This document shows, piece after piece, positions 1 to 64,000 of a stretch of DNA of 64,000 bases. A program made the position numbers and the translations under genes. Numbering within the stretch: the stretch's first letter is position 1; every line of letters starts with the position of its first letter. This stretch comes from Eledone cirrhosa. Taxonomy: Eukaryota. The stretch covers positions 26,722,001-26,786,000 of the forward strand of contig OZ024750.1 in assembly GCA_964016885.1 (NCBI GenBank), in the 5' to 3' direction. Under the pieces are notes generated by a model. The model did not search any database. It was given only the letters and a program-made list of their open reading frames with translations, and was not told the DNA's origin.

Positions 1-306
1 TTAACCACAAGGGTTGACATCAAGCATAACATTAAGGAAAGCACAGGACAATACAGGACGGTACAGAACGGTACAAATGGGCATTTCTGCATGTAAAAAA
101 AAAAAAAATTATATTCATAAAAAGAAACAAGGAAAAAATTCCTCAAATGGGGAAGGTGGAGGAGACATCCGAGGATCACTCATGGAGAAAGCTCACAAAA
201 AAGCCAGTGTTACCCTGACGGCTAGGGTAAGTGCCCTCTTCCACTCTTCATTCTACGATACTACAGGCACACAATGGTTTCTTAGCTATACAAGACTGCT
301 GTTGAT

Positions 307-414
307 AATTGTTTCTACTTTTGGCACAAGGCCAGCAATTAACCCCAGAGCATTACTGGTACTTTATTTTATCGACCCCGTAAGGATGAAAGGCAAAGTT
401 AACCTCGGCGGGAT
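307..414 (-). mobile_element. tRNA-derived SINE, family A, 5'-truncated
   Basis: Reverse complement of the body GCCTTTCATCCTTACGGGGTCGATAAAATAAAGTACCAG...GGCCTTGTGCCAAAAGTAGAAACAATT seen in full at 29094 and 32706. Confidence 0.85.
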
Positions 415-1010
415 TATTGATAATAATTTCAAATTTTGACCGAGATTCAGTCCCAGGTGATAGTTAATTCACTTCACTAACGTCGTTGATACCCCTGCCA
501 AAGAATTAAGTTTCATTTAATCTTTCACTTTCCTGTGAAACTACTGGTTTGGAACGAAAGAAATCAATATAGCATAAACGTTCCATTAATTACAATATGG
601 ATCTATTTGTATATATATGTCACAGTTTTCTATACGATACGTTTACGATTAAATAGCTGCCCTTTTCGTCATGAATATTCGACAATTAAACTCTGTATTC
701 ATAACCACGTTTCTACCACATGATGCTTACTTCCTCGTTTACTTAATATTTATAAAACTTAAGAAACGAATCTGTGTAATAATACAATTTTTTTAGGTTT
801 CTTTTAATTTCACTTTTTTTTTCTTAGCTGTTTTTGTTGTTGTTTTTAGAGTACAGTAATGTCATGTAAGAAACACCGGAAGTAGAATGGGTTGCAGGTA
901 ACGCCATCTGGAAGAGATTAATCAAATTCGGTTTAGTTTTGGCCTGTAAGGTTTCACATGTCGCTCTTGACACTGGCTGTAGATTATTTAAACAGTGCTT
1001 CTCATCTTCT

Positions 1011-1097
<87 letters not shown>

Positions 1098-1130
1098 TTA
1101 TGTATATATATGTATATATATTTGTGTGTG

Positions 1131-1186
<56 letters not shown>

Positions 1187-1522
1187 TGTGTATGTGTATA
1201 TATGTGTGTGTGAATATATATATATATAAGTTAAAACAATGAAATAAAAAATCAAGTCATTAGAGATATACTTTACTGCTTTACGATCGTTTCTAGGTGA
1301 TGACTATACATTGTAGCTATACTTCGTTATTGATCTATGTAAGGTTAGTTACAAAATATCAGATAAAGAGAATATTTACTTATATGCATATCACCAGCTG
1401 TTTTACCTTATATTATGACTTTGTTTTCTGGGATTTATCTTAACCTACAATATTTTCAACATATGGATTACACTGAGTTCTTCATGCAGAACAGACACCA
1501 CAACTTACCGTGGATATCTCTG

Positions 1523-1588
<66 letters not shown>

Positions 1589-1649
1589 TATGTGGGTGTG
1601 TGTGTGTGTATATATATATATATGTGTGTGTATGTGTATATATATAATG

Positions 1650-1690
<41 letters not shown>

Positions 1691-1702
1691 ATGTGTGTGT
1701 GT

Positions 1703-1763
<61 letters not shown>

Positions 1764-1790
1764 ATGTATGTATATATATATATATATTTT
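1011..1790. repeat. (TA)n/(TG)n microsatellite clusters
   Basis: Seen directly; source of the YI/CV/HT pseudo-ORFs. Confidence 0.95.
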
Positions 1791-1985
1791 TTTTTTTTTC
1801 ATATTTATTTATTTATTCATTGTGCAATGAAAAAAGGAAGAAGAGAAAGAAAGAAATGTAAGCAGTATTTCTAGTAATCCAACACAACGATAGGGACGTT
1901 AGTGATAATGGTGACAGCAACAACGACAACCGCAACATCATGGTGAAATGTAATAAACACCAACCTATCTCTGTGTCATTAGATT

Positions 1986-1987
<2 letters not shown>

Positions 1988-2026
<39 letters not shown>

Positions 2027-2039
2027 CTGCTGCTGCTGT

Positions 2040-2074
<35 letters not shown>

Positions 2075-2087
2075 CTGCTGCTGCTGT

Positions 2088-2134
<47 letters not shown>

Positions 2135-2168
2135 CTGCTGCTGTTACTACTACTACTACTACTACTAG

Positions 2169-2200
<32 letters not shown>

Positions 2201-2201
2201 T

Positions 2202-2260
<59 letters not shown>

Positions 2261-2330
2261 CTGCTGCTGTTACTACTACTACTACTACTAGTACTACTAC
2301 TACTACTGCTCCTGTTGCTGCTGCTGCTGT

Positions 2331-2399
<69 letters not shown>

Positions 2400-2400
2400 G
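1988..2400. repeat. (ACT)n trinucleotide array with higher-order CCTGCTGCTGTT interruptions
   Basis: Seen directly. Confidence 0.95.
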
Positions 2401-3318
2401 TACGCTAACTTCCTAACCTCGGTCTGCCTGACTCTGAATATGAGTTTTATGAAGGACGTGTCATAGGTCCGGTGTGTACACCTGTTCACAGTTACACCTG
2501 TCCAGCAGTTTCGGCAGGTGTCTTATTCTTAGATCTTATATGAGAACCATCCTTTGTTGGTATCACAAATCTTCCTTGTAGAAGGAAAGATTGGCAGCAA
2601 ATGAAGCTCCTGGACCTCGGAACCTGCCTCTTCCACGACAGGTACAGTAGTATATGGTCTAAGCTAGTTATATATGTCCTTGGATGATGCATAGTGGTCA
2701 CCAGCGAAGGTACATCGGTGTTAACTACATCTGTCCGACTTTTTTTGCGTGATAGATTCTGAGTGAAACTGACCACTCTGTTTGTAGGATCTTTTCAGTA
2801 TTCATCCATCTACAGATCTAGTCGGGATCGAGCAGCAAGCACTTTAAGCGAACCCTCAATCCAGCGAATGAAATCTCCGCCCGCATTAATTTGCCTTTCT
2901 AAGTACATATTTGGAAACCTATCGACATGTTCCCGTTAATGTATGTTCCCATAAACTGTTCGTTCTCCTCGAGAATGGACAGACTACTTCCATGTTTCTA
3001 TTTTTCCTACACCAATCTCGATGACATTAACTGCGAATGAAGACACAGCTCAGAGCCCCAGTTTGAACAAGATCTCATTTAACTGCTCTAAACTACACAA
3101 CCGTGGAACATATGAAGACAAAGCTCTCTGAGCCCCAGTTTGATCACGTGTTTCTTCAACTGGTCTAAACTACACAACAGTAGAACCAGCATAAAAAAAC
3201 AATGCCTATTTGCTAACATGTTTGCTTAACTTTGTACGTAAGACATATTGCTTATATTGTTTCAGAGACAAACATACATATAAATAAACAAAAAGAAAAA
3301 TAGATAGATACACAGTGT

Positions 3319-3375
<57 letters not shown>

Positions 3376-3430
3376 ATATATAATATTCAAAATATTAATA
3401 AATGAGAAATATTTTGATAACCAAAGTATA

Positions 3431-3493
3431 TATTTTATTATACATATTTCAAGGGTACAATGGATTTTGAGAACGCTTTCGTCAGATAAAACA
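3431..3493 (-). ncRNA. Degenerate hammerhead ribozyme (same family as 10673/12864)
   Basis: Minus strand reads GTTTTAT-CTGACGA-...-GAAA-TATGTATA-ATAAAAT; stem II is poorly paired. Confidence 0.5.
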
Positions 3494-3545
3494 TAAGAGA
3501 TTGGTTATTAGACATACCCCTAAGGTCTTCTACCTACAATCCCTG

Positions 3546-3598
<53 letters not shown>

Positions 3599-4409
3599 TC
3601 GGGAATTAGTGATTTAATCCTGGTATGTATATAAGCATTTCTAACTTTAATTTTATACCCAATTGTGTATGGTTGACCGTATATTTAATTAATTTCCACG
3701 TGCTGTAAAAATGTTGGGTAGATATTCTATAGCGGTTGGCCGCGAAGAGGTTGCTATCGTATATTTATTTACTGTTTCTTCATAGGTGCCTTTTAATCTT
3801 ATAGCCTGGTCTAATTGATCTTTTGTCTGGTTAATTATGCTAACAGTGAGTGAACACATTGATACCTGTGCCACCCAAAATCATCCCAACTTTAGAATCG
3901 TTCCCCTCTACAAATTTAAAGATACGGACCCCGTCTAAACACTTCTCCCCAAGACGAACCCACAACATACACACGTCAACATACATACCTACATCAACAT
4001 ACATCCTGCATACATTTCTATCCACATATAAACACAATGACATACGTAAACACACATGTTCTATGGTGCAACACAAATATACACAAATTTGCATACCTTT
4101 TGATGTCTATAGATATAAACGTGCCGACACACACACACACATATACGCACACATGCATTGCACACTGATGGGAACATACATATTTGTACACAAGTATTCC
4201 CATACGGCAGGGCCTGATGGATTCCCCTTGCAGTACGTACAATCTGGACACTCACACACACTTTGATGTTATGACAATACTATATATCATTTCACACCTT
4301 TTATTATAAATGTTTTTGATGTTCTTTTGAGAGAATCGTTTTTGCAAATTACTGAAAATATCGAATAATGTACATCAGTTTTACAAGTATCTCAAAAATA
4401 CTGGTCCAT

Positions 4410-4500
<91 letters not shown>

Positions 4501-4547
4501 TATACACACACATATACACACACACACATACACACGCGTACACTAAA

Positions 4548-4607
<60 letters not shown>

Positions 4608-5365
4608 CTCCGTATAAGAGAAGAGCTGAAAAATATCTTTCAACATGTTAAAATATCCCCCACACACCTGCAGACACATTCCCACTGACCGAATCCCTCT
4701 ACCACGAACCACTCTGCTACACATACACACACACATACATATTTGTCTTAATAGACACCTGAACTGTTGACCTTTCAACATGACTGCAATTCACACCACA
4801 TCCCTACTGACAATTATCACAACAATGAACCTCTTTACTACACACACACACACACACACACACATATATTTGTCTTAAAAGACTTATTTTACAATGACTT
4901 CTAAGTCAGTCGAAAAAGGACACTCTTCGACAAACCTACATTTGGCGTAAAATCAATTTTTAACATTCACGTGAACTCTACCGACCAATCAAAATTATTT
5001 TGACTGCAAGAATTTTTGCAACACGAATTGACGCGAAATTTATAGTACTCATTCACGTGACATTCAACAACCAACCAAATCTTAATACCTCTGGAGCCAC
5101 TTTTTTCACATAAAACAGGAAGAAATTCCAAAACTGATCAGATTAGAGCAACCATCACGGGCGTTCTATCTCAAAATTATTTTTGAAAAGCATTAGAAAT
5201 GCGCAACCGGTAAAAACTTAAAACTAAAACTGAATACTAACCAATACTTATTACTAATTTATACTTATTCCTAATTAAACTATTTTTCACTGGGAAAAAT
5301 TTGTCGGCATTTGCTTTTCCTTTTACTAATATATCACGACTCGTGTGTTTCACATCTATTCTTTT

Positions 5366-5702
<337 letters not shown>

Positions 5703-6084
5703 GAGATAGGTAGGTAGGTAGATTGATTACCATATCGTTTATTTCCACAGTAATAAGAAACCAAAAGACGTATAATAAATAGTATTTACATGAGATTAAT
5801 GGGGAAATATATTCGAAAGACGGACAAAACTACGGCAGAATTTTCATATAGATATGGGAGAATTATATTGATAATCCTATTAAAACATATTGTAAATTGT
5901 ATTAAATTAAAATTATATTAAAACATACTGAAATAGGGTGAGAAACAAATCTTCTGTTGCAGATTAATGTATGCACATTTATATTTAACGTGATTTTTTA
6001 TATAAATAGTTTGTTTCAAGAAGAACGGAGACGAGCTCTGGACAGTGATCGGTTGTATATCCCTTAATAAACGACTTGGTTGTG

Positions 6085-6272
6085 TTTTAACTGATTAAGC
6101 TTCGAATCAACATGTAAGCGTGGTTTAACTACTTAAACCTCGAATCAACATGTAAGTGTTGTTTAACTACTTAAGCTTCTAATCAACATGTAATAGTGGT
6201 TGAACTAATTGAGCTTCCAATCAATATGTAAGCGTGGCTTAACTAATTAACCTTCAAATTGACATGTAAGCG
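6085..6272. repeat. ~38 bp minisatellite, ~5 diverged copies
   Basis: Unit approximately TTAAGCTTCGAATCAACATGTAAGCGTGGTTTAACTAC. Confidence 0.85.
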
Positions 6273-6844
6273 AGCATCAATCTTAGTCAATGATCTAGGT
6301 TTGATTGCAAACAGAAGACTGACGTTACACCTGGACAATTATATATTCAAGAAAGGTATGAACATCACCCAACCTCTTTTTAAGAAATGTGGTTTTCTCC
6401 CAATTCAGTCTGTAAAAGAAAACAGAAAAAATAAGACAAAACACAACAGAACAAGCGACAGTGTGTTATTATTATACAATCTAATTTCTTGGATTATATA
6501 AATAATGAGACAAGACGGAAGTGAGGCAACATATCTTATAAATCATCCTGTTTGTCTGTCTGTGTGTTGCTGACAGCTGCGATTGTTGAGGCAAAGTCTT
6601 TTCACAATTTTGCTATATCAGCGAAAAACGCACTCGTTTCCCAGCTGAGTTTCGCTGTAAAAACCTAACCATAATGTATACAATATAACAATTTTTATAA
6701 ATTAACTGACGTCCGGAAAACATATTCTTTTACTCTTTTACTGGTTTCAGTTATTAGACTGACGTCAGCTAGGCTGAGGCATCGTTTAGATTTAGTCGGT
6801 ATAAAGAGTCCGTTGTTTATTGTATCAGGTCTTGCACCCATTTC

Positions 6845-7167
6845 ATTACTGGTACTTTATTTTATCGACCGCTTAAGGATGAAAGGCAAAGTTTACCTCG
6901 GCGGGATTTGAACTCAGACCATAAAGGGCCGTAACTCTTTGCTACAATGCATGGCGTCCGACTGCCCATCCACGCCCTTTGAATAAATAATTGTTTCTAC
7001 TTTTGGCACAAGACCAGCAAATATACCAGTGTATTACTGGTACTTTATTTTATCGACCCCATAAGGATGAAAGGCAAAGTTAACCTCGGCGGGGTTTGAA
7101 CTAAGACCATAAAGGGCCGTAACTCTATGCTAAAAACATGGTGTCTGACTCTGTACCAATACTGCCA
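6845..7167 (-). mobile_element. Two adjacent SINE family A copies
   Basis: Copies at ~6845-6963 and ~6989-7167 match the reverse complement of 29094-29280. Confidence 0.85.
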
Positions 7168-7739
7168 AGAATAAATAATGAATGAATATTACATAATTTA
7201 ACTACTAGCTTTTGTGGCTGTTCATTAAATATATTTTGTTTATTTAAAGATTCCCTTCTTTAAAATTTCTGAAATGTCAACACTTCCGGTTGGCAATCGC
7301 TTAAATAAACATACTAATTTGCCGTCACTAATTTTCTCCTAATGCAGTTTATATATAATATCGTCTTTTTTAATGTATCACGGATTACGTTACTGATTAA
7401 ATAAAAGAGTGTAACGCAGTCTTCGTTCAATTTCTATGTATTACAATTACGATTTCATTTGATGTATCATATATACATGTATATATATACTTGCGTATAA
7501 TATCAATATACACACTACACATGTTATAGGGTGGTTTTTCTGCTAGTTCTATATAACAATGTATAATGACCATAGAGTTGTTTAAACCTCGTCATTTAAG
7601 GTGAAAATAAATGGTTGACAAATATATTCTTGGCATTTATATGGCGAAGACATACGGGACATCTCTTTTATTTAATACTGAATCAAATAATACCTTATAA
7701 ATATCTACTATATTATTATCATCTTCTCCCTCCCTATTC

Positions 7740-8825
7740 TTTCTTTACTATCTTCTTCCCTTTCTCTCCCTCTTGCATTGCTGTCTTTCTCTCTTTGTCT
7801 CTCTATCTCTCTCACTGCTGTCTTTCTCTCCCTCTTCTCTCTCCCCCACACTTCTTTCTTTCTTTCTCTTCTCTCTCTCATACACTGCTATCTCTCTCTC
7901 TCTCTCTCTCTTCTCTCACACATTGTTATCTTTCTCTCTCTCACACACTGCTATCTTTATCTCTCTCTCTCTCACTGCTATTTTTCTCTCTTTCTTCTCT
8001 CTCTCTCACACACTTCTACCTTTCTCTCTCTTTTCTCTCACCCTGTCACATTTCTCTTTCTTTTCTCTCACCCTGTCATCTTTTTCTCTCTTCTCTCACA
8101 CTGTCAACTCCCTCTTTTTACTCTCTCACACTGTCGTATTTCTCTCTCTATACTGTCGTATTTCCCTCTCTCTATACTCTCACACTGTCGTATTTCCCTC
8201 TCTCTATACTCTCACACTGTTGTATTTCTCTCTCTATACTCTCACACTGTCGTATTTTCCTCTCTCTCTACTCTCACACTGTCGTATTTCTCTCTTTATT
8301 CTCTCACACTGTCGTATTTCTCTCTCTCTACTCTCACACTGTCGTATTTCCCTCTCTCTATACTCTCACACTGTCGTATTTCCCTCTCTCTCTACTCTCA
8401 CACTGTCGTATTTCTCTCTTTATTCTCTCACACTGATGTATTTCCCTCTCTCTATACTCTCACTGTCGTATTTCTCTCTCTATACACTCACACTGTCATA
8501 TTTCCCTCTCTCTATACTCTCACTGTCGTATTTCTCTCTCTATACTCTCACACTGTCGTATTTCTCTCTCTATACCCTCATTGTCGTATTTCCCTCTCTC
8601 TATACTCTCACTGTCGTATTTCTCTCTTTATTCTCTCACACTGTCGTATTTCCCTCTCTCTATACTCTCACACTGTCGTATTTCCCTCTCTCTATACTCT
8701 CACACTGTCGTATTTCCCTCCCTCTCTACTCTCACACTGTCGTATTTCCCTCTCTATTCTCTCTCACACTATCTTCTCTCTCTCTCTCTCTCTATCTCTC
8801 TCTTACCATCTCTCTCTCTCTCTTC
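7740..8825. repeat. CT-rich region with ~28-31 bp minisatellite (CTCTCACACTGTCGTATTTCCCTCTCTCTATA)n
   Basis: Roughly 20 or more tandem units between 8110 and 8770; explains the three overlapping long ORFs. Confidence 0.93.
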
Positions 8826-8938
8826 GCCAAGAATTTGAAGGGGGGGGGGGGGACGTCGATTAAATCGATTCCAGTAAATTACTGGTACTTTAATTTATCG
8901 ACCACGTAAGGAACTATACTAAATTGACTTTGTTGTGA

Positions 8939-9118
8939 ATTGGCAGTATCGGTAGAGGGTTGGACGCCATTCTTTCTAGCATAGTTACGTCCCTTTACGA
9001 TCTGATTTCAAATCCCGTCGAGGTTAACTTTGTCTTTCATCCTTATGGGGTCGATAAAATAAAGTACCAGTAATGTACTGGGTGTTTTTGCTGGCCTTGT
9101 GCCAAAAGTAGAAACAGT
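8939..9118 (+). mobile_element. SINE family A
   Basis: Matches 29094-29280 over its whole length. Confidence 0.88.
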
Positions 9119-9251
9119 TATATATTATTCATTTAAGTGAACCTCGTTATGTGCTTCTAGAGATCAACCCAAACATAGCTGGCCATCTTAAAATATGTCA
9201 GCCGTTAATATAACAAACAGTTCAACGCCATCTAATTGGAGGATGAGGTAA

Positions 9252-9267
9252 CTACCACTACTACCAT

Positions 9268-9321
<54 letters not shown>

Positions 9322-9324
9322 CAT

Positions 9325-9378
<54 letters not shown>

Positions 9379-9381
9379 CAT

Positions 9382-9433
<52 letters not shown>

Positions 9434-9559
9434 TCTACTACTATTACCACCGCTACCACCACCACCACCACCACCACCAATACTACTACTACTACTACTA
9501 CTACTACTACCACTACTACTACTACTACCACTACCACCTCTACTAATATTACCACCGCT

Positions 9560-9603
<44 letters not shown>

Positions 9604-9615
9604 CACCACCACCAG

Positions 9616-9690
<75 letters not shown>

Positions 9691-9730
9691 CACCAGCACT
9701 ACTACTACTACTACTACTTATATTACTATA
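9252..9730. repeat. (ACT)n/(ACC)n array
   Basis: Seen directly. Confidence 0.95.
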
Positions 9731-9814
9731 AAAAAAGCCAAAGTTCAGTGTATCTGACCTCTAAAAACTCTCACATCTCTTGTTGCTTCAGGCAAGATGG
9801 CGGCGAAGGTGCGG

Positions 9815-10160
9815 ACGGGACAGACACGGGGTGAGGGTGGGGTAGAGACGTCGGGACCAGGGACGGGGGAGAGACATATGGTGGTGAGGGTGGGAAGGTA
9901 GAGACGGCTGGGACCAGGGACAGGATGGAGTGTGGGGTACAGACACGCTGGTGAGGGTGGTGTGGGGGTGGAGACGACGGGAACCAGGGAGAGGAAAGGG
10001 TGCGTGGGGGAGCGGAGTAATAAGGGCTGGGGCGAGACAGATACGTTGGTGGGGCGGTAGAGACGGCGGGGACCAGGGATGAGTTTGGGTGGGGATAGTG
10101 GGTGGGAGAGGAGTAATAAGGGCTGGGGGGACAGACACAGTGGTAGAGGATGGAGAGGTA
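9815..10160. repeat. G-rich ~60-85 bp diverged minisatellite
   Basis: Recurring GGTAGAGACGGCGGGACCAGGGA and GACAGACAC motifs. Confidence 0.7.
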
Positions 10161-10672
10161 GAGTATAGACGGTGGGACTATGGACGTTGTTGGGGGGAGT
10201 GGCGGAGACATACAGACAGTGGTGGTCGTGGTGGGGGTGGGGGTGGTATTGCGGAGATAAAGGCGGTGTGGGAGAGGGAAGTATGGATGGGTGGACTACA
10301 GACGGTGTGTATGTATGTGTGTGAGGGTGTGGTGGGGGCTAAGGCCGGTGAGCCCAGTGGTGGTGGTGCGGTGAAATTAGAGTAAAAAAGACGGTGGATG
10401 ATGTGAAGGAGGGACAAGCTTTCTATTACTGGGGAGTGCATGTGTGTGTGTGTGTGCGTGTGTGTCTTTGTAATTGTGGTTATATTTGTGTCTGTATGTG
10501 TGTGTGTGTGTGGTTGTGTGTATACATATGTATTTGTGTGTGTCTGTATGTGTGTGTCTGCATGCGTGTGTGATGGTGTGTATACATGCATGTGTAATTA
10601 TACGTACATACATACATATATATATATATTAATTCAAAATATTAACAAAATAGATATTCTTGTGATCAAGTA

Positions 10673-10739
10673 TATTTTATTATACATATTTCAGAGGTAC
10701 TGAGTTAAGTTCAACAGTACGTCCTCATCAGATAAAATA
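10673..10739 (-). ncRNA. Type I minimal hammerhead ribozyme
   Basis: Inverted copy of 12864-12930. Confidence 0.7.
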
Positions 10740-12662
10740 AGACGATGCATGACATACCCTAACATAGTAAATGGTTAAGATTCAGTCATGGTAGTGAGTA
10801 ATATATGACAAAACTCAATATTTATATACCTTAATATTGAGAACATGAGAAAAATATATAATACATACAATAGAGAGGGTGCGTGTGAGACAGCTTAAAA
10901 AATACATGGCATCAATATAACTGTTAAAAAAAAAAAAATTACTGAAGAAAGAGGAAAGAAAGGAAAGCATAGAGGAAGAAACAGCTGATGGGATAATATA
11001 GTTAGTAGTTGCCTCGAAAGACAAAAGAGAGTTGATTACAGAGAGAGAGAGACAAAGGGGAATAATTTATGTTCAAGTTTATAGACAATAATCCATATAT
11101 ACAATATATATCTAAACTTATTTGGTTGACCGTTAATATTCAAAATATTTAATTTCAGTTAGTTTAGAGTAATGAATAATATTTTACGTTTTAAAAGTTA
11201 ATAGGTACCTGTATTAATATTAAAGTATACTATCAAGTTTAATTTCTAAAATTCAAATTTTATGAAATCAAATTTAAAGGATTTACAAACACGAGAAAGA
11301 AAACATAATGTTTTTACAACCTCACGAAGGTAAACTTTACCAAAATTATTTATAATATTGACAACTGTTTATATAATATAATTTATAAAATAATTACAGT
11401 TATAATTATTAAAGAATTTATGATTAACAATGTGAGTGCCTAAAGAATCAACAGGCCTCATAATTAAACTTAAAGAAATCTGAATTTTAAATTACATATA
11501 TGTGCTAATCAAAAAAATGTACAAGGATTATATTGTCTAAAGCTAACATAATACAATAATACAATATAGTATATAAGTTACTGAAAATATTGTTAAAAAT
11601 TAATGTTTTATATCAATTATTGTAAAAGGATCATTTAATTGATATATACTATAAATATACAAGTCAAAACTACATAAGTCCTAAGGATAAAGGCTAGATA
11701 CAAAATAAAAATAAAAAGTGAAAAATAATGAATTGTTTGCGAAACTTAAAAATGCTCAATATTAAAAATATAGTTTAAAATGTAATAGGGTTTTAATATA
11801 TAGTAGACAAAAGATACTTCTAAAATGTCCAGCGAATGTGATAGAAAGAGGAGCTAAATACTTGAAAAGTAATCTAAATTTAATTAAAATAAATTAAATT
11901 ATATTAAATTAAGTAATAATCATTATATAATTTCGAACATCCAGGGAATATCCAACATTTATAACAATAGAGAGACATTTGAGTATCTAAATTATTTATA
12001 AATGTACCTACGAGTATGTTATTTCACTAGATAAACATATTTGTACAACTATATAGAGAGAGTATTATAGGTATTAATGAAACGATATACATTTAATAAA
12101 TAAATAATTATAATCATTTATTAGTAATGCTATAATTCTAGATATATATAAAAATATATAAGTGCAAATCTAACTTTCTGAGTCTCCAAAACATACCCAA
12201 AATGAGTAAAATATATAAATGCATGAATGATCTACGGTTCAATTATAATCGGTAATCTTACAAGTTAAATATCCAGTTTATATATTTAAAACATACATAG
12301 TACATACATACAGACACACATACATACATACGTACGCATGGTTGAGTGTATACATATGTATTTGTATGTGTCTGTATGTGTGTGTCTGCATGCGTGTGTG
12401 GTTGTGTGTATACATGCGTGTGTATGTATACATATGTATGTGTGTTTATACATATGTATGTGTGTGTGTGTATGTGTACGTGTGTGTGGTTGTGTGTATA
12501 AATGCCTGTGTATGTATATTTATATACCTTAATATTGAGAACATGAATGTGTGTGTATACATATGTGTGTGTGTACGTGTGTGTGGTTGTGTGTATAAAT
12601 GCATGTGTATGTATACATATGTATATGTGTGTGTATGTTTGGATTTGTGGTTGTGTGTGTGT

Positions 12663-12704
<42 letters not shown>

Positions 12705-12863
12705 GTGTGTGTGTTTGTATGTGTGTGTGGTTGTATATATGAGTGAGTATATATTCATGTTCTCAATATTAAGGTATATAAATATTGAGTTTTGTTATAT
12801 ATTACTCACTACCATGACTGAATCTTAACCATCTACTATGTCAGGGTATGTCATGCATCATCT

Positions 12864-12930
12864 TATTTTATCTGATGAGGACGTACTGTTGCACGTAACT
12901 CAGTACCTCTGAAATATGTATAATAAAATA
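12864..12930 (+). ncRNA. Type I minimal hammerhead ribozyme
   Basis: Stem I TATTTTAT/ATAAAATA; CTGATGA; stem II core GTACTG/CAGTAC; GAAA; short stem III TATGT followed by cleavage triplet ATA. Confidence 0.72.
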
Positions 12931-13083
12931 TACTTGCTCACAAGAATATCTATTGAATTAATATTAATAACTTTGGAAAACCATAGCTGTTGAGTGCTTC
13001 CAATCTATTGTAAAACTCATTCTTTGATTTATTCATTGAACCTTGTTAAACATTTAAATATATATATATATATACATATATAC

Positions 13084-13148
<65 letters not shown>

Positions 13149-13619
13149 CATATATATACATACATACATATATATACATACATACATATATATATATACA
13201 TACATATATACATACACAAATATATACATATGCATACATACACACACATGCATAAACAACCACCCACACACACAACCACACATAATTAGTCATACACATA
13301 CAACCACAATTACAAAAACTCACACACGCATATACATATGAATACATACTCACTCATATATACAACCACACACACATACAGACACACACAACCACAAATC
13401 CAAACATACACACACATATGCATACGTATACATACACAGGCATTTATACACACAACCACACACACGTACACATACACACACACACATACATATGTATACA
13501 CACACATACATATGTATACATACACACGCATGTATAGACACAACCACACGCACATGCAGACACACACATACACACATACAAATACATATGTATACACACA
13601 ACCATACGTACGTATGTAT

Positions 13620-14075
13620 GTATGTATGTGTGTTACTATGTATGTATATGTGTTATTATGTATGTATATGTGTTACTATGTATGTATATGTGTTACTATG
13701 TATGTATATTTGTTACTATGTATGTTTGTATGTTACTATGTATGTATGTATGTTACTATGTATGTATATGTGTTACTATGTATCTATGTATATGTGTTAC
13801 TATGTATGTATATGTGTTACTATGTATGTATCTATGTTACTATGTATGTATATGCGTTACTATGTATGTATATGTGTTACTATGTATATATGTATATGTG
13901 TTACTATCTATGTATGTATGTTACTATGTATGTATATGTGTTACTTTGTAAGTATGTATATGTATTACTATGTATGTATATGTATTACTATGCATCTATG
14001 TATATGTGTTACTATGTAAGTATATGTGTTACTATGTATGTATGTATGTATGTTACTATGTATGTATGTATATGT
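13620..14075. repeat. 20-26 bp minisatellite (TGTGTTACTATGTATGTATA)n
   Basis: Seen directly; abuts the 3' end of the minus-strand RTE fragment and may be its expanded tail. Confidence 0.9.
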
Positions 14076-14078
14076 ATT

Positions 14079-14570
14079 CTAGGGCGGGTAAAATTCCCGA
14101 GATCCATGGACGAGTTCTCTCCAGCGGTCTCTGTCCCTCGTTATCGCTGCCATGTCCTGTATCTCCAAAAGACCAGTGTCTGTCCTTAGGGCATCAACAT
14201 ACGTTAACCCTGGTCTTCCTCTTCCAGTGTGTCCATGTAGGGGGTCACACAGGAGCACTGAGTGCAATGTCAACTCTGGATGTCGGTGAGCATGTCCAGC
14301 TAACCCCAGACTCCTCTGCGTCACTTTTGAGCTGACTTTTGGGAGGCTCCCATACAGCTCTGAGTTTTTCATCCTCAGTGTATACTGATTAACGTTCAGC
14401 GCCACCCTCAGCATTCTCGTGTAGCAGCCATCCACCATCTGAGTGAGTCTCTTGGTCAGTGTCCAAGTCTCAGACCCGTACAGCAGCACAGACTCCACTA
14501 CAGCAATGAAGAGGCAGATGTTCAGGTCTTTACGAAGGTCCGACTTCCACACTGATCTCAAGCTGTGGCA
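14079..14570 (-). mobile_element. 5'-truncated RTE-group LINE, C-terminal part of the RT ORF
   Basis: ORF contains VESVLLYGSETWTLT, YTRMLRVALN, LAGHAHRH, GRGRPGLTYVD and RDRDRWR, typical of the post-RT region of RTE/RTEX LINEs. Confidence 0.85.
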
Positions 14571-14829
14571 CGCCGCCCCGGAGAGCCACAGCTTGAGATC
14601 AGTGTGGAAGATCTATGCTAAGATCAATGCTAAGATCTGCTAATTAATATCGAAAAACAAATGTGGCACCTCATGGCCGTTACAATACCAGTGAGTGTGG
14701 GAGCACTGGGTATGATCAAGAAAGTACTGCACACATATTGAGAAGAGCACTATCTCTGTAAGAAGGATATCCCTCCATTTGGAAAGAAGCAGAACTCAAA
14801 GCAAGTTTCGAATCATCATCATCATAATA

Positions 14830-16370
14830 ATAATAATTGTGTCCTTCTCTAGATGGAGTTCGAAGTTACTGGGTCAAAAGATTTAGTCAAAGCCATGAAC
14901 GAATAACTGAACAACTTATCATATAGCTAAATGCTGATCAAGTGATACCCGAGTGGCTGACAAAGGGAGTGACACTTTTCTGCATAAATATTTCACTAAA
15001 CAATTGCAGACCGACAACATGCCTACCAGTATGTGGAAATTATTGCAGAATCAATGTACATGCATCTTGAAAGGTTATGAAACAAATACAAGAGGAAGAT
15101 TATTAGACTGATTATTAGACTGAGGCTTATTCTCAAGTCGAAACTGAATGGAAGGAATAAGATGGAATCTATCAATTCATGAGCGATATCACTCCTTAGA
15201 AATGGGGCAGGGTCGATGACGTGGACTATATAAGAGCTAAACAGTTTAGAACGGTAGACAAGAACGATGTGGACTAGGTATGGGGTATTTCACCCAAAGA
15301 ATGACACAGACAGATTATATATACCAAGAAAAAGAAGAGAATGGGGACTGACAGGGTGCCAAGGCAGCATTAAATCAGAAGAAATTATCATGGCATGGTA
15401 TATAAAAAATTCCACAGAACAGCTGTACAAAATAGAAGCTTCCAAAAAGAAAAAAACAAAAAAACAAACAAACACAGTACATGCATTTGAGGATGGATGA
15501 GACTGAAAGTAAATGGGCAGAAAAACAAATATGTGGTAAATTCCATAGACATGTTGAAGATAGGACAGACAGAGGAAAGAAGGTAGTTATGGATGTCTAA
15601 AAGTGATCTAAAACCCGGAAACAGCCTCCTTAATCTGTGCTGTTCAAGAACAAGCACTAAGAACTAACTACATCAAACATAGAGTACACCACACAACAGA
15701 AAGTGCTAAGTGTAGAAGTTGTGGCATGAATAGAGAAACTGTATGAAATATTACCAGTCAATGTGCACCACTAGCTCAGAAAGAATATGAAAGACGTCAA
15801 GACAACATAGCATGGAAAGTAGAGCTCGTTGAGGTAAATATGCACTTTACAGAGCAAAACATCGGTAGGAACAAAACCCTGAGATCATTATTTTAAATCA
15901 ATAATGCAAAGATTCTGTGTGATTTTGTGATGCAGTGTGACCATGAGATTGATGACAGGAGACCAGACATTGTATCAATTGAGAAAGAAAGTAAACAGTG
16001 TTGGATCATATATATAGCTTGTCCAGCTGATTAAAAGGTATGCGGTAAAGAAGGAAAAAAATTACTAGATATGATAGGTTTGCATGAGAGGATAGACAGT
16101 TCGGATCACTTACAATGATGGTGGTAATACCAATAATAGTTGGAGGCTTGGGCACATGGAGTAAAGATATTGAGAGCTACATTAAAGAAATAGGGAATGC
16201 AATACAGATGGAACGCTTACAAAACACAACATTGCTTGGAACAGCTCGAATAGCCCGGAGGGTACTCGAACAATAAGGGTAGTTATATCAGTTCACTAGT
16301 AGTGGACAGCTAACATGCTAATACATTTCCAGTGTTAGAAGTTGAGCGAAGAAACAACAAAATATTGTAA
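14830..16370 (+). mobile_element. Decayed R4/Dong-like non-LTR retrotransposon (restriction-like endonuclease type)
   Basis: Frameshifted motifs DRLYIPRK, QEQALRTNYIK, KCRSCG..ETV, RRPDIV...IACP, IPIIVGGLG and LLGTARIARRVLE. Confidence 0.8.
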
Positions 16371-17289
16371 TTATGTATAGTGTAGCAGCACCATCTAATA
16401 TTTGTGCGCCTTTACCAGACTTAAGTCGTTTGAATCTATTCGGGACATGTCAGGAAAATACATCTCTACTCTTTCTTCCCCTCAGTTTCATCTGCCACGA
16501 CAGAACTGAAAATACCACGATTATTTCTCTTCCCATTCTGTATCAATAAATAAATAAATTTATACTAAATCAAGAAGCTGACTCAGTAGCCAGCTTGACA
16601 GCCGAAATAGGTAGCACCAACAATTATTACCAGCATTAACAAGAGAAAGGCAACGACAGCAACAGAGACAATAACAACCACCCGCATCTTCGGTGAAAGA
16701 AGGCATTCGAACCCCAGCAGCCAGGCTGGCAGCCGAAATAGGAATCAGTATCAACTACCATTGCCATTAACAAGAGGAGACAAACGACAGCAGAAGTGAC
16801 AATAACAACAACAACATATATGTGTATACACCAACATCATAGCAGCAATCACTACCACTACCATTAACAAGTGGAAGCCAACTCCAGCATCAGTGACAAT
16901 AACAACTTTTGGGTATTTCCGCTGGGAACAACCCCTTGATTTCTTTTCGTACATTCATCCATTCATTCCTTTCTTTATTTGCTAACTTTCTACTTTCTTG
17001 TGTGACCCCTCCGTGCACCCCCTTGTCTTCTCTTTTCCCTTCTGTTGCCTCCATATCTGATGTAGGTGAGCTATGAGGCCTCACTCATACCAACACTTTC
17101 CCTTCCACTTACATACAGTTGTGCCTAGCACCTAGGCTGGTGACAACCAGTCACTCACCCCTGATGCCGCTTGGTGCCCCAGTCCCCGCCCCCACGCCCC
17201 ATCCTCCAACCCCTCCAGTCGACACCTGCAGCACTTGCAGCACCACGAACAAACGGAAGAGGGGCCGGAACTGTCCGGGGTGCGGCTGC

Positions 17290-18285
17290 TTCCACCACCT
17301 GTGTTGGCTTTGCCGGCGTTTCTTTCATCGGTAACCTCATGCTGCGCTCTCATCAGCAGGGTTCTCCAAAACCCAATAGATCCCTATATGATCAAGGAAC
17401 GTGACGCCGCCTGTGAGACGTGGGACCGGCTGGGACTTAGCCCAGTAGATGTCCCTCCTCCTTCTCCCCCTGCAGTAGTCATGTCCCCCCAAAGCATTTG
17501 GGATGCCATGCAGTGCAGCCTGGTCTCCGATAGGCTCATGCGCCAGCTCGACCACTACTACCTTGCCTGATTTCGCGCGGCCTCCAAAACCCACAGTGGT
17601 GCCTGGCTCCATACCTGGTTCTCCTTTCACCACAGGCACGCATTTGGACAACGATAACCTGCGAATCGGCGTTTGCTTAAGCTTGGCCTCCGGATCTGCG
17701 AGCCACAAAAATGTCGCTGTGGATCCATCATGGACTCTTTCGGCCTACACCCGCTTTCCTGTCACTACAGTGCCAGCCGCCTTCCATGCCATGCTGCCCT
17801 CAACGAACTCATAAAGACTGGTTTGTACGCTGCAGGCTTCCCTTCCCAACTTGACCCGGTGGGGCTGGACCGAGAGGACGACAAAAGACCAGACGGTATG
17901 ACCATCTTCCCGTTCCGCGGAGGCAAAACCCTCGTCTGGGCTGCTAGGTACTGCTGCCCATCGCTCTGAGGAGGCCAAACTCACCAAGTACCAGTCCCCC
18001 TCCGACAAAGAAAACTTCTGGTGTCCTTGCCCCTAGAGCTACCTCTCTATTCACCACCATAGGCCGTGTGTGCCTCTCGAGTTGGAATGGCTCTTCCAGA
18101 ACATCTCCGTCACCATCCTCCGGGGAAACGCCTTCTCCATTCTGTCCGCCGGGGCTGTGGGGGGCCAGCACTTGGGACCCCATTTGCTCACCATACGGAT
18201 TAAGACATATAACCTCTCTTTTTCTTTTATTTACTCTTTTACAATTAAAAGGTTAGTCTTACAAAATACTGAAGTAAAAAAAAAA
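17290..18285 (+). mobile_element. Decayed CRE-like non-LTR retrotransposon 3' fragment with A-tail
   Basis: SGAWL, GTHLDNDNLRIGV, ICEPQKCRCGS..D.FG.HPLSC, HAALNELIK, GLDREDDKRPDGMTIFPFRGGKTLVW and ISVTILRGNA (zinc knuckle plus RLE); poly-A near 18275. Confidence 0.78.
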
Positions 18286-19002
18286 TGAAGCAATTTATAT
18301 AGTGAAATAGAATATGAGTAATCTACTGAAGTTTAGCACAAAGAGTGTCTCGAGACACTGAACGCTAACGATAATTCCGTTAGCATCGTCGTGAAGAACG
18401 CCACTCAGACAAAATTTTCGGAGTTTTCCTCACTTTCGATTTATAATTTAACCCGGCTTGTAATGTCCTCCCTTTCTATTGCTGGATTTATTATATTATT
18501 AACATGGCAGGTCACTTTAGCAGCTGGTAAGATAATAACTGATTTGTTATTTTATTCACTTATTGAACACTTTAATTTCTTGTCTCTCCTCAAATATTTT
18601 TCTCATTTTCATTAATACTGTCATGTTGTCACCAGATCCTCCAACCTAACATTATTGTTATACTTTGGGAGGGTCATGTTGCCAATGAGAAACACACGCA
18701 CCAGTTACTTTCACTCCAATTTATTATAAATTAAATTTATAAATTTAAGAATTTATAAATTTCGGTTGGTTGGTTGGTTCTACAACCGGACGGTTATTCA
18801 TATATTGTCAAAGTTCTTTCGTCATATATTCTGTGACCCCTTCAGTGACTGGGGATTCTTTCTTTGTTTTGTGCCTCTCCTATATATATATATATATATG
18901 TCTCTTACTCCACTATAAATATATATATATCTTTGTGTTTGTGTGTGTATGTGTGTGTGAGTGTGCGTGTGTGTGCGTGCGTGTATATACATGTGTATAT
19001 GT

Positions 19003-20330
19003 CATCATTATCATCATCATTTCACGTCCGCTTTCATCTGTTAGCAAGTTTTGCGTGAGTTACATAGAACAAATTAGTACTGAAGCGTGTCTTCTGACCA
19101 ATCTGTCAGGCCAAGGTCACATCGAGTTGATTTTGAGACAAACTGAAGTGTCCTCCTCACCCTTTGTTTAGTAAGCTTTCTACGGCCGTATCTATTTCTT
19201 ACTACCAGCTGCTTTGCAGCCTGTACTGATTGCTTTTATTGTGTAGATCAGCAGGACTAAGGAGATTGTGTTTTTAAACAACTAAAGGTTTATCTCAATT
19301 ATGTTATGTATGGGATCTACAGCGGGTGAACTACCACTCACCAACCACTCTGGAGAGGTTGACCATAAATCAAACTGCAGAACCCTTCAAATGTGGAGAA
19401 GGGACAATAAGGGAGGGAGATAAGTATGAAGTTATAATTATGTGTGGGGGTTTGTTTCGCAAGCCAATGTGTAAGGGGTAGCAGTTACTAATTACTGCAT
19501 GGGGTGTATTGGTGTGAGGGATGTGGTCAACATGGTGGAGGTTGTGGCGTGATGGAGAGATATGAAGCGGGTTTAGGGACGAGTAAGAGTTAGGGATAGC
19601 TGATTAGTGTACGGGGAGTGGGGCATGTAGTGAAGGATGTGGTCGATAGATATTGGGGTCGTGTTAGAGAGATGGGTAAGGGATAGTGAGGGATAATGTT
19701 TGCTAATAGTGGTGGAGTGAACAATGGGGAGAGAAAGCAGCTACTATTGGCCAATGGTGAGGATATATAAGGTGTCTAGTGTTTGAGTGGTTCTCGAGTG
19801 TATATGTGTAGTGGATGCCGCATTGGGGAGAACAGATGGGGAAAGTAATCATAGGAGGGAGGGTGTACTTCATGGATGGGTCAGGTCATATTTTATGATT
19901 CTGGTCGGGTCTTCATTAACACAGCATAGCGCCAGCCACATCTGCCACATCTCTTGTCAGTCCATCGATTTCACTCTGTGCACCTTATAGAACTCCTGCC
20001 CACACTTTTCTGGATATCGTACACAGCCATCTCCCTGATTGTATCCCCTTCTTGTCCTCTTTCGTGCTTAGCCCTTTTGCCTCTGATGCGATTAGTTTTA
20101 GGCTTTTCAACTCTAAATCCTTGCATGTTTGAAGTTTTGTCCTTTACCATCATACGGATTCAGTTGAGGTACTCAGTACAGTTTTGAAATACTCAGTGAA
20201 GAACAGTGAAGAACAGTGATAAATAGGAGATGACTAAGGACTGAGCCCTGGTGGACATCGAACTGCACTTCATCACTCTACTGGCATCCAGCTTTTTTAT
20301 ACATGGAACAAACTGCTTTCACAAGTCATT
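19003..20330 (-). mobile_element. Highly decayed RTE-like LINE
   Basis: Minus strand near 20220-20265 reads VHQGSVLSHLLFI (RT QGxxLSP motif); a (CAT)n tail lies at ~19003-19020. Confidence 0.5.
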
Positions 20331-20339
20331 CATCTACAT

Positions 20340-21150
20340 GAAAGGTTCTCAACCCATTTCGGCCAAACGCCCCTTTTACCCCTCGAAATTACGAAACGAC
20401 CTCTACCCTATTTTTCCATTTTTCAATATACTACTGATTTTGATATCAGTAGATTACTGGGCCAAATCAAGTTATGTTAGAATCTTTAAAATATACTCGT
20501 ACGAATTAAGTACAAAAAGTTTCAGTCCAAAACAAAAGCAAACTATTTCAAATTATATATTTTAGAAAAACAGACGTGAATGTTCTCAGATTAGATCTCA
20601 GTCGAAAAAGCTTTTTTTTGTAAATTCTATATTTCACTGTTAGCTGTTGTAATATTTTGAGTGGATAGACAATTCTACAATTCAAACTGTAAAGTCAAAA
20701 TACAAAAGATGCAAATTATGAAGAATTTCTTACCTTTCTCTGAAATCACAAACTAAGGGGGAAAATAGAGCTTGCAAAATAAAATACTTAGTAGCATCGA
20801 ATGAATTGAGAAGCTTGGTGATAGTGAGAAAGAAATATCTGTATTCCTTATATATATATACATAGATAGATACACACACACATATATAAACGCGCACACA
20901 CAAACACACACACACACACAGACACACACACACACATATATACATACATATACACAAACTTCTGTGTGTGTGTGCCTTGGTTTTGGTACAGAAAGAATTT
21001 TGTTTCCAGTTTTTATTGCCACGTCAAATGCCACTGCTCTTTTCAACGACGCCAAATAACAACGCCATATATATATATATATATAAATTAAGAGAGAAAG
21101 AGGGAGGGACAGAGAGAGTAAGAAATGTGTGTGCGTTTGTGTTTGGTACA
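20340..21150 (+). mobile_element. Left part of a hAT(Charlie)-like non-autonomous DNA element
   Basis: Starts with (C/G)AAAGGTTCTCAACC; homologous to 47910-48490 (+) and 62863-63705 (-), and homology stops at this TIR. Confidence 0.6.
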
Positions 21151-21151
21151 C

Positions 21152-21203
<52 letters not shown>

Positions 21204-21419
21204 CTCTTTCTGTCTGACGTGTGAAACATCGCCGGTAAGTTTTTTGTTATTTTCTATGCAAAAAACCGATCCAATTGTTTGAAAATACACAACACTTTGT
21301 AGATTAACCCCCAAGCTGAATTGTCAGCTGGGTGGTAATCCCATTTTTCGCCTCTGTAGGGGCGAAAATTCTATTTTAAAAATTTGTTTTAAAATATCAG
21401 ATTTTACAAAGTAAAAAAC

Positions 21420-23293
21420 TTGAGCAACACTAGAACGCTAGAGAACGTTAATAGAGAAAAGAGAGAGAAAGAGGTAGATATTAACGTTATATCTGCTTCT
21501 GCTACTATGGACGTTGCCATAGATACAACTGTCACTAAAGAAAAAAATATATTAACGTTTGAAAATTTTACAATTTCTACCGCCGAAGCGGAGAAAAATG
21601 ACAATAACACACAGGAAAACACAGCAAAAAAACCCATTGACATACATATACATGAAAAAGACATCAACAACTCTACAGATACATCTACACATAAAGTTTC
21701 CAACAACGATAACATCATCATCAACAACAACACCACACAAAAAAAGAAAATGTCTTTCGGAGACACAGTCAACAAGAAACAAGATTTTATAAATCTTGAT
21801 ATCTCCAACGCAAGAGATATGCTCTAGCAAGGGAGAAAATTTGTAACTTTCGAAGAAAGAGGTGGGTTTAGAATTAACTCACCCCTTGAAATAAAGGAAG
21901 ACACAAACCGCCGATCAGTCACTTTTAGGACTGTGTCAAATCCGTCAAGAAAACCGACATTTGTTAATCAAGCAGATATAGAAGATTCTTTCAAGGAAAT
22001 TCTAGCAAATGTCGATTTTCTCCAGCGAGGAAAACAGTACGGAAGTGTTTCCGTACTGTTTAAAAGCGAGGCACTCGCCCCAAAAAACTCTGTGACACCA
22101 ATAGTGTCAAAAGCATACACCTTTTTCCCTACATACATGGGGAAAAGGACACAAAAAATAAAAATAAAAACATACCTCCAAGCATTAACATCTGGTGGAT
22201 CTTGGCTGGCTTCGTAGAGCCAGAAACAGACATAATACTTTCGATACGAAAATCTATTCGACAAAGGTGGGCGGGCACAGATTTGGAGATTCTGTTGCAA
22301 ATGAAACCGGAGAGAATCTCCAAAATACCCGAAAGAGTCGTTATTGATAATAACAACAAAATAAACATTTCGGTAGAAGGACGAACATTTCATTGCTTTC
22401 GCTGTGGTAGCACAGCTCACCTAAAAGCCTCTTGTCCACAAACACACAACAACAACATCATAAAAAAAACGCTATTACCAACACCAACACCAAAACAACC
22501 ACCACCACAAGTACAACGACAGACGAAACGAGCAACCACACCAAAACAAACAGACACTCAACCAACAACAACAGAAAAAACAGAGACAACACCCCTGAAG
22601 AACACATCCCCACTCCATCCCACTCCATCAAACACTAACACAAACACACATACCGAAACACCACCACCACCACACAACATACCCTTACCCCACACACCTG
22701 ACGATGATTATTCATCGACGGATGAAGCTGCTTCTCCTTCTTTAAGTGAAGAAGAGGGAGAACCGCGGAAATCTAAAAAACAAAAAAAGAGACACCACAA
22801 AACCCCCAAAACTCCAATCACCAACACCAACACACAACCACAGACACAAACAACAACACAAACAACACCACAGTCAAACATCCCCCTATCAGCAAAACCA
22901 GCACCAACACGACCCCAAACACAAGCACCCACCATAAAAAGAAAACTCCCGGATGAACAACAAACTAAAACAATACAACAAAAACACAAACAACAATATG
23001 CATACATCAACACAAACAACAAGAGTTTGATGGAGGTCATCTCCTAAAACCCCAAGGTGGAGACGGAGGGCAAAACTTTCGTCAATGCAGAATCGTCTCC
23101 ACACCTTAAACTTATAAGGGTTTCTATGGAAACCTATAAAGACCTAAAAATTAAATTTTCACAGGACGTGGGCAACCCCTGCCACAAACCCATCAACCGC
23201 GACCTGTTGAAAGGTTTCCCCACCCCACTCAACACCCCACCCAGCACCCAAATGGAGATTGAACAACCCGATCTCCAGGAAACGAAAAGGTAA
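21420..23293 (+). pseudogene. Tx1 ORF1 (gag-like), interrupted
   Basis: Contains CFRCGSTAHLKASC (CX2CX4HX4C) and a T/P/Q-rich tail; stops at ~21825 and ~23045 and a frameshift near 22170. Confidence 0.82.
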
Positions 23294-23334
23294 GTGCACC
23301 TTTCGTCCTTTTTCTCCAAATTTTCTTCACCAAC

Positions 23335-26300
23335 ATGGCTGGTTTACGAGTTGGAACCGTGTATGTGCGTGGCCTAGGGATGCCGTGGAAACAGGGCCAA
23401 CTTTTAAACGACCTTAGGTCACACAGTATGGATGTGATAGCCATCACCGAGTCCAGGATCCACAAGAGGTAGCAACTAACCCCCATCTTCGACGACTTTG
23501 AGATCTACGCATCTCTCTGTCAGCCAGGAGGTGGAGGTGGAGTGGCTGTTATGTTTCGGAAGAACCTGGACGTCGGAGTACAGCAAGTACACTTGGACCC
23601 GGAGGGTAGACTGGTAGTCCTAGACGTGAACAGTATCGGAGGTGGAGCCTTCAGACTGTTGGCCGTTTATGCCCCGACCGGGCAATCGCAATCACGGCCA
23701 GACTTCTTTAAGCGTCTAGAGTCTTTTCTGGGAACGTCTCGCTCCTTACTTTTAGTGGGGGACTGGAATGGTATCCTAGATGCACGATGGGACTATGTGG
23801 GAGCATGTCCCAGTAGAGCGGGGTGCAACAGCCTCAAAACTTTAATCGGCCAATTCCAACTGGCCGATAGGTATCGACTGGATTTCCCGACTGCACCACA
23901 GTGGACGTGGGTAAACCGCAGTGGGACATCTAGATCGTATTTAGATGGGTTCTTCATTAGAGAAAGGGACAAGGATATGTTAAGCTGTCCACGAATGCAC
24001 ATGGTTGCCTATTCAGATCACAAGTTAGTCGTCTGCTTAGTCAACCGTGATAGAATACATAGACAGGGTCCCGGATACTGGAAGCTGAACGTGTCGTTGC
24101 CGGCACGTAAAGCTTACAGTGAACGGATAAGTAGACTAGTCAAGCAACAGTTAACGGGAGCCATCGTCAACAATAGATGGTGGTACTCTCTCAAGAAAGC
24201 AATTAGAATAGAATCGATAGGGTATAGCAGAAAGTTAGCCTTAGAGAAAAACAGAATAGAAAGAGAACAAGTAGCCAAGGTAGAGGAGGTACTTAGAAGT
24301 GGCAACGCGGCTAGAGTGTTAGCGTCGAGAACGGCACTGGACCAGTTCTTCGATGCGAAACACGAAGGCTGCGTGGTCAGAAGCAAAACACGTGCTCTAG
24401 GAAACGAAGCAGCGAAAGCTGTCAGCTGGGCCCGAGTGGCGGAGGCAAAAAGTGGCAACAAGTCCACGATTCGGTCTTTGAAAGACCAAAACGGACGCGT
24501 GCTACTTGACCCCAAGCACATGTGCGCGGCCTTTCAGCGGCACTTTGCGCGACTGTTTGAGCAAAACGACGGTGAGCCGAACGGGGCAATGGACTTTAGT
24601 TCATACTTCGACGGCCTGCCGCGTCTCTCGAACACGGATGCCGAGTTCTGCGGAAGACCGATCAAGCTCTGGGCCGCTGCGGGAAACGCAAGTCACCCGG
24701 TATAGATGGTCTACCCTACGAATTTTACATAGGCATGCCGGACTTGTTCTCTGGCGTCCTCGAAGCCGTCTACTGCAATTGGCAGCAGAACGGGAGAATT
24801 CCCAGTTCTGCAGGCAAGGGCGTAGTAACGCTGATCAGGAAAGACGAGAACAAGGGGGACAAAATTAACAACTTCAGGCCCATAACTCTGCTCAACACAG
24901 AGTTAAAGATTTTGGCCAAGATGCTAGCGACGAGGTTGGCGCTTGTCGTCGAGAATCTGGTAGGGAAAGCGCAAACGTGTGCAATCCCGACCAGGTCCAT
25001 ACACGACAACCTCCACCTCATGCGATACATCATAGAGAGGGTGGGTAGTAAACCCGGCTTCGGTGGGGCTCTGATCAATTTGGATCAGTCTAAGGCATTC
25101 GATAGGGTCGACCATCGATACTTGGAAGCGGTTCTCAAGGCGGCCGGTTTCGGTCCCGTGTTCAGAGGATGGATCGAGGCGATGCACACCAGCATCTGCT
25201 CGAGGGTCAAGGTGAACGGCTACCTATCGGAGCCGTTCGCAATCACGCGTTCCATTCGACAGGGATGCCCTCTCTCCTCCATTCTGTATGTATTGACTCT
25301 AGAGCCACTACTGCGGAAATTGGAGCTGTTGCAGGGCATCCCTCTAGAACCGGGACTGCGCAAAGCGGCGTCGGCTTATGCCGACGACGTAACGGTAAGG
25401 GTGTCGAGCCCCTCGGAAATTGGGGTGATCGGCAACTTACTGAATGAATACGAAACGCTGACGGGAGCAAAACTAAACCCAGACAAGTCTGTCGGTTTGC
25501 AACTCGGTACGTGGAGAGGCAAACCGATGACATCCGACAGCGTCGTTGGACGCTGGACAGACGGACCGGTGAAATTGCTCGGGGTCTGGTTCGGTCCAGA
25601 CCTCCAGGTGGGGAAAAACTGGAACGAGGTCACGGCCAAGGTGTTTGCAATCACTCAGAAGTGGGCAGAGTGCAAACTGTCCTTGAAAGGTCGAGCGGAG
25701 GTGGCGAACACTTTCATAGCGTCCGTCATCTACTACCGCTTGACTGTCGTGCCTTGTCCCCGTGAACACCTCGCCAAGATGGAACGCATGCTCTTCCAGT
25801 TTCTGTGGAAGAAGCAGGCTCCGCTGGTGAGGAGATTCGTCTGCTGTCAGCACCCTTCGAACGGAGGGCTGGGAATGCCGTGGTTGATGATGCGCAAACA
25901 TGCGCTGAGGCTGCGGCATCTCCAGGTATTCCTCACCGACCCCCAACCGGTGTGGGCACCGTTTGTGAGACAGGCTTTCCCACAGCTCGTCTCGCTAACG
26001 GAGCTGCAGTCCTGGGTGAAGAAAAGACCGAAAACGATGGCCGCCTGGCACATTGAATGCGCTCACAGTCCTCTGGCAAGCGGGCGCAGCAATCAGTGGA
26101 GACTCCACCTCGACATTCTATAGAGGGATTGTACGTTACAAGGGCGACGACGTGCTCGGAGAGACTCTGGGCGTCGAAGACGATGAGCTCACCAGTCTGT
26201 TTGGTAGGACTTTCCGCCCGGGACCTATGGACAACTTCCAGAGGTCCCTGGCCTGGCAGTGCTACCGAGGAGCTCTACCGGTTCGTGACAAGATCTACAT

Positions 26301-26754
26301 ACACGGACGCCCTGGCAGGGATCCTTCCAAGAGGACGGGTCCAAGATGTGCGCAGGACATTGAAACAGTTCTGCACGCAATTGTACACTGCCCGGGCGTA
26401 AGCGACCTGTGAAACTATGCAGAACAACTGCTGTCGCGTATGGGACAAATACAGTTGACTGCCGAGTCCATAGTAAGGATCAAACCGCCAGACTCTTTCA
26501 AAAACGAAAGAGAGGCGGTTTTCCTCTGTACGGTGGCTATGGTGAAAGAAGTTATATGGTGGACGAGGTTGAGAGGACTGAGGACAGATGCCTTTCTCTC
26601 CGGACAACAATTGATTCCCTTCCTTAAGTATCACTTTAGAAGGAGAATCAGGGTGGAGAGAGAGGCACTGCACCCCAGTAAATTTACTGAAAGGTGGGTG
26701 AATGAAGCGAAAATGGCCCGAGTGATTGGGCCTTCTCTGTTTATAAGCCTATAG
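23335..26754 (+). pseudogene. Tx1 ORF2 (AP endonuclease + reverse transcriptase + C-terminal Cys/His motif), interrupted
   Basis: MAGLRVGTVYVRGL, VYAP, GDWN, SYLD, YSDH, GYWKLN, FRPITLLN, DQSKAFDRV, RQGCPLS, YADD, ETVLHAIVHC; stop near 23470, deletion/frameshift near 24670-24700, frameshift near 26055, stop near 26410. Confidence 0.92.
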
Positions 26755-27014
26755 GTTGAGGAAGAGAGCAAAAGGAAGAAAGGAGCACTTGCACAACACG
26801 CTCCTCGAGTTGAGGGTTGTTCTATCGACGGGGTATTAAACAACCCATTTGTGGCGCCTCCCCCCTATTGGAGATTTCGATTGTTGAAATTGTTTGTTTT
26901 TATATTTTTTACACGACTGTATGTAAAATCCCCGGCATGTCTTTGTATTGTCCCCTTTTCTTGTTGCGCCCTTGTGGCTAATAAAGAAATCTATCTATCT
27001 ACCTATCTATCTAG

Positions 27015-27330
27015 AATTTACTGAAAGGTGGGTGAATGAAGTGAAAATGGCCCGAGTGATTGGGCCTTCTCTGTTTATAAGCCTGTAGGTTAAAGAAGAG
27101 AGGAAAAGGAAGAAAGGAGCACTTGCATAACACGCTCCTGGAGTAGAGGATTGTTCTATCGACGGGGTATTATACAACCCATTTGTGGTGCTTCCCCCCT
27201 ATTGGGGATGTCGATTGTTGTAATTATTTGTCTTATATTTTTTACACGACTGTATGTAAAATCCCGGGCATGTCTTTGTATTGTCCCCTTTTCTTGTGGC
27301 AAATAAAGAAATCTATCTATCTATCTATCT
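27015..27330 (+). mobile_element. Second 5'-truncated copy of the Tx1 3' end, in tandem
   Basis: Matches 26681-27000 with scattered substitutions and has its own (ATCT)n tail. Confidence 0.9.
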
Positions 27331-27425
27331 CCATTAGGCGGCTCAAACATTTGGCCCGCGAACTACTTTTCTCTGACCCGTGGTAGAACTACTATTTCAT
27401 ATTGCATTATAACTGGTGAAAATAA

Positions 27426-27640
27426 GGCGGTGAGCTGGTGGAATCGTTAGCACATCTGGCGAAATGCTTAACGTTACTTCTTCCGTTTTTACATTCTGAG
27501 TTAAAATTCCGCCGATCTCAAATTTGCCTTTCATCCTTTTGGGATCAATGAATTAAGTACTAGTTGTGTACTAGGATCGATGTAATCGACTGAACCCTAA
27601 ACACCAAATTTCATGCCTTGTTCCCATAGTAGAAATGATT
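27426..27640 (+). mobile_element. tRNA-derived SINE, family B
   Basis: GGCGGTGAGCTGG..GAATCGTTAGC head, B-box-like GAGTTAAAATTCC, and the same GCCTTTCATCC..GAT.AA..AAGTAC core as family A. Confidence 0.82.
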
Positions 27641-27769
27641 ATAACGGGTGAAAATCTTCACCCACCACCACGTTTGGCCCACTGTGCCTCACCCCCAGGA
27701 CGTAATGGTCCTTTTGTGTCCTTGAGTTTGAGCCCCCTCTTCTACACACACACACATTTATATACTTTA

Positions 27770-28000
27770 CTATTTTCTGTCTCTGGACTACGCTGTGCTG
27801 GAGCATCCCCTTGGTAAGTTATGGGTACATCAAGAAACCAACAAGCATTGGTGGGAGGACAAACACAAACGCTAAGACACACAAAGACATATATACATAT
27901 ATACGACGGGCTTCTTTTAGTTTCGGTCTATCAAATCCACTCACAGGGCTATGGTCAGCCCGGGCAGTGGGACTGGACCCGGAAACATGTGTTTGGGAAG
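27770..28000 (-). mobile_element. Probable SINE, family C
   Basis: The paralogous copy at 62128-62370 (+) begins with a tRNA-like head GTAGTGTGACAAGAAACTTGCTTCCC...GGGTCCAGTCCCAC. Confidence 0.55.
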
Positions 28001-28077
28001 CACACACACACATATAGATATATATATATGTGTGTGTGTGTGTGTGTAAAATATATATATTATACACACACACACAC

Positions 28078-28145
<68 letters not shown>

Positions 28146-29093
28146 TTACACACTTACATATAAATGCATGTATATATACAAATGTATAAATGCATAGCTA
28201 TATACATACGTAAATGTATGTACGTATATATGTATGTATGTATGTAGATTTATATATATCTATATGTATGTATGCATGTAGATTTATATAAATCTATATG
28301 TATGTATGTAGATTTATATATATATATGTATGTATGTATGTAGATTTATATATATATATATAAGAATTGAAATACTAGAGTGTGTTGGAGTTAAACACCC
28401 TCTTCGTATTATAGAAATGACAGTAAAGGTATAGCTCAAACAGAGCCGAAGAATTATGAAAATAAACCAAAGAAGCCTTCAATACATCAAAAGTCTTTAT
28501 TAGCCAACAATGTTTCGTCCTATTATCAAGTAAAAAATTATCAAGTAAAAAATTATCAAGTGAAAATTGCTAAGGAAGTAAGTAACATTTTGAACCATAT
28601 TACAAATATAGTCCAATGCAAAAACTAGAGCTAAAACAGAGGTGGTGATATAGAGCGGGAATTATTGTACTATATATAATATAATATAATATAATATATT
28701 ATAATATAATATAATATAATATAATTAATAATGATAATAATAATAATGTTAAAAGGCCCAATATACATATATATATATATACATATGTACACATATATAC
28801 ATATATATCAATACACATTTCCATCAATAGAAGCACAAACTAACCCTTATTAAGAGTTTAAATATAAATAAGAATAATAATAATAAAAATAAAAATAAAA
28901 ATACAAATGAAAATAAAATTAAAATATAATACATATAATATTTACAGTATAAAATGAAGAATAAATGATTAAAAGTAAGCATAAAATATATAATAAACTA
29001 TATAATTATATAATAGATAATCTCCGGTTAATTTGCACAAACAATATAAATGTTACAATAACACTAAAATCACAATATTATAATATAATGGTA

Positions 29094-29280
29094 GGGCGGT
29101 GGATTGGCAGTATCGGTAGAGGGTCGGACGCCATGCTTTCCAGCATAGTTACGTCCCTTTACGATCTGAGTTCAAATCCCGCCGAGGTTGACTTTGCCTT
29201 TCATCCTTACGGGGTCGATAAAATAAAGTACCAGTAATGTACTGGGTAATTGCTGGCCTTGTGCCTAAAGTAGAAACAAT
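29094..29280 (+). mobile_element. Full-length SINE family A with target-site duplication
   Basis: tRNA-like head (TGGCAGTATCGG, GAGTTCAAATCC), Nin/Deu-like core; TSD TTATAATATAATGG on both sides. Confidence 0.92.
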
Positions 29281-30482
29281 TATAATATAATGGCATATAA
29301 CTTAACAAATCATATAGAGTTACAGTCCGGGTGAGAAAAAATATTGTACAGAACTAAATTATATTGGAAAAATTATGTTGGAAAAATATCAAAACCATTG
29401 CAAGAAAATAAATCAAATTTCTATACAGTTGGTGTAAATATATTATCAAAACATTACAAGAATTATAAAAATATAAACATATTACAGGATTTACAGAATT
29501 TAACATAACATAATGGTACATTTAATAATCGGTAAATAATAATGATCAGTAGTACGTTTACAAAGAGTGGAATGATATAAATTTCAATATAAAATATTGA
29601 ACATAGTATAATATACATAATTACATGGTTGGTGGAGAGACATTTGTGAATAAGTAAATGAGAGCCAGACAGACAGACTACGCACGGTAGTATATATAAA
29701 TAAATAAATACAATCAACCGGAAATCGAAAAACAAAAACAAAAGTATTTACTTAGGTGTCGCATGCAGTTAAGTAAAACATTTAGGAAACAAACCCGGAT
29801 AAATGACTAGAAAACCCCATTAAATTATTTAATATTGAAAGTACTTAAAATACATAATAAGTCCATACAAAATTAGCTATGGTTTAAGTAATCAAAACCC
29901 TTGAATTTAAAGATATCACTATAAAAATATATCTGGAAAAAATGAAATATTCAACTATCAGTTGAATAACGTTATCTAATAAACAGACTTTAAATAGTTA
30001 TGGTAGGCCAATGGGGACAGAAAAAAGAAATGTATGGAGGATATGAAAGAGCATAAAATCATAATCAACATACTGTATTATACAATAGAAAGGAGCGTAA
30101 AAGGGAATTGGATATAATTATAGTATATTTGAAGGGGCGAGTGACAAGTATGTATGTGTGTGTGTGTGTGTTGGGGGGGGGGGTTAGTTATCCAAAGAAG
30201 AATCCAAATAAAATAAATAGAATATTTATATTCTATTTATATTCTCTGTTTTAGCTCTAGTTTTTGCATTGGACTATATTTGTAATATGGTTCAAAATGT
30301 TACTTACTTCCTTAGCAATTTTCACTTGATAATTTTTTACTTGATAATTTTTTACTTGATAATTTTTATTTGATAATTTTTTACTTGATAATTTTTACCC
30401 GATTATTTTCCTATGATTTGTACACTCCATATTCTTCTGAGTGTTCGGCTTGTATTGGCTTATAGTGTTTCTTATAGCTTTA

Positions 30483-30527
30483 ATTGCCCTGATGAGTCCT
30501 TAATAGGACGAAATATTGTTGGCTAAT
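30483..30527 (+). ncRNA. Minimal hammerhead ribozyme
   Basis: GCC-CTGATGA-GTCC(TTAATA)GGAC-GAAA-TATTGTT-GGC; the half copy at 28503-28524 (-) retains GAAACATTGTT. Confidence 0.78.
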
Positions 30528-30595
30528 AAAGACTTTTGATGTATTGAAGGCTTCTTTGGTTTATTTTCATAATTGTATATCTATATATGTAGATT

Positions 30596-30631
<36 letters not shown>

Positions 30632-30762
30632 CATATATGTAGGAGGTGAGTTTTATTGTAGTACAATAAAGCAATGCAGATATCGGATAAGAAGCACTCT
30701 ACAGTTTGTGGGACTGGAGTATGCATAATATAAGATCAAAAGATGGTTAAAGGAGTTCCATA

Positions 30763-30833
30763 TATTTTATTATGCGCATTTCAAAAACAAACATCATCAA
30801 GCAATAATATTTGTGTTTTCATCAGATAAAACA
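30763..30833 (-). ncRNA. Hammerhead ribozyme
   Basis: TGTTTTAT-CTGATGA-stem II-GAAA-TGCGCATA-ATAAAATA. Confidence 0.72.
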
Positions 30834-31819
30834 GGAGAACATGATATGAAGGCTAAAAAACACTTGTTGATAGTGCAGTTTTAAATCAACATATGAAAAG
30901 TGGTTTTAGATTGATGTGTGATATTGGGAAAAATATTTTATTTAGAGAGGGGGGGGAGGATGAAAAGGGAAGGAGATGAGAGGGAGAGATGGGTGATAGA
31001 GAGAAAGAGATAGTTTTTATAACTGAGAGGAGATATATTTTTTACATAGAGGGGTTGAAAACCGTTGGAAGATACTGTATAAATTAAAAATTTTGAAAAT
31101 TAACGAAGGGAGGATATGTGCGAGGAAAAAATATTTTATTTAGGGAGGGGGGGGGGGGGTGGAAAGGATGAAAAAGGGGGGGAGGAGATGAGAGTGAAGG
31201 TGGAGAGGGAGAGATGGGTGATAGAGAGAAAGAGATAGTTTTTATAACTGAGAAAAAGATATATTGTTTTAATATAGAGAGGTTGGGAACCGTTGAAAGA
31301 TAATGTATAAATTAAAGGAATTTGAAAATTAACGAAGGGAAATTATGTATGAAGATAGAGAGAAAAAAATAATAATTGTGGGTGAATATTCTAACGTCAA
31401 AAGAAGAAATGTATGTATTGTGGCAATTTCAAAATTAGCGAAGAGAAAAATTGTTATGGTTTGTGTGTAGAAGGATTTGAGAAAAATAATGTGAAGTTAA
31501 AGTTTGTATATTGAATTGATATGTATTAATAATGAGTTCGTTGATGGGGAGAAAAAAATAATAATAAATTAAGGATGAAATTGAGATTAAAAAGATTTAT
31601 GATAGAGAGAAAAAATAATAATGATTGCGGATGAATATTCAAAATGTCAAAAACAAATGTTATTATTTTACGAGAAGATAGAATGAGGGTAATGAGTAAA
31701 CGAGTATTATAGAGTGTATAATGCCCTTTAAAGTAAGGTAAGGTAGATGGGTATATTTTAAAGAGGTGTATGTATATGTGCCTTTGAGAAAAGATTCTAA
31801 ATTGATAAAGAATTGAATA

Positions 31820-32345
31820 TTAACTGTATACTTTGTGAAAAGTTCTATGGAATTTATGCAGGCAGATAGAAAACAAATCTGAGCGTCTGTTTATTATAGA
31901 ATCTAGGTTAGAGATAATGGTAAATTTTTCATTTAGGCAGAGATTACAGATTTTAGATAGAGAGCTGTTCAAGTATGAGGATGCAGAAGAAATCTTTTTC
32001 CAAAAGATGTTATATTTAATGTTTTTGTCTTTTAAGGACCATATGAGTTCTGAGAGAGCAGTGTTAGTTCTTTTAAGTTTGTATTTGAAAGATGAATGAT
32101 GATTATAGAGACGAGCTTTAAAAGAGGTGGAAGTGCAGCCAAAATAGGTGAAGGAATTGGTGCTAGTTATAATTTTACATTCATAAATTAAGTTTTTATC
32201 GAGGCAATGGTTGTTGAGAGGACATTTATTTTTGATGCGGCAGTTGCAATTAGAGAGATTATTAATGAGTGATCTAGTGTTATCTATAGAAGGAATTGGA
32301 TTGGAGAAGTTGTTTGCGATAGGAATAATAGGAATAATAGTTTCT
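31820..32345 (-). pseudogene. Penelope-like GIY-YIG endonuclease C-terminal fragment
   Basis: CNCR..KCPLNNHCL..NLIY...YFGCT...FKARLYNH..SF...TALSELIW...CNLCLNEK...INRRSDL...CLH; homologous to 40760-41202. Confidence 0.85.
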
Positions 32346-32705
32346 TGATTTAGAGTTGGATTATGAACATTTAGCGAAGTTAAATGTTCATAATCCAACT
32401 CTAAATGTTCATAATCCAACTCTAAATGTTCATAATCCAACTCTAAATCACGCTTTTATATCTTTTACAAATATACACATCTTTTTACCTTATTTCAGTA
32501 TAATGCACTGGGTAATTGCTGGCCTTGTGCCAAAAGTAGAAACAATTATATTATACAATTTACTCATTCTATGTCGTTAGCGGCCCTCTATTTTTCTTCT
32601 ATTTTATCCTTTTTTCCATTCTTCCTTTTTTCTTTTTTAATTTCTAATCTTTAATCTGTAACTTTTACTTCTCAATTACTTCTTAATTCATATTATTACT
32701 CACAA

Positions 32706-32890
32706 GGGCGGTGGATTGGCAGTATCGGTAGAGGGTCGGACGCCATGCTTTCCAGCATAGTTACGTCCCTTTACGATCTGAGTTCAAATCCCGCCGAGGT
32801 TGACTTTGCCTTTCATCCTTACGGGGTCGATAAAATAAAGTACCAGTAATGCACTGGTAATTGCTGGCCTTGTGCCTAAAGTAGAAACAA
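32706..32890 (+). mobile_element. Full-length SINE family A nested in the PLE
   Basis: Nearly identical to 29094-29280; TSD ATTATTACTCAC. Confidence 0.92.
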
Positions 32891-33602
32891 TTATTACTCA
32901 CTGTAGCATTTTCGTTATATTCTTGGCCATACAAACTATATTTTTAATATATACTAATATTAGCATTAGTAAATTTTATAAACATATTTTTTTGACGTTA
33001 TATATATTTTCTTTCCTTAAATTTTTTACTTTCTTCTCTCCTTCCGTGCTCGTATTAAACCTATTATTTACTTTTTCATATTACAATACATAGAAACAAA
33101 CTTAGACCCTAACTAATTCCTCTAAGTTCATAATTCATTTAATTTATTCATCATTCACCTTATCTCCTTAATATTTTTATTTTAATAATACATATTAATA
33201 AATTCCTTTTCGCACATATTATTAAACCCTTCAATATATAAACCTTAAATAAATACTATTCTTAATTCCTTTTTCTTTAATCATAAACATCACCATTCAT
33301 AAACCTCATTAACTTTTAATTTCAAAATTTTTTTTAAATTATATATTATCTTACAACGGATTTTTTAAGTTCTCTCTGTGAGACAGTGTTTCTCAGTATT
33401 AAAGTATTAAAGTATTAATTTCTCATCCTTCCTTCTTATACTCCTCCCCTGTCATCCATTATTTTCTTTCTTCTTCTTCCTTACCTTTCCTTCCCCCTTC
33501 CTTCTTTTTTTCCCAATCTCATATATCCATCTTATTTTATTTTTCATATGTAGATTTAACACTTCACTGCTCGTGGTTTTTGAACTTCATATCATGTCTC
33601 CC

Positions 33603-33673
33603 TATTTTATCTGATGAGAACGCAAGTATCATCCCATGATGATATTTGTTTTTGAAATGCGCATAATAAAATA
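33603..33673 (+). ncRNA. Hammerhead ribozyme
   Basis: Stem I TATTTTAT/ATAAAATA; CTGATGA; stem II GCAAGTATCATC/GATGATATTTGT; GAAA; palindromic ATGCGCAT stem III; triplet ATA. Confidence 0.8.
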
Positions 33674-33701
33674 CATGGAACTATTTTAACCATCTTTTGA
33701 T

Positions 33702-33739
<38 letters not shown>

Positions 33740-33817
33740 GATAAGCAGAACAAGTAAAATTCAATCAATTTTTCAAAATACATTAAAAAATATAATATAA
33801 ATATTTACCTCTTCTAG

Positions 33818-33902
33818 TGGCCCTTACTGATCAGTTTCGCTTTGTAAAACCTCATAAATCCGATGGATTCATGATGGAAAACCAAAGCTCATCAGAGAAG
33901 CA
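33818..33902 (-). ncRNA. Hammerhead ribozyme, unit 1
   Basis: GCTTCT-CTGATGA-GCTTTG...CAAAGC-GAAA-CTGATCA-GTA^AGGGC; stem III palindrome ACTGATCAGT. Confidence 0.82.
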
Positions 33903-34302
33903 TTTTCCCATCCTAGGGCTAAACGTCCCAGGAACGACAAAATATACAACCTCCTGCCAGCTAATAAAGGTCTGAAAGGTCGTAAAAGTGACCCGTATGT
34001 AAACTGGACCGAAGTAAAAGCGGGAAAATCAAAGACTTGCTGTCTACAATTACTACTAAAGAAATAGCAGCCTAGTAAAGCAACAGATTTGTTCTCAACG
34101 GACGGAGAAAAAGGTATAAGTTAATATGTCCAGGGATACTAGGTACCCCTAGAAATACATAGGTTGTCTATGATTCAGGGTTGTTCAATGGTGTTAATTT
34201 GATACACCAGAACTTTAATATTAAGATAAGCAGAACAAGTAAAATTCAATCAATTTTTCAAAATACATTAAAAAATATAATATAAATATTTACCTCTTCT
34301 AG

Positions 34303-34387
34303 TGGCCCTTACTGATCAGTTTCGCTTTGTAAAACCTCATAAATCCGATGGATTCATGATGGAAAACCAAAGCTCATCAGAGAAGCA
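34303..34387 (-). ncRNA. Hammerhead ribozyme, unit 2
   Basis: Identical to unit 1, offset by 485 bp. Confidence 0.82.
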
Positions 34388-35612
34388 TTTTCCCATCCTA
34401 GGGCTAAACGTCCCAGGAACGACAAAATATACAACCTCCTGCCAGCTAATAAAGGTCTGAAAGGTCGTAAAAGTGACCCGTATGTAAACTGGACCGAAGT
34501 AAAAGCGGGAAAATCAAAGACTTGCTGTCTACAATTACTACTAAAGAAATAGCAGCCTAGTAAAGCAACAGATTTGTTCTCAACGGACGGAGAAAAAGGT
34601 ATAAGTTAATATGTCCAGGGATACTAGGTACCCCTAGAAATACATAGGTTGTCTATGATTCAGGGTTGTTCAATGGTGTTAATTTGATACACCAGAACTT
34701 TATATATATATATATAAATGTAATCTGAGTTTTTCGAATATTAATAATAACATTCGATTTGTTTGAAATTATGCAAACAAGCCTGAATTTTATTGGCATG
34801 TCAGTGGAATGAACACTTCATTCTTGCTCCTGTGTTGGCATGCGAACAGAACTGCAGACACTAATGTTTCTGGGTATCACCCTTCATCCTTCATGTCCAT
34901 GTTTGCGTATATTTAGCTGTAATAATCTCCCGGTCTTCTTCCTTCTATTTCTTTTTTCTTTTTTCCTTTCTCTTTCTCTTTCTTCATATTTCTCTGTTTC
35001 TTTCTTCATCTTTCTTTCTTTTCTCTACCTTCACTATTTCTATCCCCACTCTCTTCTTTCTATCTGTATCTCTATTATTACTACTATTTTGATGTGATAG
35101 TTTGAACTCGTAAATTTGCCGGTTACGTATTTATTTGTATTTTTTTCTCTCGTTCGTCTTTTCTCCTCCCCTCCTTTCCATCTATCCTCCTCCTTCTGTG
35201 TCTCTCTATATCTTTATTATTAATATTAATATTGATGTGGTAATTTGAATTTGTAAATTTACCGTTACGCATATTTCTTTTATTTTCTCTTGGTCTCTGG
35301 CGAAATGATGGAGATAACATGTATTATAAATTGAGTGACACTGCCTTCTGTGTTTAGCAATTTTTAGACAACTCTATCATAGAAACAATTGTTAGACTGT
35401 AAATAAATTTCCTTGTTTGTACTGTGACCATGTTATTCAATTTTTCAATTTTATTACTCAAAGATATACTTACACAGGAATACAAGTGATGTCATAAACT
35501 CGTCATACACGTAAACTTCTTGTTGAGTCTTTCAACGCAGTACGCTTAAACTCTTCATGATAAGAATTTTTCACAACCTCTAATCGGATTACCTTTAATG
35601 ATAACTTGTTAT

Positions 35613-35704
<92 letters not shown>

Positions 35705-36211
35705 TAATAGGATAACAGTTTTTCGAATATTAATAACATTCGATTCGCTTGCAATTATGCAAACAAGCCTCAATTTTATAGCCATGACAGTAGAATGAAC
35801 ACTTCATTCTTGCTCCTGTGTTGGCAGACACTAATGTTTCTGGGTATCACCCTTCATCAGTACAGCCTACTGTTCTCCTGCAAAACCCTCAGAGCCAGTG
35901 AAAATATATGCTATTTTCAAAAATACGCAGTGACTCATTGGCCTCATTTGCATATCAGCAGACTGGCCAGTCAGTTTCCTGTATACGAGAGATAAATGGC
36001 CAAAATTGCCAAATTTAAATAAAAGAGACAATTTATATATACAAATATATATACAATAAAGCATGCAGCTCCATTCTCCTTCGCTGTCTCCTCCCCCCTC
36101 ACTCTATGTCCCTCTTTCAATCTACTCTCTTACCACCACTATCTCTTTCTCTCTATCTTTCACTCTCTCTTGTGTGTGTGGGTGCATAGTGGGTGCAGGT
36201 GTGCGCGTGCA

Positions 36212-36242
<31 letters not shown>

Positions 36243-36278
36243 ATGATGTTTAATATAGAAATCTTATATATATTTCAG

Positions 36279-36413
36279 AATGCCCAATAGGAAAGTTTGG
36301 TGTTAATTGTACAGGGACATGCCATTGTATCAACAAGACAAACTGTTACCATGTAAGTGGAAGATGTTCAGATGGATGTTCTGCAGGTTATACTGGTGAC
36401 AATTGCCAAGAAG
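36279..36413 (+). CDS. Exon encoding a MEGF10/Draper/SCARF-type EGF repeat
   Basis: tttcag|...|gtatat, 135 nt, phase 1-1; xCPIGKFGVNCTGTCHCINKTNCYHVSGRCSDGCSAGYTGDNCQE. Confidence 0.88.
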
Positions 36414-36567
36414 GTATATCATAAACTTATTACGTAATTACTATAATTACTATATACACACACACACAGATATATATATGTGTATGTGTGTGGGGGCAGG
36501 GGGTACGGGTGTGTATGTGCATGAGTTTGTGTGTGTAAATATGATGTTTAATATAGAAATCTTTCAG

Positions 36568-36702
36568 ATTGCTCAGTAGGAAGGTTTGGTGTTACTTGTA
36601 AAGGGACATGCCATTGTAACGACAACACAAACTGTGACATCCTTAATGGAAGATGTTCAGATGGATGTACTGCAAATTATTTTGGTGACAATTGCCAAGA
36701 AC
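36568..36702 (+). CDS. EGF-repeat exon 2
   Basis: tttcag|...|gtatat, 135 nt; DCSVGRFGVTCKGTCHCNDNTNCDILNGRCSDGCTANYFGDNCQE. Confidence 0.86.
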
Positions 36703-36729
36703 GTATATCATAAACTTGTTACGTATTTA

Positions 36730-36857
<128 letters not shown>

Positions 36858-37974
36858 TTCAATCTAGATTCTCACTTGTAAATTTTTTTATTTTTAATTC
36901 CTGATTATTTATTTTTAATTTTAAGTTTTAACTTCCAACCCTCATTCGTAATTTGCACTGTGAAACCATAATACCTAGAATTAAGTATATTTTCTCTTAT
37001 AGGTTGATGGTCAATTCTAATGTCCATGCTTAATGTAGGGTAGTATTGAGACCTTTTGATACTCACACTCTCCCAACCCCACTAGCTTTCGGCTGACTGC
37101 CACTGACGGGGTCGATAGCAGTAAACTATATATTACAGGCCTGAATAGGTTTCGTTGACGGGGGAACTGCCTAGGCGAATTTCGTTGAGCTCTGAGGTAG
37201 CTGATGGTCAACTTCCTTCGGACCTGCGCCTGCGCAGACAGGTGGGGGTTAATTGGTACTCACAAGGGACGGACGAAGAACCAAAAGAGCACACACTTCG
37301 TCCGTTCCCATGTCGATTCAATTTGGATTGCCTCGGAAACATAACGTTATTATGTAACATGCTGTCTGACGATGTCGCGGCACTGGCGCACGGAATAGTC
37401 TATACACTGTCGCCATTGAAATATGTATCACAGCATTATTATTAAAGGACTTTAACACCTGAAACTGCTTCTCTTTTCATTATTCGATATTTACTCCGTC
37501 AATCCTATGTGGTACGTTGAGTCCTTCAATTGAATTGCATCAATATTTTCCCTTAAGTATGCTATTTTCAAAAATACACAGTGACTTATCGGCCTAATTT
37601 GCATATTAGCAGACTGGATGATCAGTCAGATCTGCATATTAGCCAGATTTGCATATCAGCAGACTGGCCAGTCAGTTTCCTGTATACGAGAGATAAATGG
37701 CCGACTTTGCCAAATTTAAATAAAAGAGACAAATTATATATACAAATATATACACAACAAAGCCTGCAGCTCCATACTCCTTCGCTGTCTCCTCTCCCTC
37801 TCTCTATGTCCCTCTTTCAATCTACTCTCTTACCACCACTATCTCTTTCTCTCTATCTTTCACTCTCTCTTGCGTGTGTGGGTGTGTGGTGGGTGTAGGT
37901 GTGTGCGTGCATGTGTGTGTGTGTGTGTGTCTGTAAATATGATGTTTAATATAGAAATCTTATATATATTTCAG

Positions 37975-38109
37975 AATGCCCAATAGGAAAGTTTGGTTTT
38001 TATTGTATAGGGATATGCCATTGTATCAACAACACAAACTGTGACCAGCGAAATGGAAGATGTTCAGATGGATGTAATGCAGGTTATACTGATTACAATT
38101 GCCAAGAAG
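37975..38109 (+). CDS. EGF-repeat exon 3
   Basis: tttcag|...|gtatat, 135 nt; xCPIGKFGFYCIGICHCINNTNCDQRNGRCSDGCNAGYTDYNCQE. Confidence 0.86.
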
Positions 38110-38341
38110 GTATATCATAAACTTGTTACATAATTACTATAATTACTATATACACATAGTAAAGGATAAAGATTTAAAATATTAAAATTAAAATTAAAGT
38201 TTAAATTAAAATTTAAAAAATTTATGATCATATATGTATATAATATGAGAAATTTTAATATAAAAAATAAAAAATATTAAAATTAAAGTTGAAATTAAAA
38301 TTTTAAAAATGTAAGATCATATATGTATATAATATAAGAAA

Positions 38342-41300
38342 TTGGAAATAATGAACGATGGAAAGCCTTCCACTTCGACCGTGCGGGTGCTGCTGACGCC
38401 GGAAGTACAGCAAACAGATATGGATTTACCACCTGCAAGAACCCTCGACACAACATCCTGCTGGACCCTTTTGAGAAAGATCTATTTAACCTCGTCAGGA
38501 GCATTAAATTCAATAAGCATTATAGACACAAGAATAATTTCCTCACAAAATTAGCAACAACTATAAAAAAATTTTAAAATAGCCACCTCTTACATGTTAT
38601 GTCTGACAAAACTAAAAATTTATACACCATAACTTCTGAAACTACAACTCTTTCCTTCTTAAGGAACTTAATAAAAACTATAAAAAAAACTTGAGCTCAT
38701 AGTGATGTCAAAGTTGTCTGTTCTGTCTTTTCTAGTCCAGAGTGCTTCGTTGAATTCAATGATGGTCTGCCTAGCCATAAGTATGATGTCAATCTCATTA
38801 TTGGTTATATCAGAGTTGGTGCTGGCGAGGGTTAATGCTTTGTTGAGCAGTTAAGGGGTAGTTGAAGCGTAATAGCTGTTAATTTCAAATTGGATGAACC
38901 TCATATATTCCTTGGACCTTAGATCGGAGAACCATATAATGACTTGGCCGGTGTTGGACCACAGCTTGTAGGTGATATCATCTCGTAGCCCAGGGATGAT
39001 CCTATCAAGGATGTTCTTACTGATACGATCCAAGTCGGATGTGGTTGGGCTTATAAGTCTAATAGATGGGTTCTCTATAAAGTTTGGCTTGTGATCCTTG
39101 AGAGAAAACCTTGGGGTTGTAGGTACATAAGGGTGGGTAAATCTATCCAGATGCAAGCCCTTAACCAAAGCCTGGGCTTTTCGGTTAAGTAAGTTTACAC
39201 TGGAAGGTATAGTTTTTTTAATAGTTTTTATTAAGTTCCTTAAGAAGGAAAGAGTTGTAGTTTCAGGGGTTATGGTGTATAGATTTTTAGTTTTGTCAGA
39301 CATAACATGTAAGAGGTGGCTATCTTTAAATTTTTTTATAGTTGTTGCTAATTTTGTGAGGAAATTATTCTTGTGTCTATAATTTATTGTGTCTTATTGA
39401 ATTTAATGCTCCTGACGAGGCTAAATAGATCTTTCTCAAAAGGGCCCAGCAGGATGTTGTGTGGAGGGTTCTTGCAGGTGGTAAATCCATATCTGTTTGC
39501 TGTACTTCTGGCGTCAGCAGCACCCGCACGGTCGAAGTGGAAGGCTTTCCATCGTATTCTTCGGATGAAAGAGTTGACACTCTGTATTAGGAGTTTGAGG
39601 TATGTCTTCCTGTCCGGGATAGGTATGGACTTAAGTGACTTTGACATCACGATGGGCTCAAGTGACTCTGCGCAAATCACCGATTTAGTTGGAATATACC
39701 TATTACATAACATCAGAGTCGAAATCCAACCATTGCAAGGCGGAATATATAGGGACGACGCCCTATTTGCAGTCCACAATTGCACTAATCGAGGCATTGA
39801 CTTGCTCAAAAATCAATTACACAGATTGTTTAAAAATAACGGTCTCTCTATCACCATCGAGCCGAACCATAAAGTAGTAAACTTCCTAGACGTTACCCTG
39901 GATCTTAACAATAACCTATATTACCCTTACCATAAACCAGGTGAAATACTTACATATATTAGCCCACACTCTAACCACCCACCGGCAGTCATCAGAGCAC
40001 TAATCAAATCTATCTCATATAGGATCTCCATGCTATCAGCAAATGAGGAGATATTTATAAACCACGCAGCATATTATACTAAGGCTCTTTCTGAATCTGG
40101 TTATGAACAGTCCATTTACTACATACCTAAATGCCATAACACAGTCATTCACCACAACCATAATAAACTTAACACTAGAACTAGAAAGACCTTAGCATAT
40201 AGCCAGATTCGCCGGAATTTTAGCAGTAACAGCACTTATACAGGGAACCTTAATAGTGGCAGTGGCCTGCTTCCCATTTCAAGTAGCAAATTAAAAATCA
40301 ACCCTAGAATAGGAATGAGCAATGGGATGACAAATAACAAACGCCCAGGTAATAATAACCCTATGAACCCCCCTACCAACTCCACTAGTACCCCTAGAAG
40401 GAAATGGCCTAGAAATATCACCTGGCTTAACCCCCATTCTCATCTAATCTAGCCACTAATATCCCTAAACGGTTCTTCTCTATCCTATCTAAACATTTCC
40501 CCTCCAACCATAGATATTACAAACTCTTTAATAAAAATAACATTAAAATCTCATTCTAAACAACACCTAACCTAGCTAGCCACATCGCATTTAGTAACCA
40601 TCATAAACTAAGACAGTATAACTCCCACACCGCGGTACCCCCCCCCCCCATCAAATACACCACGCCACTACACCAATACTTACTCTAGTAGCACACCCAC
40701 ATCTAATCCTTCTAGCACTGACCAACCGCTTAGGTTAAACAACCCTACTCTCACTAACGGCAGAAGTAACTGCAACTGCCGTTACCCTAATGCATGCCCA
40801 CTAAATGGACATTGCCTGACACCCAACATAGTCTATAGGTGCATGGTTAAAACTGCTTCGCAGACCAGCTCTTATATCGGGTCTACCTATAACCTTTTTA
40901 AAATACGCTATAATGCGCACTCTTTTTCCTTCCGAGACCCTAACAACAGATGTTCGACATCTCTATCTAGGCTCATTAAAAACCTTAAATTAACCAACAT
41001 TGAACACTCACTAACATGGGATATCTTGCTTAGGGCCCAACCGTTCAATGGACGAAGAAAATCTTGTGAACTCTGTCTTACCGAAGCATATTACATAACT
41101 CTATCACGACCACTACTGATTAACGATAGAACGGAGGTAACTATTAGCTGTCAACATCGAAGGGCTAATTCCTTCGCCAACAGAATATTTGACCCAACAT
41201 AGTCATCTAGCCCCATTTTTACTTGTAGCTAATAAGTTAAATAGCTATAAATAACTTAGATAATTATAAGTTACCTCCCTTACATTGTCTCTCAATTAAA

Positions 41301-41820
41301 AAATAAAAAAGTTAGCACTTAACTATAAACTACCCACAATTTCTAATTTCTCGAGGAGTTACTTCCCCTGAAACCACCCTCTAATTAGTAAGGTAAATAT
41401 GTCCATTGGCGGCCATCTTGTTACCCATAGGAAGATCTCACACAATGCAGCCTATGGGTAACAAAATGGAAGAATACTGCTCCACTATGGCAGACAAGTA
41501 ATATAACCAGGACACCATAGTGAAATACCAACATATGGAACATTACATTTATGTAACATTCTTTCCTTATTTTAATTTATATTCCTTTTGAAGTTCCGAT
41601 GAGCTGCTCTATTTTTACCTATGTTAATTATTTTCAACTGAACCAGATCAATAATGATATATAATCATTTGATCCAGAAATATTATATGGAAAAGCGAAA
41701 CAATTGTAAACGGACATTATTATTATTATTCTCTACGCTCCTTACATCAAACTAAAATATGTTGACAATCTTTTAATAATGTCTTCCTTGTGAAATCTGT
41801 GATCTTGTTTTACTTACTAA
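38342..41820 (+). mobile_element. Penelope-like element (RT + C-terminal GIY-YIG, Nematis-like by recalled motifs) with inverted 5' third
   Basis: Minus piece 38691-39622: PIPDRKTY..LI..RIRWKAFHF, SDKT.NLY, LKDHKPNF...RLISP. Plus piece 39637-41202: FDITMGS, YRDD, VNFLDVTLDL, SNHPP, CNCR..CPLNGHCL, YIGST, CELCL.E. Confidence 0.9.
41593..41711 (+). ncRNA. Degenerate hammerhead in the PLE 3' repeat
   Basis: GTT-CCGATGA-GCT...AGC-GAAA-CAATT-GTA^AAC; U4 is replaced by C and stem II is long. Confidence 0.55.
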
Positions 41821-41916
<96 letters not shown>

Positions 41917-42030
41917 AAGAATGAAGTGTTTGTTCATTCTACTGACATGGCTATATAATTGAGGCCTGTTTGCATAATTGCAAACGAATCGAATGTTATT
42001 AATATTCGAAAACCTTAGATTACATTTATA

Positions 42031-42077
<47 letters not shown>

Positions 42078-42506
42078 TTATAGCCATGTGAGTAGAATGA
42101 ACACTTCATTCTTGCTCCTCTGTTGGCATGTGAACAGAACTGCAGACCCTAATGTTTCTGGGTACCACCCTTCATTAGTACAGCCGACTATTCTCTTGCA
42201 AAACCGTCAGAGCCAGTGAAAAGATATGCTATTTTCAAAAATACACAGTGACTCATAGGCCTCATTTGCATATTAGCAGACTGGCTGATATATACCAATA
42301 TATACACAACAAAGCCAGCAGTTCCATACCTCTTCGCTGTCTCCTCTCCCTCTCTCTATGTCCCTCTTTCAATCTACTCTCTTACAATTACTATCTATTT
42401 CTCTCTATCTTTCACTCTCTCTTGTGTGTGTTGGTGCAGGTGTGTGCGTGCATGTGTGTTGTATGTAAATATGATGTTTAATATAGAAATCTCATATATA
42501 TTTCAG

Positions 42507-42638
42507 AATGCCGAATAGGAAAGTTTGGTGTTAATTGTATAAATACATGCTATTGCATCAACAACACAAACTGTGACATCCTTAAGGGAACATGTTCAGA
42601 TGGATGTTCTGCAGGTCATACTGGTGACAATTGCCAAG
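42507..42638 (+). CDS. EGF-repeat exon 4
   Basis: tttcag|...|gtatat, 132 nt, phase 1-1; ECRIGKFGVNCINTCYCINNTNCDILKGTCSDGCSAGHTGDNCQ. Confidence 0.86.
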
Positions 42639-42789
42639 GTATATCATAAACTTGTTACATAATTACGATAATTACTATATACACACAGGCATATATATAT
42701 GTGTATTATGTGTTTGTGTGTGTGTGGGTGTGTTGCGGATGCGGGTGTGTATGTGCATGTGTTTGTGTGTGTGTGTGTTACACATATAT

Positions 42790-42896
42790 TGTAATGTGAC
42801 ATGCTATTGTATCAACAACAAATACTGTGATAAGCGAAATGGAACATGTTCATATGAATGTTCTGCAGATTATATTGGTGACAATTGCCCAGAAGG
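42790..42896 (+). pseudogene. Truncated EGF exon 5
   Basis: CNVTCYCINNKYCDKRNGTCSYECSADYIGDNCPE; the acceptor and first ~10 codons are missing and there is an extra G before the donor GT. Confidence 0.75.
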
Positions 42897-42903
42897 GTAT
42901 TTA

Positions 42904-42958
<55 letters not shown>

Positions 42959-42962
42959 AACT

Positions 42963-43019
<57 letters not shown>

Positions 43020-43025
43020 TTGCGT

Positions 43026-43060
<35 letters not shown>

Positions 43061-43253
43061 TGTGTTTGTGTGTTTGATGTTTAATATAGAAATCGCTTCT
43101 ACTGGACTAGAATAGTTTCATCCAAAGAAATCAGAGAGCAAGAATGAAGTGTTTGTTCATTCTACTGATATGGCTATAAAATTGAGGCCTGTTTACATAA
43201 TTGCAAACGAATCGAATGTTATTAATATCCGAAAACCTCAGATTACATTTATA

Positions 43254-43311
<58 letters not shown>

Positions 43312-43506
43312 GAATTAGTATATCTACCAACAAGAGCCTCAGTGTCACGTGATTGATTCTTTAGAATCTGCCATTTGACCAGAGGCAGCGAACTTTTTCA
43401 GTGCATGGAATCCAGTCCCCGCTAGCTGTTCCTTCCACCGAATTATTATTATTTTTATATGAGTCCCTAGTGTCCGCGCATTGCCTGGAGACTTAGCTGA
43501 GAATAG

Positions 43507-43588
43507 ACTCCCTGATGACGTAATGAATTATCGATGGTTATATTACGTAACTATCTTTATCCCATTACAGAAACTAATTAGTTGGAGT
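43507..43588 (+). ncRNA. Hammerhead ribozyme in a ~345 bp insert (43308-43652) within (TA)n
   Basis: ACTCC-CTGATGA-CGTAATG...CATTACA-GAAA-CTAATTA-GTT^GGAGT; stem III palindrome ACTAATTAGT. Confidence 0.8.
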
Positions 43589-43650
43589 GAACATTTTAGT
43601 AAGTAAGTTCATTTTTAAATTTTTTTAAAATATTCTTATTTTACGTCCTT

Positions 43651-43682
<32 letters not shown>

Positions 43683-43747
43683 CATCAGGAAACGTCTTTC
43701 CTGATGATTACGTTTGAATGAAATAGTTATAATAGTTCTAAATGTAA

Positions 43748-43778
<31 letters not shown>

Positions 43779-44437
43779 AAATTAAGATAATCAAAATTAT
43801 GGGTGTCATGCCAGAAATACATGCGCCATATCACCCGCAAAATAAGCTGTGAGATTTTCACGAATCGGTCCGAGCATTTTATAATAACTAGAAATTGATT
43901 CACATATAAATAAACATGAATAATCACAGGAGATAATGTTTACAAGTGTGTAACCATACATAGCTAGGTAGGTAACTAAATAAAGTTAACCAGAACTTCA
44001 AAAATAGATACCTTATAATATGATTAATCTTCCCAGTATATATTCCATTAAAGCAATATATTTCACCAATTAATCGAATGGTAAACCATGGAGGCCGGTA
44101 CTTGTATTTTCAACAAGGAAGAAGTCCAGCGATCTATGTTTACACTTCAAATCAGCGACTGGCCAGCAACACGTGCTGTATCTACTAGAAATACACACAT
44201 CATACCAGCTTCGTCACAGTGGCGTGAATAGGGTTATCGACAACTAGAAACAGCAGTTAAATCCTTTCAACAGAGTTAGCTCTACAATTAAGGAGCCGTA
44301 TTTATATATCTATATCCCAAATTAAGATAATAAAAATTATGGGTGTCTTGCCAGAAAGACATGCGCCATATCACCCGCAAAATAAGCTCTAAGATTCTAA
44401 CGAATAGGTCCGAGCATTTTATAATAACTAGAAATTG

Positions 44438-44480
<43 letters not shown>

Positions 44481-44765
44481 AGTAAGTATGTTTTGAAACA
44501 GTGAGCGAGTTTGAAATTAGAAAATATATAGCTTTCACCGTATTTTTGACTAAAGGAACTTTAGCTTGATAACGGGGTTTAGAACCCTCAGATAAATGGA
44601 AAAAGATGAGTATTGACGTAATCAAGCTAAAATTCCTTTAGTAAAAAATACGGTGAAAGCTATATATTTTCAAATTTCAAACTCGCTCACTGTTTCAAAA
44701 CATACTTACTTGCCATTTAAACTCGCTAAGAATGTAGTTTCTAATTTGAATGGAAAGAGATGGGT

Positions 44766-44836
44766 GATGTGTTGGTGTAATGGTAGCACAGTGGTCGCGA
44801 TAACCACAGATGTGGGTTCGACTCCCATGTACGTCA
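44766..44836 (+). other. tRNA-like cloverleaf (pseudo-tRNA or SINE head)
   Basis: Acceptor GATGTGT/GTACGTC, D arm GTGT/GCAC, anticodon arm GTGGT/ACCAC, T arm GTGGG-TTCGACT-CCCAT; loop CGCGATA lacks U33 and purine 37. Confidence 0.7.
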
Positions 44837-44922
44837 ATACTCATCTTTTTCCATTTATCTGAGGGTTCTAAACCCCGTTATCAAGCTAAAATTCCTTTCG
44901 TCAAAAATACGGTGAAAGCTAT

Positions 44923-44956
<34 letters not shown>

Positions 44957-44959
44957 TTA

Positions 44960-47075
44960 GGTTTGTTGGTTCACCACTGGATAGAACTGGTCATTCCGTA
45001 TGGTCAACCTCAATGTAATATTATGGTGAGCACTCGACGTAATGCAACTCAACTGTCTTCGTTTGTGTAGTTGCTGGTGCGATACGGAGTTAATTATTAT
45101 AGAATAACAGGAGGCTGGACTGGTGTAATTCCTTGAAAGGTTTATTATACTATGAACATTTCAATGACCGGGTTCAGTATGAATCCAATGACATCATCAG
45201 GTATTCAGAATATAACAGAGGAATATAATAGACAAAATCCATGGGGCTGAAAATCAGAGACAAGAGGACGACCGAACATTCAGGAGCTTCTACCCAATTG
45301 TTTCTATACAGATGAGAGACGTGTATTTACGCTTAAACAATCATTTTCGCCATGGTAGGAACAGCGGTTGTTATTATAACAGTATGGGATTAATGAATTC
45401 AAATATAGCGGTGTTATTACGCCAATGGTGATGTTTTTACCCTTAAGTGATCTGTTAAATTCATGTCCGGTGTTACTACGTTAGCATAGCACTTTGCATT
45501 ACTAATGATTTAGAATAGTAATACTTTTACAATTATGAGTGTGAATTTCAGCTGTTGAAAGATGTAGTGAACAATTAAGTGGATATAATAGACTTAAACA
45601 TGCTTAAGATCAATTATATCATATCATATATAAACGCAAGCCTCTCCGAGATATTACCATACCAAACACGTTAGAGGTGTAATATCTTAGACGGTTAACA
45701 TAAGACCATACGTTAGGAAGACCGTCTGTAGACGCATAGCTTAAAAAATACGCACTAGTGGGTATATTCATATATAAACATACGTACGCATGTGTTTGTA
45801 CATCCTCCAATGCATATACTCGTAAATATACGCAGATACATAGGATAGGTGTACATGCACACATGGTAATACGAGGTACCTAATTTAGTTAGTACCAGTC
45901 ATAAGACAGAAACCGGTATTCACACGCAGTAGTGCATTTTGATAGAATTCTTTATATTTTCGGAAATATTCTTTGTCCGACGATATCTTAAAGAAGGGGA
46001 AAATTGTGAATTTTCCCTTCCTGCATGATGCGAAGTGTTCACTTCATGTGGTGTTTCTGACAGTGGGATATCTAATTGATTTTTTGTGGACCCGAACCCT
46101 ATCATGTAGACCCGTTCTCAAATGTAGTATTCTTCAAGTTGTGGGCAGGTCACACAATAAATTAAGGTTTTTGTTTTGCAATTCACGCTTGCCTTAAATT
46201 TGAAAATGTCATTGATTGAAAAGGAGATTTGCCCTCTCTCTTCAATGAATGAACAAGTTCCGTATCAAGGGTTCCCGCATTTCTTAACTTGCATTGATTC
46301 ATTGTCAGACGTAAATTTCGCCTTAATAAACAGTATTTTTAAAGTTAGGTGCTTGGCGTCTACTATATAGTATTTGTGAGTCTTTTATGTGTGCTTTCAT
46401 TTTGGAGGACTGCTTGAGAATCGGGAGATATTGTTTAGCGTCTTTCATGATGTTGAAGTTCCATGGATTGTAAGTGACGATAAAAGGGATAACTGCTTTT
46501 TCCCTTTTATTTTGTAGGTTTGTTTTTCTTAGTTTTGCCACTGGGCTATTCTGGGCCTTGGAGATGGCCGTATTGATGAAGATCACCGGATAGTCTATTA
46601 AGGAGCTCTTTTAGTTCATATAATCCTTTTTCCTATAGTGTGGTTTGTGTTACTATGGTGCAAATGCGTTTTGTCATATTAAAGGGAATGTACCTTTTGG
46701 TATGTGAGTGGTGTGCTGACCGGAAATTCAAGTACTGGTCTGTGTCTGTTCGTTTGTAAAATAGGTCTGTTTTTATATTTTCCCCATCTTTAATGATAGT
46801 GATATCCCAAAACGGTCGTTCCCTTTTGTTTCAATCCATGGTAAAATGTCTTGCTTCGTGAAGCCTGTTTATGATGGAATGGAATCTTTGTAGGTCTCCT
46901 TGGCTTCTATTAAAAAAGATGAAGCAGTCGTCTAGGTAACATTTCCAGTTGTTATTAATGTAGGTGGCAAAGTCGTGACTGAAAGCTTCTTGCAGCTGGG
47001 AATATAATTTTACCTCTAGGTCACCCAAGACGAGTGTTGCATATGTTGGCGCTACTTTTGTGGCCATGGCTGTTT
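44960..47075 (-). mobile_element. 5'-truncated Penelope-like element (Neptune-like by recalled motifs)
   Basis: TAMATKVAPTYATLVLG, WKCYLDDCF, TDQYLNF.S.H, IPF.M..RICTI, IPFIVTYNP, SRRQAPN; frameshifted; hammerhead downstream. Confidence 0.82.
45147..45204 (-). ncRNA. Hammerhead ribozyme in the PLE 3' repeat
   Basis: ATAC-CTGATGA-TGTCATTGGATTCA(TAC)TGAACCCGGTCATT-GAAA-TGTTC-ATA^GTAT. Confidence 0.68.
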
Positions 47076-47146
47076 CTTTTGTGTATGTATGTATATATAT
47101 ATTCCTGCGATTGTCTATTTTTTCTTTTTTGTTTTCTGTTATTTCG

Positions 47147-47190
<44 letters not shown>

Positions 47191-47909
47191 TTACCTTTGA
47201 ACAGTATTACAAGGACTATATCCCGGTTATATGCCAATTGTGTTGATCCCATTTCTGTTACTTGTATCTGTGATTGCAGTGATCATTTACAGGTATGTGA
47301 TTTCTTGTATCAATACAATTATTAGAAGTAATTGGTGAATTTCAATCTCTCTGATGTTTAGATTTAGAATCAATAAAATTGTATTTTTCTTTTATATTTG
47401 TATATTGTGTAATTGACCTCCGTATGTTTCAGCGATGAGTTTTCAATATGAAAACTTATTTTCCCAGTTAGGTTGTTCGGTGAATATTTATGACCACGTA
47501 TAATATTAAATGTACTAATTGCAGTCGTTTGACAAATTATTGCCTCATAATTTGACCAGGACATTTAAAAAATGTCTTTTTCACACAAACATAGTAATTG
47601 TGTTTGATAGGCTAAAAGAAGCTTTGCCTTGATGTTATTTGAATAGAGATACATCAGGCATAAAGTTGGAAACTGTAAAGTATTACATCTAGTTCTCAAT
47701 ATTATGAATCTCCTATATATTTCATATGAGTATTTTATTGTTTTGACTAGAAATATTTTGATTAGCTAATTTCATTTTCTATAGCCCAAGCAATATCAAG
47801 TTTATTTTTTATACCGTTACAAGTACAAAATGTCACGAGTCATAGGCATACTTATTGAAACAATTCATAATTTAGTCTAATATCTTAGAATCTTTTGAAA
47901 ATATCCTTA

Positions 47910-49061
47910 AAAAATACTCGTACGAATTAAATACAAAATTTTCAGTCGAAAACAAAAGCAAATTATTTCAAATTATATAATTTTGAAAAATAGACGTGAA
48001 TGTTCTGAAAGATTTGATCACAGTCCAAAAATCTTTTTTTAAATTTTTATTCTATATTTTACTGTTAGCTGTTGCCATATTTTGAGTGGATAGACAATTC
48101 TACAATTCAAACTGTAAAGTCAAAATACAAAAGATACAGAATGTGAAGGATTTCTTACCTTTCACAAACTCAAGGGAAAAATAGTACCTTGCAAAATAAA
48201 GTGCTTCGATCACAAACTTAGTTGCAAAGAATAAATTGAGATGCTTGGTGACAGTGAGCAAGAAAATTCTGTATCCCTTATATATATATATATATACATA
48301 GATAGATACACACACACATGCAAGCACACACACACACGCGCGCGCGCGCGCACACACTCAAATATGTGTGTGTGTGTGTGTGTGTGCCTTGTTTTTGGTA
48401 CAGAAAGAATGTTGTCTCCAGTTTATATTGCCGTATTGCCGGGACAAAGGCCACTGTTCTGTTCAACAACGTAAAATAACAACGCCATACAGACACGTAT
48501 ATATATATATATATTTATATATATGTAAGTATGTATGTATGTATATGTACATATATATGTATACAGAGTACAGTAGTATGTATATATATCCATACATGCA
48601 CACATATATATATATGCACGTATCGGTTTTCCGACTATTTATTATAATGCTCGGTGTGTTTGTTTGTAAACAAACAAACATCCCGAATTACGCCGTACAG
48701 TGTTTAGGCAACCACGTCACCTTTTTGTTCAACACTGACACAGGAACGATGACCTAGTTTCAAGCTTATTAGCTATCGTCAGCATCGTATACCTTCCTGC
48801 CAGATGGTTGAACGTCTGAAAGTATATACTTCCCTTATGCATATTAACGGCTGAGCAGCCTAATTTCCATATCGAGTGAGTTCAGTCGGCCGGGCGCACC
48901 GAAAACGATAAATGGAATAGAATGAAACGTTTCAGCGCTCCAAAAGCTTCAAACGCCCCCTAACCACCCTTGCTCCCTAACGACCCCTTGCTCCCAAACA
49001 CCCCTCCTGGAGCTCCGAAACTCCCCCGGGAGTTCATATGCCTCCCGTTGAGAATCTTTTG
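47910..49061 (+). mobile_element. hAT-like non-autonomous element, second copy with right TIR
   Basis: 47910-48490 aligns to 20490-21070; ends GTTGAGAATCTTTTG. Confidence 0.6.
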
Positions 49062-50388
49062 GTTTAGACAGATAGCATATTGTATTGTATAATAAAAATC
49101 ATCGATTTAGCTGAAGATCAAACAATTCCAATGGGGATGTAATTGTTTAAAACTAACGCAGGATAAACAGATAATTTGAGCACAATTCAAGGACACATAT
49201 TTTAGGGCGAGCTATATGTAAATATATCAAGCTCACTACTCATAGAAAGTTTGTCAGGGACGAAAGAATGTAAGTCAAGTTTCTACTGAATGAGGTATAA
49301 ACTGTGTATGTGAAAGGATATATGTCATTACAACATGTCATTAAGAAAAGCTCGCTATCGCCTCTGCTAACCAAAACCTTTCGGAAATTAAATAATATCC
49401 TAATTATGAAGAAACCAAATGTAATATTCTATTATAGCTTTTCACTACTGCATTAGTCCATCTCAAACCCATCTTAAGATAATTTCCTGTTTAATAACTG
49501 TATAATTTACTGGAGTTGTGGTTTACTAATTATATCACTTTTCTGTTGTTGTTTAGGTCAGTCATAACTAAGGACACCAGTCATCAAAAACATTTCAGTC
49601 ATCACCATATTAACATTTAGGTGCCTTACGAACAACATTATGTGTTTTTGACTGCTTTATCTAGCGGTTCGAACGGCTATAAAGAAAGTGTCCGTTCCCC
49701 ACTTTTAATAAATATGTTAACCATTCAAATAACTTTCTAACAAATAAATACGCAGAACCAATTAGATATACCCAGATCTCAGACATTTGTATCTGTCAGG
49801 TTTTGACTCATACAAGACACTCAAATACATTTACCTCATGCATTATCCTTATTCAATAGATCATGTTATAGACATTATCTCTATAACTATATATTTCCCA
49901 AACCCAGTTAAAATAAAATTTAAAATATGGGATAACACTCAATCTGATGAAGTCTCAGCTAAGTAACATCAAATATATTATCCAGAAATCTAATTATATA
50001 AGAAGATTAACAATTTTTTAAACAGTTACCAATTTGAATCAGTACTGATATATATACGTAAGGCATATTGCCTATAAGAAATATGACTTACATGGCCACG
50101 ATAATATAAACTAGCATGACATATGTATTGAGAAACCGAACCGATTTGCAATACAAGACTTTTACTTATTCTATCGACTATTCAGTAGCGGTGAAAATCA
50201 CATTCGTATCAGAACATAAATGAGTGAAAATAAATGACACAAGAACATATTTTATATTGGTTAAAATAATTATCTTACCTAGGTTAATTGTTTCAATTAT
50301 ATAAGAATGGAGGAATTAGATTGTTCGATGAGAATATCTCTCTGGGAATTATTAATGATACCAGAAGTTGTCTTCGGTTAGAAATAAA

Positions 50389-50563
50389 TAATTGTTTCTA
50401 CCTTTGGCACAAGGCCAGCAATTACCTAGTGCATTACTGTCACTTTATTTTATCGACTCCGTAAGTACGAAAGGCAAAGTTAACCCCAGCGGGATTTGAA
50501 CACAGATCATAAAGAGCCGTAACTCTTTGCTGCAAACATGGCGTCCGACCCTCTACCGATAAT
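50389..50563 (-). mobile_element. SINE family A
   Basis: Reverse-complement match to 29094-29280. Confidence 0.87.
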
Positions 50564-51518
50564 GTGTTATAAATATGACTGAATATGAGATTGTGATCAA
50601 GTCGTCATTCCCTCGTCAATTATTTTTATTTTGTTAAGTACAATGTTATTTAATAATTTTTAAATTTCCTTTTGCTGTAATAAAATTAATAATTAATTTG
50701 TAATTTAAATGTAACATGTTTTTTTGTTTTTTTGTCTTAACCTGAAAAACATAGTTCTCAACACTATATTCTAGTTCTCACTTTTACCACTCAATTGTTT
50801 AAAATATAGCTATTTTCGCCGGGATAAACACAACAAAACAGACATAGGTATCGACAGCAGAAAAGACAGTAGAAAATCCATTAGAAAAAAACAAAGTATA
50901 AGACAAATCAAAAGATAGCGGATATGGCAGAGGAGAAAAATCTGGAAAGAAGGGAAATTAGACAACCTAAAAGATATTTCTAAAGATACAGGTGATTTGA
51001 TTGTTTTATTAACTGTTGAATGACTATACTTAGTTTAATAAAACTATAATATTCTCGAAAACCAAAGAAATCTTTTTATTACAGTCTCTGTTATGTGACT
51101 TTTACTCATATTATGTTTTCCCTAAATGTCATGAATTTACGTAGATAAGACCTGTAGATGATAAGGATATCCACCGAGCGAATTCCAGAGGAATCTATAT
51201 ACTGGAGGAAACCAACTGTATGTTGTGATTTATGTGGACACTAAGGTGGAGGACGACACGCATGTTCTTTTAAAAATCCTCTAAATTTGTATTCTGTGGC
51301 GTGATATTGCTAGACTTAAATCAAATCATCAATACACGCAATATGAAAGATCAGCAAGGAACAGAAATTTTAACTTACATGAGGAAACCGGAATTTCGTA
51401 GTGAACTGCCGGAAGTATAAATTTAAATAAATACACACACACACTCACACACTCACGCACACATACACACATACTCACACTCACGCAGACGCATATATAT
51501 ATATATATATATATATAT

Positions 51519-51899
51519 CACCTTGATCGACCAGTCTGTCGGGCACCATTCGGCGCCGCTGGTCACAGCACGTGCTGTTTTAGCCATATGATGACGCCAA
51601 CTGGGCGGGCAGGCCGTAAGTCTAAAGTCTGTCTTAAGCCAGAGGGATTATCTGGCCGGTGTTTATCCCGGCTTCATGGCGTGAAGCGACTGAGAGCACA
51701 AGACTCCCCCTGGACAGGACGCCAGTCCATCGCAGGGTTAAAGCACCGGTTATTGCTGGTACACATTTTCAGCTGAGTAAACTGGAGCATCGTGAAATAA
51801 AGTGTCTTGCTCAAGGAAACAACACATCAGCCGGCCCGAGTATTGAACTCACAACCTTTCGATTGCAAGCCTATTGCTCTAACCACTAAGCCATGCGCC

Positions 51900-51900
<1 letters not shown>
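51519..51900 (-). mobile_element. tRNA-derived SINE, family D (~380 bp)
   Basis: Minus strand GGCGCATGGCTTAGTGGTTAGAGC...GAGTTCAATAC, then CCTTGAGCAAGACACTT and CCTGCGATGGACTGGCGTCCTGTCCAGGGG, resembling conserved SINE core domains. Confidence 0.8.
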
Positions 51901-51981
<81 letters not shown>

Positions 51982-52220
51982 CATATTTATATATACATAT
52001 TTATATATATATATACACATACATATATATACACATACTTATATATATATATACATATATATATATATACATATATATATACATATATATATATACATAT
52101 ATATATACATATATATATATACATATATATATATACATATATATATATACATATATATATATACATATATATATATACATATATATATATACATATATAT
52201 ATATACATATATATATATAC

Positions 52221-52278
<58 letters not shown>

Positions 52279-52279
<1 letters not shown>

Positions 52280-52331
52280 AGATTCCTGATGATTTCTAAA
52301 GAATGAAACAGTTATAGTCCTGCAGAATCTC
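52279..52331 (+). ncRNA. Hammerhead motif with mutated cleavage triplet
   Basis: GAGATTC-CTGATGA-TTTC(TAAA)GAAT-GAAA-CAG...CT-GCA-GAATCTC; the inverted partial copy at 52486-52525 has GTA. Confidence 0.65.
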
Positions 52332-52407
52332 ATCTATATTAAAATGTTATACTCTGGTATGTATTGAGTACCTTACTGTGGTTACCTCCGATTCAACCCG
52401 GAATAGC

Positions 52408-52471
<64 letters not shown>

Positions 52472-52830
52472 GTTTTAATATAGTTGAGATTCTACAGGAC
52501 TAGAACTGTTTCATTCTTTAGAAATATATAGATCACTTATATATATATAAGTGATCATATATATATATATATATATATATATGATCACTTGACTACCTGG
52601 TTGAGCTTGTTTTGTTTGGGAAGTCTGAATTTCATGATGGGTGCATTTCGATATATTGGGTCCTACATCTATCTCCCACACACTGTTGATATGAAATATC
52701 CATCTGCACAGTGGTATAGCACAGCTATATTTATGTGTATCTATATCTCTTCAAATAATAAACGCAACACATATATCTCGGTGTATTTATTTAGCTGCAG
52801 TTCATCTATCCATTTTCTAACTATCTATCT

Positions 52831-53410
52831 TTCCTTGAAAGGTCGAGCGGAGGTGGCGAACACTTACATAGCGAATTTCTGTTTTCCTCTGTATAGTGGC
52901 TATGGTAAAAGAGGTTATATGGTGGACAAGATGGAGAGGGCTGAGGACAGATGCCTTTCACTCCGGACAACTCATTCCCTTCTTTAGGTACCACTTTGGA
53001 AGGAAAATCAGAGTGGAGGGAGAGGCACTGCACCACAGTAAATTTACTGGAATGTGGGTGAATGAAGCAAATGTGGCCCGAGAGATTGGGCCTTCTCTGT
53101 ATATAAACCTTTAGGTTGAAGAAGAGAGCAAAAGAAAGAATGGAGCACTTGCACAACACGCTCCTGGAGTTGAGGGTTGTTCAATCTACGGGGTATAAAA
53201 CAATACATTTGTAACACCTACCCCCTTTTGAGGATTTTAATTGTTGAATTTGTGAATTTTTTTGTTAAATTTTTTTTTACGCTTTTGTATTTAAAATCCC
53301 CGGCATATGTCCTTGTATTGTTCCCTTTTCTTGTGCGCCCTTGTGGCAAATAAAGAAATCTATCTATCTATCTATCTACCTATCTATCTACCTATGTACC
53401 TATCTATCTA
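52831..53410 (+). mobile_element. Short internally deleted Tx1 copy
   Basis: 52832-52873 matches 25680-25721, then 52881-53360 matches 26518-26990; CTATCTATCT upstream and (ATCT)n tail downstream. Confidence 0.9.
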
Positions 53411-54876
53411 TATGTCTGTTCTGTTAGTCCGTACATCCGTCCAATCGTCCATCGATCCAACCCGAATTTTTAGTGTATTGTTTATTGTCAATTACGTGCG
53501 TTGACGCTGTTAAATGAAATTTACGTAAATTCAAAAAAACTGCAAGGCACACAATGGACCGATTAATCTTATGTCCACTAATAAATGCAGAAATATCTTA
53601 TATCTTTACTGTTTTTTAAAAAGTAGGAAATATTGCTCGAGAGACTACAATAGGCACGGCTAACTAAAACAACATTATTTTATAATCTTCTCTACGTACG
53701 CTCACCTCTCAATTTCATTTCCTTCTCTACATTTCTTTTAACTCTCACTTTCGCTCTTTCTTTTTTTCTGACCCATCTCTTCTTTCTTAACATCACGCCC
53801 TCTCTTAGTTTTTGAGTGACTACTTCATTGGTTGTCTTGCAAACGTGTAACTAACTACTTAGAATAAGCATGACATCTTCAGCTACATCTTTATATATCT
53901 GTTACTAAATCATATAAGAGAGACGAAATGTGGTTCGAGATTAGTGAGATAAGATCTCTTGTGTTGGTACCATTTAAAATAGTATAACTGTTTATACATT
54001 TTTGTGGGTTGCTCAGATGTCTAGCCACCCTATATAAGACCCGAATGTTATTGAACATGATTGAACATTTTTGGACAAAGTTTTCAGTATGAGATTAACA
54101 TGATAGCTTGCCGTGTTCCTTTCAGGATCATCTTCTACTTCCACTGACTTCATAGTTCCACTGACTTTCAAGGAGGGCAAAGATAAAATATCTCCCATTG
54201 GCAACTTTTAGCTAGACAAAGCAGAACTATACAATGTACGTCAACTTTTGGAAGACTATATTTTCTTTTAATCATTACAGGCTTTCGATAGAAGAATGTA
54301 GGCGACTACAGTTTTCCGGCTGGATCAGCTACAGATATCAAAGGAAGAGTTACTTGCAACTCTAATGTGTCACATTTCTTTTTCTATATTTATAATATTA
54401 ATAATGGAAACTATCAATATTTCAAATTCATTAAACAATAAAAAAAGTATAATGTGGGTTTAAGTTGAACCTTGTAGAGTGTTAGAAATTGAGTGGGATT
54501 CATGTATTTTCTGGCTCTATATATGGAATTTAATGTGTGTGAAACAATTTATTCCTGTGTTATTTCATAGGTTTCATCAGATGTTCCAATATTTGTATCA
54601 ATGTTGAAAGTCTTAAGTGTATGTTAATCATAATTAGAGAGTACAATGTACAACATTATGTAACAGATGTATGTAGTGACAGAATTGTTTTTTTGGGGGA
54701 GAACGTTATCCTCTTCATATTGACAGATGTTCCCAAAACCATGGATTCACTTTATGTTGGTGTGAATTAATGGTATTGCGTACAAGTGACACATGTATGT
54801 GACAATCTAAGCAGGAGTAAAGTGTAGCAAATTTTGAGTTGCAGATTCCCTCATTAGAGGCAATAACAATGTAGAG

Positions 54877-54950
54877 CAAAGGTTCTCAACTGGGGGCATA
54901 TGACCCCGGGGGCGTTTGGGAGCTCCAGGGAAGGGGGGTGTTAGGGGGAG
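54877..54950 (-). mobile_element. hAT-like element terminus (inverted right end)
   Basis: CAAAGGTTCTCAACTGGGGGCATATGACCCC...GGAGCTCCAGG is the reverse complement of 49005-49061. Confidence 0.6.
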
Positions 54951-55772
54951 GTGTAAGATATGGGGGCGCCATGATATTTACTTAGGTAAATTATATAAGC
55001 CATATTTTTACATTTCTGAGACAGCCAGTCTGAAATCATTTGAATAAAGAAAACTAAGAAAATAAATAAAAGAAGCTTGTCAACCAATTCCCTAGGGAGA
55101 TAAATGAAAAACGAAAGACATCAAAGAAAATGAAAATAAGGACAACGTCAACTTTTGCAACAGTTACAAGAACAACAGAATCGACAAGAAAAAGAAGCAA
55201 TGGTGATGAAAGGTGTGGGTGTATACATATACATACATAGAATCATACAAACACATGCATACATCCATACATCCATCCATCCATCCATCCATCCATCCAT
55301 CCATCATGCATGCATGCATACATACATACATACATACATACATACATACATACATGCATGCATGCATGCATACATACATACATACATACATACATACATA
55401 CATACATACATACATACATACATACATGGTGACTGCCAACTCGTTTTCGAGTACGGCCACTACTTTATATCCATGTAGGAAAACCCCTACCGATGCGCTG
55501 AACGAGTGTGACTTTTTAGTCTAGCCTGCGACATGAAAACTCTGGTACAAACACTACACTTGTGACAATTATTGACACATAGTGCTGGGCCCATGGTACC
55601 CTGTGACGACAAGTGCAGCGAGATCTCCAGATATAAAGCAATGCCTGTGCCGTGCAGCTTTTATAGTGAGCAAAGGCACTGCACAAAGCCAGTCCCACTC
55701 TCTTAACCAAGATGATAATTACCAAAAAGAAGAAGACAACATACATACATACATACCAACATACATACATAC

Positions 55773-58700
55773 AGTCAACGCGATCAGTCGCATATTTTGG
55801 CGTGGGAGACTATTTATTAAATTTAAGATGAATACTATCTCGGACAGTAATGCAACAACTACACTCAAGTTGAATAACTGGTTATTTGTCTAACTATATC
55901 TTCTGAAGACACCTTTTATTCGTATTCGTAGAGATATCCCACTAATTAGATAATTCATTTTACAAGGATTTGCTACAAACAGTATGGCTGAACACATCAA
56001 CAACAATATTAAGGTAGTACCGAAGACAAATAACAAGGAAGGTAAACAAACTATATTCAGTTGTAGCTACAGAAGAAACCGAATTATAAATCGCATTTCT
56101 CTTGGAGTTGCGAACTTCATAATGATTTATTTAATTGCTAAAAAATGCCAAAAAACAATCCCTCCATTGGCTATATGAACAGAATGAAGCTACACTGGTA
56201 CGAAATACACCCAGAACTAAATTATTTCACAGCGAAACAATTACGCCAACAAGCGACTTTTGTTGAACGTAAAAATAAGATAAATATTATTAATTGTAAG
56301 TCCCTCACAACAAACATGTTATCAATAACACGTGCTACAGGTCGCCATGCTACTAGATTTCCTAGCAGCCAGGTCGAACAGCGCCTTGAAACAATTATGC
56401 CTGTAAGAAACTTGACACCATCTGTACCATCTAAGTCTACCTCGAATGCTGGGGAAAACACTATCGATAATAATATTAATCGCAAGAAATAATAATAATA
56501 ATCGAAGAAATTTGACACCACGTGTACCATCCGAGTCTACCTCGACTGTTGTGGAAAATACTATCGATAATGATAATAATCAAAAGTATAAACAATTGAA
56601 ATTCTCCCTCAACGAAATCTTCCAGAGAGAAATTAATTCATGTATAAATATCTCTCTTGCTGAACGTTTTAAAACGACAATGTTTAAAAAAACAACAAAT
56701 AATGAAATATTACGTGTTATTGACGAAATAGGGGATGAATATTTACGATGGATAAAAACCCCAACACATTGGCAAATCAACGCCTGTTTATATGCCTTAG
56801 TAACGACAGTGAAGCATTATCTTGGTGATAGCAGAGATATTAACAAGAACAGAACACCACCAAAAATACCATCATGTATAACTAAAATAGAGAAAAGATT
56901 GCTGAACTATGAAAAAACATAGGATATGTGACAATGCTCCTTACATGCAAACAAACACAAAAAACCTCACTCAACAAAGAGTGAAATATTAAATAGAGAG
57001 GATGTTTGGTAACAGTAGAACCAGAACTCTCCAATATAAGCTGATCACCATCAAACAAGAATTGAGAGCTGTTAGTGAAAAACGCCGATACCTGAAGAAG
57101 GTAGATGAGAGAAAAGTGCTTAATAAAATATTCAGACGAAACCAAACATCAGTCTATAGAGATATGAAGGGCAAAATAATAAGTGTCATTGAGGCCCCAT
57201 CCCAGAAAGACATAGATTCCTTTTGAAGCAAAATATTGTGTGAAAAGAAGAATTTCAACCAATATGCAGTGTGGCTAAGAGAAATACGAAAGAATTATTG
57301 CTCCTACACTACAACAAAAACATACGAAATAAGTGAGGGTACCATTGCGACTGTAATAGGAAAACTCCAAGATAAGAAAACACCAGGAAGAGACACGATT
57401 GTCGGCTACTGGTACAAAAAACTGATATTCTATCGTAGGTATCTTACTGACCTCTACCAACATGTTCTTAAGGGAGATACACTTATACCAGAATGGTTGA
57501 CATTAGCACAAACATTACTGGTCCCCAAGAACAAAGACACCCACTTCACAAAAAAATAACGGCCCATTGCATGCCAGAAACTGATACATAAGATGTATAC
57601 AGCCTGCCTGAACCTATTCCTCCAAGATCACTGTGAAAATAATATCATCACGGATGAACAAGTAGCTGGAAAGAAAGGAGTTTGGAGATGTGCTGAACAA
57701 CTCCCAATCAACAAAACTGCGATGTCGGAGGTGCGTCAACTTAGGAGGAATATGGCTACAGTCTGGCTGGACTACAGGAAAGCTTTCGATTCTGTTCCCT
57801 ACTCTTGGATGATAGAGGCCCTCCAACTTGCTAAATCCCAGACATTATTATCAGAGCCATAGAGAGGATGTCTTCTTCTTGGGCTACTATCCTAAGGTTA
57901 AAGACAGAGAGGGAGGATTCTATTTTCACTGATAAAATAAAATATTGCAGGGGTATATTTCAGGGAGACAGTCACTCAGTGATATTATTCATCTTGTCAC
58001 TAAACCCCTTGTCCTTTCTGCTCAAGAAATGTGAGGGATACCTCATTAGCTCACAGGAGGACAGAAATACGAACCTAACCCATAATTTCTTTGTGGCCGA
58101 TCAGAAACTCTATGCCAAGATCATGGATGGGATGAAGAAAAATCTTGACCTGGTTACAGCGTTCTCAAAGGATATAGGAATGGAGTTTGGCCAAGATAAA
58201 TGCTCATACATTACTGTAAAGCGGGGAAAAACAACAACCCAATCTAGCTACATTGTCATCAATGACCTAACTGTTTCACCGATATCTGATGAGGACAGCT
58301 ACAGATACCTGGGGTTAGATGAGAACATATCCTATAATGGTATCTGTAATAAAGAACGCGTAACCAGGGAATACTACACCCGATTAACAAAGATCTGGTC
58401 ATCGGAACTCTCTGCGCAAAACAAAACAGTGGCTCACAATGTGTTTGCTGTGTCTGTCCTAACACCAACGTTTGGAATACTCAATTGGACGATAGATGAA
58501 ATCCCAGCAGTTGATGTTGGAACTCGAAAGACACTAAACGACACCGGAAACTTCCACATCAACAGTGACATAGGCCGCCTTTACTTGAAACGTAAGCAGG
58601 GAGGCAGAGGCCTAACATCAATTCAGACAACATTTGAATGTCGCTTTATATCTCTCCGACAACATCTACGAACGTCGAAGCATAGGAGCCCGTTTGTCGA

Positions 58701-59880
58701 GAAAGCCTATCTACTTGAAACAGATAAGATCATGAGAGTTGGGAAGAAACTCTTCGAGAGATATTCCCTGTGTGATAATCAAAAACTCACAATCAGGGAA
58801 GTCGCTCAGCAGTATCGCAGTGAATCCATGGATGAAAAACTACATACTTATCAGCAAAAACTCATGCATGGATATGTTGCCAGGAAGCCCCAGAGTGAGA
58901 GTAATATAGATAAGGAAAGTAGTCTATCTTGGACCAACAACCGTTCTATTGGCTCCCACTTTGTAGATACGCTTTTGCAATCCAAGAACAGGAGATTAAC
59001 ACGAAATAACTGATTCACAAAAGAGATAGGGATGCAGGCAAAACACCTAGATGTGATAACAAGTGCAGACTCTGCAGAGCTAACATCGAGGATATCACCC
59101 ATGTCATGAGCAACTGTCCAAAGATGCCATCGCGGTACTATCTACCTATGAGGCATAATGTAGTGGCCAAAACACTGTACAATGCAGTTCGTAAAAAAAG
59201 ATAGCCCCGATAATAAACACATTAAAAGCTACAGCAATATGGAAGACATCCATGTATATAATATGAAAGAGTACTGGTGGAATGTTCCAGTAAAACCCCA
59301 ATAAAATTCAGGCATAACAGACCAGATATCATGATATGGGACAGGGAGAAGAAAGCATGCACACTAGTGGAAATTAGCTGCCCAGCAGGTGCCAATATAA
59401 TATCAAAGATTAGTGAAAAGGAGAATATTTATGCAGAACTGTTGAGAAATCTGCAGATACTCCACCCTGATTACACCTTCAGATACATGCCTGTGATTAT
59501 TGGGGCACTGGGGTATGTTAGTAACTGCCTCAATACAAATCATGAGAAGCTTGGCTTCACAGGAACAGAAAGAACACAACTAGTTAGGAAATTATAAGTA
59601 CAATCCATTAATGGAAGAGTAAAAATATGTAAAACATTCCAAAAATGTTGCATCTGATAACTGTATATACACATGTACAGATGCAAAGCATATACACATG
59701 CACACATACAACTCAAAACATACACACATACACATACAATAACATCCATATCTACACATGCATGCATACATACATATCTACCTAGTTGATGTGTAAATTC
59801 CAATGAGATAGACTTGTGTCTATGTTAGAAACTGTCTCTATTGGTAAAACTTTGTGAAATTATAAAACAGAAGAACATAC
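55773..59880 (+). mobile_element. Near full-length, decayed R4/Dong-like non-LTR retrotransposon
   Basis: KTPGRD.I..YWYK, RPIAC, WLDYRKAFDSVP, GIFQGDS, FFVADQKLY (decayed YxDD), YRYLG, RLYLKRKQGGRGL, KCRLC..EDITH..SNC, RPDIMIWD..LVEISCP, PVIIGALG; multiple stops and frameshifts. Confidence 0.88.
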
Positions 59881-61322
59881 ATATATACACACATATATAA
59901 GCACACACAGGCCGGCGTTGGTGTTTGATGAGGTTGAGAACCTGGTCAGCTTTCAGTCAGAGCTGTGGTATTTAATCTCCCTAGGTAATGAAATCTGGAG
60001 GCAAAATTCTCTCCTTACCAAAAAAAAAAAGCATAAATCAGGTCAACATCCTGATACACTTAAATATAAATGCATGTATATATACAAATGTATAAATGCA
60101 TTGCTATATACATAGGTAAATGTATGTATGTAGATTAATATATATATATATAAGTATGTATACGTACATACACATATGTATACAGACGCACAGTAGTATG
60201 TATATATATATACATACATGCACACATATATATATGTACGTATATATATATATATATTCGAAGAAATTGAAGAAAGAGAAGCAGACCGTTAAAATATATT
60301 TATAAGGAGCTCTTACACATGTTACGCCCAAGTTGGGCCCAAGTTGGGCTCCTCGGAGGCTCAGAGGAAATTAAAGGGTTCAATTAGGAAATCTGAATGG
60401 GTATGAATACGATTTTAACATCGAAATTCATATCTCGGTGTTACAAAGTTAGGTGCTTATCTTTGTGTACATTCCGGTGCTAATTTGGAATTATCTGCTA
60501 AAATTCATTTCCCCTATTATAAAATATTTATTTATTCCCCTAAGTCTATTTACTACATGTTAATTTAATTATGCGTTGTCAAGCTAGTTTGCAGAGGCAC
60601 AGTTAAGGTATGAATGTGAGTGTTCAATAATATTATGGTCGGTGAAACTTATGTACGGACTAAGTTAGTATGAGGCTGCAACTATATATATATATATATA
60701 AAACATGAGAAGAGAGAATACTGCGTGGTTGCACATGGGTTACGTATGATAAAAATAGTCTTTCATCAGTGATTTCCCAACCTTCATTGGTATTTCATCA
60801 CTTTAAAAATCATATACCTCCAGTTGGTGAGGGCAATAGCTAAATAAAGCTATTGGGACAAGTAAATCGCGTAAAGCGAGCGAGACAAGTAAACAAACGT
60901 AGAAGGATGGCAACGCAAAGATAGGAAAAATCAAGCACATGGGAGTCCGATCAGCTTTAGCTGTGTGGATTTCATGGGCGAGAGACTACAGACCGTCCGA
61001 CGCGAGTGAGGTGTGAGCAGGAAAAGACCCCACTACAGGCCAAACGGGAGGAAATGAGAGGGGGAGAAGCAGAGAGTGAGTGAGTGGAAGTGCGAGGAAG
61101 AGGCCAGTCGAGAGAAAGTGTAACTGCCAGAGGGGGCGAAAGAAGGTGAGAGAAACAGAGAGAGCGGGGAAGCAGTATGAGAGAAACAGACAAACGAAAC
61201 TGGGGAAACTATATATAAAAAACATGAGAAGAAAGAATACTGCGTGGTTGCACATGGGTTACATATGATAAAAATAGTCCGACATATATATATATATATA
61301 TATATATATAAGTGGTTACACA

Positions 61323-61362
61323 ACAGCTGAGGATCCGCTAAGGTGAAACAATTGTTCTCGGT
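61323..61362 (+). ncRNA. Minimal hammerhead-like motif in a ~150 bp insert within (TA)n
   Basis: AG-CTGAGGA-TCC(GCTAA)GGT-GAAA-CAATT-GTT^CT; palindromic ACAATTGT; stem I is weak. Confidence 0.55.
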
Positions 61363-61455
61363 ATGGTGAACTAACTGTTATGTAACCACTTCTACCTAAC
61401 TGGTCCCATGGACTGAGTGCTCTACAACTACAGATATGACCTTCCAGTGTTCTAC

Positions 61456-61499
<44 letters not shown>

Positions 61500-61583
61500 T
61501 ATATTATAATTGAAAAAAAAAGGAAAAGAATGACTTCACTTGTAGTGTTAAATAATTTGATTTACTTTTATAATATTATAATA

Positions 61584-61690
61584 TCCCGCCCAGGTTGAAT
61601 TTGCCTTTCATCCTTACGTGGTCGATAAAATAAAGTACCAGTAATGCACTGTGTAATTGCTGGCCTTGTGCCTAAAGTAGAAACAATTAT
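61584..61690 (+). mobile_element. 5'-truncated SINE family A
   Basis: Matches the 3' half of 29094-29280. Confidence 0.85.
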
Positions 61691-61748
61691 GAGTTGGTAG
61701 ATCTATATATATTTTATACACACACATACACACACACACACACACACA

Positions 61749-61793
<45 letters not shown>

Positions 61794-62064
61794 TTTTTTC
61801 AGTCTGATCTACCTCTGGTGGTAAGGTCCGAACCGTAGATAGGATTCAATGTAATCTTGTAAAATACTACAATGAAAGTTCTGTGTTTCGCTGAATTAAT
61901 TCTTTAGAAACAGAGTCAGATATTAGATATTAAATTAACAATGAAAATAAAAACAAAAAAATAACAAACAAAGTTATAAATTAACTTGACTTATTGCTTT
62001 TTATTTTCATTGTTAACTTGATAACACACACACAAGCACAAGCACACACACACAGACAAACACA

Positions 62065-62119
<55 letters not shown>

Positions 62120-62124
<5 letters not shown>

Positions 62125-62952
62125 CGTAGTGTGACAAGAAACTTGCTTCCCAAACACATGTTTCCGGGTCCAGTCCCACTGCCCGGGCCGACCAAAGCCC
62201 TGTGAGTGGATTTGATAGATCGAAACTAAAAGAAACGCGTCGTATATATGTATATGTCAGTGTGTCTTTGCGTTAGTGTTTGCCCTCCCACCAATGCTTT
62301 TTGGTTTGTTGACATCCCCATAACTTACCAAGTTGATGATCCAGCATGGACGTAGTCCAGAGACATAAAAAAGTAAAATGTATATATATATATATATATA
62401 TGCGTGTGTGTGTATGTAGAAGAGGGGTCTCAAGCTTAATGACATAAAAGGGCCATTATGTCATGGAGGAGAGGCACAGTGGGCCAAACTTGTTGGTTGG
62501 TGATGATTTTCACCAGGTATAATCATTTCTACTGTAGGCACAAGGCATGGAATTTGGGTTTTAGGGTCCCGTCGATTACATCGATCCCAGTTCACAACTG
62601 GTACTTAGTTTATCGACTCCAAAAGGATGAAAGGCAAGGTTGAGATCGGCGGAATTCGAACTCGGAACGTAAAAACGGAAGTAGTACCGCTAAGCATTTC
62701 GCCAGATGTGCTAACGATTCCACCAGCTCACCGCCTTGTTTTCACCAGTTATACCAGTTATAATGGAATCTGAAACATTGGTTCTACCACGGGCCATAGA
62801 AAGGTAGTTCGCGGGGCGCATATTTGAGCCCCATGTTGGAGTTAGATATATATATAGACGTGTACCAAACACACACACTTCTTACTCTCTCTGTCTGTCC
62901 CTCTTTCTCTCTCTTTCTATGTCTCTCTCTCCCTCTCTCTTTCTCTCTCTCT

Positions 62953-63008
<56 letters not shown>

Positions 63009-63122
63009 GCTGTTATTTGACGTTTTTGAAAAGAGCAATAAAAACCGGCAATAAAAACTGGAGTCAAAATTCTTTCTGTACCAAAAACAGGACACACAAA
63101 GACACACACGCACACACACAGG

Positions 63123-63172
<50 letters not shown>

Positions 63173-63705
63173 TGTTAGTGTGCACCCTAGCGTGTATGTG
63201 TGTGTGTGTGTATCTATCTATGTATATATATAAGGGATACAGATATTTGTTTTTACATTGTCACTAATTATCTCAATTCATTCTTTGTCATCGAGGCACT
63301 TTATTTTGCAAGGTACTATTTTTTCCTTGAGTTTGTGATTTCAGAGAAAGGTAAGAAATTCTTCATAATTTGTATCTTTTGTATTTTGACTTTACATTTT
63401 GAATTGTAGAATTGTCTATCCACTCAAAATATTACAACAGCTAACAGTGAAATATAGAATTTAATAAAAAAAAAAAATCTTTTTCGACTGAGATCAAATC
63501 TTTGAAAACATTCACGTCTGTTTTTTTCATACGAGTACTTTTTAAAGATTTTTTTAAAGATTCTAACATAACTTGATTTAGCCCAGTAATCTACTGATAT
63601 CAAAATCAGTAGTATATTGAAAAATGGAAAAATAAGGTAGGGGGACGTTTCGTGATTTCGAGGGGTAAAAGGGGGCGTTTGGCTGAAATGGGTTGAGAAC
63701 CTTTG
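62120..63705 (-). mobile_element. Inverted paralog of 20340-21150 + 27330-28020 (hAT-like left end carrying SINE B and C copies)
   Basis: Collinear reverse-complement match; lacks the Tx1 insertion; ends GGGTTGAGAACCTTTG. Confidence 0.85.
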
Positions 63706-64000
63706 ATCTATATCCTTCTTAAGACCTATATCGTTTTTACGATCTTCATTCTTAAGACCTTTCCCCCTTTATACGACCAATCATGGCGTTAAATGTTTCA
63801 ATAAAATCTTTAAAAAAAAAGAAAAAACCTATATTGTGACTTTCAAACTTGGCTCACTCGTTTAACAGTAAAATTATTAATAAAAAAAAAACTTGAGGTT
63901 TCAACAACGAAAACACTTGATAACTACGTAATAATAATAGGCAAAAGGCCAACAATTTTGGGGTAGGGATTAAATCACCCCAATGCATTACTGGTACTGA

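Follow-up and report, generated by a model that had tools for sequence, protein, structure and literature searches.

A dispersed tandem hammerhead repeat of Eledone cirrhosa, a probable non-LTR retrozyme with Penelope-like insertion ends

We analyzed a stretch of 64,000 nucleotides from the genome of Eledone cirrhosa (assembly GCA_964016885.1, contig OZ024750.1, positions 26,722,001 to 26,786,000; hereafter the window) that contains a head-to-tail pair of 485-bp hammerhead-bearing units inside a (TA)n microsatellite. This insertion is one copy of a young dispersed family inside a non-coding superfamily. The repeat very probably belongs to the retrozyme class, and its insertion was in all likelihood driven by Penelope-like elements (PLEs). 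The complete account that we favor, a retrozyme inserted into a TA microsatellite by a trans-acting Penelope-type enzyme that probably copies a small circular RNA, is on balance a likely one. The class is already known, and therefore the gain lies in support for a mechanism rather than in a new kind of element. The family offers countable genomic evidence on the link between PLEs and retrozymes, namely two fixed 3' ends (sites A and B), a strict pairing of A with B, and variants and edits common to opposed arms; this evidence is useful but indirect. With its 485 nt and its mapped start sites, the unit also provides a minimal substrate on which the proposal that PLEs mobilize retrozymes becomes directly testable, and the family documents the persistence of a non-coding lineage over ∼50% divergence.

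The tandem repeat and its family

The window insertion comprises 970 bp, or 2.00 units, and a period-485 comparison of the assembly found zero mismatches over 33733-34217 (Table 1). In the unit numbering used here, position 1 corresponds to 34221 on the minus strand and the predicted cut follows position 397; the insertion begins at unit position 5 and finishes at unit position 4. The preliminary description had reported two head-to-tail units of 485 bp at 33732..34701; the units are indeed exactly identical, but these limits are one base off. Its remarks on the (TA)n surroundings and on the non-coding nature of the units are both borne out, the longest ATG-initiated ORF in the dimer having 34 aa.

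Table 1. Features of the retrozyme insertion in the window
Feature	Position	Strand	Details and basis
Whole insertion	33733..34702	-	5' end 34702, 3' end 33733; period 485
(TA)n target, 3' side of insertion	33704..33732	.	Sequence reading
(TA)n target, 5' side of insertion	34703..34716	.	Sequence reading
Cut-to-cut monomer (predicted unit RNA/circle)	33825..34309	-	485 nt, 36% GC; circular fold
Type I hammerhead, upstream copy	34306..34384	-	Predicted cut 34310/34309; covariation
Type I hammerhead, downstream copy	33821..33899	-	Predicted cut 33825/33824; covariation
Parts of the downstream hammerhead	core 33895-33889, stem II 33888-33839, palindrome 33835-33826	-	Sequence reading
End site A (unit position 4)	33733..33736	-	92 nt past cut, fused to (TA)n
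'Tail' between sites A and B	34115..34217	-	103 nt; second copy 34600-34702
Conserved hairpin immediately 3' to site A	34183..34213	-	Second copy 34668-34698

A 24-nt pattern of the hammerhead core matched exactly at 603 sites in the 3.0 Gb genome (0 for the reversed control), and exact junctions of site A with (TA)n were found at 484 (1 for the control); these figures answer the question of copy number raised in the preliminary description with several hundred dispersed copies. A pattern derived from the hairpin of the unit gave 4633 matches (control, 4), and a genome search with the unit itself, in which 40 of 1891 candidates were scored, gave at least 185 matches. The loci studied form three sets: 39 top loci plus the window, which are biased toward near-identical copies, 51 further contig-1 loci taken from the hammerhead list, and 40 loci from the list of ends, biased toward A ends.

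The cut-to-cut monomer is identical at 16 loci, the window included, and therefore the amplification is recent. Older subfamilies go down to about 79% identity, and a sister family with a unit of 486 nt stands at about 53-56%. The 20 aligned units measure 457-525 nt and are 50-99% identical to the window unit; ATG ORFs in the 20 relatives have 26-100 aa. L175:2654-3139 (+), L189:5904-6006 (-) and L224-L243 exemplify sister retrozyme families, which have units of 457-525 nt and share both the hairpin and the two ends; in their oldest forms stem II is closed by a non-canonical pair. TTCCCGC and GGGTCAC blocks at unit positions ∼195-245 (33977-34027 in the window) are conserved in ∼16 of the 20 units outside the stems; they may resemble E2F-type sites and might represent an internal promoter.

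In genomic terms the family qualifies as a non-LTR retrozyme, because its units are tandem and non-coding, carry a hammerhead each, are dispersed and were recently amplified. The same features support the preliminary identification as a candidate retrozyme. The family is also dispersed and mobile with a GC content under 45% (36%), as is required of a retrozyme. According to the accessible text of PMC7229834 and 10.64898/2026.07.22.740005, the animal non-LTR retrozymes of corals, Mytilus (350-390 bp) and axolotl (Rtz331/Rtz353) likewise consist of tandem non-coding units with a type I hammerhead each, and share with the window family the low GC content, the palindromic stem III and the co-occurrence of PLEs. 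The 485-nt unit lies inside the range of 51-972 bp in the available part of the 2026 survey (10.64898/2026.07.22.740005), although it exceeds the 170-400 nt given for invertebrate retrozymes. Its hammerhead differs from those described for animal retrozymes by the 50-nt stem II and the weak stem I. Circles have been demonstrated for published animal retrozymes; for the window family they are predicted. Searches of literature listings, together with the papers cited here, turned up no report of a cephalopod retrozyme or of retrozyme insertion ends.

The hammerhead ribozyme

As claimed in the preliminary description, each unit has one minus-strand type I hammerhead, of which all elements from CUGAUGA (at 33895 and 34380) to GUA were found, and the motif positions agree with the two cuts it had predicted. 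The 50-nt stem II is G-C closed (GCUUUG/CAAAGC), and the GAAA, the palindrome ACUGAUCAGU and the GUA triplet are also present. Stem I is weak in the window subfamily, with 4 bp (two of them G.U) followed by a C.C mismatch; it is weakest in this subfamily, and a perfect 5-bp stem occurs in several relatives. The Rfam hammerhead models left the window motif unscored, both at the gathering threshold and at an E-value of 10.

Among 17 family members, both sides have changed in 7 of the 15 pairs, and these changes are spread over all three stems. In the 17 sequences 92.5% of cells are paired, compared with 31-53% when the sequences are slid, with kinship inflating the shuffle control. Stem III is palindromic or nearly so across the relatives, in several forms. 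When a different family sharing this stem III but having a shorter stem II was sought by pattern, 2 matches were obtained, both of which are deletion variants.

When the monomer is folded as a circle, the sense strand reaches a z-score of -5.6 against shuffles and the antisense strand -0.3. The single hammerhead fold lies 8-14.5 kcal/mol over the minimum in folding energies that leave tertiary contacts out, and it is predicted to be unfavorable owing to base pairing between the core and the palindrome. Folding energies of -56.4 kcal/mol for the double hammerhead versus -56.0 kcal/mol for two monomers support the earlier suggestion that the palindromic stem III favors dimeric cleavage; a misfolded cofold lies below the double hammerhead, at -61.5 kcal/mol. 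In these models the monomeric ribozyme fold is thus predicted to be blocked and the dimer to be feasible. The consensus fold of the whole unit is weak (-29 kcal/mol for 20 units, limited by the alignment). Cleavage only as a dimer through a palindromic helix III is an established property, as the available portions of PMC4209133 and PMC7229834 report, and in the accessible text of 10.64898/2026.07.22.740005 one of nine predicted frog retrozyme dimers cleaved in vitro and the other 8/9 did not.

Insertion ends and the candidate mobilizer

The 3' ends of the insertions fall at unit position 4 (site A) or at position ∼107 (site B; 101-113 in older copies), 103 nt apart, and are fused to (TA)n, while the 5' ends are variable. 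The ends were counted at 128 loci, from which L171, L172 and L177 (duplicates) and the repeated copies in L155 and L157 were left out; a stray 38-bp match in L073 was dropped, and L120 and L121 were merged. One-armed insertions account for 89 loci (77 ending at A, 11 at B, 1 elsewhere) and two-armed, head-to-head insertions for 39, among which are 33 of type A+B, five of A+other and one of B+other, with neither A+A nor B+B. Hence all 33 classable back-to-back insertions pair A with B (0.5^33 ∼ 1e-10). Both end sites recur in the sister family, whose opposed pairs are A+B in 4 of 4 cases (30 loci). At the window locus site B corresponds to 34115 and is unused.

Where site B is TATA-like, insertions end there at 19 of 25 loci, compared with 7 of 32 where it has the CTA form (Fisher p 6e-5); for contig 1 alone the figures are 4/4 versus 5/22 (p 0.008). 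This contrast, which represents one change in one lineage, suggests that target pairing at the B site helps its use. The 5' ends are enriched at positions 384-402 around the cut (18/160 arms, p 6e-5), most of them a few bases ahead of the cut and inside the palindrome. A second, larger cluster occupies the AT-rich positions 403-437 (19 of the 85 arms longer than one unit). Both clusters may be explained by microhomology of the palindrome and the AT-rich segment without cleavage.

The 5' truncation and the inverted truncated copy seen at the two-armed loci match those of PLE insertions. PMC8557442 characterizes PLEs by partial tandem copies, a truncated copy in inverted orientation and, at one of the ends, a tail of 30-40 bp, and PMC11167929, in its available part, reports for the anole PLE that both strands are cut and extended, with two internal start sites bounding the tail. 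We infer that site A is a start of reverse transcription and that the same chemistry is at work in the window family, with a tail of 103 nt. As far as these two sources are available, both systems have two fixed 3' ends, a tail at one end, a head-to-head truncated arm and a hammerhead upstream of the start sites, and the (TA)n target is shared with Hydra and Naiad elements. The window family differs from PLEs in having no ORF and in the length of its tail (103 nt versus 30-40 bp). Its start sites are TA-like over 2-4 nt each, whereas those of the anole PLE are reported to be non-homologous to the target. The non-autonomous Chlamys element MRC1 (PMC8557442, available part), a PLE derivative, resembles the window family in its multicopy head-to-tail insertions. 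However, Chlamys elements like MRC1 have 3' ends similar to those of their autonomous partners, while only a short weak motif connects the window unit with an autonomous family, and most Chlamys elements are without canonical hammerheads. Mobilization of animal retrozymes by PLEs through circular RNA has been proposed with the mechanism left open (PMC7229834, 10.64898/2026.07.22.740005), and the accessible text of both sources has no mention of insertion ends, TA targeting or two-armed insertions.

The window itself contains a Hydra-type PLE at 38349-41830, recognized by RWK and DKT motifs, a CxCX5C linker, a C-terminal GIY-YIG domain and a (TA)n target (motifs as given in the available part of PMC8557442); Pfam reported 0 families for five PLE fragments. 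Its reverse transcriptase (RT) has about 37,000 candidates in the genome. The hammerhead of this PLE also has a long stem II and a palindromic stem III, and the element likewise has two TA-fused ends. The sequence around its first end is similar to site A together with the hairpin behind it, with a score of 25.5 over 85 nt that was reached by 2 of 1000 shuffles, and the best windows among 2344 fall at that end site, in one family and in a comparison chosen after the likeness had been seen. A joint retrozyme/Hydra pattern gave 1844 matches (control, 12), and the first 100 listed all come from these two groups. The Hydra family is not young: the best pair among 30 sampled copies is 96.8% identical, and it is older than the youngest retrozymes. 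By this likeness, the Hydra clade is a candidate for the mobilizer lineage of the 485-bp unit, and the hairpin 3' of site A is a candidate protein-binding signal.

The PLE at 38349-41830 shows a head-to-head inversion, and most sampled copies have the hammerhead core CCGAUGA, not CUGAUGA. At two loci (L112:3397-4211 and L179:4110-5023) a retrozyme arm lies head-to-head with a Hydra-type fragment with no TA between them; they were not counted as co-insertions, because the fragments belong to two different PLE families, both of them abundant in the genome.

RNA template and alternative explanations

At least one cut site is crossed by 142 of 160 arms, and two or more by 59; therefore a circle or an uncut multimer served as template, and not usually a cut linear monomer. 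Three observations speak for a circle. At L054 all 5 units that cover the position, distributed over the two opposed arms, carry the variant 151G>A, which the rest of the assembly lacks, and at L051 the variant 402C>T occupies 4 of 4 hammerheads and is found at this locus only. Subfamily-diagnostic bases are unmixed in all 22 arms with at least two full monomers. In the hyperedited copy at L187, 21 of the 28 differences are A>G, and where the two arms overlap they have two of three A>G changes in common, which speaks for an RNA step and for one molecule feeding both arms; it is uninformative on circles, because both arms are shorter than one unit. An A>G excess is absent from the family as a whole (89 A>G versus 103 T>C). 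In this copy (L187:4501-5043) the cleavage triplet itself now reads GUG. Variant patterns recur in long arrays (with period 4 in L057, irregularly in L120, in units 3 and 6 of L038), and therefore local recombination can supply part of the array length and homogeneity. Array length is uncorrelated with age (rho 0.05, 73 arms). We consider a circular monomer the somewhat more probable template.

The leading alternative is a non-autonomous, PLE-dependent element whose template is an uncut read-through multimer transcribed from an existing array, so that no circle is needed; the hammerhead would act at a different step or weakly, and homogeneous arrays would come from homogeneous donors and later recombination. 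It agrees with the report that the anole PLE inserts mainly uncut RNA in vitro (PMC11167929, available part), with the predicted block of the monomeric fold, with the shortness of most arms (64 of 73 in the contig-1 sample are under 2 units) and with the periodic variants, which indicate local duplication; one haploid assembly may also miss the donor of an apparently private variant. However, it would require for L054 a donor of at least four units, all with a base found nowhere else; no mixing of diagnostic bases is seen in the 22 long arms, and ribozyme and palindrome are conserved over 50% divergence. We regard the uncut multimer as unlikely, though deserving consideration.

Two further readings dispense with a retrozyme. 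If the unit were a mere pseudo-LTR (pLTR) of an autonomous Penelope-like element, the arrays would be its 5'-truncated copies, and the PLE-like ends, tail, inversions and TA target, together with the weak likeness to the Hydra-clade pLTR around site A, would be expected. Yet as many as 20 units follow each other head to tail with no ORF in between, and at loci L031-L121 and L154-L243 a search with Hydra-type queries only found no PLE ORF attached to the upstream side of the unit in sense orientation. The same queries found no RT plus GIY-YIG ORF between pLTRs in the loci read, and for an autonomous partner in cis only family members were seen at 37 contig-1 and 3 contig-2 A-end sites outside the hammerhead list, at 20 hairpin sites and at 30 sister loci. 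The sister families keep the same closed, non-coding unit of 457-525 nt. The preliminary description had named linkage to a PLE ORF as a check and a catalogued Penelope pLTR as the outcome that would overturn it; with no joined ORF in the loci examined and a unit that stays closed at 50-99% identity, the retrozyme reading stands, and we consider the pLTR highly improbable. A conventional satellite or a duplication introduced by the assembly, with spread at the DNA level, would fit the identity of the two window units, the finding of no spanning read in 8 runs (mostly of unrecorded type) and the local recombination in long arrays. It is at odds with the fixed 3' and variable 5' ends at a TA target, the A-to-G hyperedited copy, the folding signal on the sense strand only and the fractional unit numbers of arrays on at least 10 contigs, and can be given hardly any weight.

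Under the favored account of a retrozyme inserted by a PLE enzyme in trans, a transcript through two or more units would be cut by hammerhead pairs joined via the 10-bp palindrome. The lone monomer would stay inactive, with the core CUGAU pairing with AUCAG of stem III, and the 485-nt monomer would then be ligated. A PLE protein with RT and GIY-YIG domains, most likely of the Hydra clade, would bind near the hairpin after site A and cut (TA)n on both strands, with one cDNA primed at A and the other at B. Each cDNA would run for 0.1 to several turns, and microhomology would then connect it either with the target or with its partner cDNA. The window copy would be a one-armed, A-primed product of two turns, in which the TA-like site A served for the junction of the 5' end. 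The most specific version, a rolling-circle double target-primed reverse transcription in which the dimer-dependent hammerhead keeps the 485-nt circle uncut, a pair of Hydra-clade proteins binds it at a hairpin that the autonomous element also has and copies it from two fixed sites onto both ends of a cut (TA)n, and the TA match at B sets the frequency of the second arm, is offered only tentatively.

Several other elements were noted in the window. The left flank (33605-33703, +) consists of the 3'-terminal part of a different hammerhead element, with a palindromic stem III, which ends in the same (TA)n; another copy at 30831 (-) lies ∼1 kb downstream of a GIY-YIG ORF (31820-32455). The right flank (34717-34888, -) is a truncated third hammerhead element, which is very abundant and also present at 35860 (-). 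Three insertions thus converge on one (TA)n microsatellite. Two more hammerhead motifs, of other families, are located at 30489 (+) and 37366 (+). Broken LINE-type ORFs (endonuclease plus RT, and RT fragments) were found at 22064-26412 (+), 57835-59013 (+) and 14079-14612 (-), and a tRNA-like match at 44766-44836 (+) scored 44 bits with Rfam. Finally, a short cysteine-rich, EGF-like reading frame at 42628-43077 (+) is perhaps an exon, in which case the retrozyme may lie antisense in a host intron.
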